63,944 bases of DNA from Eledone cirrhosa. Its lineage: Eukaryota. The DNA is taken from contig OZ024744.1 of the NCBI GenBank assembly GCA_964016885.1, positions 112,282,001 to 112,345,944 of the forward strand, given 5' to 3'. Below are positions 1 to 63,944 of the stretch, in pieces; the stretch's first letter is position 1; each line of letters starts with the position of its first letter. The translations under genes and the position numbers were made by a program. A model generated the notes under the pieces. That model was not told the origin of the DNA. It worked only from the letters and a program-made list of their open reading frames with translations, and did not search any database.

Positions 1-1528
1 GAATGGTGGGACATACTATGGTCACCCAGATAGTAAACCAAGTAATACAGAATGGGGTCATACCAAATGACTGGCGTAGCAGCATCATCGTTAACTGCTA
101 CAAGGGCAAAGGAGACGCCCTAGATGGAGGAAATTTATAGAGACATGAAGTTAGTTGACCAGGTCATGAAGGTCACAGAAAGAGTTATTGCACAACTGTT
201 TAGAGACCGAATTGATCTAGATGAACAGACAGCTAGGTTAGAATTAATGAATATAATGAAGAATTTAGCGTTAAAGTTGGTGTTCACCAAGGCTCCGTCC
301 TTAGCCTCCTCCTGTTTATTATTGCCCTTCAGGCTATAACAGAGGAGTTCAAGACCGGCTGCCCATGGGAACTTCTATATGCAGATGATCTAACTCTCAT
401 AGCTGAATCTATGTCTGAACTAGAGAAGAAATTCCAAACTTGGAAGCATGACCTAGAATGAAAAGGCCTTAAAGTTAACATGTCTAAGACTAAAGTTCTA
501 GTTTGTAGAAAGGGAAATAGGGCACAGGTGCCCTCTGGGAAATGGCCATGCTCAGTGCATAAAAAAGGACTAGTTAGAAATTCCATTCTATGCCCAAAAT
601 GCAAACTATGGGTACATAAAAGATGTAGTGGGATCACAGGTAAGCTATCTAAGAACATAGATTTTATATTTGGCCGGTGTTCAGGTGCAATAAGTAGCAA
701 GTGCCCACAGGATACTAGCTCTTTCTATTGCCCAGATGGCTCTATAGAAATAGTGGACACCTTCCGTTACCTGGGTGACAAAATCAGCAGTGGAGGAGGG
801 TGCTCTGAAAGTACGGCAGCCAGAGTTAGAACGGGATGGAAAAAGTTCAGAGAGCTTATACCGCTGTTGGCCACAAGGTTTTTTTCTCTAAAAGTGAAAG
901 GTAAATTATATGATGCTTGTAATATTACATGGCAGTGAGACCTGGGTGCTGTGTGCTGAAGACTTGCGTAGATTAGAAAGAAACGAAGCTTGCATGCTCC
1001 GATGGATGTGTAATAGTATTGTACGCGAACGGCAAAGCATAATTGATTTGAGAGAGAGACTAAGCATAAGAGGTATCAAATGTTGTGTTCTGGAGAGGAG
1101 ATTGCATAGGTATGGACATGTGATGTGTATGAAGGACAACAGCTGTATAAAAAAAGTGCAGAGTGATCAAAATTGATGGAAGCTACGGAGTGGGTAGACC
1201 AAGAAAAACCTGGGAAGCGGTGATAAAAACTGACCTTGCACACTTACACCTCTCTAAGACAATGTCACTGGATCGAGATCTTTCACACTATGCAGTTATG
1301 TAGAAGACCCGCCTTCCCTTATAAACAAACTTAAACCTACAGTCAGTAGGCACCTCTTAACCCAATATACACCATACTACAACCGACACCCGCTACTCAA
1401 ACCTGCCAGATACAGTTCTATACAAGCGAGACACTGTCACCTACCAATCTTGCCTCTAGTAGGACAAACCCGTCAAACCAATGCTAGCTTGAAGGATGGA
1501 CATTAAATGATGATGATGATGATGATGA
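1..1528 (+). mobile_element. RTE-clade LINE, decayed 3' half (RT and C-terminal region) with (GAT)n tail
   Basis: Frameshifted RT motifs GCPWELLYADDL, FRYLGD, LHGSETW, ERRLHRYGHV; Cys-rich insert KWPCSV..CPKCKLWVHKRC; ends in (gat)n at ~1509-1528. Confidence 0.9.
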
Positions 1529-1613
1529 TAGATATATTCATAAATATAGATATATTCTGATCTATCTGTCGAAACGGCCGGAGCTCAGCCCTCAGGGTCC
1601 TGAAACTGTTCAT

Positions 1614-2697
1614 ATCATCATCATTTCACGTCCGCTTTTCCCAGCTTGCAAGGGTTGGATGGGTCCTATTCAGCACAGCATCTCTCCACTTATCATGGTC
1701 CTTCGTCATCTCCTCAGTGAGTTTCAGTGATCTGCGGTCCGCTCTCACCATACCCGCCTATGTTTTTTGTGGTCTACCTCTACCACGTCTTCCTTCAACT
1801 GGCATTTCTTGACACTTCTTTACCCAGCGGTCATCCTCCATGCACATCACATGTCCATACCATCTCAGCCTTCTCTCCTGAACACTACAATTTATCCCTC
1901 TTATACCCAGTTTCTTTCTCAACTCGTCCATGATTGGTTGTTCACACACATTGACATTACACATCCATGTGCTTGCTTCATTTCTCTCCAGCCGTCGCAT
2001 ATCATCTGCAGTTGCTGCCCATGGCTCATTACCATGCAGCATCGCGCATCTCACTCAAGCATCATATAACCATCCTTTCGTACGCAGGGAGAAACCCTTC
2101 TTAGTCAACAGAGGAAGCAGCTCACTAAACTTCTTCCAACCTGTCCTTATTCTAGATACTATGGTCTCAGAACACCCCCCTCACATGCTAATCTGATCAC
2201 CTAGGTACCGGAAGCTATCAACCAACCCACCTGCATTGGAAAAATGTGTATCACTGTGATTACTACTGCCAAATTTCCCTGTACATCTGCATGCGTAGTT
2301 TTCCCTACCTGTTAGTTTGCCTGCTATCCCACTACATCTCTTGTGTACCCAAGATCTGCATTGTGTACATTTTATGGAATTTATGCCAGTTCCTTTCCTA
2401 CATATCGAACATGGCCATTTCCCTGATGGAATCAGAGTATTGTCCTCTCTTCTACTTATCAACACTTTTGTTTTAGCTATGTTCACTCTCAGTCCTCTTG
2501 ATTCCAACTGCCGTTTCCATAGCCAGAATTTATTCTCTAGCTCCTCTACTGATTCTGCTACAAGAACCAGATCATCAGCATAGAGAAGTTCCCATGGACA
2601 GCCAGTCTTAAACTCCTTTGTTATGGCTTGGAGGACTATAATGAACAAGAGAGGGCTGAGGACCGAACCCTGATGTACACCTACTTGTATCTGGAAT
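1614..2697 (-). mobile_element. RTE-clade LINE fragment, related subfamily with a different 3' tail
   Basis: ORFs 2181-2648 (GCPWELLYADDL) and 1758-2054 (ERRLRWYGHV..GRGRPQKT); minus-strand tail cccttgcaagctgggaaaagcggacgtgaaa(tga)n. Confidence 0.9.
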
Positions 2698-2803
2698 CTA
2701 TATATTTATATAGCAGCATGAAAGAACCTTTTATTTTTCTCTAAAATCATTTTTTCCAATTCCAACCCGCCCCTCTCCTCAATCTATCTTATTTCTTATT
2801 CTT

Positions 2804-2839
2804 TCTTCTGATGAAGGACTAGCGTCCGAAATGTTAAGA
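2804..2839 (+). ncRNA. Minimal type I hammerhead ribozyme motif in a Penelope pLTR-like repeat
   Basis: tctt-CTGATGA-a-GGAC tagc GTCC-GAAA-tgtt-aaga; the downstream tactgtaccgattgtgttgttatttc recurs at ~7397 and ~38086. Confidence 0.6.
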
Positions 2840-3032
2840 CCCTCTTCCTGTTATTTCAAGTGTTAACCTAATATATTCCTTCAATATACTGTACCGATTG
2901 TGTTGTTATTTCTGTTTACCTTACATACATATAAAGGAACGATCGACTTTCATCAAATCGGACCGAGGGAACAATGTTTCCGTTGGTCTTTCCAATTGCT
3001 AATACTATCTAGCGGTCGCAACTCCAGGTAGA

Positions 3033-3150
3033 AGGAGCAACGTGAAATAAAGTGTCTTGCTCAAGGACATAATGCATCGCCTGGTCCAGGAATCGAACTC
3101 ACAACCTTACGATTGCGTATCCAATTCTCTAACCACTCAGCCACACGCCT
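3033..3150 (-). mobile_element. tRNA-derived SINE head fragment
   Basis: Minus strand A box tggctgagtgg, B box gttcgattcc, then gtccttgagcaagacactttatttc core. Confidence 0.75.
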
Positions 3151-3465
3151 TCACTTACATACATATATATATATATATAAAAAAGGAAAACGGACGTAAA
3201 ATGATGATTATAATATGTAGGTACGTGATTCAAGATGTAAGTTCTCCACCCCAACATACCCTCTCAATGAGTTTTTTTCCTTTCTTTTTCATTATTATTA
3301 TTATTATTATTTCATTTTCATCCCTGCCTTGCTAACACGGAATCTCCCCTCCCCCCTCTGACCCCTCCCCATCCACACACGCGCACGCACACCGACCTAC
3401 ACCCCACCCCACACACACACCTTTTCCTGAACATGGAACCTCGTTCTTCCCCCAACTCTCACATT

Positions 3466-3504
<39 letters not shown>

Positions 3505-3746
3505 ACACCTACACACCACCTTCAGCCCTCCCCGCCTCCCTCTCCCCACTCCACCCGCCCGCCACCGCCCCACACCCTTCCACCACTTGTTTATCTTGAT
3601 GTTTATTTTTATTTTTATTATTTTTTTTATATTTATTTTCATGTGTACCCCTTCCACCCCCACCCTCCACCCTTTTTTTTTCTAAATGTCTCTCCCCCCC
3701 CACTCTCCTACACACCCTTGGAACTCTCTTCCCACACACTTTTCGC

Positions 3747-3774
3747 CTGAAGAAGCGCTTATGCCCGAAACGTC
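3747..3774 (+). ncRNA. Degenerate hammerhead core
   Basis: CTGAAGA-a-gcgc ttat gccc-GAAA-cg-TC; stem II has one mismatch and stem I is not formed. Confidence 0.4.
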
Positions 3775-3864
3775 CCCCACCCACCCCACCCCACACTCTC
3801 ATGAGCGTGAAACTAATAAACCTTTGTTCGTACTGCCTCTCTGTTTTGTTCCCGTTCCATTTTC

Positions 3865-3909
<45 letters not shown>

Positions 3910-4229
3910 TACATACATACATACACAGCAATCTATGATCTAATAAGAATATTGATTTTTGAATTGGTCACAAGGTGAAAGATTTTATTTGCAGGGAGAG
4001 GGATATATAGTAATTTTACTATTTTTATATTTTATAACCATGACACCACCAGAAACGTGGGAAAGGGTGGTGTATTGTTCGTATGGTTAAAGAGTTCACA
4101 CATCGCAACCAGATGGTTTTGTGTCCAGTCCTACTGTGTGTGTCAACACTTTGGACAGTGGACTGGTACTCGAACGGTCTTGCGTTTCACTAAGGCCTTT
4201 TCCAGTGAAATTTAATAGGGATGATGTCT

Positions 4230-5310
4230 TGACCCCCTGGACTTAACAGTAACTTTATCTTATTGATCTCCAGAACAATGAAAGGTAAAGTTGTCATAGG
4301 CAGGATTTGATCTCAAAACCTTGAAGGTTGTAACTAAATACCACCCAGAGATTTTTTTTTCTGGTATTCTAAGAATTCTGTCAATCTGCCACCCCACACA
4401 AGGTCATCAATTTGGGGATTGGGGGTGGGGTGGGGGAGTAAATTAAATTGAGCCCAGTGCATTACTGGTACTTTATTTTATTGACCCAGTAAGGATGAAA
4501 AGCAAAGCTAACCGTGGCAGGATTTATACTCAGAACGTAAAGGGATGTAACTATATGTCACAAAACATTGCACAACACTCTACTGACACTGCCTACCACT
4601 GCCCTACCATATCTAATAATTGTTTCTACTTTAGGCACAAGGCCAGCAATTACCCAGTGCATTACTGGTACTTTATTTTATCAACAAAGTAAGGATGAAA
4701 GGCAAAGTCAACCTTGGCGGGATTTGAACTCAGATCATAAAGGGACGTAACTATGCTGCAAAGCATGGCGTCCGACACTCCACCGATACTGCCAATCCAC
4801 CACCCTTTACCATATCTAATAATGATGGTTTCTGATTCTAACACAAGGCCAACAATTTTGGGGGAGGGGGAAGGGAAAGTTCATTAAATCGACCCCCAGT
4901 ACTTTATGGGTACTTTATTTTATTGACCCTGTAAGGATAACAAAGTTGGCCTCAATGTGGTTTGAACACAGAACATAAAGTGCAGAATACTGCAAGGTGT
5001 TTTGACTGATGCTCTCCTGATTCTTCTTCCAATCCAATAACTATAATCGAACAAGTAAACAAAGATGGAAAAGGAATTTGTGAATAAAAAGATTTCTGAT
5101 TTAAGCAGAGGGTCAGCAAATTTTGGGAGAAAAGCGAAGTTGATTAAATCTAACCCCAGTACATGACTGGTACTTTAGCTTATTGAGCCTGAAAAGATGA
5201 AAAGTAAAGTTGGCCTTGGTAAGATTTGAACTCAGAATGTCAACACACCGAAAACAAATACCACAATAGTATTTTATTTGATGTTCTACCAATTCTACCA
5301 ACCCACCACA
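4230..5310 (-). mobile_element. Cluster of ~5 copies of a second tRNA-derived SINE family
   Basis: Repeated ggcacaaggccagcaat..ctggtactttattttattgacccc..aggatgaaaggcaaagt..ggatttgaactcag; the same family recurs at ~17.8-18.8k, 30.7k, 39.9-40.1k, 42.6-43.2k, 47.5k, 49.4k, 58.0k and 59.3-59.8k. Confidence 0.8.
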
Positions 5311-6004
5311 CTCAGGCAAGTGGAATAAGTTAAGGTGAGAAAGAGAGAGTAAAGCAGAGAAATATGTAAACAAAAATTATAAATAAAGAAAACAAAAGAT
5401 GAAAAAAAAGGAGGCCTTACTTTGTTTTATGAGGTCAAGAAAGGAGAAGAAAAAAACCTTAGCTATGTAGATATGAATTAATATCTTGTACCACATGAAA
5501 CAATGTCAAAAAGTATAAAACATTCTCAAAAAGTATAAAACAGTACTATTGACTACATTAAATATTAAAATCTTCACTTTAGTTTACAGTAAATTTTCCC
5601 CCAAATCTGTCCACTAGTAATGTACCTATAAACATTTGAATTATCATCCTGCAGCACATGGAAGCACACAAGCAAATCAATGACTGCATTGCATTAAAAA
5701 TTAAAATATTTACTTAGTTTATTGCATATTTTCATAACAGTCTGTCTACTTATTTCTCACCTGAAATAATGAGTTAATCTTAAACAACAGCAAAGAAAGA
5801 AAATAAATAAATAAAACAAGAAAAAGAATACAAAAGCAAAAAGAAAAAATGTGTGGGAAATTCCAGTTGGCCGGCCACGCCCGCCACCACTGATGAAGTA
5901 ATAAATTGGTAAGATTTCATATAAGTAGTTGAGAAGAAGTCAGAGGGGAGGGAGAGTAATAATCAATACAATACACACACACATGTATATATAAGCATAT
6001 GTAT

Positions 6005-7400
<1,396 letters not shown>

Positions 7401-7540
7401 GTACCGATTGTGTTGTTATTTCTGTTTACCTTTTACATACATATATATATATTTATGAAAAGAGTCAGGACCCCGACGGCTGAGCTCTTGCCGTTTCGAC
7501 AGCTAGATTGTGTATATATATATATTTATATAATATGTCA

Positions 7541-8124
7541 GGTCACCAGTTGGTGCTACTGGTAACATGTATCCCAGTACAACCTGTCTCATGGTCGGGT
7601 CGTTGGCGACTAAACTGGCAACCCCACCAAGGGTGACTTTGGACATCCTGCAGGACTAAAAACAAAACCTGTCAAAGGGGCTCTTAAGAGTCAATGGCCA
7701 TCCAAAATCACTGGGAGAGATGACCCCTTAGCCTTTGTCAGGGCAGAATTCTAGGAGAAGGAAAACTCTGATATAACACCTGCAACCCTGATGGTATCCA
7801 ATGATGTTGACTTGTTCTTCTTTTTGGTAAATATCATCTTGGTTAAGAGAGTGGGACTGGCTTTGTGCAGTGCCTTTGCTCACTATAAAAGCTTCACGGC
7901 ACAGGCATTGCTTTATATCTGGAGATATCTCTGCACTTGTCATCACATGGTACCATGGGCCCAGCACTATGTGTCAATAATTGTCGCAAGTGTAGTGTTT
8001 GTACCAGAGTTTTCAAGTCGCTGGCTGGACTAAAAAGTCACACTCGTTCAGCGCATCGATAGGGGTTCTCCTACATGGATATAAAGTAGTGGCCGTACTC
8101 GAAAACAAGTTGGCAGCCACCATA
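7541..8124 (+). mobile_element. Bipartite non-autonomous RTE derivative (5' UTR joined to 3' end)
   Basis: RTE-type 5' UTR motif ggagaaggaaaactctga; 3' part encodes C2H2 finger CSVCTRVFKSLAGLKSHTRSAH*; 7786-8124 is near-identical to 36573-36914. Confidence 0.7.
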
Positions 8125-8125
8125 T

Positions 8126-8529
8126 GAAGGCACATGGCTTAGTGTTTAGAGCATTGGGCTTGCAATCGAAACGTTGTGAGTTCAATCTCAGACCAGGATG
8201 ATGTGTTGTTTCCTTGAGCAAGACACTTTATTTCACATTGCTCCAGTTTACTCAGCTGTAGAAATGAGATGATAGGGACTGAGGTCCATATCATTCCACT
8301 GCAAAGTGGTCGTGTAGGTGCCACGGAAAAAAAGCACCCAGCACTTACTGTAAATGAGGTTGGTGTTAGGAAGGGCATCCAGCTGTAGAAATCAAGCCAG
8401 AATCAGTTCCTGTATGAGCAAGACAAGGTCAGCCAACCGGACACTGCCCCCAACAGGAAAACCCGTCTAACCCATGCTAGTGTGGAAGAACGGACGTAAA
8501 ACGGTGATGATGATGATGATGATGATGAT
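8126..8529 (+). mobile_element. tRNA-derived SINE, family A, tail type 1
   Basis: A box tggcttagtg, B-box-like gttcaatc, core ccttgagcaagacactttatttc, RTE-like tail aacccatgctagtgtggaagaacggacgtaaaa then (gat)n. Confidence 0.88.
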
Positions 8530-8641
8530 ATATAAGCATATGTATGTGTGACGTGTGTTTTTGAAGACCCATCCACCCCTTGCTAGCAGGGAAAGCAGAT
8601 GTTAAAACAATGATGACAATGGTATATATAAGCATTTTATT

Positions 8642-8851
8642 TCATTTTACGTCCGCTTTTTCCCTGTTTGCAAGGGTGGGACGGGAACTGATTCTGGCTT
8701 GATTTCTACAGCTGGATGCCCTTCCTAACACCAACCTCAGGTTATATATATATATATGACGGAGAACTATGACAAGTGGAGAGATGCTGTGCCAAATAGG
8801 ACCCATCCAACCTTTGCAAACAGGGAAAAGCGGACGTAAAATGATGATGAT
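8642..8851. mobile_element. Divergently oriented 3' fragments of SINE A (minus) and RTE (plus) around a (TA)n tract
   Basis: Both carry the ttgcaaacagggaaaagcggacgtaaaatga tail in opposite orientations. Confidence 0.7.
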
Positions 8852-8860
8852 ATACATATA

Positions 8861-8925
<65 letters not shown>

Positions 8926-9406
8926 TCACCAATGTCCATTTTCCATGCGAGAATGGGTTAAATGAGTTGTCCCATTCTGAGACAAGTCAGATCAGGTGAT
9001 CGTTCCTGGCTCATACAGAACTTTCTGGCCTGATTTCTATGGCTGGATGTTCTTTCAAATGCCAACAACATTTTACAATATGCATGGGTGCTTCTTATCG
9101 TGGCACCAAAATATATAAATAAACAAACAAATAAATAAATACAAGTATACATACGTACATATACATATGTATGTATACTTGTATATGTGTGTGTGTCAGG
9201 ATGTTACCTGTTTTAAAGCATTATTCAACAGAGTACTCAATACTTGGGATATGAGAGTGTGACTATATTTGAGAGAGTCGGGGCCCACCAGCTGAGCTCT
9301 TACAGTTTCAACAGTTAATTTCCAACTATATATATATATATATATAAAATATTAAAAAAATAATGAATAAAACAAAGAAACAGTTCCTTATATTAAACAA
9401 AAAAAG

Positions 9407-9549
9407 TTCATTATTTAACGATCGTTTCTAGGACATACATGTGTTAGAATTGGTATGCATATTCAAAAGATCTATGTACAAAATTATACAAACTATCAAG
9501 GAGAATATACATACCATCACATATATATGCTGTCTTCAGAAATAATGAA
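9407..9549 (-). ncRNA. Type I hammerhead ribozyme with long stem II, inside inverted repeat 9357-9617
   Basis: Minus strand TTCATTATTT-CTGAAGA-[~105 nt incl. tggtatgtatattc/gaatatgcatacca]-GAAA-CGATCG-TT-AAATAATGAA; 10-bp stem I, palindromic stem III. Confidence 0.65.
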
Positions 9550-9750
9550 GTATATTTAAATAATGAACTTTTTTTGTTTAATATAAGGAACTGTTTCTTT
9601 GTTTTATTCATTATTTTATCTTGACTCTGTTTTCCGTTTATCTTTCACCGAAAGTGATTTTTGAATGCATCTCTTCTTTTCATGATATCCGGATTACATT
9701 GAGTTCTTCATACGGATTGGACACTACCGTAAACTTTTGGTAGATTTATC

Positions 9751-9819
<69 letters not shown>

Positions 9820-10007
9820 CATCATCATCATCGTTTAACGTCTATCTTCCACGCTAGCATGGGTTATACAGAGAGAGAGAGAGAGGGGGGGAGAGCGGAA
9901 GAGAGAGAGGGGGGGGAGAGAGAGGAAGAGCGAGAGAGAGAGAGGGAGAGGAAGAGCGAGAGAGAGAGGAAGAAAGTGAGAGAGAAAGATTACGGATATT
10001 ATCCATA

Positions 10008-13000
10008 ATCCAGGGTCTACTGCTGGATCTCTTGCCAGTTGGCTTTACTTTTAGAATATTTTCAGAGATTCTTTCCTGAGACATTCTAACCACATGTCCA
10101 TAGTATCAGAGCTGTGATCTCTCAATTCAGAGATTCTTTCCTGAGACATTCTAACCACATGTCATAGTATCAGAGCTGTGATCTCTCAATCCAGTGATTC
10201 TTTCCTGAGACATTCTAACCACATGTCTGTAGTATCAGAGCTGTGATCTCTCAATTCAGAGATTCTTTCCTGAGACATTCTAACTACATGTACATAGTAT
10301 CAGAGCTGTGATCTCTCAATTCAGATATTCTTTCCTGAGACATTCTAACCACATGTACATAGTATCAGAGCTGTGATCTCTCAATTCAGAGATTCTTTCC
10401 TGAGACATTCTAACCACATGTCCATAGTATCAGAGCTGTGATCTCTCAATTCAGAGATTCTTTCCTGAGACATTCTAACCACATGTCTGTAGTATCAGAG
10501 CTGTGATCTCTCAATTCAGAGATTCTTTCCTGAGACATTCTAACTCCATGTCTGTAGTATCAGAGCTGTGATCTCTCAATTCAGAGATTCTTTCCTAAGA
10601 CATTCTAACCACATGTCCATAGTATCAGAGCTGTGATCTCTCAATCCAGAGATTCTTTCCTAAGACATTCTAACCACATGTCCATAGTATCAGAGTTGTG
10701 ATCTCTCAATTCAGAGATTCTTTCCTAAGACATTCTAACCACATGTCCATAGTATCAGAGCTGTGATCTCTCAATCCAGAGATTCTTTCCTGAGACATTC
10801 TAACCACATGTCTGTAGTATCAGAGCTGTGATCTCTCAATTCAGAGATTCTTTCCTGAGACATTCTAACCACATGTCCACAGTATCAGAGCTGTGATCTC
10901 TCAATTCAGAGATTCTTTCCTGAGACATTCTAACCACATGTCCATAGTATCAGAGTTGTGATCTCTCAATTCAGAGATTCTTTCCTGAGACATTCTAACC
11001 ACATGTCCATAGTATCAGAGTTGTGATCTCTCAATTCAGAGATTCTTTCCTGAGACATTCTAACCACATGTCCATAGTATCAGAGCTGTGATCTCTCAAT
11101 TCAGAGATTCTTTCCTGAGACATTCTAACCACATGTCCATAGTATCAGAGTTGTGATCTCTCAATTCAGAGATTCTTTCCTGAGACATTCTAACCAGATG
11201 TCTGTAGTATCAGAGTTGTGATCTCTCAATTCAGAGATTCTTTCCTGAGGCATTCTAACCACATGTCCATAGTATCAGAGCTGTGATCTCTCAATTCAGA
11301 GATTCTTTCCTGAGACATTCTAACCACATGTACATAGTATCAGAGCTGTGATCTCTCAATTCAGAGATTCTTTCCTGAGACATTCTAACCACATGTCTGT
11401 AGTATCAGAGTTGTGATCTCTCAATTCAGAGATTCTTTCCTGAGACATTCTAACCACATAAACATAGTATCAGAGCTGTGATCTCTCAATTCAGAGATTC
11501 TTTCCTGAGACATTCTAACCACATGTCCATAGTATCAGAGCTGTGATCTCTCAATTCAGAGATTCTTTCCTGAGACATTCTAACCACATGTACATAGTAT
11601 CAGAGCTGTGATCTCTCAATTCAGAGATTCTTTCCTGAGACATTCTAACCACATGTCTGTAGTATCAGAGCTGTGATCTCTCAATTCAGAGATTCTTTCC
11701 TGAGACATTCTAACCACATGTCCATAGTATCAGAGCTGTGATCTCTCAATTCAGAGATTCTTTCCTGAGACATTCTAACCACATGTACATAGTATCAGAG
11801 CTGTGATCTCTCAATTCAGAGATTCTTTCCTGAGACATTCTAACCACATGTCTGTAGTATCAGAGCTGTGATCTCTCAATTCAGAGATTCTTTCCTGAGA
11901 CATTCTAACCACATGTCCATAGTATCAGAGCTGTGATCTCTCAATTCAGAGATTCTTTCCTGAGACATTCTAACCACATGTACATAGTATCAGAGCTGTG
12001 ATCTCTCAATTCAGAGATTCTTTCCTGAGACATTCTAACCACATGTCTGTAGTATCAGAGCTGTGATCTCCCGATTCAGAGATTCTTTCCTGAGACATTC
12101 TAACCACATGTCCATAGTATCAGAGCTGTGATCTCTCAATTCAGAGATTCTTTCCTGAGACATTCTAACCACATGTCTGTAGTATCAGAGCTGTCATCTC
12201 TCAATTCAGAGATTCTTTCCTGAGACATTCTAACTCCATCTACATAGTATCAGAGCTGTGATCTCTCAATTCAGAGATTCTTTCCTGAGGCATTCTAACC
12301 ACATGTACATAGTATCAGAGCTGTGATCTCTCAATTCAGAGATTCTTTCCTGAGGCATTCTAACCACATGTTCATAGTATCAGAGTTGTGATCTCTCAAT
12401 TCAGAGATTCTTTCCTGAGACATTCTAACCACATGTCCATAGTATCAGAGCTGTGATCTCTCAATTCAAAGATTCTTTCCTGAGACATTCTAACCACATG
12501 TCTGTAGTATCAGAGCTGTGATCTCTCAATTCAGAGATTCTTTCCTGAGACATTCTAACTCCATGTCTGTAGTATCAGAGCTGTGATCTCTCAATTCAGA
12601 GATTCTTTCCTGAGACATTCTAACCACATGACCATAGTATCAGAGTTGTGATCTCTCAATTCAGAGATTCTTTCCTGAGACATTCTAACCACATGTCTGT
12701 AGTATCAGAGTTGTGATCTCTCAATTCAGAGATTCTTTCCTGAGGCATTCTAACCACATGTCCATAGTATCAGAGCTGTCATCTCTCAATTCAGAGATTC
12801 TTTCCTGAGACATTCTAACCACATGTCCATAGTATCAGAGCTGTGATCTCTCAATTCAAAGATTCATTCCTGAGACATTCTAACCACATGTCTGTAGTAT
12901 CAGAGCTGTGACCTCTCAATTCAGAGATTCTTTCCTGAGACATTCTAACTCCATGTCTGTAGTATCAGAACTGTGATCTCTCAATTCAGAGATTCTTTCC

Positions 13001-15650
13001 TGAGACATTCTAACCACATGTCCATAGTATCAGAGCTGTGATCTCTCAATTCAGAGATTCTTTCCTGAGACATTCTAACCACATGTACATAGTATCAGAG
13101 CTGTGATCTCTCAATTCAGAGATTCTTTCCTGAGACATTCTAACCACATGTCTGTAGTATCAGAGCTGTGATCTCCCAATTCAGAGATTCTTTCCTGAGA
13201 CATTCTAACCACATGTCCATAGTATCAGAGCTGTGATCTCTCAATTCAGAGATTCTTTCCTGAGACATTCTAACCACATGTCTGTAGTATCAGAGCTGTC
13301 ATCTCTCAATTCAGAGATTCTTTCCTGAGACATTCTAACTCCATCTACATAGTATCAGAGCTGTGATCTCTCAATTCAGAGATTCTTTCCTGAGGCATTC
13401 TAACCACATGTTCATAGTATCAGAGTTGTGATCTCTCAATTCAGAGATTCTTTCCTGAGACATTCTAACCACATGTCCATAGTATCAGAGCTGTGATCTC
13501 TCAATTCAGAGATTCTTTCCTGAGGCATTCTAACCACATGTCATAGTATCAGAGCTGTGATCTCTCAATCCAGTGATTCTTTCCTGAGACATTCTAACCA
13601 CATGTCTGTAGTATCAGAGCTGTGATCTCTCAATTCAGAGATTCTTTCCTGAGACATTCTAACTACATGTACATAGTATCAGAGCTGTGATCTCTCAATT
13701 CAGATATTCTTTCCTGAGACATTCTAACCACATGTACATAGTATCAGAGCTGTGATCTCTCAATTCAGAGATTCTTTCCTGAGACATTCTAACCACATGT
13801 CCATAGTATCAGAGCTGTGATCTCTCAATTCAGAGATTCTTTCCTGAGACATTCTAACCACATGTCTGTAGTATCAGAGCTGTGATCTCTCAATTCAGAG
13901 ATTCTTTCCTGAGACATTCTAACTCCATGTCTGTAGTATCAGAGCTGTGATCTCTCAATTCAGAGATTCTTTCCTGAGACATTCTAACCACATGTCCATA
14001 GTATCAGAGTTGTGATCTCTCAATTCAGAGATTCTTTCCTGAGACATTCTAACCACATGTCTGTAGTATCAGAGTTGTGATCTCTCAATTCAGAGATTCT
14101 TTCCTGAGGCATTCTAACCACATGTCCATAGTATCAGAGTTGTGATCTCTCAATTCAGAGATTCTTTCCTGAGACATTCTAACCACATGTCCATAGTATC
14201 AGAGCTGTGATCTCTCAATTCAAAGATTCATTCCTGAGACATTCTAACCACATGTCTGTAGTATCAGAGCTATGATCTCTCAATTCAGAGATTCATTCCT
14301 GAGACATTCTAACCACATGTCATAGTATCAGAGCTGTGATCTCTCAATTCAGAGATTCTTTCCTGAGACATTCTAACCACATGTCTGTAGTATCAGAGCT
14401 GTGACCTCTCAATTCAGAGATTCTTTCCTGAGACATTCTAACTCCATGTCTGTAGTATCAGAACTGTGATCTCTCAATTCAGAGATTCTTTCCTGAGACA
14501 TTCTAACCACATGTCATAGTATCAGAGCTGTGATCTCTCAATTCAGAGATTCTTTCCTGAGACATTCTAACCACATGTCATAGTATCAGAGTTGTGATCT
14601 CTCAATTCAGAGATTCTTTCCTGAGACATTCTAACCACATGTCATAGTATCAGAGTTGTGATCTCTCAATTCAGAGATTCTTTCCTGAGACATTCTAACC
14701 ACATGTCATAGTATCAGAGTTGTGATCTCCCAATTCAGAGATTCTTTCCTGAAACATTCTAACCACATGTCATAGTATCAGAGTTGTGATCTCCCAATTC
14801 AGAGATTCTTTCCTGAGACATTCTAACCTCATGTCATAGTATCAGAGCTGTGATCTCTCAATTCAGAGATTCTTTCCTGAGACATTCTAACCACATGTCC
14901 ATAGTACCAGAGCTGTGATCTCTCAATTCAGAGATTCTTTCCTGAGACATTCTAACCACATGTACATAGTATCAGAGTTGTGATCTCTCAATTCAGTGAT
15001 TCTTTCCTGAGATATTTTAACCACATGTCTGTAGTATCAGAGCTGTGATCTCTCAATTCAGAGATTCTTTCCTGAGACATTCCAACCACATGTCATAGTA
15101 TCAGAGCTGTGATCTCCCAATTCAGTGATTCTTTCCTGAGACATTCTAACCACATGTCCATAGTACTGGAGCTGTGATCTCTCAATTCAGAGATTCTTTC
15201 CTGAGACATTCTAACCACATGTCTGTAGTATCAGAACTGTGATCTCCCAATTCAGTGATTCTTTCCTGAGATATTTTAACCACATGTCTGTAGTATCAGA
15301 GCTGTGATCTCTCAATTCAGAGATTCTTTCCTGAGACATTCTAACCACATGTCCATAGTATCAGAACTGTGATCTCTCAATTTAGAGAAGTAGCAGCTCC
15401 ACCTGGAGTGACTCTCTTAGCTCAAAGCTATGCACCCCATCGAGTAACGTTACTCCAAAGACCCATCTGAGGAATCCCATTTCAGCCACTTGTATTCATG
15501 ATTATATTCTTTCGGTCATTACCCAAGATTCATGACCATAGGTAAGGGTTGGCATGAATACTGAATTGAAGAGAGCGAGTTGAGCTTCTTCACCTACCAC
15601 CCTTCCGAGTACTGAATGCTGAAGCTGGCACATTACTGCACCAGCTCCTA
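10008..15650 (-). mobile_element. RTE LINE 3' fragment containing an internal satellite expansion
   Basis: Right flank translates FNSVFMPTLTYGHESWVMTER..AEMGFLR; left flank ENILKVKPTGKRSSSRPW; both are colinear with the copy at 28510-29690. Confidence 0.88.
10062..15388. repeat. 65-bp tandem satellite, ~82 copies
   Basis: Unit tcagagattctttcctgagacattctaaccacatgtccatagtatcagagctgtgatctctcaat; period checked at 10581 to 10646. Confidence 0.98.
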
Positions 15651-15773
15651 CAATTCAAGATATGCACAAAGTTTGTGTATCCTGCAACCCCTAAAAAGGG
15701 TCCAGAAAGGAGCAAATATTAGCATTAAACTTCAGTTGGGAAAACAACAAGTCTCGTGTGTGTGTACATATAC

Positions 15774-15827
<54 letters not shown>

Positions 15828-16245
15828 ATATAATCATCATCATCATCATCATCATCATCTTCGTTTAACGTCCGTTTTCCACGCTAGCATGGGTTAGACG
15901 GGAGTTGTCCCACTTGAGACAAGGTTGGTCGGGTGATATATATATATATAGTATATATATATATATAATATATATATATTTATTAAAATAACATTATAGT
16001 TTAAGCAAAGAATCACTGCTTTAATCTGTTATTTTAATAAATATTTGCTCTAGGTTTCTTATATATTTGATATATATTTACCATTATCGAGCCCTCTTTG
16101 GATTTTAGTCTTCACATTTATTATTATTACTATAATATATATATATATATATATGTGTGTATGTGTGTATGTGTGTGTGTGTGTACATATAATATATATA
16201 TATATATTTATATATATATATATATGTCTGTGTGTGTGTGTATAA

Positions 16246-16291
<46 letters not shown>

Positions 16292-16307
16292 TGTGTGTGT
16301 GTGTATA

Positions 16308-16366
<59 letters not shown>

Positions 16367-17230
16367 TGTGTGTGTGTGTATATACATATAATATATATAT
16401 ATATATTTATATATATATATATATATATGTCTGCGTGTGTGTCACTATCATTCATCATATTACATCAGCTATTCCATGGAATGAAAAAAGACAGTAAAAG
16501 AAAGAACAACCCCACCCCTCACACAAAAGCTGAAGCTTAAAATAATACACACTTTACTTCATGTATTGAGTACATTTTTCAATTTGTAAAAATATTCTGC
16601 AATCCAGATTTAGACGTACACATAATTATATATGTAAATACTTATATATGTGTGTCTAATCATCACGTGTCTCACACATAGCAAAGAGCAAGCTGAACTC
16701 TTGATAGTATATGAAGCAGTCAGTTATCAGCCAACAACTGACTGACTGAACTGATGAATAAAACATAGCTTACATATTATCATGAACACAGGGAGTGGCC
16801 CCTGGGTGGAGAAAGTAGTTCCTTGGGGGTAGGAAGAAGTTATGTAAAGTCAGCTGTACTTAAAACAAAATTGTTCATGTTTTATTATCTACACTTATGG
16901 GATGACAAAGATGGACTGATTGCCTTATGTTAATTTACTTACATATCTTCATATATTGAGATCAAATCCCACTGGAGCAGAGCATGGCTGTGTGGTTAAG
17001 ATTTCCAAACTTGTTGTGTTTTCACTTCAATGGCATTGCACTGCTCTGCACTGCACCTGGGATAATTAAATGTCTTCTACTATATATAGCCTTGGGTCGA
17101 CCAAAATCTAAGCTAAATCTACTAGTAGATAGAAAACGGTTTCTGTATTTCAATGATAGACTTAACCAGTTGATTGGATTAACACCATGCCTGATCCTCA
17201 GAGTTCTTTTAGTGAAGTCTACTTCTCCAT

Positions 17231-17284
17231 TACAAACACTAGCAGAAAAACCACCCTTCGGGTGGTTTTCTGCTAGTGTTTGTA
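17231..17284. repeat. Near-perfect 54-bp palindrome with Helitron-like hairpin plus CTAG-T on both strands
   Basis: tacaaacactagcagaaaaaccaccc-ttc-gggtggttttctgctagtgtttgta. Confidence 0.8.
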
Positions 17285-19561
17285 GTGTGTATATTGATAT
17301 TATACGCATGTATTGATATTATACATGTAGATATGATACATCAAATAAAATCGTAATTGACAATATATAATACATAGAAATTGAACGAAGACTGTGTTAC
17401 ACTGTCTTATGTAATCAGTAACGTAATCCATGATACATTAAAAAAGACGATATTATATATAAACTGCATTAGGAGAAAATTAGTGACGGAAAATTAGTAT
17501 GTTTATTTAAGCGATCGCCAACCGGAAGTGTTGACATTTCAGAAATTTTAAAGAAGTGAATCTTTAAATAAACAAAATATATTTAATGAACATCCACGAA
17601 ATTTAGTAGATAAATTATGTAATATTCATTCATTATTTATTCAAAGTAATTCAACTTATTTTACAAACGAGACAAAAAAAAAAAAACGTACGCAATCTCG
17701 CAGAGATTTGGACCAGATCTCAAGTTTGGCAATGACTTTGTTATATTAGTCATATGACTGAAAGCAATAAACTGGCAGAGTCATTCAAAATGTTGATTAA
17801 AACTTTGCAGTCTTTGTTCCGGCTCTCGGCACTCGGAATTTAAATCCTGCTGAGATCAACTTTACCTTTCATCCTTACAAGATCAATAAATAAAAGTACC
17901 AGTCCAGTAATGGAGTTGATTTTCTCTCTCTCTTGAAGAAATCAGCTGTGATCAGACCTGGAGAGGAGATGGGATCTGCCAGGTTTAAAAAATTCAATAT
18001 GTGCCGTATCTCACTATGGTGCTACTATTCCATCAGGAGTTACAGGTACATACATACATATACACACATACACACACACATACACATACATACATGCTGC
18101 TAAATCCCTCTAAATTCTTGTTTATGCTAAAAATTATTTGAAAATCATAGGCAGTGGCTTTCATTTGAAATATGGTAACAAAAGGGTTAATAAAATAGAT
18201 GTACTTAATTCCTTCAAAACAGTGCCCCTCAGCATGGTTACATCCAAAGGACTGAAACCAGTAAAAGAATGATAATTATAAAGTGCCACTAAAATAAAGA
18301 TTTCCAATTTGATTTTCTAATGATTTTCTATATTTTGTGTTCAAATCCCACTGAGGCCAACTGCCTTTCATCCTTCTATGGTTGCTATAAATAAAGTATC
18401 AATCATGTACTGGGATCAATATAATCGACTTTCCCCTTACTATCCTTGTGCCTAAATTAGGAATCATTATTAAACACATAAAAATAAATAATTGTTTCTA
18501 CTTTTGGCACAAGGCCAGCAATTACCCAGTGTATTACTGGTACTTTATTTTATCGACCCCGTAAGGATGAAAGGCAAAGTGAACCTATAAAAATAAATAA
18601 CTGTTTCTACTTTTGGCACAAGGCCAGCAATAACCCAGTACATTACTGGTACTTTATTTTATCGACCCCGTAAGGATGAAAGGCAAAGTGAACCTCGGCG
18701 GGATTTGAACTCAGATCCCGCCGAGGTTAACTTTGCCTTTCATCCTTCCGGGGTCGATAGAATAAAAATAAATAATAAAACCTTATTAACATTTTTAGAT
18801 TTACAGTCAACATTACCAGAAAATGACACTATCTTTTGGATTAAGGTGGAATTGAAAATAATAAGGAAATTAACCAAACAAAAAGATGGAGAGGAAACAC
18901 AGGGCAATAGTCACTGATAAAGTCACGCGCTGTGATGAAAGGACTGGCAATTAATTAGTTAGTTAATCAACTTATTTATGGATTAATTACCTGATTAAGA
19001 TTAAAAACTGAAGTGAAACTCAACTGGCATTGGTATTTTAATTGGCAGCACAACCTTCCCAAAATACAACAATATGTTTCAACACATGGATTTTGCGTCA
19101 AGATTCTTGAAAAATGTATACATAAATGAAGAACTATTTTCAAGTATCTACTTTAAAAGCAACAGCTAGGTATAATGATGGACAGAAAAAAGGTAGACAG
19201 ACAGACAAATAGTTAGGCAAGTAGATTGACAGGTAGATGGCAAGATGGGTAAACATATAGCTGGGAAGATAGACCAATACCAACACCGCAAACAGAGCTA
19301 GACAAAAAAAAGAAGGGAGACAGAAAGTTTGCTAGGTATGCAGACAGACTAACACAAATAACTGGATAGGTAGATCGCTAGGTCAAATAGGTCAGCAAAC
19401 ATGCAGATAGATAGCAAGATGGACAGATAGATAGTTATGTAGGGAGGTTAAGAGACATATAGTTAAGTAGGCAGACAGTCATGTAAACATATACAGATAG
19501 TGAGATAGAGACAGATAGCTATATGAGTAGGCAAACAGACACATAGCTAAGTAGATAAAGA

Positions 19562-19700
19562 GATATATTTCTTTATTTGCCACAAGGGCGCACAAGAAAA
19601 GGGGCCAATACAAAGACACATGCTGGGGAGTTTACATAGAGTTGTGTAAAAATATTATTAAAACAAACAAATTTAATAATCAAAATCTCCAATAGGGGGG
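19562..19700 (-). mobile_element. Severely 5'-truncated Tx1 copy (3' UTR only)
   Basis: Similar to 19762-19892 (atttctttatttgccacaagggc..ggggagtttacata..ccaataggggg). Confidence 0.8.
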
Positions 19701-19997
19701 ATAAACAGACAGACAGAAAAGTAGACTTCAAGATAGGTAAACTGGAGAGACAGACGGATAGATAAATTTCTTTATTAGCCACAAGGGCACAAAAGAAGGG
19801 GACAAATACAAATGGGGAGTTTACATACAGGTATATGAAAATAAAACTATAAATAAAATAACAAATAACAATTGATATCCCCAATAGGGGGGAGGCGTTA
19901 CACAGGGGTTGTACACACCCCCAAAAAATGTACAACCCTCATCTCCAGGAGCACCAAGAGTGAGTACGCCCCTCCTCTTTTCCTCTTTTTCCTCAAC

Positions 19998-22900
19998 CTA
20001 CAGGCTTATATAGAGAGAAGGCCCAACCACTCGGGCCAACTTTGCCACATTCACCCACCTTTTATAAAATTTGCTGGGGTACAGCACCTCTCTCTCCATC
20101 CTGATTCTTCTTCCAAAATGATATTTGAAAAAACAAATCAGTTGTTCACCGGAGAGAAAGGTGTCTGACCTCAGCCCTTTTAACCTCGTCCACCATATAA
20201 CCTCTTTCACCATAGCCATAACACATAGGAAAACCGCCTCTCCTTCGGAAGGAGGGTGGCAGTTTGATCATGACAATGGACTCGGTGGTCAACTGGATTG
20301 GTCCCACCCGTGACAAAAGTCGTTCTACATAGCGCCACAGGTAGGTAACGCCCGGGCAGTGTACAAATGCGTGCGCAATGGTTTCCTCGTCGTGCACGCA
20401 TCTCGGATAGATCTTTTTCGAAGGGTCCCTGCTCGGGCGCCTGTGTCTGTAGAGCTTGTCTCGAACTGGTAGAGCTCCTCAGTAGCACTGCCAGGCCAGG
20501 AACTTTTGGAAGTTCTCCATCGGTCCCAGGCGGAAGGTCCTACCGAACAGACTGGCCAGTTTATCCTCCTCTACGCCTAGAGTTTCTCCGAGCGTGTCGT
20601 CGCACTTACTGCGGATCAATCTTCTATAGAATGACGAGGTGGAGTCTCCATTGATCACCGGGTCCGTTTGCCAGAGGACTGTGAATGCCTGAGCACATTC
20701 GATGTGCCAGTTGCCCATTTTCCTCGGTCTTTGCTTGACCTAGGACTGCAGCTCGGTCAGCAGGACGAGTCGTGGGAAGGCTTGCCTCACGAACGGGGCC
20801 CACACTGGTTGTCTGGTGAGGAATACGTGGAGGTGCCGCAGCCTAAGCGCGTGCTTGCGCATCGTCAGCCACGGCATCCCCAGCCCTCGATTTGAAGGGT
20901 GTTGGCAGCAGATGGATCTTCTCACCAAAGGAGCCCGTTTCTTCCAAAGGAATTGGAAGAGCGCGCGCTCCATTTTGGTGAGAGTTTTGGCTGGAGAAGG
21001 CTCAACGGTCAAGCGGTAGTAGATGACGGACGCTATAAAAGTGTTCGCCACCTCCGCTCGACCTTTCAAGGATAGTTTGGACTCAGCCCACTTCTGGGTG
21101 AGCGCAAACACCTTGGCCATCACCTCATTGCAGTTCTTCTCCACCTGGAGGTCCGGGCCAAACCAAACCCCGAGCAGCTTTACCGGTCCTTCCGTCCAGT
21201 GTTCAACGATGCCATCGGCTTGCCTCTCCACGTTCCAAATCGACAGATTTGTCCCGGTTCAGCTTCGCTCCTGTGAACCTTTCGTATTCCTCCAGTAAGG
21301 TGCCGACCTCCCCGATTTGCGAGGCGCTCGACACCATTACTGTCACGTCGGCGGCGTAGGCTGATGCCGCTTTCCGCAGTCCCGGTTCCAAAGGGATGCC
21401 TTGCAATAGCTCCAACTTCCGCAGTAGTGGCTCGAGAGTCAGTACGTACAGAAGAGAGGAGAGAGGGCATCCCTGTCAGATGGATTGCGTGATATGGAAT
21501 GGCTCCGAGAGGTAGCCGTTCACCTTGACCCTTAAGCAGACGTTGCTGCTGTGCATTGCAGCAATCCAGCCCCTGAACACGGGTCCGAAGCCTGCCGCCT
21601 CGAGCACCACATCCAGGTAACGATGGTCAACCCTATCGAAAGCCTTAGACTGATCCAAGTTGATCAGGGCCCCACCGAAGCCGGGTTTACACCCTACCCT
21701 CTCTATGATGTATCGCATGAGGTGGAGGTTGTCGTGTATGGACCTGGTCGGGATTGCGCATGTCTGCGCTTCTCCCACCAGGTTTTCGACGACAAGCGCC
21801 AGCCTCTTTGCCAACCCTTGGCCAAAATCTGTAACTCTGTGTTTAGCAGAGATATGGGCTGGAAGTTGCTTATGTCATCCCCCTTATTCTCGTCCTTCCT
21901 GACTAATGTGACTACGCCCCTGGCCACAGAACTGGGAATTCTCCCATTCTGCTGCCAGTTGCAGTAGACCGCTTCCAGGAGACCAGAAAACAAGTCCGGC
22001 ATTGCTACGTAAAATTTGTAGGGTAGACCGTGAAGACCTGGAGATTTGCGTTTTCCACATTGGCTCAGCGTGTCCCCTATCTCAGCGACCAAAATAGGCC
22101 TTTCGCAGAACTTCGCCTCACTGTTCGAGAGTCGCGGCAGGCCGTCGAGGTATGGACCGAAATCCATAGCCCCTCCCGGCGCGCCGCCCCGCCCGAACAG
22201 TTGAGCAAAGTGCCGCTGAAAGGCCGCACACATCTGCTTCGGCTCACGTATCACGCGTCCATCTTGGTCCTTCAAAGACCGAATCGTGGACTTGTTGCCA
22301 CTTTTCGCCTCCGTCACTCGGGCCCAGCTAACAGCTTTGGCTCCTTCGTTTCCCAGTGCACGTATTTTGCGCCTGACAACGCAGCCTTCATGCTTTGCGT
22401 CGAAGAACTGGTCCAAGGCCTTTCTCATCACTAGCACACTGGCTACGTTGCCACTCTTAAGTGCCTCTTCTACTTTATCTTCCAGTTCCTTTTCGGTTTT
22501 ATTTCTATCTAACACAAATTCTTTACTAAAACCTATTGAGTCTAATCTAACTGCCCTCTTGAGAGAGTACCACCATCTGTTGTTGACAATGGCCCCCGTC
22601 AAGTGCTGCTTAACTAAAGTGCTAACCCGTCTACTGTAAGCTTTGCATGTCATTAACGATAAGTTCAGCTTCGAGTAGCCTGGTCCCTGTCTATGGGTTC
22701 TGTCAAGGTTGACTAAGCAGGTCACTAGTTTGTGATCTGAATAGGCAACCATGAACATTTGTGAACAGCTTAACATGTCCCTATCACTAACTTTAACTAG
22801 AAACCTATCTAGGTACGATCTAGATGTTCCGCTGTGCTAGGTCCACGTCCATGTCCACAGTGGCACAGTTGGAAAATCTAGTCGATATCTATCGGCCAGT

Positions 22901-23403
22901 TGTAATCGGCTGATTAACTGTTTGAGGCTGTTACATCCCTCTCTATCGGAACATGCTCCCACATAGTCCCAACATGCATCTAGGATTCCTAACAAGTCCC
23001 CCACTAACAGCAAGGAGCGGGACGTTCCCAGAAAAGTCTCTAGACATTTGAAGAAGTCTGGCGACAGTGTCCAGAACGGAGCATATGCGGCCACGAACCT
23101 GAAGGCTCCACTTTCACTACCGTCAATGTCTAGGACCACCAGTCGACCCTTTCAGGTCCAGATGTACTATGTGTTGCGAGGTCCAAGTGTTTCCACAGCA
23201 AAACGGCAACCCCGTCTGACAGAGAGATGTGAGATCTCAAAGTCGTCGAAGATGGGGGCCAGTTGTCGCTCGCTGTGGATCCTGGACTTGCAAATGGCTA
23301 CTACATCCATACTGTGCGACCTGGGGTCGTTTAAGAGTTTGCCCTGTTTCCAGGGCATCCCCAGGCCGTGTACATTCACACACCCAACTCTTATATTGGC
23401 CAT
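19998..23403 (-). pseudogene. Tx1 ORF2 (APE endonuclease, reverse transcriptase, Zn finger), frameshifted
   Basis: VGCVNVHGL, AYSDHKLV, KSPGLHGLP, FQPISLLNTELQILAK, LDQSKAFDRVDH, AYAADVTV (YADD mutated), VKLLGVWFG, SLKGRAEVAN, EETIAHAFVHC. Confidence 0.92.
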
Positions 23404-23439
23404 GTTGGTGCTGAAAAGTTAAAAGAAGAGGAAAAGAAA

Positions 23440-25286
23440 TCACTCACCTCTTCGTCTCCTGGGGACCAGGCTGCACAATTTCGATGGGGGTGTTTGGTGT
23501 GGTGGTGGTTTCTGGCGGGGTGGGGACAGAGATGTTTGGTGGGGAGGGGTGTCTGGTGGGATGGGGGTGGGGAAACATTTTAACACGACTCGATTGTAGG
23601 GTTTGACGCAGGGGTTACCTACGTCGTTAGGAAATTTTCCTTTTAACTGTTTTTGTGTGTCCATGGAGATCCTAATCATCTTAAGATTAGGATTCTCCGA
23701 AGAGTGTGTAAAAGTTTTCCCTTCGGTATCCACTGAAGGGTTTTTATATATGGTGTCTGTTAAAGTTTTACTGTTAGTATTTATGTAGGTGTAACATTTG
23801 TTGTGTTGTGTTGCTTTTTGTCTGTGGTTCTTGTGTGTGTTTACGTTTTGTAGTAGGTGTTTTGTTTTCAGGAGGGGGTGTTTTTGTTTGTGCTGTTTGC
23901 GTCGCTTGTGTTGGTGTTTGTGTGTTTGTTGCATTTTTGTTTGTGTTATGTCTTTTCTTTTTTCTTTTTACTAGTCGGAAAGGCTCTCCCTCATCCTCAC
24001 TGGGTGACGATGATGAGGCCTCATCCGTGTTGTTGGGGAGGGGTACATTTGGGGAGCTGCTATGTGTGTGGGTGTTTCTGGAGTTGTTTTAGGTGGGGAG
24101 GGGTTGGGTGGGACTGTGTTTATCGTTTGTTTTGTTGTCACTATTTTTTTATGCTGTTGTTGTTGTGGTGGTGGTGATTGTTGTGCTGGTGTTGCAGGTG
24201 TTGCCAGTAGTGCCTTTTTTTGGCTAGTTAGCCGAGGACAGGAAGCTCTCAGGTGAGCCCTGCTTAAGCAGTGGTAATATGAGGGCCGCCTACCCTCGAC
24301 CGAACTGTTTATGTATATAAGCCCATCCAGCAGCACACTTCCGGGATCCTAGCTATTCGTTCTGGTGTCATTTGGACCAGAATTTCCAGGCTAGTTCCGC
24401 TGAACAGGTCGCCGGAGGACTTACCTACCGATATTATTGAGTCTTTTTCGAGGTTTAAAAGTCCACATAGTACCCACCAAATATCAATATTTGGTGTGAT
24501 ACTTTGGATTTTTATTTTCTGTGTTCTTTTCCCCATGTAAGTGGGGGAAAAGGTGAACAACAGTGACACAATTGGCGACACAGAATATTTCTGTGCTGTC
24601 AGTTGGTCTTTCATCAGAATGGATAAACTCCCGTAGAGTCTACCCTTCTGAATGAAAACAATATCTTTTAAGGCATCTTCTAAAACCAACTCAATTTCGC
24701 CTTGTGAAAGTTGAGTCGGTTTTCGGGTTTTGTTTGAGACTGTCCTGAAAACCACAGTTTTCAAAGCAGCTTCTCTTCGCAAATCTGGGGGAGATGAGAC
24801 TGTCCTGAAAACCACAGTTTTCAAAGCAGCTTCTCTTCGCAAATCTGGGGGAGAGTTTATGGAGAATGATCCGTTCTCCCCAAAAGTTATGTACTGTCTG
24901 GCGTTATTCAAAAGCTCATATGCATTTGAAATATCCACCGGAGTGTACCTTACCGTTTTCTTTACGGTTTGCGCAAACGATATTTAGTCGTTTACTTCCT
25001 TGTTGCAGTTATTGGTCTTGTTGTTGTTGTTGTTATTGTTGTTTTCGTTCATAGCATTGTTGTTGTTGCTGGTGCTGCTGGTTGTGTTGTTTTTGTTCAT
25101 TGTTTCAAACTTTTTGTTTTGGTTCATTGCCATGGCAACGTCAAGTTGTCGGTTAGCAGGTGAACAAAATCCTTCCTCTGGCTGACCTTTGTCTGAGACA
25201 TCTGCTACTATAACAGTGGAAGGGGGAAGCTGTAAGCATATCTTCCCCTTTCCTCCTTCGAATGTTGGTGAAGAAGCTGTGGACAT
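23440..25286 (-). pseudogene. Tx1 ORF1 (gag-like nucleic-acid-binding protein), interrupted
   Basis: Successive minus-strand ORFs upstream of ORF2; VEGRRPSYYHCLSRAHLRASCP is a CCHC knuckle with the first Cys mutated; low-complexity C-terminus. Confidence 0.75.
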
Positions 25287-25803
25287 TTTTTTTTAAATGT
25301 TAGTTTTTTTACCCCAAAAAATTTACCCCCAAAAATTTTTTATTAACTATTTCGCCTAAAAGCGAGACTGACCAGATCAAAATTTGACCTGGCAGTCCCT
25401 CTACAAATTGGTATAAAAATGAAGGTTCACAGTTAGAAATTTCTATAGAAATTTAGGCAGAACTTACCCAGCAAGTTTCACGCGTGTGTCCATCCCAGAG
25501 ATAGCTAGCTATCTATCTGTCTGTCTCTATCTAACTAGAGAGACAGACAGATAGCTAGATAGAGAGGGAGGAAGGGAGACATCTAGCTAACTGGAGAGAG
25601 ATAGCTAGCTCAACAGATAGACAGCTAGATAGATAGATAGGGAGATGGCTAGCTAACTAGACAAAAAGGGTAAAGAAGGTTGGATTAAAACAACTGTTCC
25701 TCTGTGTTAAAGACCTATTAAATGCCATTACAGTCTCTTAGTTGCAGCAGGGAATATTTTCCTCTTATTTCTCCACCGAACCCTTCTCGTTTTGTTTCTA
25801 TAG

Positions 25804-25836
25804 TCCTTGGAAGCAGTGTGTGTTGTGTGACAAATG
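25804..25836 (+). CDS. Candidate 33-nt host microexon encoding PWKQCVLCDKW (zf-CW/PHD-like W-x-Q-C-x-x-C-x-K-W)
   Basis: Long pyrimidine tract ending tttgtttctatAG, donor TG|gtcagt, length divisible by 3, located in non-repeat sequence. Confidence 0.3.
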
Positions 25837-25924
25837 GTCAGTAACTGATCCGGTCAAGCATAAAGCATAGAATATGTGTTGGTTGGTGTGTAGCAGTGAC
25901 AGAGTCAGTGTTGTAATAGGCTGA

Positions 25925-26460
25925 GAAAGAGGAGAGAGAGAGGGGGGAGGAGAGAGAGAGGAGGGAGGAATGGGGAGAGAGAGAGAGAGAGAGGAGGGGA
26001 ATGGGGAGAGAGAGGAGAGGAGGATGAGAGAGAGAGGAGAGGAGGAATGAGAAGAGGGGGGAGATAGAGGAGGGTGGAATGAGGAGAGAGAAAGGGAGAG
26101 AGGGGGAGAGAAAGGGAGAGAGAGGAGGGAGGAATGGGGAGAGAGAGAGAAAGAGAGGGGGAGTGGGGAATGGGGAGAGAGAGGAGAGGAGGATGAGAGA
26201 GAGGAGGGAGGAATGAGAAGAGAGGGGGAGATAGAGGAGGGAGGAATGAGAAGAGAGGGGGAGATAGAGGAGGGTGGAATGAGGAGAGAGAAAGGGAGAG
26301 AAAGGGAGAGAGGGGGAGAGAGAGAGGGGGAGAGAGAGAGGGAAAGAGAGGGGGAGAGAGAGGGGGAGAGAGAGGGGGAGAGAGAGGGAGAGAGAGGGTG
26401 AGAGAGAGGGGGGAGAGAGAGAGGGAGAGAGAGGGGGAGAGAGAGAGGGAGAGAGAGAGA
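25925..26460. repeat. Polypurine (GA-rich) degenerate repeat tract
   Basis: Almost exclusively G and A on the plus strand. Confidence 0.95.
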
Positions 26461-26550
26461 GCAGTAGAAGACGAAAGAAAGACATTTTACATCAGGAATT
26501 TATTGACCTGTTGTTATGGTTGTCACTTCATTCATGTGTTTTATTATATA

Positions 26551-26935
26551 TCATCATCATCACCATTTTACGTCCGTTCTTCCACGCTAGCATGGGTTAG
26601 ACGAGTTGTTCTGTTGTGGGCAGTGTCCAGTCAGCTGACCTTGTCTTGCTCATACAGGGACTGATTCTGGCTTGATTTCTACAGCTGGATGCCCTTCCTA
26701 ACACCAACCTCATTTACAGTGAGTGCTGGGTGCTTTTTTGCCGTGGCCCCTCCACGACCACTTTGCAGTGGAATGATAGGGACCCCAGTCCCTATCATCT
26801 AATTTCTACAGCTGAGTAAACTGGAGCAATGTGAAATAAAGTGTCTTTCTCAAGGAAACAACACATCACCCGGTCTGAGAATTGAACTCACAACCTTTCG
26901 ATTGCAAGCCCAATGCTCTAACCACTAAGCCATGT
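26551..26935 (-). mobile_element. SINE family A, tail type 1
   Basis: Reverse-complement match to 8126-8529. Confidence 0.88.
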
Positions 26936-27810
26936 ATATATAATTATCATCATTACTGATTAACGCCTATTTTCAATATAAAAAAAACAAGCTAGAATGA
27001 ATTGGGTGTTAATATAAAATAAAATAAAATATAGGTACAGGCATGTCGGCGTGGTTTCGGGCTCAGTCCAAATGCATAATAACTTCGGTAAATATCTTCT
27101 ACGATGTGAAAGAAATTGGGTGAATAGAAACAGTATGGAAACCCACCATGCATATATCTGTTCCTATTACATGCTGTAAAGTGGCTGACATTAGGAAGGG
27201 CATCTAGCTGTTGAAACTATGTCAAAATGGAACATAGGAGCAAGACTGGTCTAGCCTCAATGTGATAACCCATTTAATCCATGCAACTATTGAAATTGAG
27301 ACTTTAAACAGTGATGCTGATGATATGTGTTTGTATTTAAGTATGTGTCTGTGTGTCCACATCAAGGTTTATGCTTGTTTCTGAGTTAATGCTCCGTAAC
27401 TCAGCAGTTCCACATAAAGAGATTGATAAAACAAGTACCAGACTTAAAAAAAGAAATAAATAAATACTGGATAAATATAGATTAAATCTATCCAAGGCAG
27501 TGTTCCAGCATGGCCACCGAGACAGTAAAAAAGTAAAAGAATGTTAGAAAAAAAATGTCTAATGTTCCATACCCCCAAAATTCTTTACCAAAAATGGTAT
27601 AAATTATTTTATTTTGTCTATTTTAATTTCTCTTGTAGTTTATACTTTACTGTTGCCCAATACGATCAAATGAAGGAGTCAATAGGTGGTCGTTATGAGC
27701 TGCTAGAAAAGAAATTGGCAGCTAAATTTTCTTAAATCTTTTTGTTACCAATTTTGTTACCAATTTTCTTAAATCTTTTTGTTGCCAATTTAAAAATATT
27801 GTTGTTTATA

Positions 27811-28334
27811 TTAACCCTTCCATGACCATATTTCTAATAAAATACATGCCATTCCAATTAATGCTATCTCCACCATATTTAATATAACATAAATCTGTGT
27901 CAGTGGTGGAGTTAAATCATATTTTTGAAAGAGTTACTATGTTGCTAAAACTAAAATAAATCTATTGCATATACCACCACCGTAAATGAAACTTAAGGGT
28001 CAGTCTGCCTCGTGGTTTTGGCTGAGAGGATGGTAAGGGAAACACACTGAAACAGCCACTCCTACTCATGGGGCTCGACCTTGCAGGTAGCCAACTCCAC
28101 CCCAAAAGCAGTAAGTAGGGATGTAATCTGGAAACCAAGAACACTAGAAGTCTCCACTGTCATAGGCTCTAAAATTTTTAATTATTTAATTACTAAGACA
28201 GTAACATAACATATGGTTCTTATATAAAATTGATGTTTGGAAGATTTTAATTTAAATAGGAACCTTTTAAAATAAGTAGTTTCATTTCATAGAATTAGAG
28301 AGAGTTTTGGGTGGATTGGTATCAAAAAGGTTAA
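27811..28334. mobile_element. Decayed TTAA-flanked piggyBac-like MITE
   Basis: ttaa-ccctt..aaaagg-ttaa ends; related ends at ~18165-18190, ~28362 and ~29884. Confidence 0.45.
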
Positions 28335-28509
28335 AACATTGTTCAATTCAATTTTAGAATGAACCCTTTTGAAACCACCCCTGGTTCTCTGGCATAAGAC
28401 TGCTCATTTTAGAGAGTTCAAATTAAAATTAAAATCTTCCATCTTAACTTTATGTAATAAACTTTTTGTTAAATTATGTTCCAAACATCAACTTACTAAT
28501 GAAAAAGTT

Positions 28510-29690
28510 CTTCACCCACTTATTCCTGTGACGGCTCATGGGGGCAGAGTCCTCAAACACTCCTTCCAGAAGGTCTTGTCAGAAACAACATCTCCAGCTG
28601 GTCTGACTGGATCCCCAAGCGAGACCAGCCAAGCTCATGGATGTTATCCAACCATCTTGCTTGGGGGTACTCCTGGGTCTCCTGTCAGTTGGTTTTGCCC
28701 GTAAAATCTGTCCAGTGATTCTTTCTTGAGACATTCTAACCACATACCCATAGTATCGGAGCTGTGGTCTCTCAATTCAGAGAAGTAGCAGCTCAACCTG
28801 GAATGGTTCCCTGATCTCTGAGCTACGCACTCTATTAAGAAACGTTACCCCAAAAACCCTTTGGAGGAACCCCATTTCGGCCATTTATATTCGCGATCAT
28901 ATTCTTTCAGTCATTACCCAAGATCATGACCATAGGTAAGGGTTGGCACAAATACTGAATTGAAGGTAGTGAGTTTGTCTTTTACACCTACCTCCCTTCT
29001 TCTGACTACTGAATGCTGAAGCTGTTCATTACTACACCAGCTCCTGCAATTCTTGCACTTAATTCAGCCTCCTGCCTTCCATCACTCGTGAACATGGCCC
29101 CGAGATACTTCAACTTCTCTACCTGCTTCAGTGGAACTCCATTTACATGTAAAGTGCACTGCGCAGGGTTCCTTGAGAGGATGAGTGTCTCAGTTTTCAC
29201 AGTACTGATTTTCATTCCAGCCATGCAACACTCGGCATCAAACCTATCGAGTGCAAGTCAGAGATCATCTTCTGTCATATTAAGTAACTACAAATTCCAA
29301 CTGACTGATTTTACACCCGCCAGTCATGATACCACTTCCAACTTGGCTGCACATGTCAATCCTGCTCAGGTGACAGTACACACTCTTGGCGGACATCGAC
29401 TCCAATATTGAATGGTTTCAGTTTAACACCATTTATGCCAACACAAATACTCGAGTATTCGTATAGAGACATCAGGGCAGCAAGAAGCTGACCATCAATC
29501 CCATACTCCTTCACAGCCTTCCACAGTAGGTCCGGAAAAGTGTGGTTGTATGCCTTTTAAATGTCGACAAAACAAGAATATACATCTTGGCAATACTCCC
29601 CCGATTTCTCGAATTCCTGCTGCAGTGTGAATATTTGGTTAGCTCTGCTGTGTCCAGGGATTATCACTCCCAATTGCCAATGCTTAGGTG
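28510..29690 (-). mobile_element. RTE LINE fragment with internal deletions; holds the single-copy satellite monomer
   Basis: EYGIDGQLLAALMSLY..VRQECVLS, QVEKLKYLGAMFTSDG, PTLTYGH; 28717-28781 matches the 65-bp monomer. Confidence 0.88.
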
Positions 29691-30969
29691 TCTTTCCAGA
29701 GATCCAGCCACTTGGCACACAAGAGTCAGCCAGAGAATATCTTTTCTATTTAAGGCTTTTAACATCTTGGGATGGATTTCATAAAAAAGTTCCATAAATA
29801 AATTCCTCCAAATGTTTTGTTATTTTTGTAATTGAAAGACATATAATGTGTATTTAGTTAGACATACCGTAACAAAAAGGTTGAATCAAATGTCTACTCC
29901 CTTAAATAATAAAAAAAAAAGAAAGAAAGTAAATGATATGTAATACAACATTCTTATATCTAGTATCAGATATATGATACTGTAGAGAAATAAAAAATAG
30001 TAAAATAGAATTAAAAACAATACACCAGGACAAGATAATTGCTGTATGTTGGAATGCCTTTGATTTATAGATTCACTTCTTGATTAAGGCTGACCTGGAG
30101 ATAAACAACATCATCATCAATCTATTTTTATTGACCAGGATGTACTTTAGTGTATAGTGTGAACTTTCTGAAGATAAACAAAGGGTACTTCAATAATATT
30201 GATTTCTTTCTTAAATAATGTACTTCAATATTATTATTTTACTCTTTTCTTCTTATACTGGTTTCAGTCTTTAGACAACGACCATGCTGGAGTACAGCCT
30301 TACTTACAGTGCTTATCTTTTTAAAAACCTGGTATATATTTTATCAATCAAACACACACCCACAACAGGCTTCTACGTTTTCCATCTACCAAATTCCACT
30401 CACAAGACATTGGTCACCAAAAGGCTACAGTAGAAGACACTTGTTCAAAGTAGCACAAAGTGGGACTGAGCCTCAAACCATGTGTTTACAAGACAAACCT
30501 TTTAAATCCACTTCCATGTCTGTATGTAACTCCTGATGAAGTTGTAGTGGTCCCGTAGTGATATACAGCATGTCTTGGGCATTTTAAACCTGGCAGAGCC
30601 CACCATCTCCTCTCCCGTTTTAAACACAATCAATTTGAGAGAGAGAGAGGGGGGAACGGGGTAGAAAGGAAGCGATACAGAGATATAGAGGAAGAATTGA
30701 ACCCCAGTACTAAACTGGTACTTTATCGATCTCAAAAGGATGAAAGGCAAAGTTGACCCCAGTGGGTTCTGAACTCAGAACTGAAATAAATACCACAAAA
30801 CATTCTATCCAATATTCTAATGACTGCAAATTTGCTATCATCTGTACTTATATAAGTATTCACATTTATATTATTTGTTCTGACTTATCACATTCTGAGT
30901 TTAAATTCCATCAAAGTTAACTTACCTTTCATCCTTCCGGGATGATAAAATAAATAAAATAAAAATATA

Positions 30970-31400
30970 TTGGTGTTCAGTACTATACGAACATGCCAGA
31001 CAAAGACATGATGGTAATATAGACAATATAGAAATTAAAATAATATCTAAACATAGAAATGACTCAACAGATAGACAAATCAGAGAAGCAACTGAGTTAG
31101 GGCTTAGAAGACCAAAGTTGAACAGAAAGAACGAATGGAATAACAACAACAACCATACCCAAACAAACAATACTAACCTAAGGGAAATATAAATAAATAA
31201 ATATATACACAAGTGCAATAACAACAAACACATATAAACACACACTAGTGAACAATGATAGAATACAAAAACACATACATTCAAACGCGAACACACACAC
31301 CAAATATACACACATAAACGCATGCACAGAGACAGAGACAAGAATAAATAAATAAATTAATTAAATTAAATAACGGGAAACATATTGATACACTGAAACA
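30970..31400 (+). mobile_element. Truncated Penelope-like 3' fragment (GIY-YIG C-terminus and UTR)
   Basis: Colinear with ~35190-35640. Confidence 0.8.
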
Positions 31401-31703
31401 GAATGTAAGGTTAAGGGGTAAAAATAAATACATATATATATATTTTATTTTATTTTATATTTTCTTAATTTATTTCAGCCTCCCTTTCAATTGTAATTGC
31501 CTTTATTTTTAAATTCATATCTTATATTCATATTAACATTTTCCTTTCTGATTAACGATTTTAGAGGTCTCTGTTAAGCTTGCCTGTCTTCGCGAAACCT
31601 TTGGTAAATAGAATAATTGTATTGTGTTGTTTATTACATAATTAAATAGCTCTGTAGCATACATAGAGCACTCTCCTTTCCTTTACCCTTCCTACGGAAA
31701 TAC

Positions 31704-31748
<45 letters not shown>

Positions 31749-31890
31749 AGTTCAATAAGCAAAGAGTTATTTAATTTGTTGGTTATTCAACAAATTTATT
31801 TATAACAGATTCGAACCACTCTACAAAATTCATCTGGAGTATAATATCAATAATATTAATAAATGGAAGCTATCTTTATAAAACCATATT

Positions 31891-31952
31891 TATTTTATTA
31901 TATATATTTCAAGGGTATCAAAATTTTTGGTACACTCTCATCAGATAAAATA
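31891..31952 (-). ncRNA. Type I hammerhead ribozyme (left-arm copy)
   Basis: Reverse complement of the 32062-32123 motif with a few stem II changes. Confidence 0.65.
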
Positions 31953-32061
31953 CAAAAGTTGTTTTATAGATAGTGACATATCCCAAAACAAGAACTAAAA
32001 CAGAACTTAAAACGATAAGTTCTTGTTTTGGGATATGTCACTATCTATAAAACAACTTTTG

Positions 32062-32123
32062 TATTTTATCTGATGAGAGAGTACCAAAAATGTTGGTACC
32101 CTTGAAATATATATAATAAAATA
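32062..32123 (+). ncRNA. Type I hammerhead ribozyme (right-arm copy)
   Basis: TATTTTAT-CTGATGA-gagagtaccaa aaatg ttggtaccctt-GAAA-tatata-TA-ATAAAATA; 8-bp stem I. Confidence 0.72.
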
Positions 32124-32526
32124 AATATGGTTTTATAAAGATAGCTTCCATTTATTAATATTGTTTATAAAGTATAATATATAGAATGAAGACGCAGTAG
32201 AGGAAGACCATGAAAAACATGGGCGGAGGTGGTGAGAGCAGACCTCAGATCGCTGAAGCTCACAGAGGAGATGATGAAGGACCGTGACAAGTGAAGAGAT
32301 GCTGTGCTGAATAGGACCCGTCCCACCCTTGCAATATATATATATATATATATATAAAGTAGAATCATCATCATCATCATATATATATATATATATTAAA
32401 GCTCTACGGTTCTTATATATCTGAGATATATTTATCCTTATCGAGCTCTCTTTGGATTTTATTTAGTCTTCAAATTTATTATTATTACTATATATATATG
32501 TGAGCAAGACGTTGATGATGATTGAG

Positions 32527-33003
<477 letters not shown>

Positions 33004-33143
33004 GTATATATATGAGAGGTTGGACTGCTATTTCTAGTGGATGAGAACCCTTTCATGTCGTTTCAGGTGCTAAATTCATATATCGATACCATGTACGTTT
33101 GGTCACTTTCAACCTGTATTGAAGGGATTGAGTAATTTTGAAA

Positions 33144-33234
33144 TTCCCTCACTGATGATCCATTGCAAAACACCTAATTTCGCCATTATTTGGTGAAATA
33201 TATTCTGATTTTGTGGAGAATACATATGAGGGAA
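33144..33234 (+). ncRNA. Hammerhead-like motif with extended stem II and one core A missing
   Basis: TTCCCTCA-CTGATGA-tcca..caaaa..cacc..ggtg..ttttg tgga-GAA-tacaTA-TGAGGGAA; 8-bp stem I. Confidence 0.55.
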
Positions 33235-33528
33235 ATATATTGATCGTTATCAAGTATTTTGTTTTAATTTTTTAATTAAATTTAATAAGTTACTCAACGA
33301 ATTATGTAATCTTACATTCAGTGCAGATTGTTTCTAGTTTAAGTTTTCATATATCTTAATGCACACTTTGTGTGTATGAATATATTTCATTAACTTTCTT
33401 ATGATTAAGGCTAGATTTTATGCTCTGAATTCTCTCTGTAGCTGATTTTTTAGACAAGACATATGTTTGATTTTGTATCATTCATGACACCTTTTACTTT
33501 GAAAGTAATAATAATAATATATATGTTA

Positions 33529-33562
<34 letters not shown>

Positions 33563-33699
33563 TTATATATATATCTGGTCCCACCCTTGCAAGCAGGGAA
33601 AAGCGGACGTAAAATGATGAGGATATATATACTGCATAATAGGCAGTATGGATGTAGTGTCACTGTACCCATCCATTAACACTGTTTTTGCAGTGTAAA

Positions 33700-35700
33700 A
33701 ATGTGTGGAAATAATCAGTGAGAGTGAGGTGGAGTTCTGCGACGTCGACACAGATGAACTGGGCCTCCTACTTAGACTTACTTATGACACCGACTACCTA
33801 GATAACCATGACCGTAGCCGTTTCTGCTCCAGTAGACCCATAAGAGGTAGACCCCCCTCCCTAACATAAACTCAATGGCAAAAAAGACTCCCGTGGGAAG
33901 GTGGATTGGGTGGACCAAAGCCATATACAGGCACCCCAAAACAATGACCAGGTAAGAAAAATGGTTGCACATGCAATAGGGGCTAGTATTAAAACTACCC
34001 TAAAGGGCCATATATTCAAATTCAATGAAAAGATCTACACCCAAAATGAGGGAGCAGCCATTGGCGTCAGCATAGCTGGTGATGTTGCCAATCTATTTAT
34101 GATATGGTGGGAAAGGAGACTCAAAGATCTCCTTAAAGAGAGCTCCATAAACCTCGTCATGTACTCTCGTTACGTAGACGATATTAATATAGTAATAAGG
34201 ACACCCCCACAAGAGAGTACTAATAAACATGATATAGAAGATAGCACAATGAAAAGCATCTAGCAGATAGCTAACTCCATACACCAGAGTGTAACTGTAA
34301 CTATTGACTACCCTTCCAAATACCCTAACAATAGACTACCTGTATTAGATACGGAACTCTGGATTAACACTATATATGAGAGGGCCCAAATTCACTCACA
34401 TTATGCTAAACCCATGGCCTCCAAATACCCGATACTCAAAAACTCAGCAATGTCCAATAGTGCTAAGTTTAATATTCTGATCGCAGACTTGGTAAGAGTG
34501 ATGAAGAATGTGTCCCACATGTGGCGACCCAACAGAAATGGAAGGACACATCCAACACTTCATCAACTGTATGTAGTTCTCTGGCTACAACCAAAGAGAC
34601 AGAATCAGAGTATACAAAGGAGCCACGGAGAAGTATAAGATCCTCATAGAACTGGACATGAAAGGAATTTGCCCGTTATACAGGAGTAAATCATGGAATA
34701 GCTTAGATAGGACTAGACATAAGATAGGGAAAGCCACCTCATGGAACGACAACCAGAGATACCAGAGTGTCATGTTCATGGATGCTACCCCTGGAGGGAA
34801 ATTAGCTAACCTGTGTAGAAAGGCCCTAAGGAAGACCCACTTAAAGATTAAAGTGGTAGAAAAGCCAGTAACTACCATAAAATTGCTGATCAGCAAAACA
34901 TACCCCTTGTACTAATAAGAAATGTATTATATGTAAAGCGAACCCCCAGATAAACTGTAAAATCCCTGAATAGCAAGACATACCCCTTTAAGAAAACCCA
35001 CTGTACAAATAAGAAATGTGTTATATGTAGAATGAACCCCCAGGTAAATTGTAAAACTAGAAATGTAGTCTATAGCATAAGATGTACAGAGGGTACTTGC
35101 AGAAACATGACAACGACATACATAGGTGAGACAGCCCGAAGCATAGGAGAAAGAATAGACCAACACTGGGGGGAACTAAAAGGATAAAAAATGGTTCAGT
35201 ACTACATGAACACACCAGACAACAACATGACGGTAATATAGACAACATAGAAATTAAAATACTAACTAAACATAGAAATGACTCAACAGGAAGGCAAATC
35301 AGAGAAGCAACTGAGATGGAACTAAAAAGACTAAAGTTAAACAGAAAAAATGAATGGAATAACAACAACCACCACCATACCCAAACAAACAATACTGACT
35401 TAAGGGAAATATAAATAAATAAATATAAATATATACACAAGTACAATAACAACAAACACATATAAACACACACTAGTAAACTAAGATAGAATACAATAAC
35501 CAAAACACAGTCACCCAAACGCGAACACACACCAAACATTATACATACACACAAACGCATGCACAGAGATGAAGACAAAAATAAATAAATAAATAAATAA
35601 AATAAAAATGGCGTAGACATACAATACAACAGGAGGAAACATAATAGTATCACTGATGATGTTGCAGATGTGCAACGAAAGAACTTTGTTAGACTATACA
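33700..35700 (+). mobile_element. Penelope-like element, 5'-truncated: RT, Cys-rich linker, GIY-YIG endonuclease, 3' pLTR
   Basis: FKFNEKIYTQNEGAAIG..VANLFM..YSRYVDDI, LPVLDTELW, YAKPMAS; from ~35059 RNVVYSIRC..TYIGETARSIGERIDQH..RQIREA..LNRKNEW; stops and frameshifts present. Confidence 0.92.
35644..35697 (+). ncRNA. Hammerhead ribozyme motif at the Penelope 3' end
   Basis: atagtatca-CTGATGA-t-GTTGCA gatg TGCAAC-GAAA-gaactt-tgttagactat; perfect 6-bp stem II, interrupted stem I. Confidence 0.7.
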
Positions 35701-35852
35701 TATATATATTTATATCTGTATTTTTAACTGTTGGTCAATCAATGATAAACATTGATGGCCAAATAAATTAACTATGGAGATATAAAAGATACAGAAGTAA
35801 AAACCAACCAAACAGTCAGTGTGTTCTGTTATTATTTCTGGCAATATTACAA

Positions 35853-35967
35853 CAATATGACCCTCCCCAAGTATAACAATATTTGTTTCGACACACGATT
35901 TCATATCAAAATCCTTGCAAAACAAATTCATCGCCGTTATGTATATATATATGTATGTATATATGTA

Positions 35968-36005
<38 letters not shown>

Positions 36006-36093
36006 CTCCGTTTTTGAATTCATTTTGCAAGATTTCTTATCTGAAAACTTTTGTTGAAACAGATCTTGTTATACTTTGGGAGGGTCATATTGT
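35853..36093. repeat. Diverged inverted pair of pLTR-like repeats around a (TA)n tract
   Basis: acaatatgaccctccccaagtataacaa versus ttgttatactttgggagggtcatattgt. Confidence 0.7.
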
Positions 36094-36223
36094 CAATAAA
36101 AACACATGCACCTGTTGGTTTTCACAATATATATATATTGTTCAATCATATGCAATACTTGATTATCTCTTCCACTTCTTCTATATACACATATACATAT
36201 GCATATATATACATATATATATA

Positions 36224-36345
36224 TTAATATAGAAATGGCTTCTACAGGACTAGAACTGTTTCATTCAGATGAAATCATAGGAAAGCCCTGATGATTTCAT
36301 CTGAATGAAACAATTCTAGTCCTGTTGAATCCTTTTCTATATTAA
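36224..36345. repeat. 122-bp palindrome with a hammerhead-like core at 36288-36325
   Basis: ttaatatagaaa..caggactagaactgtttcattcagatgaaatcat / atgatttcatctgaatgaaacaattctagtcctg..tttctatattaa; internally deleted copy at ~38811-38890. Confidence 0.8.
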
Positions 36346-36572
36346 AATACTTTTACTCTGCTATGTATTGAGTACCCTACTTACTGTGGTTATCCCCGAC
36401 TCAACCCGGGACCTACGTATATATATATATATATATAAATAGAAAAGAATGAAACGAAATTTCATTTCTCACTCTTAGTACGGCTGATACTTAAATGTAA
36501 CCGAGCATTATAATAAATGTTCGGTAAACCCATACGAACATATATATATGTGTGCATGTATGTATATATATA

Positions 36573-36914
36573 CCCTGATGGTATCCAATGATGTTGACTT
36601 GTTCTTCTTTTTGGTAAATATCATCTTGGTTAAGAGAGTGGGACTGGCTTTGTGCAGTGCCTTTGCTCACTATAAAAGCTTCACGGCACAGGCATTGCTT
36701 TATATCTGGAGATCTCTCTGCACTTGTCGTCACATGGTACCATGGGCCCAGCACTATGTGTCAGTAATTGTCACAAGTGTAGTGTTTGTACCAGAGTTTT
36801 CAAGTCGCTGGCTGGACTAAAAAGTCACACTCGTTCAGCGCATCGGTAAGGGTTCTCCTACATGGATATATATAAAGTAGTGGCCGTACTCGAAAACGAG
36901 TTGGCAGCCACCAT
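36573..36914 (+). mobile_element. 5'-truncated copy of the bipartite RTE derivative
   Basis: Near-identical to 7786-8124. Confidence 0.85.
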
Positions 36915-38453
36915 ATACATACTACTGTACGTCTGTATACATATATGTATGTACATATACATACATACTTACATTTATATATAAATACATATGTGTATAT
37001 GTGAATTTTGTATATCTAAAGAGATACTGTATTTTTATAAATAAACATTCTGAAAGTCATAGCTAAGCTAGACATGGCCTGGGCCAATACTGGCCAAAAC
37101 CTATCAAAGTTATGAAAATAACATTGGCGGTCAGCGCCGCCGAGCCATGTCCAGCAGAAGCAAAGGGGACAACCATCAATGCATTTCAAACTGAAATGGT
37201 TCTCGTCAGGACAGTGTTTCCCATTTGCCACTCCTAGACTTTGAAAAAACAAAAAGGGACCGATAGAAAGGATAAACCAGCAGCAAAATGAAGGGCGTGG
37301 GGTGGATCTATCCTGTACTTCACTTCAACTCTAGTTCCTCACACCCAATAAATGCTTTAAAAATAAAGAGGAAGGGACAGTACTTCCACAGTTATTTAAT
37401 TTCAACACTAGCCCTATCCCACCCCACCAACACTCACAGTGAAGAAGCACAGTATTTCCAATGTTACTCAACTTCCACACCACCCCCAACCCACATACCT
37501 CCAAGAAATGCTTCAAAAATATAGAACATGAGGAAGGTGGTGGTGGTGGTGCAGGGGCAATATTTCCACTCCACCCTCATTCACACTCACTCACACTCAC
37601 CCAGGAAGAAACATTTCCTACAATAAAAAAAAAATAAAAAATGATAAATAGATAAATAAAAGTTAAAAAAATAAAAGGAAAGCTGGTTAATAATAATTAT
37701 TTCTTGAGTGACTTCCTAAATAAATATGAGGAAAAAATGTCATTTATTATTCTTTTATTTTTTAACTGATTTCAGTCAGTAGACTGTGGTCATGCTGGGG
37801 CACTGCTTTGAAGAGATTTAGTTGATCATGTCGACCCCAGTAGTTATTTGGTTGTTCTTTTTTGTTGTTTTTGGTTGGTTTGGTTTTGTTTCGGGTCTAG
37901 TACTTCTATTATTGATCATCTTTTCGTAAACCATTATAAAGTAGGGAATGAGGTGGAGGAGAGACAGGGGTTGGGGGGGGGGGGGGGGGGGGGGGAAGAA
38001 TCTACATATAGTTTATGCTATGAATATCAAGGTCAGGGTTGCTGATAATATAGTACATAAGTGTATAAATAAAAACTGAATATACACTGTACCAATTGTG
38101 TTGTTATTTCTCTTTACCTTTTTATATATATATAAGACGCCTTCCGGACTTGTCCGACAGACAACCTTTTCCCCCACCCCGGAAAAAAACCCCAGTTGAT
38201 GGATGTGAATCCGAAATATATAGGGACTATTAAATCTCTCCCAAGGTAACTCTCTCTCTTGTGTTGTTATTTTTAATTTTATCCTTTATACTTTTCCCTT
38301 CATTCTACACATCTCACACATCTTATACACACCACACATCTCAACGTACACCCACTTACATCCCTTTCTCCACCACCGGACCTTGTTACCCGGAGATTTA
38401 CCCATTTGCATTGTCGAGGCTTCCAAACGACTTATAGATATTTATATATAGAT

Positions 38454-38772
38454 GGAGGCACATGGCTTAGTGGTTAGAGCATTGGCCTTGCAATCGAAAG
38501 GTTGTGAGTTCAATTCTCAGATGTGATGTGTTGTTTCCTTGAGCAAGACACTTTATTTCACATTGCTCCAGTTTACTCAGCTGTAGAAATGAGATGATAG
38601 GGACTGGGGTCCCTATCATTCCACTGCAAAGTGGTCGTGGAGGTGCCACGGCAAAAAAGCACCCAGCACTCACTGTAAATGAGGTTGGTGTTAGGAAGGG
38701 CATCCAGCTGTAGAAGTCAAGCTAGAATCAGTTCCCGTCCCACCCTTGCAAGCAGGGAAAAGTGGACGTAAA

Positions 38773-38803
<31 letters not shown>
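38454..38803 (+). mobile_element. SINE family A, tail type 2
   Basis: Matches 32666-33003; (gat)n tail. Confidence 0.9.
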
Positions 38804-38804
<1 letters not shown>

Positions 38805-38969
38805 ATCATGATTAATATAGAAACAGCTTCTACAGGACTAGAAGAGTTTCATACTGTGGTTCCCCCGCCTCTGATTGAACCTGGGACTAATATATATATA
38901 TACACACATATATACACACACACACACACATATATGCACACATACACACACAAACACACGTATATATAT

Positions 38970-39672
38970 ATAGGCTTTTTCATCAAAATGAAAGGCAGAC
39001 TATATGATGCTTGTATACGAACAGCAATGTTACATGGTAGTGAGACCTGGGCACTGTGTGTAGAGGACCTGTGTAGATTAGAAAGAAACGAAGCTTGCAT
39101 GCTCCGATGGATGTGTAATAGTAATATATGCAAACGGCAAAGTATAAATGAATTGAGAGAGAGACTGAACATAAGAGGAATCAAATGTTGTGTGCAGGAG
39201 AGGAGATTACGCTGGTATGGACATGTCATGCGTATGAAGAATGACAGCTGCATAAAAAGGTGCAGAGCACTAAAAGTCAATGGAAGTCATGGAGTGGGGA
39301 GACCCAAGAAGACCCGGGATGAGGTGATAAAAGCGGACCTTACCCAATTGCACCTCTCAAAGGCGATGACACAGGACAGAGATCTCTGGCACCATTAATA
39401 CAGAAGACCTGACATCCCACGGGAACAAGCCGAAGCTGAAGCATATGGACAGTATGCACCACCCCCATGCCATCTACCCCCACACAAATCCCATGCAGAA
39501 AGTCTGAAATATATATCAAGTGAAGCCTCCAGCCCACACTGTAAAGCGGTCGTGTAGATGTCACAGCAAAAAGCACCCAGAAATAGGTTCTGTATGAGCA
39601 AGACATGGTCACCTGACCTGGCATTGCTCGAAACAGGATAACTTGTCTAAGCAACGTCAAATGGTGATGATG
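38970..39672 (+). mobile_element. RTE LINE 3' fragment, same family as 1-1528
   Basis: KGRLYDACIRTAMLHGSETW..ERRLRWYGHVMR..GRPKKT; its 3' UTR shares blocks with the SINE A body and tail. Confidence 0.9.
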
Positions 39673-40140
39673 ATAGATATATACAAAGGATATTCGTAGA
39701 TGAAAGGTAAAGAAAAACAATGCTCAATCTATTGCAAGAGAGCTTATTTAGTATAAATAAAGTTTCATACACTTAACATGTATGTGTGGCTATTGGTTTC
39801 TGGTATGAGGACAAATATAGGTATATATGTCCTCTTACCCGATGAGGGGGTCAGTTTGGAAAAGCCTCTTCCAATATACAGTGGTGGCCATAACTGGATT
39901 CCGAAATCAACAGTCACACACACCAAGGCAGCGGATTGGCAGAATCGGTAGAGCGCCGGACAACATGTTCTGCAGCAGAGTTATGGCCCTTTACGTTCTG
40001 AGTTCTAATCCTGCCAAGGTTAGCTTTGCCATTCATCCTTACATGGTCAATAAAATATAAGTAGCACTGGGGTCGATTTAATCGACTTTCCCCTCCCTTC
40101 AAATTGCTGGCCTTGTGCCTAAAATAGAAACTTTATTTAT

Positions 40141-40400
40141 ACTCTACATGATGGACTCTCCCGTCGATTTGACATATGAGGGCTCAACAATCTTTTTAGT
40201 TCATTGTTTTATGTTTATGCCTCAAATGCCACTTCACTCCAGCCGCTGATTTACACATCAATCCACATTTGGTGCAGGTGATAGGATCTTGAACAGAGCA
40301 GGCTGGAATGCCTGACCAGACTTTGGTATCGGATCTTATCTCAAAGTTCTTTATACCTCTGAGGCAGACGGTTCTCCACCACCGATGGTGAGCCAGAGGT
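40141..40400 (-). mobile_element. RTE 3' fragment with terminal C2H2 finger
   Basis: Minus strand WRTVCLRGIKNFE and ITCTKCGLMCKSAAGVKWHLRHKH. Confidence 0.6.
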
Positions 40401-40464
40401 ATATCACTAAAAACAAAAGCTGAAGTTTATCGCGTAGTCATACTGACAACACTCTTATATATAT

Positions 40465-40806
40465 ATCATCATCATCATCATCATTTTACGTCCGCTTTTC
40501 CCTGCTTGCAAGGGTGGGACGGGAACTGATTCTGGCTTGATTTCTACAGCTGGATGCCCTTCCTAACACCAACCTCATTTACAGAGAGTGCTGGGTGCTT
40601 TTTTGCCGTGGCACCTCCACGACCACTTTGCAGTGGAATGATAGGGACCCCAGTCCCTATCATCTCATTTCTACAGCTGAGTAAACTGGAGCAATGTGAA
40701 ATAAAGTGTCTTGCTCAAGGAAACAACACATCACCCGGTCTGAGAAGTGAACTCACAACCTTTCGATTGCAAGGCCAATGCTCTAACCACTAAGCCATGT
40801 GCCTCC
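40465..40806 (-). mobile_element. SINE family A, tail type 2
   Basis: Reverse complement of 32666-33003. Confidence 0.9.
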
Positions 40807-40860
40807 ATAAGATAAAATAAAATAAATAAGTCAAATGTTTAAAATTTGGCTTCGTTTATT

Positions 40861-40915
40861 ACTGCTATATATATTTCGGTGACATCCATCTTTGGCTGTG
40901 ACCTCTTCAGGCAGT
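40861..40915 (-). ncRNA. Type I hammerhead ribozyme
   Basis: Minus strand ACTGC-CTGAAGA-ggtcac agccaaagatggat gtcacc-GAAA-tatata-TA-GCAGT; intact core, 5-bp stem I. Confidence 0.72.
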
Positions 40916-40990
40916 CCGAATTAGTGTGGTAGAGACGAGTACACATGTTGTTGAGGTGTTTAACTTTGTCAATACTCTGATATGCCCAGT

Positions 40991-41034
<44 letters not shown>

Positions 41035-41344
41035 TATTAAAGCCTGTTGAAGCAAAGTTGCCAATTTTGTGGCATCTTGTGGTGAACATTTCTAATAACG
41101 ACCATGGTAGCATGTGGGGGTGGTCAGAGGAGGAGGAGGAGGAGGAGGAGGAGTGTAAGGTATTTATTTTCATCGTATTTCATTTAATGCCAAAAAACAG
41201 AGGGGAAAGAACAGTGAAACTATCGTTGTCCACATCATACACACAGGTTTTACATAACACAAACACTTATACCTTGCATACTTCTACACATACACACAGA
41301 TGGCACTCAAGACTTACATCACAAACACACACGTTTTACATTAC

Positions 41345-41700
41345 ACAGTGACACACCACACCACATACAACACACTACACAATACCACACCACACCAGAA
41401 CTACACCGCACTACATCACATCACACCACACTACACTACACTACAACACACTACACCACACCACACTGCACTACACTACACAATACCACACCACACCACC
41501 ACGCCACACTACCCCACACCGTACCAAACTATACTACACTATACCACACCACACTACACTACACCACACCGTACCGTACCAAACTATACCACACCACACT
41601 ACACTACCCCACACCGTACCAAACTATACCACACTACACCACACCACGCTGTACCAAACTATACTACACTATACCACACTACACCGCAGAACACTACAAC
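41345..41700. repeat. Degenerate pentamer microsatellite (CACCA/CACTA/TACCA)n
   Basis: Directly visible. Confidence 0.9.
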
Positions 41701-42343
41701 CATTTCATTGTTTTTTTTTGTGTGTTTTTATTGCAAAAATAACTATTTTTTGTCATTGTTTTCTGAACCATTTAACTCTTCCATTATAATATCTAATATT
41801 TCTAATGAAATACGGTGCTTCGGATTTTTATATTATTCTGAAAATAATCAAAAATTTGAAAGGATTTGTTATAATATAACTTATACATTATTTTACTGCT
41901 GTTTGGCACATAACTTAAAGGTTATTAAATAAATTTATGATGGAAGGTTTTTAAATAAATATAAACACTTTAGGATAAACCGTTTTGTATCGTAGAACCA
42001 AGTGTGTTTGGAACATAAATTGAAGGTACTCAACTAATGGAAACATTTTTTTTTAAGGTAAATATAAAACACTTTAATGTAATAAAAATGACTTTTAGTT
42101 AGTGTTAATTATTGTGAGGGGTGCTTTCCTGTCTTCCCCATGTTTGCCAATTGAATGGCACCGGCACTAGTGGTAGTAGTGGAGGGAGAACAATGCCATA
42201 ATCCTTATTTTTAGTCCCTTCTTTTCTTATGATACAGATTTTTAATACTTGTGTGAGTGTATATCCTGGCATTTATCCTGCTTTGTGCATACATAGATAC
42301 ATATACACAAACTGATGCATAAACACATACATACATTCATAGA

Positions 42344-42377
<34 letters not shown>

Positions 42378-43436
42378 AAAAAATGTGTACTCCATCAGTT
42401 CTAGAGACAACTATTCTACTGTCCGGATGTTGCACAGATCAAGGAGCATATGACTACAAGAGCTTCCTCTGTCAAAAAAAACACCTTGATAAATAGCACA
42501 ACTGAGACATTGAGGTCATCATAGAGGTGACAAAAAGGAATGTGGGGAATTTAAGAATTAAAGAGGCCATAATTATGAACACACATTAACCAGTAATGAA
42601 CATAGCTTCATTGAGCAGAGTCATTAGGACATTGGATTAAATAACTGTATTTGTTCCCTATCTCTGTGTTCTGAGTTCAAATCCAGTTGAGGTCAACTTT
42701 GCTTTTTATCCTTTTGGAGTTGATAAATAAAATAAGAGTCTAGGAAGCATTGAATTGCCATGATGCTCTACCAATTACACCAATCCAATGATTGGTGCAA
42801 TTGGTAGAGTGTTGGATGTGCTCCCTTGCAGTATCTATTTGAGCTCTTTAGATTCCCTGTTGCTTGATCTGATACTGTAGACCTACTACCATTAACTGGA
42901 CCCAAAGTAACTGTTACTCTGTCATAAGGGAATGTAAGGAACTAAAATAGATACTGCAAGGAAGCTCATTTGATATTCTAACAATTACACCAATCACTGG
43001 ATTGGCAGTATCGCAGAGCATCACAGCATTTAGTTATGTCCATTTACATTTTGAGTTCAAATCCTGCTGAGGTTAGCTTTGCCTTTCAGTCCTATATGTT
43101 GATAAATAAAGCACCAGTCGATTGATTGATTTAATCAAATTTCCCCTTCCCCCCAAATTGTTGACATTTAGTGGGATCAGATAGGATAATGTAAAGGGAC
43201 ATAATTAAATGTTTCTAGGTTTTTGTTTGATGCTTCAATGATTCTGCTAATGATGATAATAATAAAACTTCCTTTCTCTAAAGAAGGTTTGTTAGCTTAG
43301 ACCAGCAAGAACCATATAAAAGGTGCAAGAAGATGACATGAAAGGCTGACAACATATGTTGTTTTTTTTGTAAAAAAAAAACATATATTAAGAGAAACAA
43401 CAAACATGTACAATTTTTCCTAAGTTTATTTATATA

Positions 43437-43485
<49 letters not shown>

Positions 43486-44020
43486 TTATGAAAATTAACA
43501 AAGAGAAGACAACAAATGGAAACAAGGCTAAACGAAAAACGATTTTTTGAAGGAGAAACCATAAAAAATTATTTTTTTGAAAAATAAAATAAAAACGAAA
43601 GACACAGAACTCCAGGCTCTTCAGTTGTTGAGATGGAATTTGGCAGTTTTGACACCTACCAATGGCACTGCTGGTTCACTTGTGGTCAAAGCATCTGACA
43701 TGAGCCAAAGTGTTGTGCATGGAGTAAAAGACAAGACAAAACACACACACACATATAATATATGTGTGTGTGTTGCTGATCTCTCACAAAGGGGCAGCCT
43801 ATCCTACCCATGCTAGCATGGAAGATGGATGTTAAACAATGATGATGATGATATATATGTTATTATGTAACTTGTGGTTACTAGCGGTGACGCTGGTCGA
43901 AGCACTCGATGCTGTTACCATGTCCATCCCAAGTTGGGTTGTGCTCCAGGTTTAAGGCAGCTGTAGTTTGCAGAGTGAATATAAAATGACAAAAGAAGTC
44001 GGATTTGTAATGAAACTTTA

Positions 44021-44112
44021 TTGCATATTACAACTATTCCAATATTGATAAGCTCGGGTTTGATCAGGCGATCAGATCCCGACTCTTAATTGACACCTCT
44101 TCAGATATGCAA
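44021..44112 (-). ncRNA. Hammerhead with one core mutation (GGAA for GAAA)
   Basis: Minus strand TTGCATAT-CTGAAGA-[hairpin taag..tcggg..tgatc gcct gatca..cccga..ctta]-GGAA-tagttg-TA-ATATGCAA; 8-bp stem I. Confidence 0.6.
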
Positions 44113-44319
44113 GTTTATATGGGTGATCCCATTAAAAATATATATATATATATATATTAGAATAAATTGACAACCAAAGCAGTACTTCAAATCCTTTTGG
44201 TTGCCATATTGATTTTAAAAAAATTATGCTCTGTATTCTTCCCTATATGGTTAATATATCGAGTTTCTTTGCATTAGGTAAGAAACTGATATTATACCCA
44301 ATTTATTCACACACGCACA

Positions 44320-45150
44320 GACATACATAATCTTCTCTGGTTTCCTAATGTTCTCTACCAGATACGTCATCTTACTCTCATTCATTCTCAGCCCCACATT
44401 CATCAACGCAATCTCCACCTCCTGCATCAACTCCTCTGCCACCTTCACTGTGTTTGTCACCAGAACTATGTCATCAAATTTAGCATCTGATATCTTTTTC
44501 GCCTTAACTCTCCTGCTCTGAACCAGTGTTACAGTAAAGCCAGAGTCCTAGTGTTTCTCCAGTGCAAGGCGCATACAATATTCAAGAGAAGCTGCTAGGA
44601 TTGGTTGAGGACTTCATGAATCTGGGAGCAAAGATTGGGAATACAGAAAATGATGTGGTGGAGAGGAGGAGCAAAGCCCAGGCAGTGTGCCACAGTTTGA
44701 GGTCAATGTGGAAGTCAGACCTTCGTAAAGACCTGAAGATCCGTCTCTGTAGTGGAGTCTGTGCTGCTGTATGGGTCTGAGACCTGGACACTGACCAAGA
44801 AACTCACTCAGATGGTAGATGGGTGCTACAGGAGAATGCTGAAGATGGCTCTGAACATTAATCAGTATACACTGAGGATGAAGGACTCAGAGCTATACGG
44901 GAGCCTCCCAAAAGTCAGCTCAAAAGTAACACAAAGGAGACTGAGGTTAGCTGGACATGCTCACCGACATCCAGAGTTGGCACTGCACTCAGTGGTCCTG
45001 TGGGAGTCCCTACACGGACACACTAGAAGAGGAAGACCAAGGTTGACATATATTGATGCCCTAAGGACAGACACTGGTCTCTGGGAGATGCAGGACATGG
45101 TGGCCATGATGAATGAAGGACAGAGACTGCTGGAGAGAACTCATCCTGGA
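44320..45150. mobile_element. RTE-type LINE with an inverted 5' segment (44320-44548 minus, 44560-45150 plus)
   Basis: Minus: GFTVTLVQSRRVKAKKISDAKFDDIVLV..VGLRMNESK; plus: VEDFMNLGAKI..VESVLLYGSETW..RRLRLAGH..RGRPRLTYID. Confidence 0.8.
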
Positions 45151-45183
45151 TTTCAGGAATTTTACCTGCTCTACATATATATA

Positions 45184-47330
45184 CAGACCTGCCAACCTCT
45201 AAAATCCCAAAACAGAGAGTACCATGAAAAACAATGCCCCAAAACAGGGAGAAATGAGGCGAAATGGGCAGATTTTACATAATTAAAGTTATACCCATTT
45301 TCACAAGAGAAGACATCTCTCACCCACCCCAAAGGATATTGCAAATGTTTATGGAAGAACATCAGTAATGATTTCAAATGAAATTTAATGAATAAAGTCA
45401 TTCAAATAAACCTAAGAATTTCAATGACAAATTAAAAAAAAAAGCAAAATTAACAAAAGAGATCCAGTTGCAACGATAAGAATAAATCATCAACATCATA
45501 AAATTCCAGGATTATACAATTGCATGTTTTTGTAGCTTTTTTTGCTGAATCGACAACATCTTGAGTGGGGACGCACTTGTGACAGGGCATTTCGCTCTCA
45601 GGAACAAATGTCTTCATCATTAAAATGTTGGATAAAATTCCGTCAAGTTTCAGAGATGAGCAGGAATCAGTTTTATTCTTTCTCACCATGCTGAACAATC
45701 GTTCCGCATCAGCGCTGCTGTGAGAAATGACCAAAACAATTTCTGCAAGTTTACACAGATTCTTAAAACGTTTCAATTGAGTAGCAGCTATTTGCATTTC
45801 ACCTATGTTCCATCATAAAGCAATCGACTCGATAATGAAAGACCTCATTTTTCTTGTCATCTACTCCATCCACATCTACGCCGCACAAGCAGTGTCACTG
45901 ATCTCACCATCTTTCATAGTCTGGTAATCAAATATTTTATCATATAAATCATCCACCTTGATGTTTCCAATGGATGATACAGAGTTGTACTTAGTAAAGA
46001 AAAACTCAACATTTTCCCATGTGGCATCGTTTTACTTCATAACAGACACTATTTGTTATAATTTCATCATTCAATGGAAATTTATTTTGAATGTAACAAA
46101 GATTCTTTGAAATATGCTTGTACGGCTTTGTGAAATACTACATTTTCCTCCTCTGTGATACTTCCGTCATTTAAAAGTCTCCTCAATTGGCTTTAGTCAC
46201 CTCTCCCATATATATAAATTGAGGATCTTTAAATAGGTCATCGTTATCAATATCAATGTCACTTATGGAAGTAATCGCCTTCATTTCTTCCCAAGATTTT
46301 CCATGGATGACTTGAGTAAATGAATTGTAGGCCCTTCTCTCTGCAACAATAAATTGAAGTTTGTAAAGACTGATATAACGGAACTGTGAAATAAAAAAGC
46401 AGGCTCGAAAAAAGGATTTGCAAACCGAGTTCAAAGCCTTTTAAAACGTTCAGCACTCCGACTTTCATTCAGAAAATAAGACTTCAAACTTGGAAATTTT
46501 TTCAAAATTCTGTTTAACCCTTTAGCATTTACATTACTCCATATTTACTATTGTATTTTCATGATAAAGACTTTATCTCATATTATTATCCCACATAATA
46601 TAAAAACTTTGAGATCTTTGAGAACAATACCTTAACATAAGTATGAGCAGCTGGTTATGGCCAGTTTGAACAGAAAGAGGAAAGAGAATTCTGATCAGGT
46701 ATAGCCGGTTTAAATGCTAAAGGGTTAAACAATGTTCTAATGACAACCATCGAACCAACAAATGTTTTAGGACCTGCTGATGTTCCTGCCTTCTTAAATG
46801 AAACTAAATTTGAAACTACCTGAAAATGCAGTCTTTTTCTTCTTTGGTTCAATTTCAATCTCATTAGTCACTATATACTTCTTCAGAAACGTTATTATCT
46901 GCTTCCTTTGACATAGAGAAAAGTCCACAACATTCTTCCGAAACAAAACTAAAGCAATGAATTTCACAACACACCGAAGAGTAATTTCTTTACTGCATAC
47001 GTGGTCACATGTGATTGGTTGAAATCATTCGATTTTATTATTCAAAGCAAAATAGCCACCAAAATAATCTTCATCTCGTAGGTTCTTTCCTGTCTCGTCT
47101 GAATAAATGTGATAAACAACTTTTCTGTAATCTCCTTTATCAAATAAACAAACATCTTTTAAAAAGAATGTCTGGAATAAGCAGTCACAAAACACAAAGC
47201 AAATAGAAATATTGAAAAATATTTGAAACGGGGAGTTTTCATGGGAGATTTTGCAAGTTTGTCAAAAATGGGGAAATTTAATGTCCTAACGGCGAAAAAT
47301 GAGCCAAAACGGGGAGAGTTGAGAGGTCTG
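45184..47330 (-). mobile_element. hAT-like DNA transposon, internally deleted, with transposase pseudogene
   Basis: TIRs CAGACCTgcCAAC / GTTGagAGGTCTG; hAT dimerisation motif LAEIVLVISHSSADAERLFSMVRKNKT at 45450-45797; no matching TSD found. Confidence 0.82.
46518..46724. mobile_element. piggyBac-type MITE nested in the hAT element
   Basis: TTAA on both sides (46514-46517, 46725-46728); perfect 14-bp TIR CCCTTTAGCATTTA / TAAATGCTAAAGGG. Confidence 0.88.
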
Positions 47331-47827
47331 TGTGAGTGTGTGTGTGTGTATATTTATATATACAAACACAAACACCACAAATCAATACTCAACACCAAGT
47401 TTTACATAGAAATCAAACATTTCTTTCTGTAAATAATGTTTAAAGGCGGGTGGAAGAAACTACTTAGTTTCTCTTGTCCCAGGTCACAAGTAATTACCTG
47501 GCATGGAATTGTATAACACCTGCACAGAAGCACGAATGCCAGAATAATAATTGTTTCTAATTTTGGCACAAGGCCAGCAATTATCCTAGTGAATTACTGG
47601 TACATTATTTTATCACCCCGTAAGGATGAAAGGCAAAGTTAACCTCGGTTGGATTTGAACTCAGATCATAAAGAGTCATAACTCTATGCTGCAAAGCATG
47701 GTGTCCGACCCTCTACCGATTCTATAACGTTTTACCATCCCAAGAGACTAAAACATAACCTTGATGGAATTTGAAAAAATAAATAAATGCTCTGATTTGA
47801 AGAACAAAATTACATGAATGTGGTGAA

Positions 47828-48165
47828 TACCACCTCACAACATCCAGATAATTCCAGTTGTCACCAGAACTTTCGGTTAAATACCATTACCACCTCACAA
47901 CATCCAGATAATTCCAGTTGTCACCAGAACTTTCGGTTAAATACCATTACCCCCTCACAACATCCAGATAATTCCAGTTGTCACCAGAACTTTCGGTTAA
48001 ATACCATTACCCCCTCACAACATCCAGATAATTCCAGTTGTCACCAGAACTTTCGGTTAAATACCATTACCCCCTCACAACATCCAGATAATTCCAGTTG
48101 TCACCAGAACTTTCGGTTAAATACCATTACCCCCTCACAACATCCAGATAATTCTAAATACCATT
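47828..48165. repeat. 60-bp minisatellite, ~5.5 near-identical copies
   Basis: Unit ataccattaccccctcacaacatccagataattccagttgtcaccagaactttcggttaa. Confidence 0.97.
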
Positions 48166-48390
48166 AAAACTGAGAGGATAACTTTAGTAAATAAACCTCA
48201 AATTACAAATTGCTCATCTAGAAAAGACTGCCATATTGGGTACTGCTCATTTACTCAGGTCAATGTTGGGACTTGACAAGTAATAGAAGATCCAGTAATA
48301 TTTATTGTAAAACCATCAATAATTATAACAACAAGGATTTCTAATTTAGGCACAAGGTCAACAATTTGTGGGAAGAGGGAAAGTCAATTA

Positions 48391-49189
48391 GGCGATATCC
48401 AATTTTAGCGGCCTAAATGCCGCTTACTTGCTGCTTACTTCAATGTATGAGGCTATTCCAACAAATTTACATTCCCCCTTTTTTAGCCGTTAAAAGAAAT
48501 ATAGATTTATTTATTGTTTTTTTTTGCGATTTATTTGCCACTGGGTCATAGATTTCTTTATTTGCCCCCTTTTTGTTTGTTTGTTTGTTTGTTTTTTTGC
48601 GATTTATTAGCCTTTTGGGGTCACACACACCCCCGTAGAAAGTGTGCGACCTTTCTGCCAGGGAGCACAGAGAGAGAGGGGGATGCTCCCTTCTTCTCTT
48701 ACCTGTACAAGCCGATATAGAGAGATGGCCCGCTTACACGGGCCATTATTGCTACTTTCACCCATCTTTCATGGAATTGGCTGGGACTGAGTGCCTTTTT
48801 CTCCACCTTGATCCTTCTTTCGAAGTGGTATCGGAAGAAGAGGACCATTTGTTGGCTGGTGACATATCCCCACAGGTAAGAGAAGAAGGGAGCACCCCCC
48901 TCTCTCTGTGCTCCCTGGCAGAAAGGTCGCACACTTTCTACGGGGGCGTGTGTGACCCCAAAAGGCTAATAAATCGCAAAACAAACAAACAAACAAACAA
49001 ACAAAAAAGGGTCAAATAAAGAAATCTATGCCCCAGTGGCAAATAAATCGCAAAAAAAAAAAACAATAAATAAATCTATATTTCTTTTAACGGTTAAAAA
49101 AAGGGGAATGTAAATTTGTTGGAATAGCCTCATACATTGAAGTAAGCAGCAAGTAAGCGGCATTTAGGCCGCTAAAATTGGATATCGCC
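48391..49189. mobile_element. Foldback DNA element (Merlin-like ends) with ~316-bp TIRs, 8-bp TSD and captured Tx1 3' sequence
   Basis: TSD GTCAATTA at 48383-48390 and 49190-49197; ends GGCGATATCC..GGATATCGCC; arms 48391-48706 and 48872-49189; interrupts a SINE. Confidence 0.88.
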
Positions 49190-49791
49190 GTCAATTACAT
49201 TGACCCCAGTAAGTTACTGGTACTACATTTTATCAATTCCTGAATGATGTAAGGTAAAGGTAACCTAACCTCGGCAGGATTTGAACTCACAAAACGTAGA
49301 AAGTGATACCTAAATACAGCAAAGCATCTTGTCAAAATACTAGGGATACAGCCAATCATGTAACCCTATTAACAAGAACAATAACAACAAAATTGTTTCT
49401 ACTTTAGGCACAAGGCCAGCAAATACCCCCCAGTGCATTACTGGTACTTTATTTTATCGACCCCGTAAGGATGAAAGGCAAAGTCAACCTCGGCGGGATT
49501 TGAACTCAGATTGTAAAGGGACGTAACTATGCTGGAAAGCATGGCGTCCGACCCTCTACCGATACTGCCAATCCACAATAATAACATAATAGAGAAACAC
49601 GAAGAAAAGACTGAGTGAATGGTGGTAAAAGGTAAAAGCAGAGAAGTTGTTTATGTAAAAATCCAGGAAACGACATGTAGCTTCAGGTTACTGTAGCACA
49701 TATAATCAAACAAAGATCAAAGAGCTTATTACACAAGAATGTGTCACGCCTGAATAAGCTGCAATGAAGAAAACCAGATTGTAACAACAAT

Positions 49792-49877
<86 letters not shown>

Positions 49878-50092
49878 AATACATACATGTACACACACAC
49901 ACACACATTTTAAGATACGAGAGTGGCTGCTATTATTTGGACAGTACGGGTGCTGTTTACATTATGTAAGAATAACAACTGACATTTTCTCTGTAACAAC
50001 TGGTAGAGACGATAGACAGAAAAGGAAATATACATATATATAATATCATCATTTAACGTCCATTTTTCCAAGCGTTCATAGGTGTGTGTATG

Positions 50093-50291
<199 letters not shown>

Positions 50292-50766
50292 GTATGTATA
50301 TATACATATATACATATATACAGAGAGAGAGAATCCCAGCATCTCTATGCTAAAATATGTACAAAGAAAAAGAAGAAGAAAAGAAGAAAAACAAAAAGAA
50401 AAAGAAAAGAAGAAGAAGAACAACAACAACAACAACAACGACGACAACGACAACAACAAAGACAAAGGAGACACAGTAAAACTAATTTCAAGTGTCATTC
50501 CATTTACATATATAAATGAATATTGACCTGCTGCCATATTCAGCAATGAGGTTTCCAGTTGTTACATGAACTTATATTCCTTTAGTCTTTTATTCAATCA
50601 ATGGTTTCAGCTAGACTGGCCATGCCAGGGCACTACACCGAAGGATTTTAATTGATAATATCGACCCAAGTATTTTTATTTTCAAGCCTGGTACTTATTC
50701 TATTACTCTCTTTTTGTCGAACCACTAAGTTACAGAGCATAAATAAACAGCTGTAAACAACGACAT

Positions 50767-50816
<50 letters not shown>

Positions 50817-51007
50817 GTCTTCTATGCAGCTTCCATCTACCAAATTTCATTCATAAGACATTAGTCAACGTGAGGCTATAATATAAGACACATACCTGAG
50901 TTGCCATGCAGTTAAAAGGGAAGTGAAAACCATGTGGTTGCAGAGTAAGCCACATCGCCACTGTTTTATGTAAGGAAGTTTTCTGGAGGAAGAGGCCTTC
51001 TCAGACT

Positions 51008-52690
51008 GGAGTTGGAGCTATTGCAGGGCATCCCTCTCGAACTGGGACTTCAGAAAGTGGTGTCAGCCTACACCGACAACATAACAGTTGTGGTGTCGAG
51101 CACCTCACAAATCGAGGAAGTCGGCACCTTACTGAAGGTTCACAGTAGCGAAGCTGAACCAGGATAAGTCCGTCGGTTTGCAACTTGGTTCGTGGAGAGG
51201 CAAACCGATGCCTTCCGATGGCGTCGTCAGATGCTGGACGGAAGGACCGGTGAAGCTGCTCGGGGTCTGGTTTGGTCCGGACCTCCAGGTGGAGAAGAAC
51301 TGGAATGAGGTGACGGCCAAGGTGTTTGCGCTCACCCAGAAGTGGGCCGAGTGCAAACTATACTTGAAAGGTCGAGCGGAGGTGGCGAACACTTTTATAG
51401 GTCCGTCATCTACTACCGCTTGACCGTCGAGCCTTGTCCAGCCAAAACTCTCACCAAAATGGAGCGCGCGCTCTTCCAATTCCTTTGGAAGAAACGGGCT
51501 CCTTTGGTGAGAAGATCCATCTGCTACCAACACCCTTTAAACGGAGGGCTGGGGATGCCGTGGCTGATGATGTGCAAACACGCGCTCAGGCTGCGGCACC
51601 TACACGTATTCCTCACCGGACAACCGGTGTGGGCCCTGTTTGTGAGGCAAGCCTTCCCACGACTCGTCTCGCTGAGCGAGCTGCAGTCCTGGGTCAAGCA
51701 AAGACCGAGGAAAATGGGTGACTGGCACATCGAATGTGCTCAGGCGCTCACAGCCCTCTGGCAGGCGGACCCGACGATCAGTGGAGACTCCACTTCATCA
51801 TTCTATAGAGGGTTGGTCCGCAGCAAGTGCGACGACGCGCTCGGAGAAACTCTGGGCGTAGAGGAAGGCGAACTGGCCAGTCTGTTCGGTAAGACCTTCT
51901 GCCCAGGACCGATGTACAACTTCCAAAAGTCCTTGGCCTGGAAGTGCTACCGAGAAGCTCTACCAGTTCGAGACAAGTTCTACAGACATGGGCACCCGGG
52001 TAGGGACCCTTCAAAAAAGATCTGTCCGAGATGCATGCGAGACGAAGAAACCGTCGTGCACGCATTCGTACACTACCCGGGCGTCACCGATATGTGGGGC
52101 TATGTAAAACGACTATTGTCGCAGGTGGGACCAATCCGGTTGACCACCGAGTCCATTGTCATGATCAAACCACCACCCTCCTTCAAAAACGAAGGTGAGG
52201 CGGTTTTCCTTTGTGTGATAGCTATGGCGACAGAGGTTGTATGGTGGACAAAGTTAAAAGGGCTGAGGTCAGACACCTTTCTCTTCGGCCAACAACTGGT
52301 TCTTTTTTTTCAAATACCACTTTGGAAGAAGAATCAGGATGGAGAGAGAGGTGCTGTACCCCAGCAAGTTTTATGAAAGGTGGGTGAAAGTGGCGAGAAT
52401 GACCCGAGTGAATGGGCCTTCTCTCTATATCAGCCTGTAGGTTGAGGAAAAAGAGGAAGAGAGGAAGAGGGTACTCACTCTTCGTACTCCTGGAGATGAG
52501 GGTTGCACATTTTTTCGGGGGTATGTGTTACCCATATGTAATGTCTCTCCCTATTGGGGAAAATCGATTAATTTTAAATTGCATTTGTGATAGTATTTTA
52601 CATGTTTTTATTGTATGTAAACTTCCCCCTTTGTATTTGTCCCCTTCTTTTTTGCCCTTGTGGCTAATAAAGAAACATATCTATCTATCA
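51008..52690 (+). mobile_element. 5'-truncated Tx1 copy, same family as 19762-25496
   Basis: VKLLGVWFGPDLQVEKNW..CPRCMRDEETVVHAFVH; 3' UTR ctaataaagaaac followed by atatctatctatc. Confidence 0.92.
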
Positions 52691-52924
52691 TCATCACCGT
52701 TTTACGTCTGTTCTTAAAAGCATGCAAAATAGAAATAAAAACAAAAATAAATAAAAAAAGAAAAAACCAAATTGTTAGTAAAAAAGAACAAAAATAATTA
52801 TTTTAAATCTTCTACAAAAACAGGTATTCTGTCTTATTTTAAATCTTCTACAATGACAGGTATTCTTTCTCATTTTAAATCTACAATATCAGATGGATAT
52901 TCTTTCTCATTTTAAATCTTCTAG

Positions 52925-54305
52925 AATGAATCATCAGAAAGAAACTGATCACGTTCCTCGAGGAAAATGACTGCCTATCTAACACTTCGCTTGGGAAGAA
53001 GCTGCTTTACATAGTTTTTACACTACGACTGGGTACTGAAACAACTGCTAGACAGCTCACATGTGCACGTGATATATCTTGACTTTACGAAGACATTTGA
53101 CAAGGTCGACCACGGAATGATGTGTCACAAATTACACAGTCTCGGCATAACTGGAAAAGTAGGTGAGTGGTTGCATGATTTCTTAAAAGACAGAAGTCAG
53201 ATGGTTGCAGCCAACAGGGACCTCTCAAAGGAAACATCAATAACAAGTGCGGTGCCCCAAGGCGCAGTCTTGGGACCACTACTGTTTTCGGTGGCTCTCT
53301 CAAACATGCCCTCTGTAGTACATACAACATCCCTCACTAGCTATGCTGATGACACAAAGATATCACAGGCAATCAAAAACCTGGCTGATGCTGCCCTTTT
53401 AGAACAAGATCTGGATGCCATATACAAATGGGCTGAAGACAACAACATGCAATTTAATGCTGGAAAATGTCAAGCCCTACAATATCAACCTACTAACACA
53501 AGGACTGTACAACACAGCTACACCGGACCAGGAGGGATTGAAATTCCTGTGTGGAAATCGATACGAGACCTGGGTATAGACATGAGTGACAATACATCTT
53601 TTTCTTCACACATCATGAAGGTGGCGATAATGTGCAGATGACTCGATGGTTGGATCCTGAGGACTTTCCGGACAAGAGACCGAGACAACATGTTGACACT
53701 ATGGAGGACATTTGTCCTAAGCTGCCTGGACTATTGCTCCCAGCTGTGGTCACCCCAGTATCAAACTAACCACGGAGTTTGAGGCAATCCAACGAAGCTA
53801 CTCCAAGAGGATTGCCACAATGAAGGCGATAAGCTCCTGGGAGAGGCTAAAAGAACTAAACCTCTACTCCTTGGAATGAAGACAGGAGATATATGCAGTG
53901 ATATACATGTGGAAAATTCTGGAGGGACTAGCACCAAACTTTGACATAGGAAGCTGGACCAACCCCTGAACAGGACGTTACAGAATGGCACATCTAGAAT
54001 AAGGAGCAGATACTGCAATAGCCTAGGGTTCAAAGGTCCAACTATTCACCCAGCTGCCAAGAAATTTGAGAGATCTGCATGGTATGGACGTTGATGTTTT
54101 CAAGAAACATCTTGAAACTCTGCTATCAAGGATCCCGGATGAGCCCACAACACAGTACGAAGGAAACCTAAGGGCAGCAGCAAGAAACTCCCTCTTACAC
54201 CAATGGCCAGCCAACACAGGCTGGATATAGAACATGTAGCAACAAGGGCAGTGTCCCAGCATGGCCTCAACCGGATGGCTGGAACTGGTAAAAGAATAAA
54301 AGAAT
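52925..54305 (+). mobile_element. CR1-group LINE 3' fragment (RT)
   Basis: YLDFTKTFDKVDH, VPQGAVLGPLLF, YADDTKI, IRDLGI, LDYCSQLWSP, ERLKELNLYSLE; tail ending in aaaagaat repeats. Confidence 0.9.
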
Positions 54306-55059
54306 ATATATATATATATATAAGCAGGGAAAGGAGAGCAAAAGGAAGTTGCTCTTCATATACACATATTCTTAAATAATTTGAATTCTATATTATTTGA
54401 TGTGTGTATCTATGTAATTACTCTCTCTCTATATATATATACACACATTTACATATATATATATACACATATATATATATATACATACACACATATATAC
54501 TTATACATACATATACACACATATATATAAATCTATGAACACATACACACACACATATATGTTTGTATAAATGTAGATACATGTGTGTATGCGTGAGCTA
54601 ATGTTTAGATGAACAATTGCCAACTTTTCATAAAGAGCAGAGGGAGGGCGTGCGGCTTGGTGTGAGTGAGGAAGGGAGACTTGAAGAAGGTTAGAAATGG
54701 AGGAAGAAATTTTGGTAACATTCCACACCTCTGCAGAAAATAACATATATGGTATGAGAGGAAGAATAACTAACAAAGCAGCAACTTTTAAAAATAAACA
54801 ATTAAAATAGGAAATTGGCATTTCAAAATGTTTCTAATGGAATTGGTGCTGGCTGAATTCCTTTATTCTCGTTTTCTTTTACTGGTTTCAGTCATTAAGC
54901 TGCTGTGGCCATACTAGAGCAGTGTCTTAAAGGGATGGGAGTTTAGTTGATTATATTGACACCAGTACTTTTGTTTATGTCTGCTACTTATTTTATAGAT
55001 CAATCTTGTTTAACCAATAAGTTATGGGACATATAGCCACACACGCACACACACGCACA

Positions 55060-55133
<74 letters not shown>

Positions 55134-56738
55134 TACCACATGCATATACATATACTTCCAACACATATTTCCAATTTATCCCAGTGTAGAAAACAGACGT
55201 AAAACCATGATGATGTTCACACACACACACACACACATATACACATATATACATATATATTTATTATTATTATGAGACCTACTGCAAATTCCTTAACCTC
55301 ACAGCCACCCATGTCTGGAATAGCTTTCCAACAACAGGGAAGTCCTGATAAATTTAATTAGCTTGTTCTTGGTGCTTACCACCATAGAAGTCAGTTCTGA
55401 TTGGAATGGTATTCCAGCCATGACCACACAGCATTGCTTTCAGACAGAGAGTCTAATATTACATTATACAATGTGTCCTTTATGTGAAGGAGATTGTTGA
55501 TTGTACATTTGCATATGTAGTTGTAGATATATGTATATGTGTGTGAGTGCATTTGAATGCCTCCATGTGTGCATACAAAACTATTCTAATCACTGTAGAA
55601 AAACTTGTTGGACATAGAAAATATAGTGTACAAAATAATAGTGTACAACATTTCCATGACACCAATGAGTGGAAAAGTCATAGGCAAAATGTTGGCACTA
55701 CAACCAAGAATGTTTTCTGTAAAAGATTGTATCTCATATCCTGTTTAAACTACACAATCTGTAAAGTGACTTAGGACACGGACAGGGAATTTTTAACACC
55801 CAGCAGTTGATATACTGTCAACAGAACCACTTTAGGTATATTTACTAGTAAATAAATATATACACCCAGTACTGCTTTCCTAACACTGCTGTTTGTGTTA
55901 CATACCAAACACCCTGTTTATTTTTAACAAGCTAATATGAAAAGCTCTATATCAGAGCTTTCCCAAAATGTTCAAGTATGCTCAAATATAAGCTGACCCC
56001 AATGTTATGTTGTAGAAATGGGCAAAAATCCATAAAGCTGAGGCAGCTAATAATGTTTAGATTGTGCAGTTTTGAAATTTGGAGAATATATTTATGAAAG
56101 TTTTAATATTTTGGTATTTAAAATGTTTTAAGTGTCGTTTAGAGTATAGTTTTTGTTTCACAATTCCATTATGTAATGATTTTTTTTACCAATTTCTTAT
56201 TGTTTTGAAGGCCATATTCAAAAACGAATTTCATGTGAAAGTCAAACTGGTGTAACAATCACCTTTTTATGTAGAATTTTGGAGTTGGTGGAAATTGGCA
56301 AAATATTGACCATAAATCTATGGCACCCTCACTCCCCGCCCATTTTACCATTCATTTTTTTTTTTTGTCAAATACTTCTCAGCTTATATACGAGTATATA
56401 TGGTAGTTTCTCATCATAAGTTTAATGTCCTACAGCACATTAACTAAATTTTCTTTAAAAACAGTAAACACCACTATGACTGTGTCACATTAAAAATTAA
56501 AGCCTTTACCCTAATACTACAAACTTTCACAATGATCTGTCCACTAATAAAGATACTATAAACATTTGAATTAACAAACCTGCTTTTAGATATTTTCTGC
56601 TAAATCATTATAGTATATAAAGTTTTGTAACATTAAATATATTACATGTCACCAGTTATGTACCTAGAAGTTATCAGATCTTGAGTATATGATACATCAC
56701 AGTCAAATATTAGTGAAGATACATTGAAATTTGACTAT

Positions 56739-57821
56739 GGTGATACACCTGGATATAATTGGTGACACACCTGGATATAACTGGTGACACACCTGGACAT
56801 AATTGGTGACACACCTGGATATAACTGGTGACACACCTGGACATAATTGGTGACACCCCTGGATATAATTGGTGACACACCTGGATATAACTGGTGACAC
56901 ACCTGGATATAATTGGTGACACACCTGGATATAATTGGTGACACACCTGGACATAATTGGTGACACACCTGGATATAATTGGTGACACACCTGGATATAA
57001 TTGGTGACACACCTGGATATAACTGGTGACACACCTGGATATAACCGTTGACACACCTGGATATAACTGGTGATACACCTGGATATAACCGTTGACACAC
57101 CTGGATATAACTGGTGACACCCCTGGATATAACTGGTGACACCCCTGGATATAACCATTGACACACCTGGATATAATCGTTGACACACCTGGATATAATC
57201 GTTGACACACCTGGACATAACTGGTGACACACCTGGACATAATGGTGACACACCTGGACATAACTGGTGACACACCTGGACATAACTGGTGACACACCTG
57301 GATATAACTGGTGACACCCCTGGATATAATTGGTGACACACCTGGATATAACTGGTGACACACTTGGACATAACTGGTGACACACCTGGACATAACTGGT
57401 GACACACCTGGATATAATTGGTGACACACCTGGATATAATTGGTGACAGACCTGGATATAATTGCTGACAGACCTGGATATAATTGGTGACACACCTGGA
57501 TATAATTGGTGACACACCTGGATATAATTGGTGACACACCTGGATATAATTGGTGACCACCTGGATATAATTGGTGACACACCTGGATATAACTGGAGAC
57601 ACACCTGGAGATTATTGGTGACACACCTGGATATAACTGGAGACACACCTGGAGATTATTGGTGACACACTTGGATATAACTGGTGACACACTTGGATAT
57701 AACTGGTGACACAACTGGATATAACTGGTGACACACTTGGATATAACTGGTGACACACTTGGATATAACTGGTGACACACTTGGATATAACTGGTGACAC
57801 AACTGGATATAATTGGTGACA
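56739..57821. repeat. 22-bp minisatellite, ~49 copies
   Basis: Unit ggtgacacacctggatataa(t/c)t. Confidence 0.97.
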
Positions 57822-59541
57822 TCCTTGAGGTGTCATAATATTAGTTTTTAATAAATTCTGCTCTATATAGTCATGCAGTATGATGGAAATATTCAACAAA
57901 TCCTTTTTGATAATACACCTTTGAAAGATTAACCAATGACAACACAGATAATTATATGATTCTCCAGAGATATAAATCTAATAACATTGGGCTTCTTTTG
58001 TATCACCCTCTTATGAGAAGCAACATCAACATCATCATTTGGCAGTATCGGTAGAGGTTCAGACGCCATGCTCTGACGGATAGAGTTACGGCCCTTGCCA
58101 TTCTGAGTTCAAATCCCGCCGAGGTTAACTTTGCCTTTCATCCTTACGGCGGTCGATAAAATAAAGTACCAGTAATGCACTGGGTAATTTCTGGCCTTGT
58201 GCCAATAGTAGAAACAATTATTTTATGTCCACTTTCCACACTGGTTATCACAGGTTATCACAGTCCAACACTAGATGGGTCAGAAAGACCTCATCTTGCT
58301 CTATCATCATCATTTTACATCCATAGTTCCACACTATGTTACAGTAACTTTATTAATTTATTTCAAAGTAGCTGCAGGCATTAGTGTGAGTTGAAAAAGT
58401 TTGCATTATAACCATGTGGTATCAGCTGCCTGCATGACACCTTAGACAAAGATCTACTATGGCCTCTGGTAGATAGAAGCTGTAAGTAAACCTGCCAAAT
58501 ACATGTGTTATTGGGTGCTTTTGTTGAGAATATTCTACTGCATGCTTTTGGGCCAGGTTTATAGTATGAGGATAACGTCCTGCCTTTCCCCCACTAATTT
58601 CAGAATACCTCAAAAGGGGACATAAGCAATGCCTTTCCATTTCTGATAAAGCCATATTTCATTTTTTTTTTTTTTTAACTTAAGAAAATTCAGAGAACAA
58701 CTTGATTAAAACAATTACCATCATCAACATCATCATCTTTGTTTTACAAGTTCATTTTCCATGGTGGGATGGTTTGAATGAGCCATCACATTCCAAGACA
58801 AGACAGGTTGGATAACCATACTTTGCTCATGTTCCATATGTTATTATGGTTTCTACAGCTAGATGCCAACCACTTTGCAGAGGTACTGCGTCTGTTTTAT
58901 GATGGCACCAGCACCAACACATTATAAAGCATATGGGGGTACATTTTATCATGTCACCACCATTACCACTTTACAGTGTTTACTGGATGCATTTTAGCAT
59001 TCATTACACCAACACAAATGCTTTACAGAGTGCACTTGGTGCGTTGATTGTGGTATCAGCTGTACCATTTTACAGAGTATACTGGGAGCATCTTATCAGG
59101 GCACCAGCACTAGAAACATTGTAGATATAAATATTCTAAACACACAACACTAACAATGAGGTTAATTAGTCTGCAAAATTATTATAATCTTATTAACAAC
59201 AATTCATCTCAGAGATTTTAGTCATCAAAGGTATTACTTTATTCTTATGCCATGGCCCTTTAGGTTCTGATTTCCCTTTCATCTTTTTGGTGTTAATAGA
59301 TTAAATTCTAATAATGTACTCATATTATTGATTCAATGAACTGTACTATATACAGCTGTTTGTCTCACCAACAGGTTCTGAGTTCAAATCCCACCGGCTT
59401 TCCTTTTGCCTTTCATCTTTACGGTGTTAATAGATAAAACTCTAGTTATGTACTAAGATCAATTCAATCAACTGTATGTATGTCTACAAATTCCTGAGCA
59501 TTCTGCCAACAATAATAATAGTGAAGATGATGATGACAACA

Positions 59542-59586
<45 letters not shown>

Positions 59587-60174
59587 GGCAGAGGGCCGGA
59601 AAAAGGGCGATGGACTGGTTGACTTAATACCTTAGACAAAATATCTTGCAATATTTATTTCGAGCTCAGTACTTTCTGTGTTCAAATCCCATTGAGATCA
59701 ACATAGCTTTTTCAGTATTCTGTGGTTGATAAAAAAAAGTACCAGTCATATACTGGCATTGATGTAATGCATGCCACTCCCAGACACAATTGCTGCAGGC
59801 CTTGTGTTTAAATTAGAACCCTACTACTATTACTGCTACCACCACCACTACCACTACTACTCAGACACACATGCATTAACACCGAGTGGAATATCTAAAA
59901 AATTTAACAATTCTACCATATTTCTATAATGAACATCACCACATCACCCTCGTAAACAATTTTCACAAATTGTTTACAATAACAACAACAACAATAGCAA
60001 CATCAGCAACATCAGCAGCAGTAACATCAATACCATCATTAACAAACAGTAACCATAACAACAGCAGCAACAATAATGACATCAACACAATCATGAGCAA
60101 CAATAACAACATCACCATTAATAAGAACAACAATTCCACCACTACCACTACCACCACCACCAACAGCTACAGCA

Positions 60175-60600
60175 TTAGCAACCGCCTTACTTGTTTTCGT
60201 GCGGCCTCCAAACCCCCACAGTGGTGCCTGGCTCCATGCCCTGCCCTGCCTGCCCTCCTTCTCCACTGGCACGCAGCTAGACAACCATAGCCTGCGCATC
60301 GGCGTCTCCCTGAGGCTCGGCCTCCGGATCTGCCAGCCACACCAATGTCGCTGCGGTTCCACCGTGGACTCTTTCGGCCTCCACCCGCTTTCCTGTCGCC
60401 ACAGTAGTACTCGGCCCCAGGGCTACCTCCTTACTCACCACCATAGGCGCTGAGCTGGCCAGCCGCAGGTGTGAGCCCCGCGAGTTGGAGTGGCTTTTCC
60501 AGCGCGTCTCCCTTGCCGTTCCCCGGGGAAACACCTTCTCCATTCTGTCCGCCGGGGCTGTGCGTGGGCCCCCATCGCGCACCTTTGTAGTTGTTGTAGA
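60175..60600 (+). mobile_element. CRE-clade (RLE-type) non-LTR retrotransposon 3' fragment with internal deletion
   Basis: [54 protein letters not shown], then terminal WLFQRVSLAVPRGNTFSIL; GC-rich relative to flanks. Confidence 0.78.
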
Positions 60601-60699
60601 CGAAACAGGAGGACAACAACTGGAATGCTATATATTATTGCAATATCCATATACTTCGTCCCATTCATTCATCTATTGTAATTTTTGTTAGTCTGTCAT

Positions 60700-63462
60700 T
60701 TTATTTATCTATCTATTTATCTATTTATCTATTTATCTATTTATTCTATATATTACAACTGTTCTATTTATCTATCTATCTATTTATTCTATATATTACA
60801 ACTGTTCTATTTATCTATCTATTTATTCTATATATTACAACTGTTCTATTTATCTATTTATCTATCTATTCTATATATTACAACTGTTCTATTTATCTAT
60901 TTATTCTATATATTACAACTGTTCTATTTATCTATTTATTCTATATATTACAACTGTTCTATTTATCTATTTATTCTATATATTACAACTGTTCTATTTA
61001 TCTATTTATTCTATATATTACAACTGTTCTATTTATCTATCTATTTATTCTATATATTACAACTGTTCTATTTATCTATTTATCTATTTATCTATTTATT
61101 CTATATATTACAACTGTTCTATTTATCTACTTATCTATTTATTCTATATATTACAACTGTTCTATTTATCTATCTATTTATTCTATATATTACAACTGTT
61201 CTATTTATCTATCTATTTATTCTATATATTACAACTGTTCTAATTATCTATCTATTTATTCTATATATTACAACTGTTCTATTTATCTATCTATTTATTC
61301 TATATATTACAACTGTTCTATTTATCTATTTATCTATTTATCTATTTATTCTATATATTACAACTGTTCTATTTATCTACTTATCTATTTATTCTATATA
61401 TTACAACTGTTCTATTTATCTATCTATTTATTCTATATATTACAACTGTTCTATTTATCTATCTATTTATTCTATATATTACAACTGTTCTATTTATCTA
61501 TCTATTTATTCTATATATTACAACTGTTCTATTTATCTATCTATTTATTCTATATATTACAACTGTTCTATTTATCTATTTATCTATTTATCTATTTATC
61601 TATTTATTCTATATATTACAACTGTTCTATTTATCTACTTATCTATTTATTCTATATATTACAACTGTTCTATTTATCTATCTATTTATTCTATATATTA
61701 CAACTGTTCTATTTATCTATCTATTTATTCTATATATTACAACTGTTCTATTTATCTATCTATTTATTCTATATATTACAACTGTTCTATTTATCTATCT
61801 ATTTATTCTATATATTACAACTGTTCTATTTATCTATTTATCTATTTATCTATTTATTCTATATATTACAACTGTTCTATTTATCTACTTATCTATTTAT
61901 TCTATATATTACAACTGTTCTATTTATCTATCTATTTATTCTATATATTACAACTGTTCTATTTATCTATTTATCTATTTATCTATTTATTCTATATATT
62001 ACAACTGTTCTATTTATCTACTTATCTATTTATTCTATATATTACAACTGTTCTATTTATCTATTTATCTATTTATTCTATATATTACAACTGTTCTATT
62101 TATCTACTTATCTATTTATTCTATATATTACAACTGTTCTATTTATCTATTTATCTATTTATTCTATATATTACAACTGTTCTATTTATCTATTTATTCT
62201 ATATATTACAACTGTTCTATTTAACTATTTATTCTATATATTACAACTGTTCTATTTATCTACTTATCTATTTATTCTATATATTACAACTGTTCTATTT
62301 ATCTATTTATTCTATATATTACAACTGTTCTATTTATCTATTTATTCTATATATTACAACTGTTCTATTTATCTATTTATTCTATATATTACAACTGTTC
62401 TATTTAACTATTTATTCTATATATTACAACTGTTCTATTTATCTATTTATTCTATATATTACAACTGTTCTATTTATCTATTTATCTATTTATTCTATAT
62501 ATTACAACTGTTCTATTTATCTATTTATTCTATATATTACAACTGTTCTATTTATCTATTTATTCTATATATTATAACTGTTCTATTTATCTATTTATTC
62601 TATATATTACAACTGTTCTATTTATCTATTTATTCTATATATTACAACTGTTCTATTTATCTATTTATCTATTTATTCTATATATTACAACTGTTCTATT
62701 TATCTATTTATTCTATATATTACAACTGTTCTATTTATCTATTTATTCTATATATTACAACTGTTCTATTCATCTATTTATTCTATATATTAGAACTGTT
62801 CTATTTATCTATTTATTCTATATATTACAACTGTTCTATTTATCTATTTATTCTATATATTACAACTGTTCTATTTATCTATTTATCTATTTATTCTATA
62901 TATTACAACTGTTCTATTTATCTATTTATCTATTTATTCTATATATTACAACTGTTCTATTTATCTATTTATTCTATATATTATAACTGTTCTATTTATT
63001 CTATATATTACAACTGTTCTATTTATCTATTTATCTATTTATTCTATATATTACAACTGTTCTATTTATCTATTTATCTATTTATTCTATATATATTACA
63101 ACTGTTCTATTTATCTATTTATTCTATTTATCTATTTATCTATTTATTCTATATATTACAACTGTTCTATTTATCTATTTATCTATTTATTCTATATATA
63201 TTACAACTGTTCTATTTATCTATTTATTCTATATATTACAACTGTTCTATTTATCTATTTATCTATTTATTCTATATATTACAACTGTTCTATTTATCTA
63301 TTTATCTATTTATTCTATATATATATTACAACTGTTCTATTTATCTATTTATTCTATATATTACAACTGTTCTATTTATCTATTTATCTATTTATTCTAT
63401 ATATTACGACTGTTCTATTTATCTATTTATCTATTTATTCTATATATTACAACTGTTCTGTT
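60700..63462. repeat. AT-rich minisatellite, 23-bp core plus variable tetramer spacer (units of 35, 39, 43 bp and longer)
   Basis: tattctatatattacaactgttc followed by variable (tatt/tatc/tact) runs. Confidence 0.97.
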
Positions 63463-63845
63463 TATGTATTATCCATTCATATTTGGCAATAAGATTTAGG
63501 GTGTGGTCATCCATTTTCAGTAGCAACAGTGGCTAGATGTACTTAGAAGAACAACAATAACAAACTAGATCAGTCCACATAGCTGAAACAGGTGTGGTAA
63601 TGTGTTTTCTGCATCAAATCATGTATCATATCTCTAACACAGATGCCATGCTCCACTGATTTTTTTTTTCTTTTTCACAAAATGCTTTCATTGAAATTTT
63701 ATAAAGAAAAATAACAATTCAATAAAGGAACAAAAGAATGTGGATTTTTTACTTGTTGCACTCCCTTCCTTTTCTTGTGTGTTTTTTATGTGTGTGTATA
63801 TATATATATATATACATACATATATATATATATACATATATATAC

Positions 63846-63880
<35 letters not shown>

Positions 63881-63944
63881 CATATATATATACATATATA
63901 TATACATATATATACATACATATATATACATATATATATACATA

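Follow-up and report, generated by a model that had tools for sequence, protein, structure and literature searches.

The element and its setting

The window analysed here, a stretch of 63,944 nt from the genome of Eledone cirrhosa, carries a decayed LINE of full length on its minus strand. The element is a microsatellite-targeting member of the L1 group (Tx1-like), and two short intron-like units lie in it, the first in the 5′ UTR, the second across the end of ORF1. The features referred to below are the following (^ marks a splice site):

19767..25496, minus strand: full-length decayed Tx1-like LINE of subfamily A, from the GGGATGG start to the 3′ end AATAAAGAAA
25497..25660, minus strand: decayed target tract, (TCTA)n-like, that precedes the 5′ end, recognised from its sequence and from family copies with a like flank
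25468..25496, minus strand: exon 1, in which an ATG at 25493 opens a 9-codon uORF with its TAA inside the donor
25401..25467, minus strand: unit 1, a 67-nt AT-rich intron-like segment (GTAAGT ... CTAAC ... TTTGTAG) of the 5′ UTR
23444..25286, minus strand: ORF1, broken in this copy and ending in PGPQETKR, with its stop TGA within the second donor
24419..24424, minus strand: strong, non-conserved donor TAG^GTAAGT inside ORF1, scoring above the 5′ donor
23411..23447, minus strand: unit 2, 37 nt: a donor, AG^GTGAGT, that spans the ORF1 stop, then a pyrimidine tract and CAG
19998..23403, minus strand: ORF2 (APE endonuclease, RT, zinc finger), broken in this copy, intact in copies L062 and L105
19568..19701, minus strand: short piece of the 3′ end of a related element, following the main copy in tandem (73% in self-BLAST, with a second AATAAAGAAA at 19577)

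The window copy is dead, with stops and frameshifts in both ORF1 and ORF2, and the reading frame of its ORF1 was set from the intact ORF1 of L105. Its relatives L062 and L105 each hold an intact ORF2 of 1145 codons, the two being 99% identical. The L062 protein matched PF03372, PF00078 and PF13966, and its best PDB match is human L1 ORF2p (E 6e-52), with R2 at 6e-22. The intact ORF1 of L105 contains a CX2CX4HX4C motif, for which the Pfam zf-CCHC match reaches only E 0.23, below the cutoff. ORF2 thus has the N-terminal APE, the RT and the C-terminal zinc finger by which L1-group/Tx1 elements are recognised. The insertion habit of the Tx1 clade, which targets multicopy sequences and inserts in tandem, is likewise seen in the (TCTA)n or (TTA)n flanks and in the arrays. 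Across 30 aligned loci the GGGATGG start directly adjoins the (TCTA)n-like tract, and family copies flanked by (TCTA)n are arranged as head-to-tail arrays; in types H, H2 and I the target is (TTA)n. The protein and structure searches with the element's proteins returned no named Tx1 reference among their matches; the label Tx1 is presumptive, and microsatellite targeting is consistent with that clade.

Several further traces of the family were noted. The window copy has an exact 60-bp tandem duplication in ORF1 (24735-24854) that is private to it among the copies compared. A 5′-truncated second copy lies at 51010-52685 on the plus strand and is 86% identical to the 3′ 1.7 kb of the main copy, and a 3′ fragment at 48560-48900 on the minus strand comes from a Tx1-like subfamily that is further removed (69% at the DNA level), its ORF2 ending in TACAG^GTAAGA. 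Among the relatives that target (TTA)n, the loci L329, L333 and L334 are young and have both reading frames intact, ORF1 with 654-714 codons from stop to stop and ORF2 with 1139 aa. The ORF2 proteins P0002-P0037, many of them full length at about 1150 aa, lie at 37-47% identity, and the next relatives, below 30%, are clearly separate. Elsewhere in the window there are a satellite array at 10061-15388 (82 copies of a 65-bp unit with 94% matches), a 22-bp minisatellite at 56738-57821 (49 copies, which leave frames without stops on the minus strand) and other LINE-like fragments at 462-938, 2181-2705, 38772-39398, 44737-45282 and 53015-53641. RT domains were found in the fragments at 2181 (together with a weak PHD-like match) and 53015, the remaining fragments being judged by eye.

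A short intron-like unit in the 5′ UTR

An earlier note on this DNA had paired the 5′ donor with an acceptor just before ORF2 and had proposed that a 5′ ATG mini-exon is spliced in frame onto ORF2, skipping ORF1. Its motifs and arithmetic are correct. From the minus-strand ATG at 25493-25491 there are 26 nt to GG^GTAAGT (G at 25467), the AG before ORF2 ends at 23411, and 7 nt separate it from the ORF2 ATG at 23403. The sum of 33 nt is in frame and the interval measures 2057 nt. Exon 1 plus donor has 79 exact matches in the 3.0-Gb genome searched (G000), so the sites are subfamily-wide, and 62 long copies include 39 A-type junctions, of which 37 retain the AG at the 23411 position. A donor of such strength within the first 80 nt arose in 1.7% of shuffles. 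Absent from the note are a nearer acceptor at 25401, a donor at 23447 that covers the ORF1 stop with the AG 37 nt further on, and the higher-scoring donor inside ORF1 at 24424. To judge from these sequences, the outer sites of two separate units were most likely taken as a pair.

In unit 1 the donor at 25467 faces the acceptor TTTGTAG at 25401 over 67 nt, with CTAAC between them. Among 78 distinct 5′ ends, 57 match donor and acceptor alike, giving a length of 67 nt in 55 of them; of the remaining 21 ends, 15 have no acceptor match and 6 no donor match. A GT..AG unit of 60-73 nt that starts within the first 65 nt is present in nine of ten 5′-end types, type I having no clear one; the length and score windows were chosen after the data had been seen, the types are related and so not independent, and C2, E and F comprise single or few copies each. 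In dinucleotide shuffles the 5′ unit had P values of 0.0025 (A), 0.012 (D), 0.037 (B), 0.06 (H), 0.09 (H2a) and 0.36 (H2b, where the donor is weak). The GC content of the seven units measured is 0.19-0.28 against 0.38-0.64 in the flanks. The A and H units, 67 and 66 nt long, are 56% alike against a shuffle mean of 52%, that is, no more than expected by chance.

The unit turns over as a pair of sites. Subfamily B has lost both orthologous sites, GT having become AG in 30/30 copies and TAG having become TAA or TTA in 30/30, and carries a shifted unit in which GTGAGT (27/30) is followed at 60 nt by CAG (23/30), a shift common to B and E. In H2b the acceptor is displaced by 6 nt where TAG has turned into TTG. 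As read from the sequence, the 5′ unit is relocated to new sites in two types. Copies lacking unit 1 were absent among the genomic copies examined.

The 5′ donor also sits in an inverted repeat, AACTT-N7-AAGTT. A separate inverted repeat (GACTGCCAG...CTGGTCAGTC), seen by eye, follows the unit-1 acceptor at 25396-25365 on the minus strand and in the homologues. The use of the mini-exon as a first coding exon of ORF1, joined by removal of unit 1, was considered and rejected as a general explanation, as H2 meets a stop after 26-28 codons in 6/6 copies. In 36 A copies such removal leaves frames 0, 1 and 2 in 11, 15 and 10 cases owing to unstable A/T runs.

A second unit across the end of ORF1

Thirteen ORF1/ORF2 junction types, each represented by one natural copy, were assembled from array neighbours and from a search with a distant ORF2 N-terminus. 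They share 59-96% DNA identity in the 5′ region of ORF2, and the H-group ORF2s are 67-69% identical to that of L062. ORF1 ends in Arg-stop inside a donor that reads G^GTRRGT in 13/13 types. Donor positions -1, +1, +2, +5 and +6 are invariant in all of them, compared with 6 of 83 fourfold sites; part of the motif is dictated by Arg plus stop, +1, +5 and +6 being the positions free of coding constraint. The G at +7, which is not complementary to U1, is also kept in 11/13 types. The stop codon itself varies between TAA, TGA and TAG, and in B the stop has moved while GTGAGT has stayed.

The spacer after the donor is 28-54 nt long and 72-82% pyrimidine. An AG before the ORF2 ATG lies at -7 in A, B and G and at -1 in F and is lacking from the other 9 of 13 types, a pattern for which the tree needs two changes. 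In the window copy the next AG, in ORF2 codon 5 at 23390, lies 58 nt from the unit-2 donor. In 12/13 types the first AG past ORF1 stands in phase 2 relative to ORF2, and all 13 keep the ORF2 ATG. AATAAA occurs within ORF1 in 7/7 representatives. Of 33 metagenome relatives, 14 distant ones (26-32% identity) were inspected, and none showed a clear ORF1-end motif. An arrangement with ORF2 as the intron, from the ORF1-end donor to TAG^G at the ORF2 stop, was rejected: although TAG^G is found throughout the TCTA group, ORF2 closes with TAA^A in H and H2, and no such join occurs among 30 inspected of 35 matches.

Chimeras and internal deletions

Non-standard continuations after the A/B ORF1 end amount to 31 matches, of which 17 and 3 form two chimeric groups (20 places read). 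The 17-copy chimera continues into the last 23 nt of a subfamily C ORF1 and the 3-copy chimera into a 76-nt ORF1-end segment. Both begin exactly at the ORF1-end donor, both partners are elsewhere preceded by CAG, and only the AG is shared. Upstream of the joint the 17-copy chimera is 95% identical to an A copy and downstream 98% identical to C, with 2 nt of microhomology. The sequences suggest that the chimeras likely arose by splicing across tandem copies in read-through RNA, a template switch at the 2-nt microhomology being the alternative; they represent two events only and come from a donor-anchored search. A like chimeric join was found neither for the C donor (5 matches, with a pattern unable to catch a short C-type ORF1-ORF2 join) nor for the H donor (8 matches).

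Full-length copies very often carry internal deletions (43 in 62, from L061-L223), mostly with 0-6 nt of microhomology. These deletions were considered as splice products and rejected: GT..AG ends were found in 0/43 against L070 and in none against L075.

Possible roles of the units

The reading favoured here, at about even confidence, is that the two short units, retained in all copies examined, act mainly as sites recruiting U1 or the spliceosome, and that the RNA is copied unspliced. It starts from the two units as observed, their conservation combined with site turnover, the absence of intron-less copies and the donor-exact chimeras. U1 influences transcription and polyadenylation in other systems. 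By analogy, unit 1 would overlap the internal promoter and raise transcription, and the donor at the end of ORF1 would keep the AATAAA sites of the A-rich ORF1 from being used for early polyadenylation. ORF2 would be translated from its own ATG through ordinary reinitiation. Occasionally the second donor may splice over the whole downstream ORF2/ORF1 stretch into the next head-to-tail element, and such array-spanning splicing could yield new ORF1-ORF2 combinations, while unspliced RNA would serve as the template for reverse transcription.

Rather unlikely is the view that the signals are look-alikes, the 5′ motif being a DNA element of the internal promoter and the ORF1-end motif a context for termination and reinitiation, with splicing as rare noise. 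The inverted repeat around the 5′ donor is kept in B without the GT, and a DNA element rather than splicing may explain that donor, just as a RUNX3 site accounts for the 5′ donor of human L1 in the portion of that study available (PMC5860796). A strong donor also exists by chance inside ORF1, and no intron-less copy appeared in any genome search for such joins. Against this, B and E lost GT and AG as a pair and relocated them, H2b displaced its acceptor by 6 nt, units that cannot be aligned have a fixed length, and the chimeras fall exactly on the donor.

A division of labour, in which unit 2 is spliced out to give an in-frame ORF1-ORF2 polyprotein and only the unspliced RNA is reverse transcribed, is improbable. 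It would make sense of the phase-2 first AG in 12/13 types, which occurs at four places (-7, -1, +8 and +14), of the AG at +8 in D, where the +14 AG is missing, and of the Arg-stop inside the donor in intact H/H2 copies, and the join would restore an Arg codon. The +14 AG, however, is simply part of an Arg codon of ORF2, the intron would be only 31-62 nt long and mostly shorter than unit 1, and the donor is in phase 1 in the young subfamily B and, by sequence, in the 17-copy chimera. Fused copies number 0 among 50 inspected of 123 matches, a sample that includes all 17 listed AAG cases, and none occurs among the continuations after the A/B ORF1 end; matches for the H group number at least 150. 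A broader version in the form of a two-intron gene appears similarly doubtful. In it, spliced RNAs would make the proteins (with the 5′ intron removed and either the ORF1-end intron removed, giving the ORF1-ORF2 fusion, or exon 1 joined onto ORF2), the intron-retaining RNA alone would be copied, and splicing along arrays would shuffle ORF1 and ORF2 between subfamilies. Such an arrangement, if true, would break the cis-preference rule of L1.

The least probable reading is that of the earlier note, in which the mini-exon spliced onto ORF2 is a dedicated source of ORF2p. The join is in frame in A, and in H2 an ATG exon of 23 nt, in phase 2, would match the frame of the first AG beyond ORF1; in-phase exon-1 ATGs are seen only in these two. 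Donor, acceptor and phase are not conserved together across subfamilies. Nine of 13 types have no AG before the ATG. B shares the acceptor and has an almost identical ORF2, yet its donor GT is replaced by AG. Exon 1 of C2, D and H contains no ATG, so that the skip would delete the ORF2 start, and the AC type runs into a stop in its ATG frame ahead of the donor. The 62 long copies with an A 5′ end comprise 39 with an A junction, 5 with a junction lacking the AG and 18 with no junction found, which places the mini-exon on elements without the AG in 5/44 classified copies. Given the absence of the AG, the loss of the donor in B and the patchy exon-1 ATG, the donor, the ATG and the acceptor do not travel together through the family. 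The nearer acceptor and two intervening donors would also compete for the splice.

Retrocopies with the exact exon 1-ORF2 join number 0 in the genome (at most one mismatch) against 79 exact unspliced 5′ ends, a test of low power: an ORF1-less RNA would retrotranspose poorly, and the zero is weak evidence alone since the comparable class of spliced human L1 copies is only 11 of 6,609 (PMC5860796). Exon 1 followed by a base other than G gave four matches, none joined to an acceptor of the element; two have changed donor bases and two run into unrelated DNA. Contigs of four runs of unrecorded kind, compared with L062, contained 15 joints in 304, none at the element's splice sites, and are no evidence either way. 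What stands of the proposed wiring is that the splice signals look selected; a dedicated mRNA joining the ATG mini-exon to ORF2 is unsupported, and by sequence a minor skip product may occur in A and H2.

Short intron-like units that are kept and formed anew within an L1-group family would demonstrate that selection can act on splice-site recruitment in a LINE, and the choice of unspliced RNA as template would become testable. The chimeras joined exactly at the donor point to splicing as a way for the observed swapping of ORF1 and promoters between LINE subfamilies to come about. To our knowledge, introns in LINEs are expected to be lost, since the copied RNA is the mRNA, and Penelope-like elements are the described exception. 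Retained short intron-like units in Tx1 or L1-clade elements were not described in the literature searched, which lay outside most subscription journals and the Repbase annotations.

Comparison with known systems

Foamy viruses express pol from its own spliced mRNA, and this was the strategy that the earlier note proposed. They are LTR retroviruses, whereas in the LINE described here the donor-acceptor pair needed by a pol-mRNA model is not conserved. Nor is a spliced ORF2 or pol RNA confined to foamy viruses, as had been presumed. Human L1 makes a spliced, translatable RNA encoding ORF2 only (SpORF2), according to the available part of that report (PMC2896524). Spliced ORF2-only LINE RNA is thus already known, which makes the original idea less novel than it was held to be.

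Within the LINEs, the microsatellite elements Kibi and Koshi of the Tx1 clade resemble the present family in an L1-group ORF2, a preference for microsatellites and tandem insertions, as far as the available text describes them (PMC4494074). Their targets are (TC)n and (TTC)n in place of the (TCTA)n and (TTA)n found here, and the same portion of the source makes no mention of splice signals (PMC4494074). L1-Tx1 families have been listed in an octopus, introns going unmentioned in the part of the paper available (PMC13282606).

Human L1 shares with the present element a conserved 5′-UTR donor, a possible ORF1-skipping RNA that codes for ORF2 and a majority of unspliced RNA, as described in the accessible portions of two studies (PMC2896524, PMC5860796). 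Its cryptic sites are spread over hundreds of bases and have left spliced copies (SpIREs, 131 of 6,609 full-length copies), whereas the units described here are compact, show paired turnover and have left none that was found (PMC2896524, PMC5860796).

The nearest likeness is to Penelope-like elements. These encode a GIY-YIG nuclease and a telomerase-like RT, and the present LINE, with its APE-RT protein and its ORF1, is not a member. Splicing has been demonstrated for the introns of Penelope and Chlamys-3_cRei, while the LINE unit is known from sequence, and the second unit, at the ORF1 stop, has no counterpart in the accessible part of the Penelope account (PMC8557442). In Penelope of Drosophila virilis and in Chlamys-3_cRei, the same source reports a 5′-UTR intron (75 bp in Penelope) that overlaps the internal promoter and is kept after retrotransposition (PMC8557442). 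The LINE carries a short intron-like unit in its 5′ UTR, of 60-73 nt, that is retained in its genomic copies.
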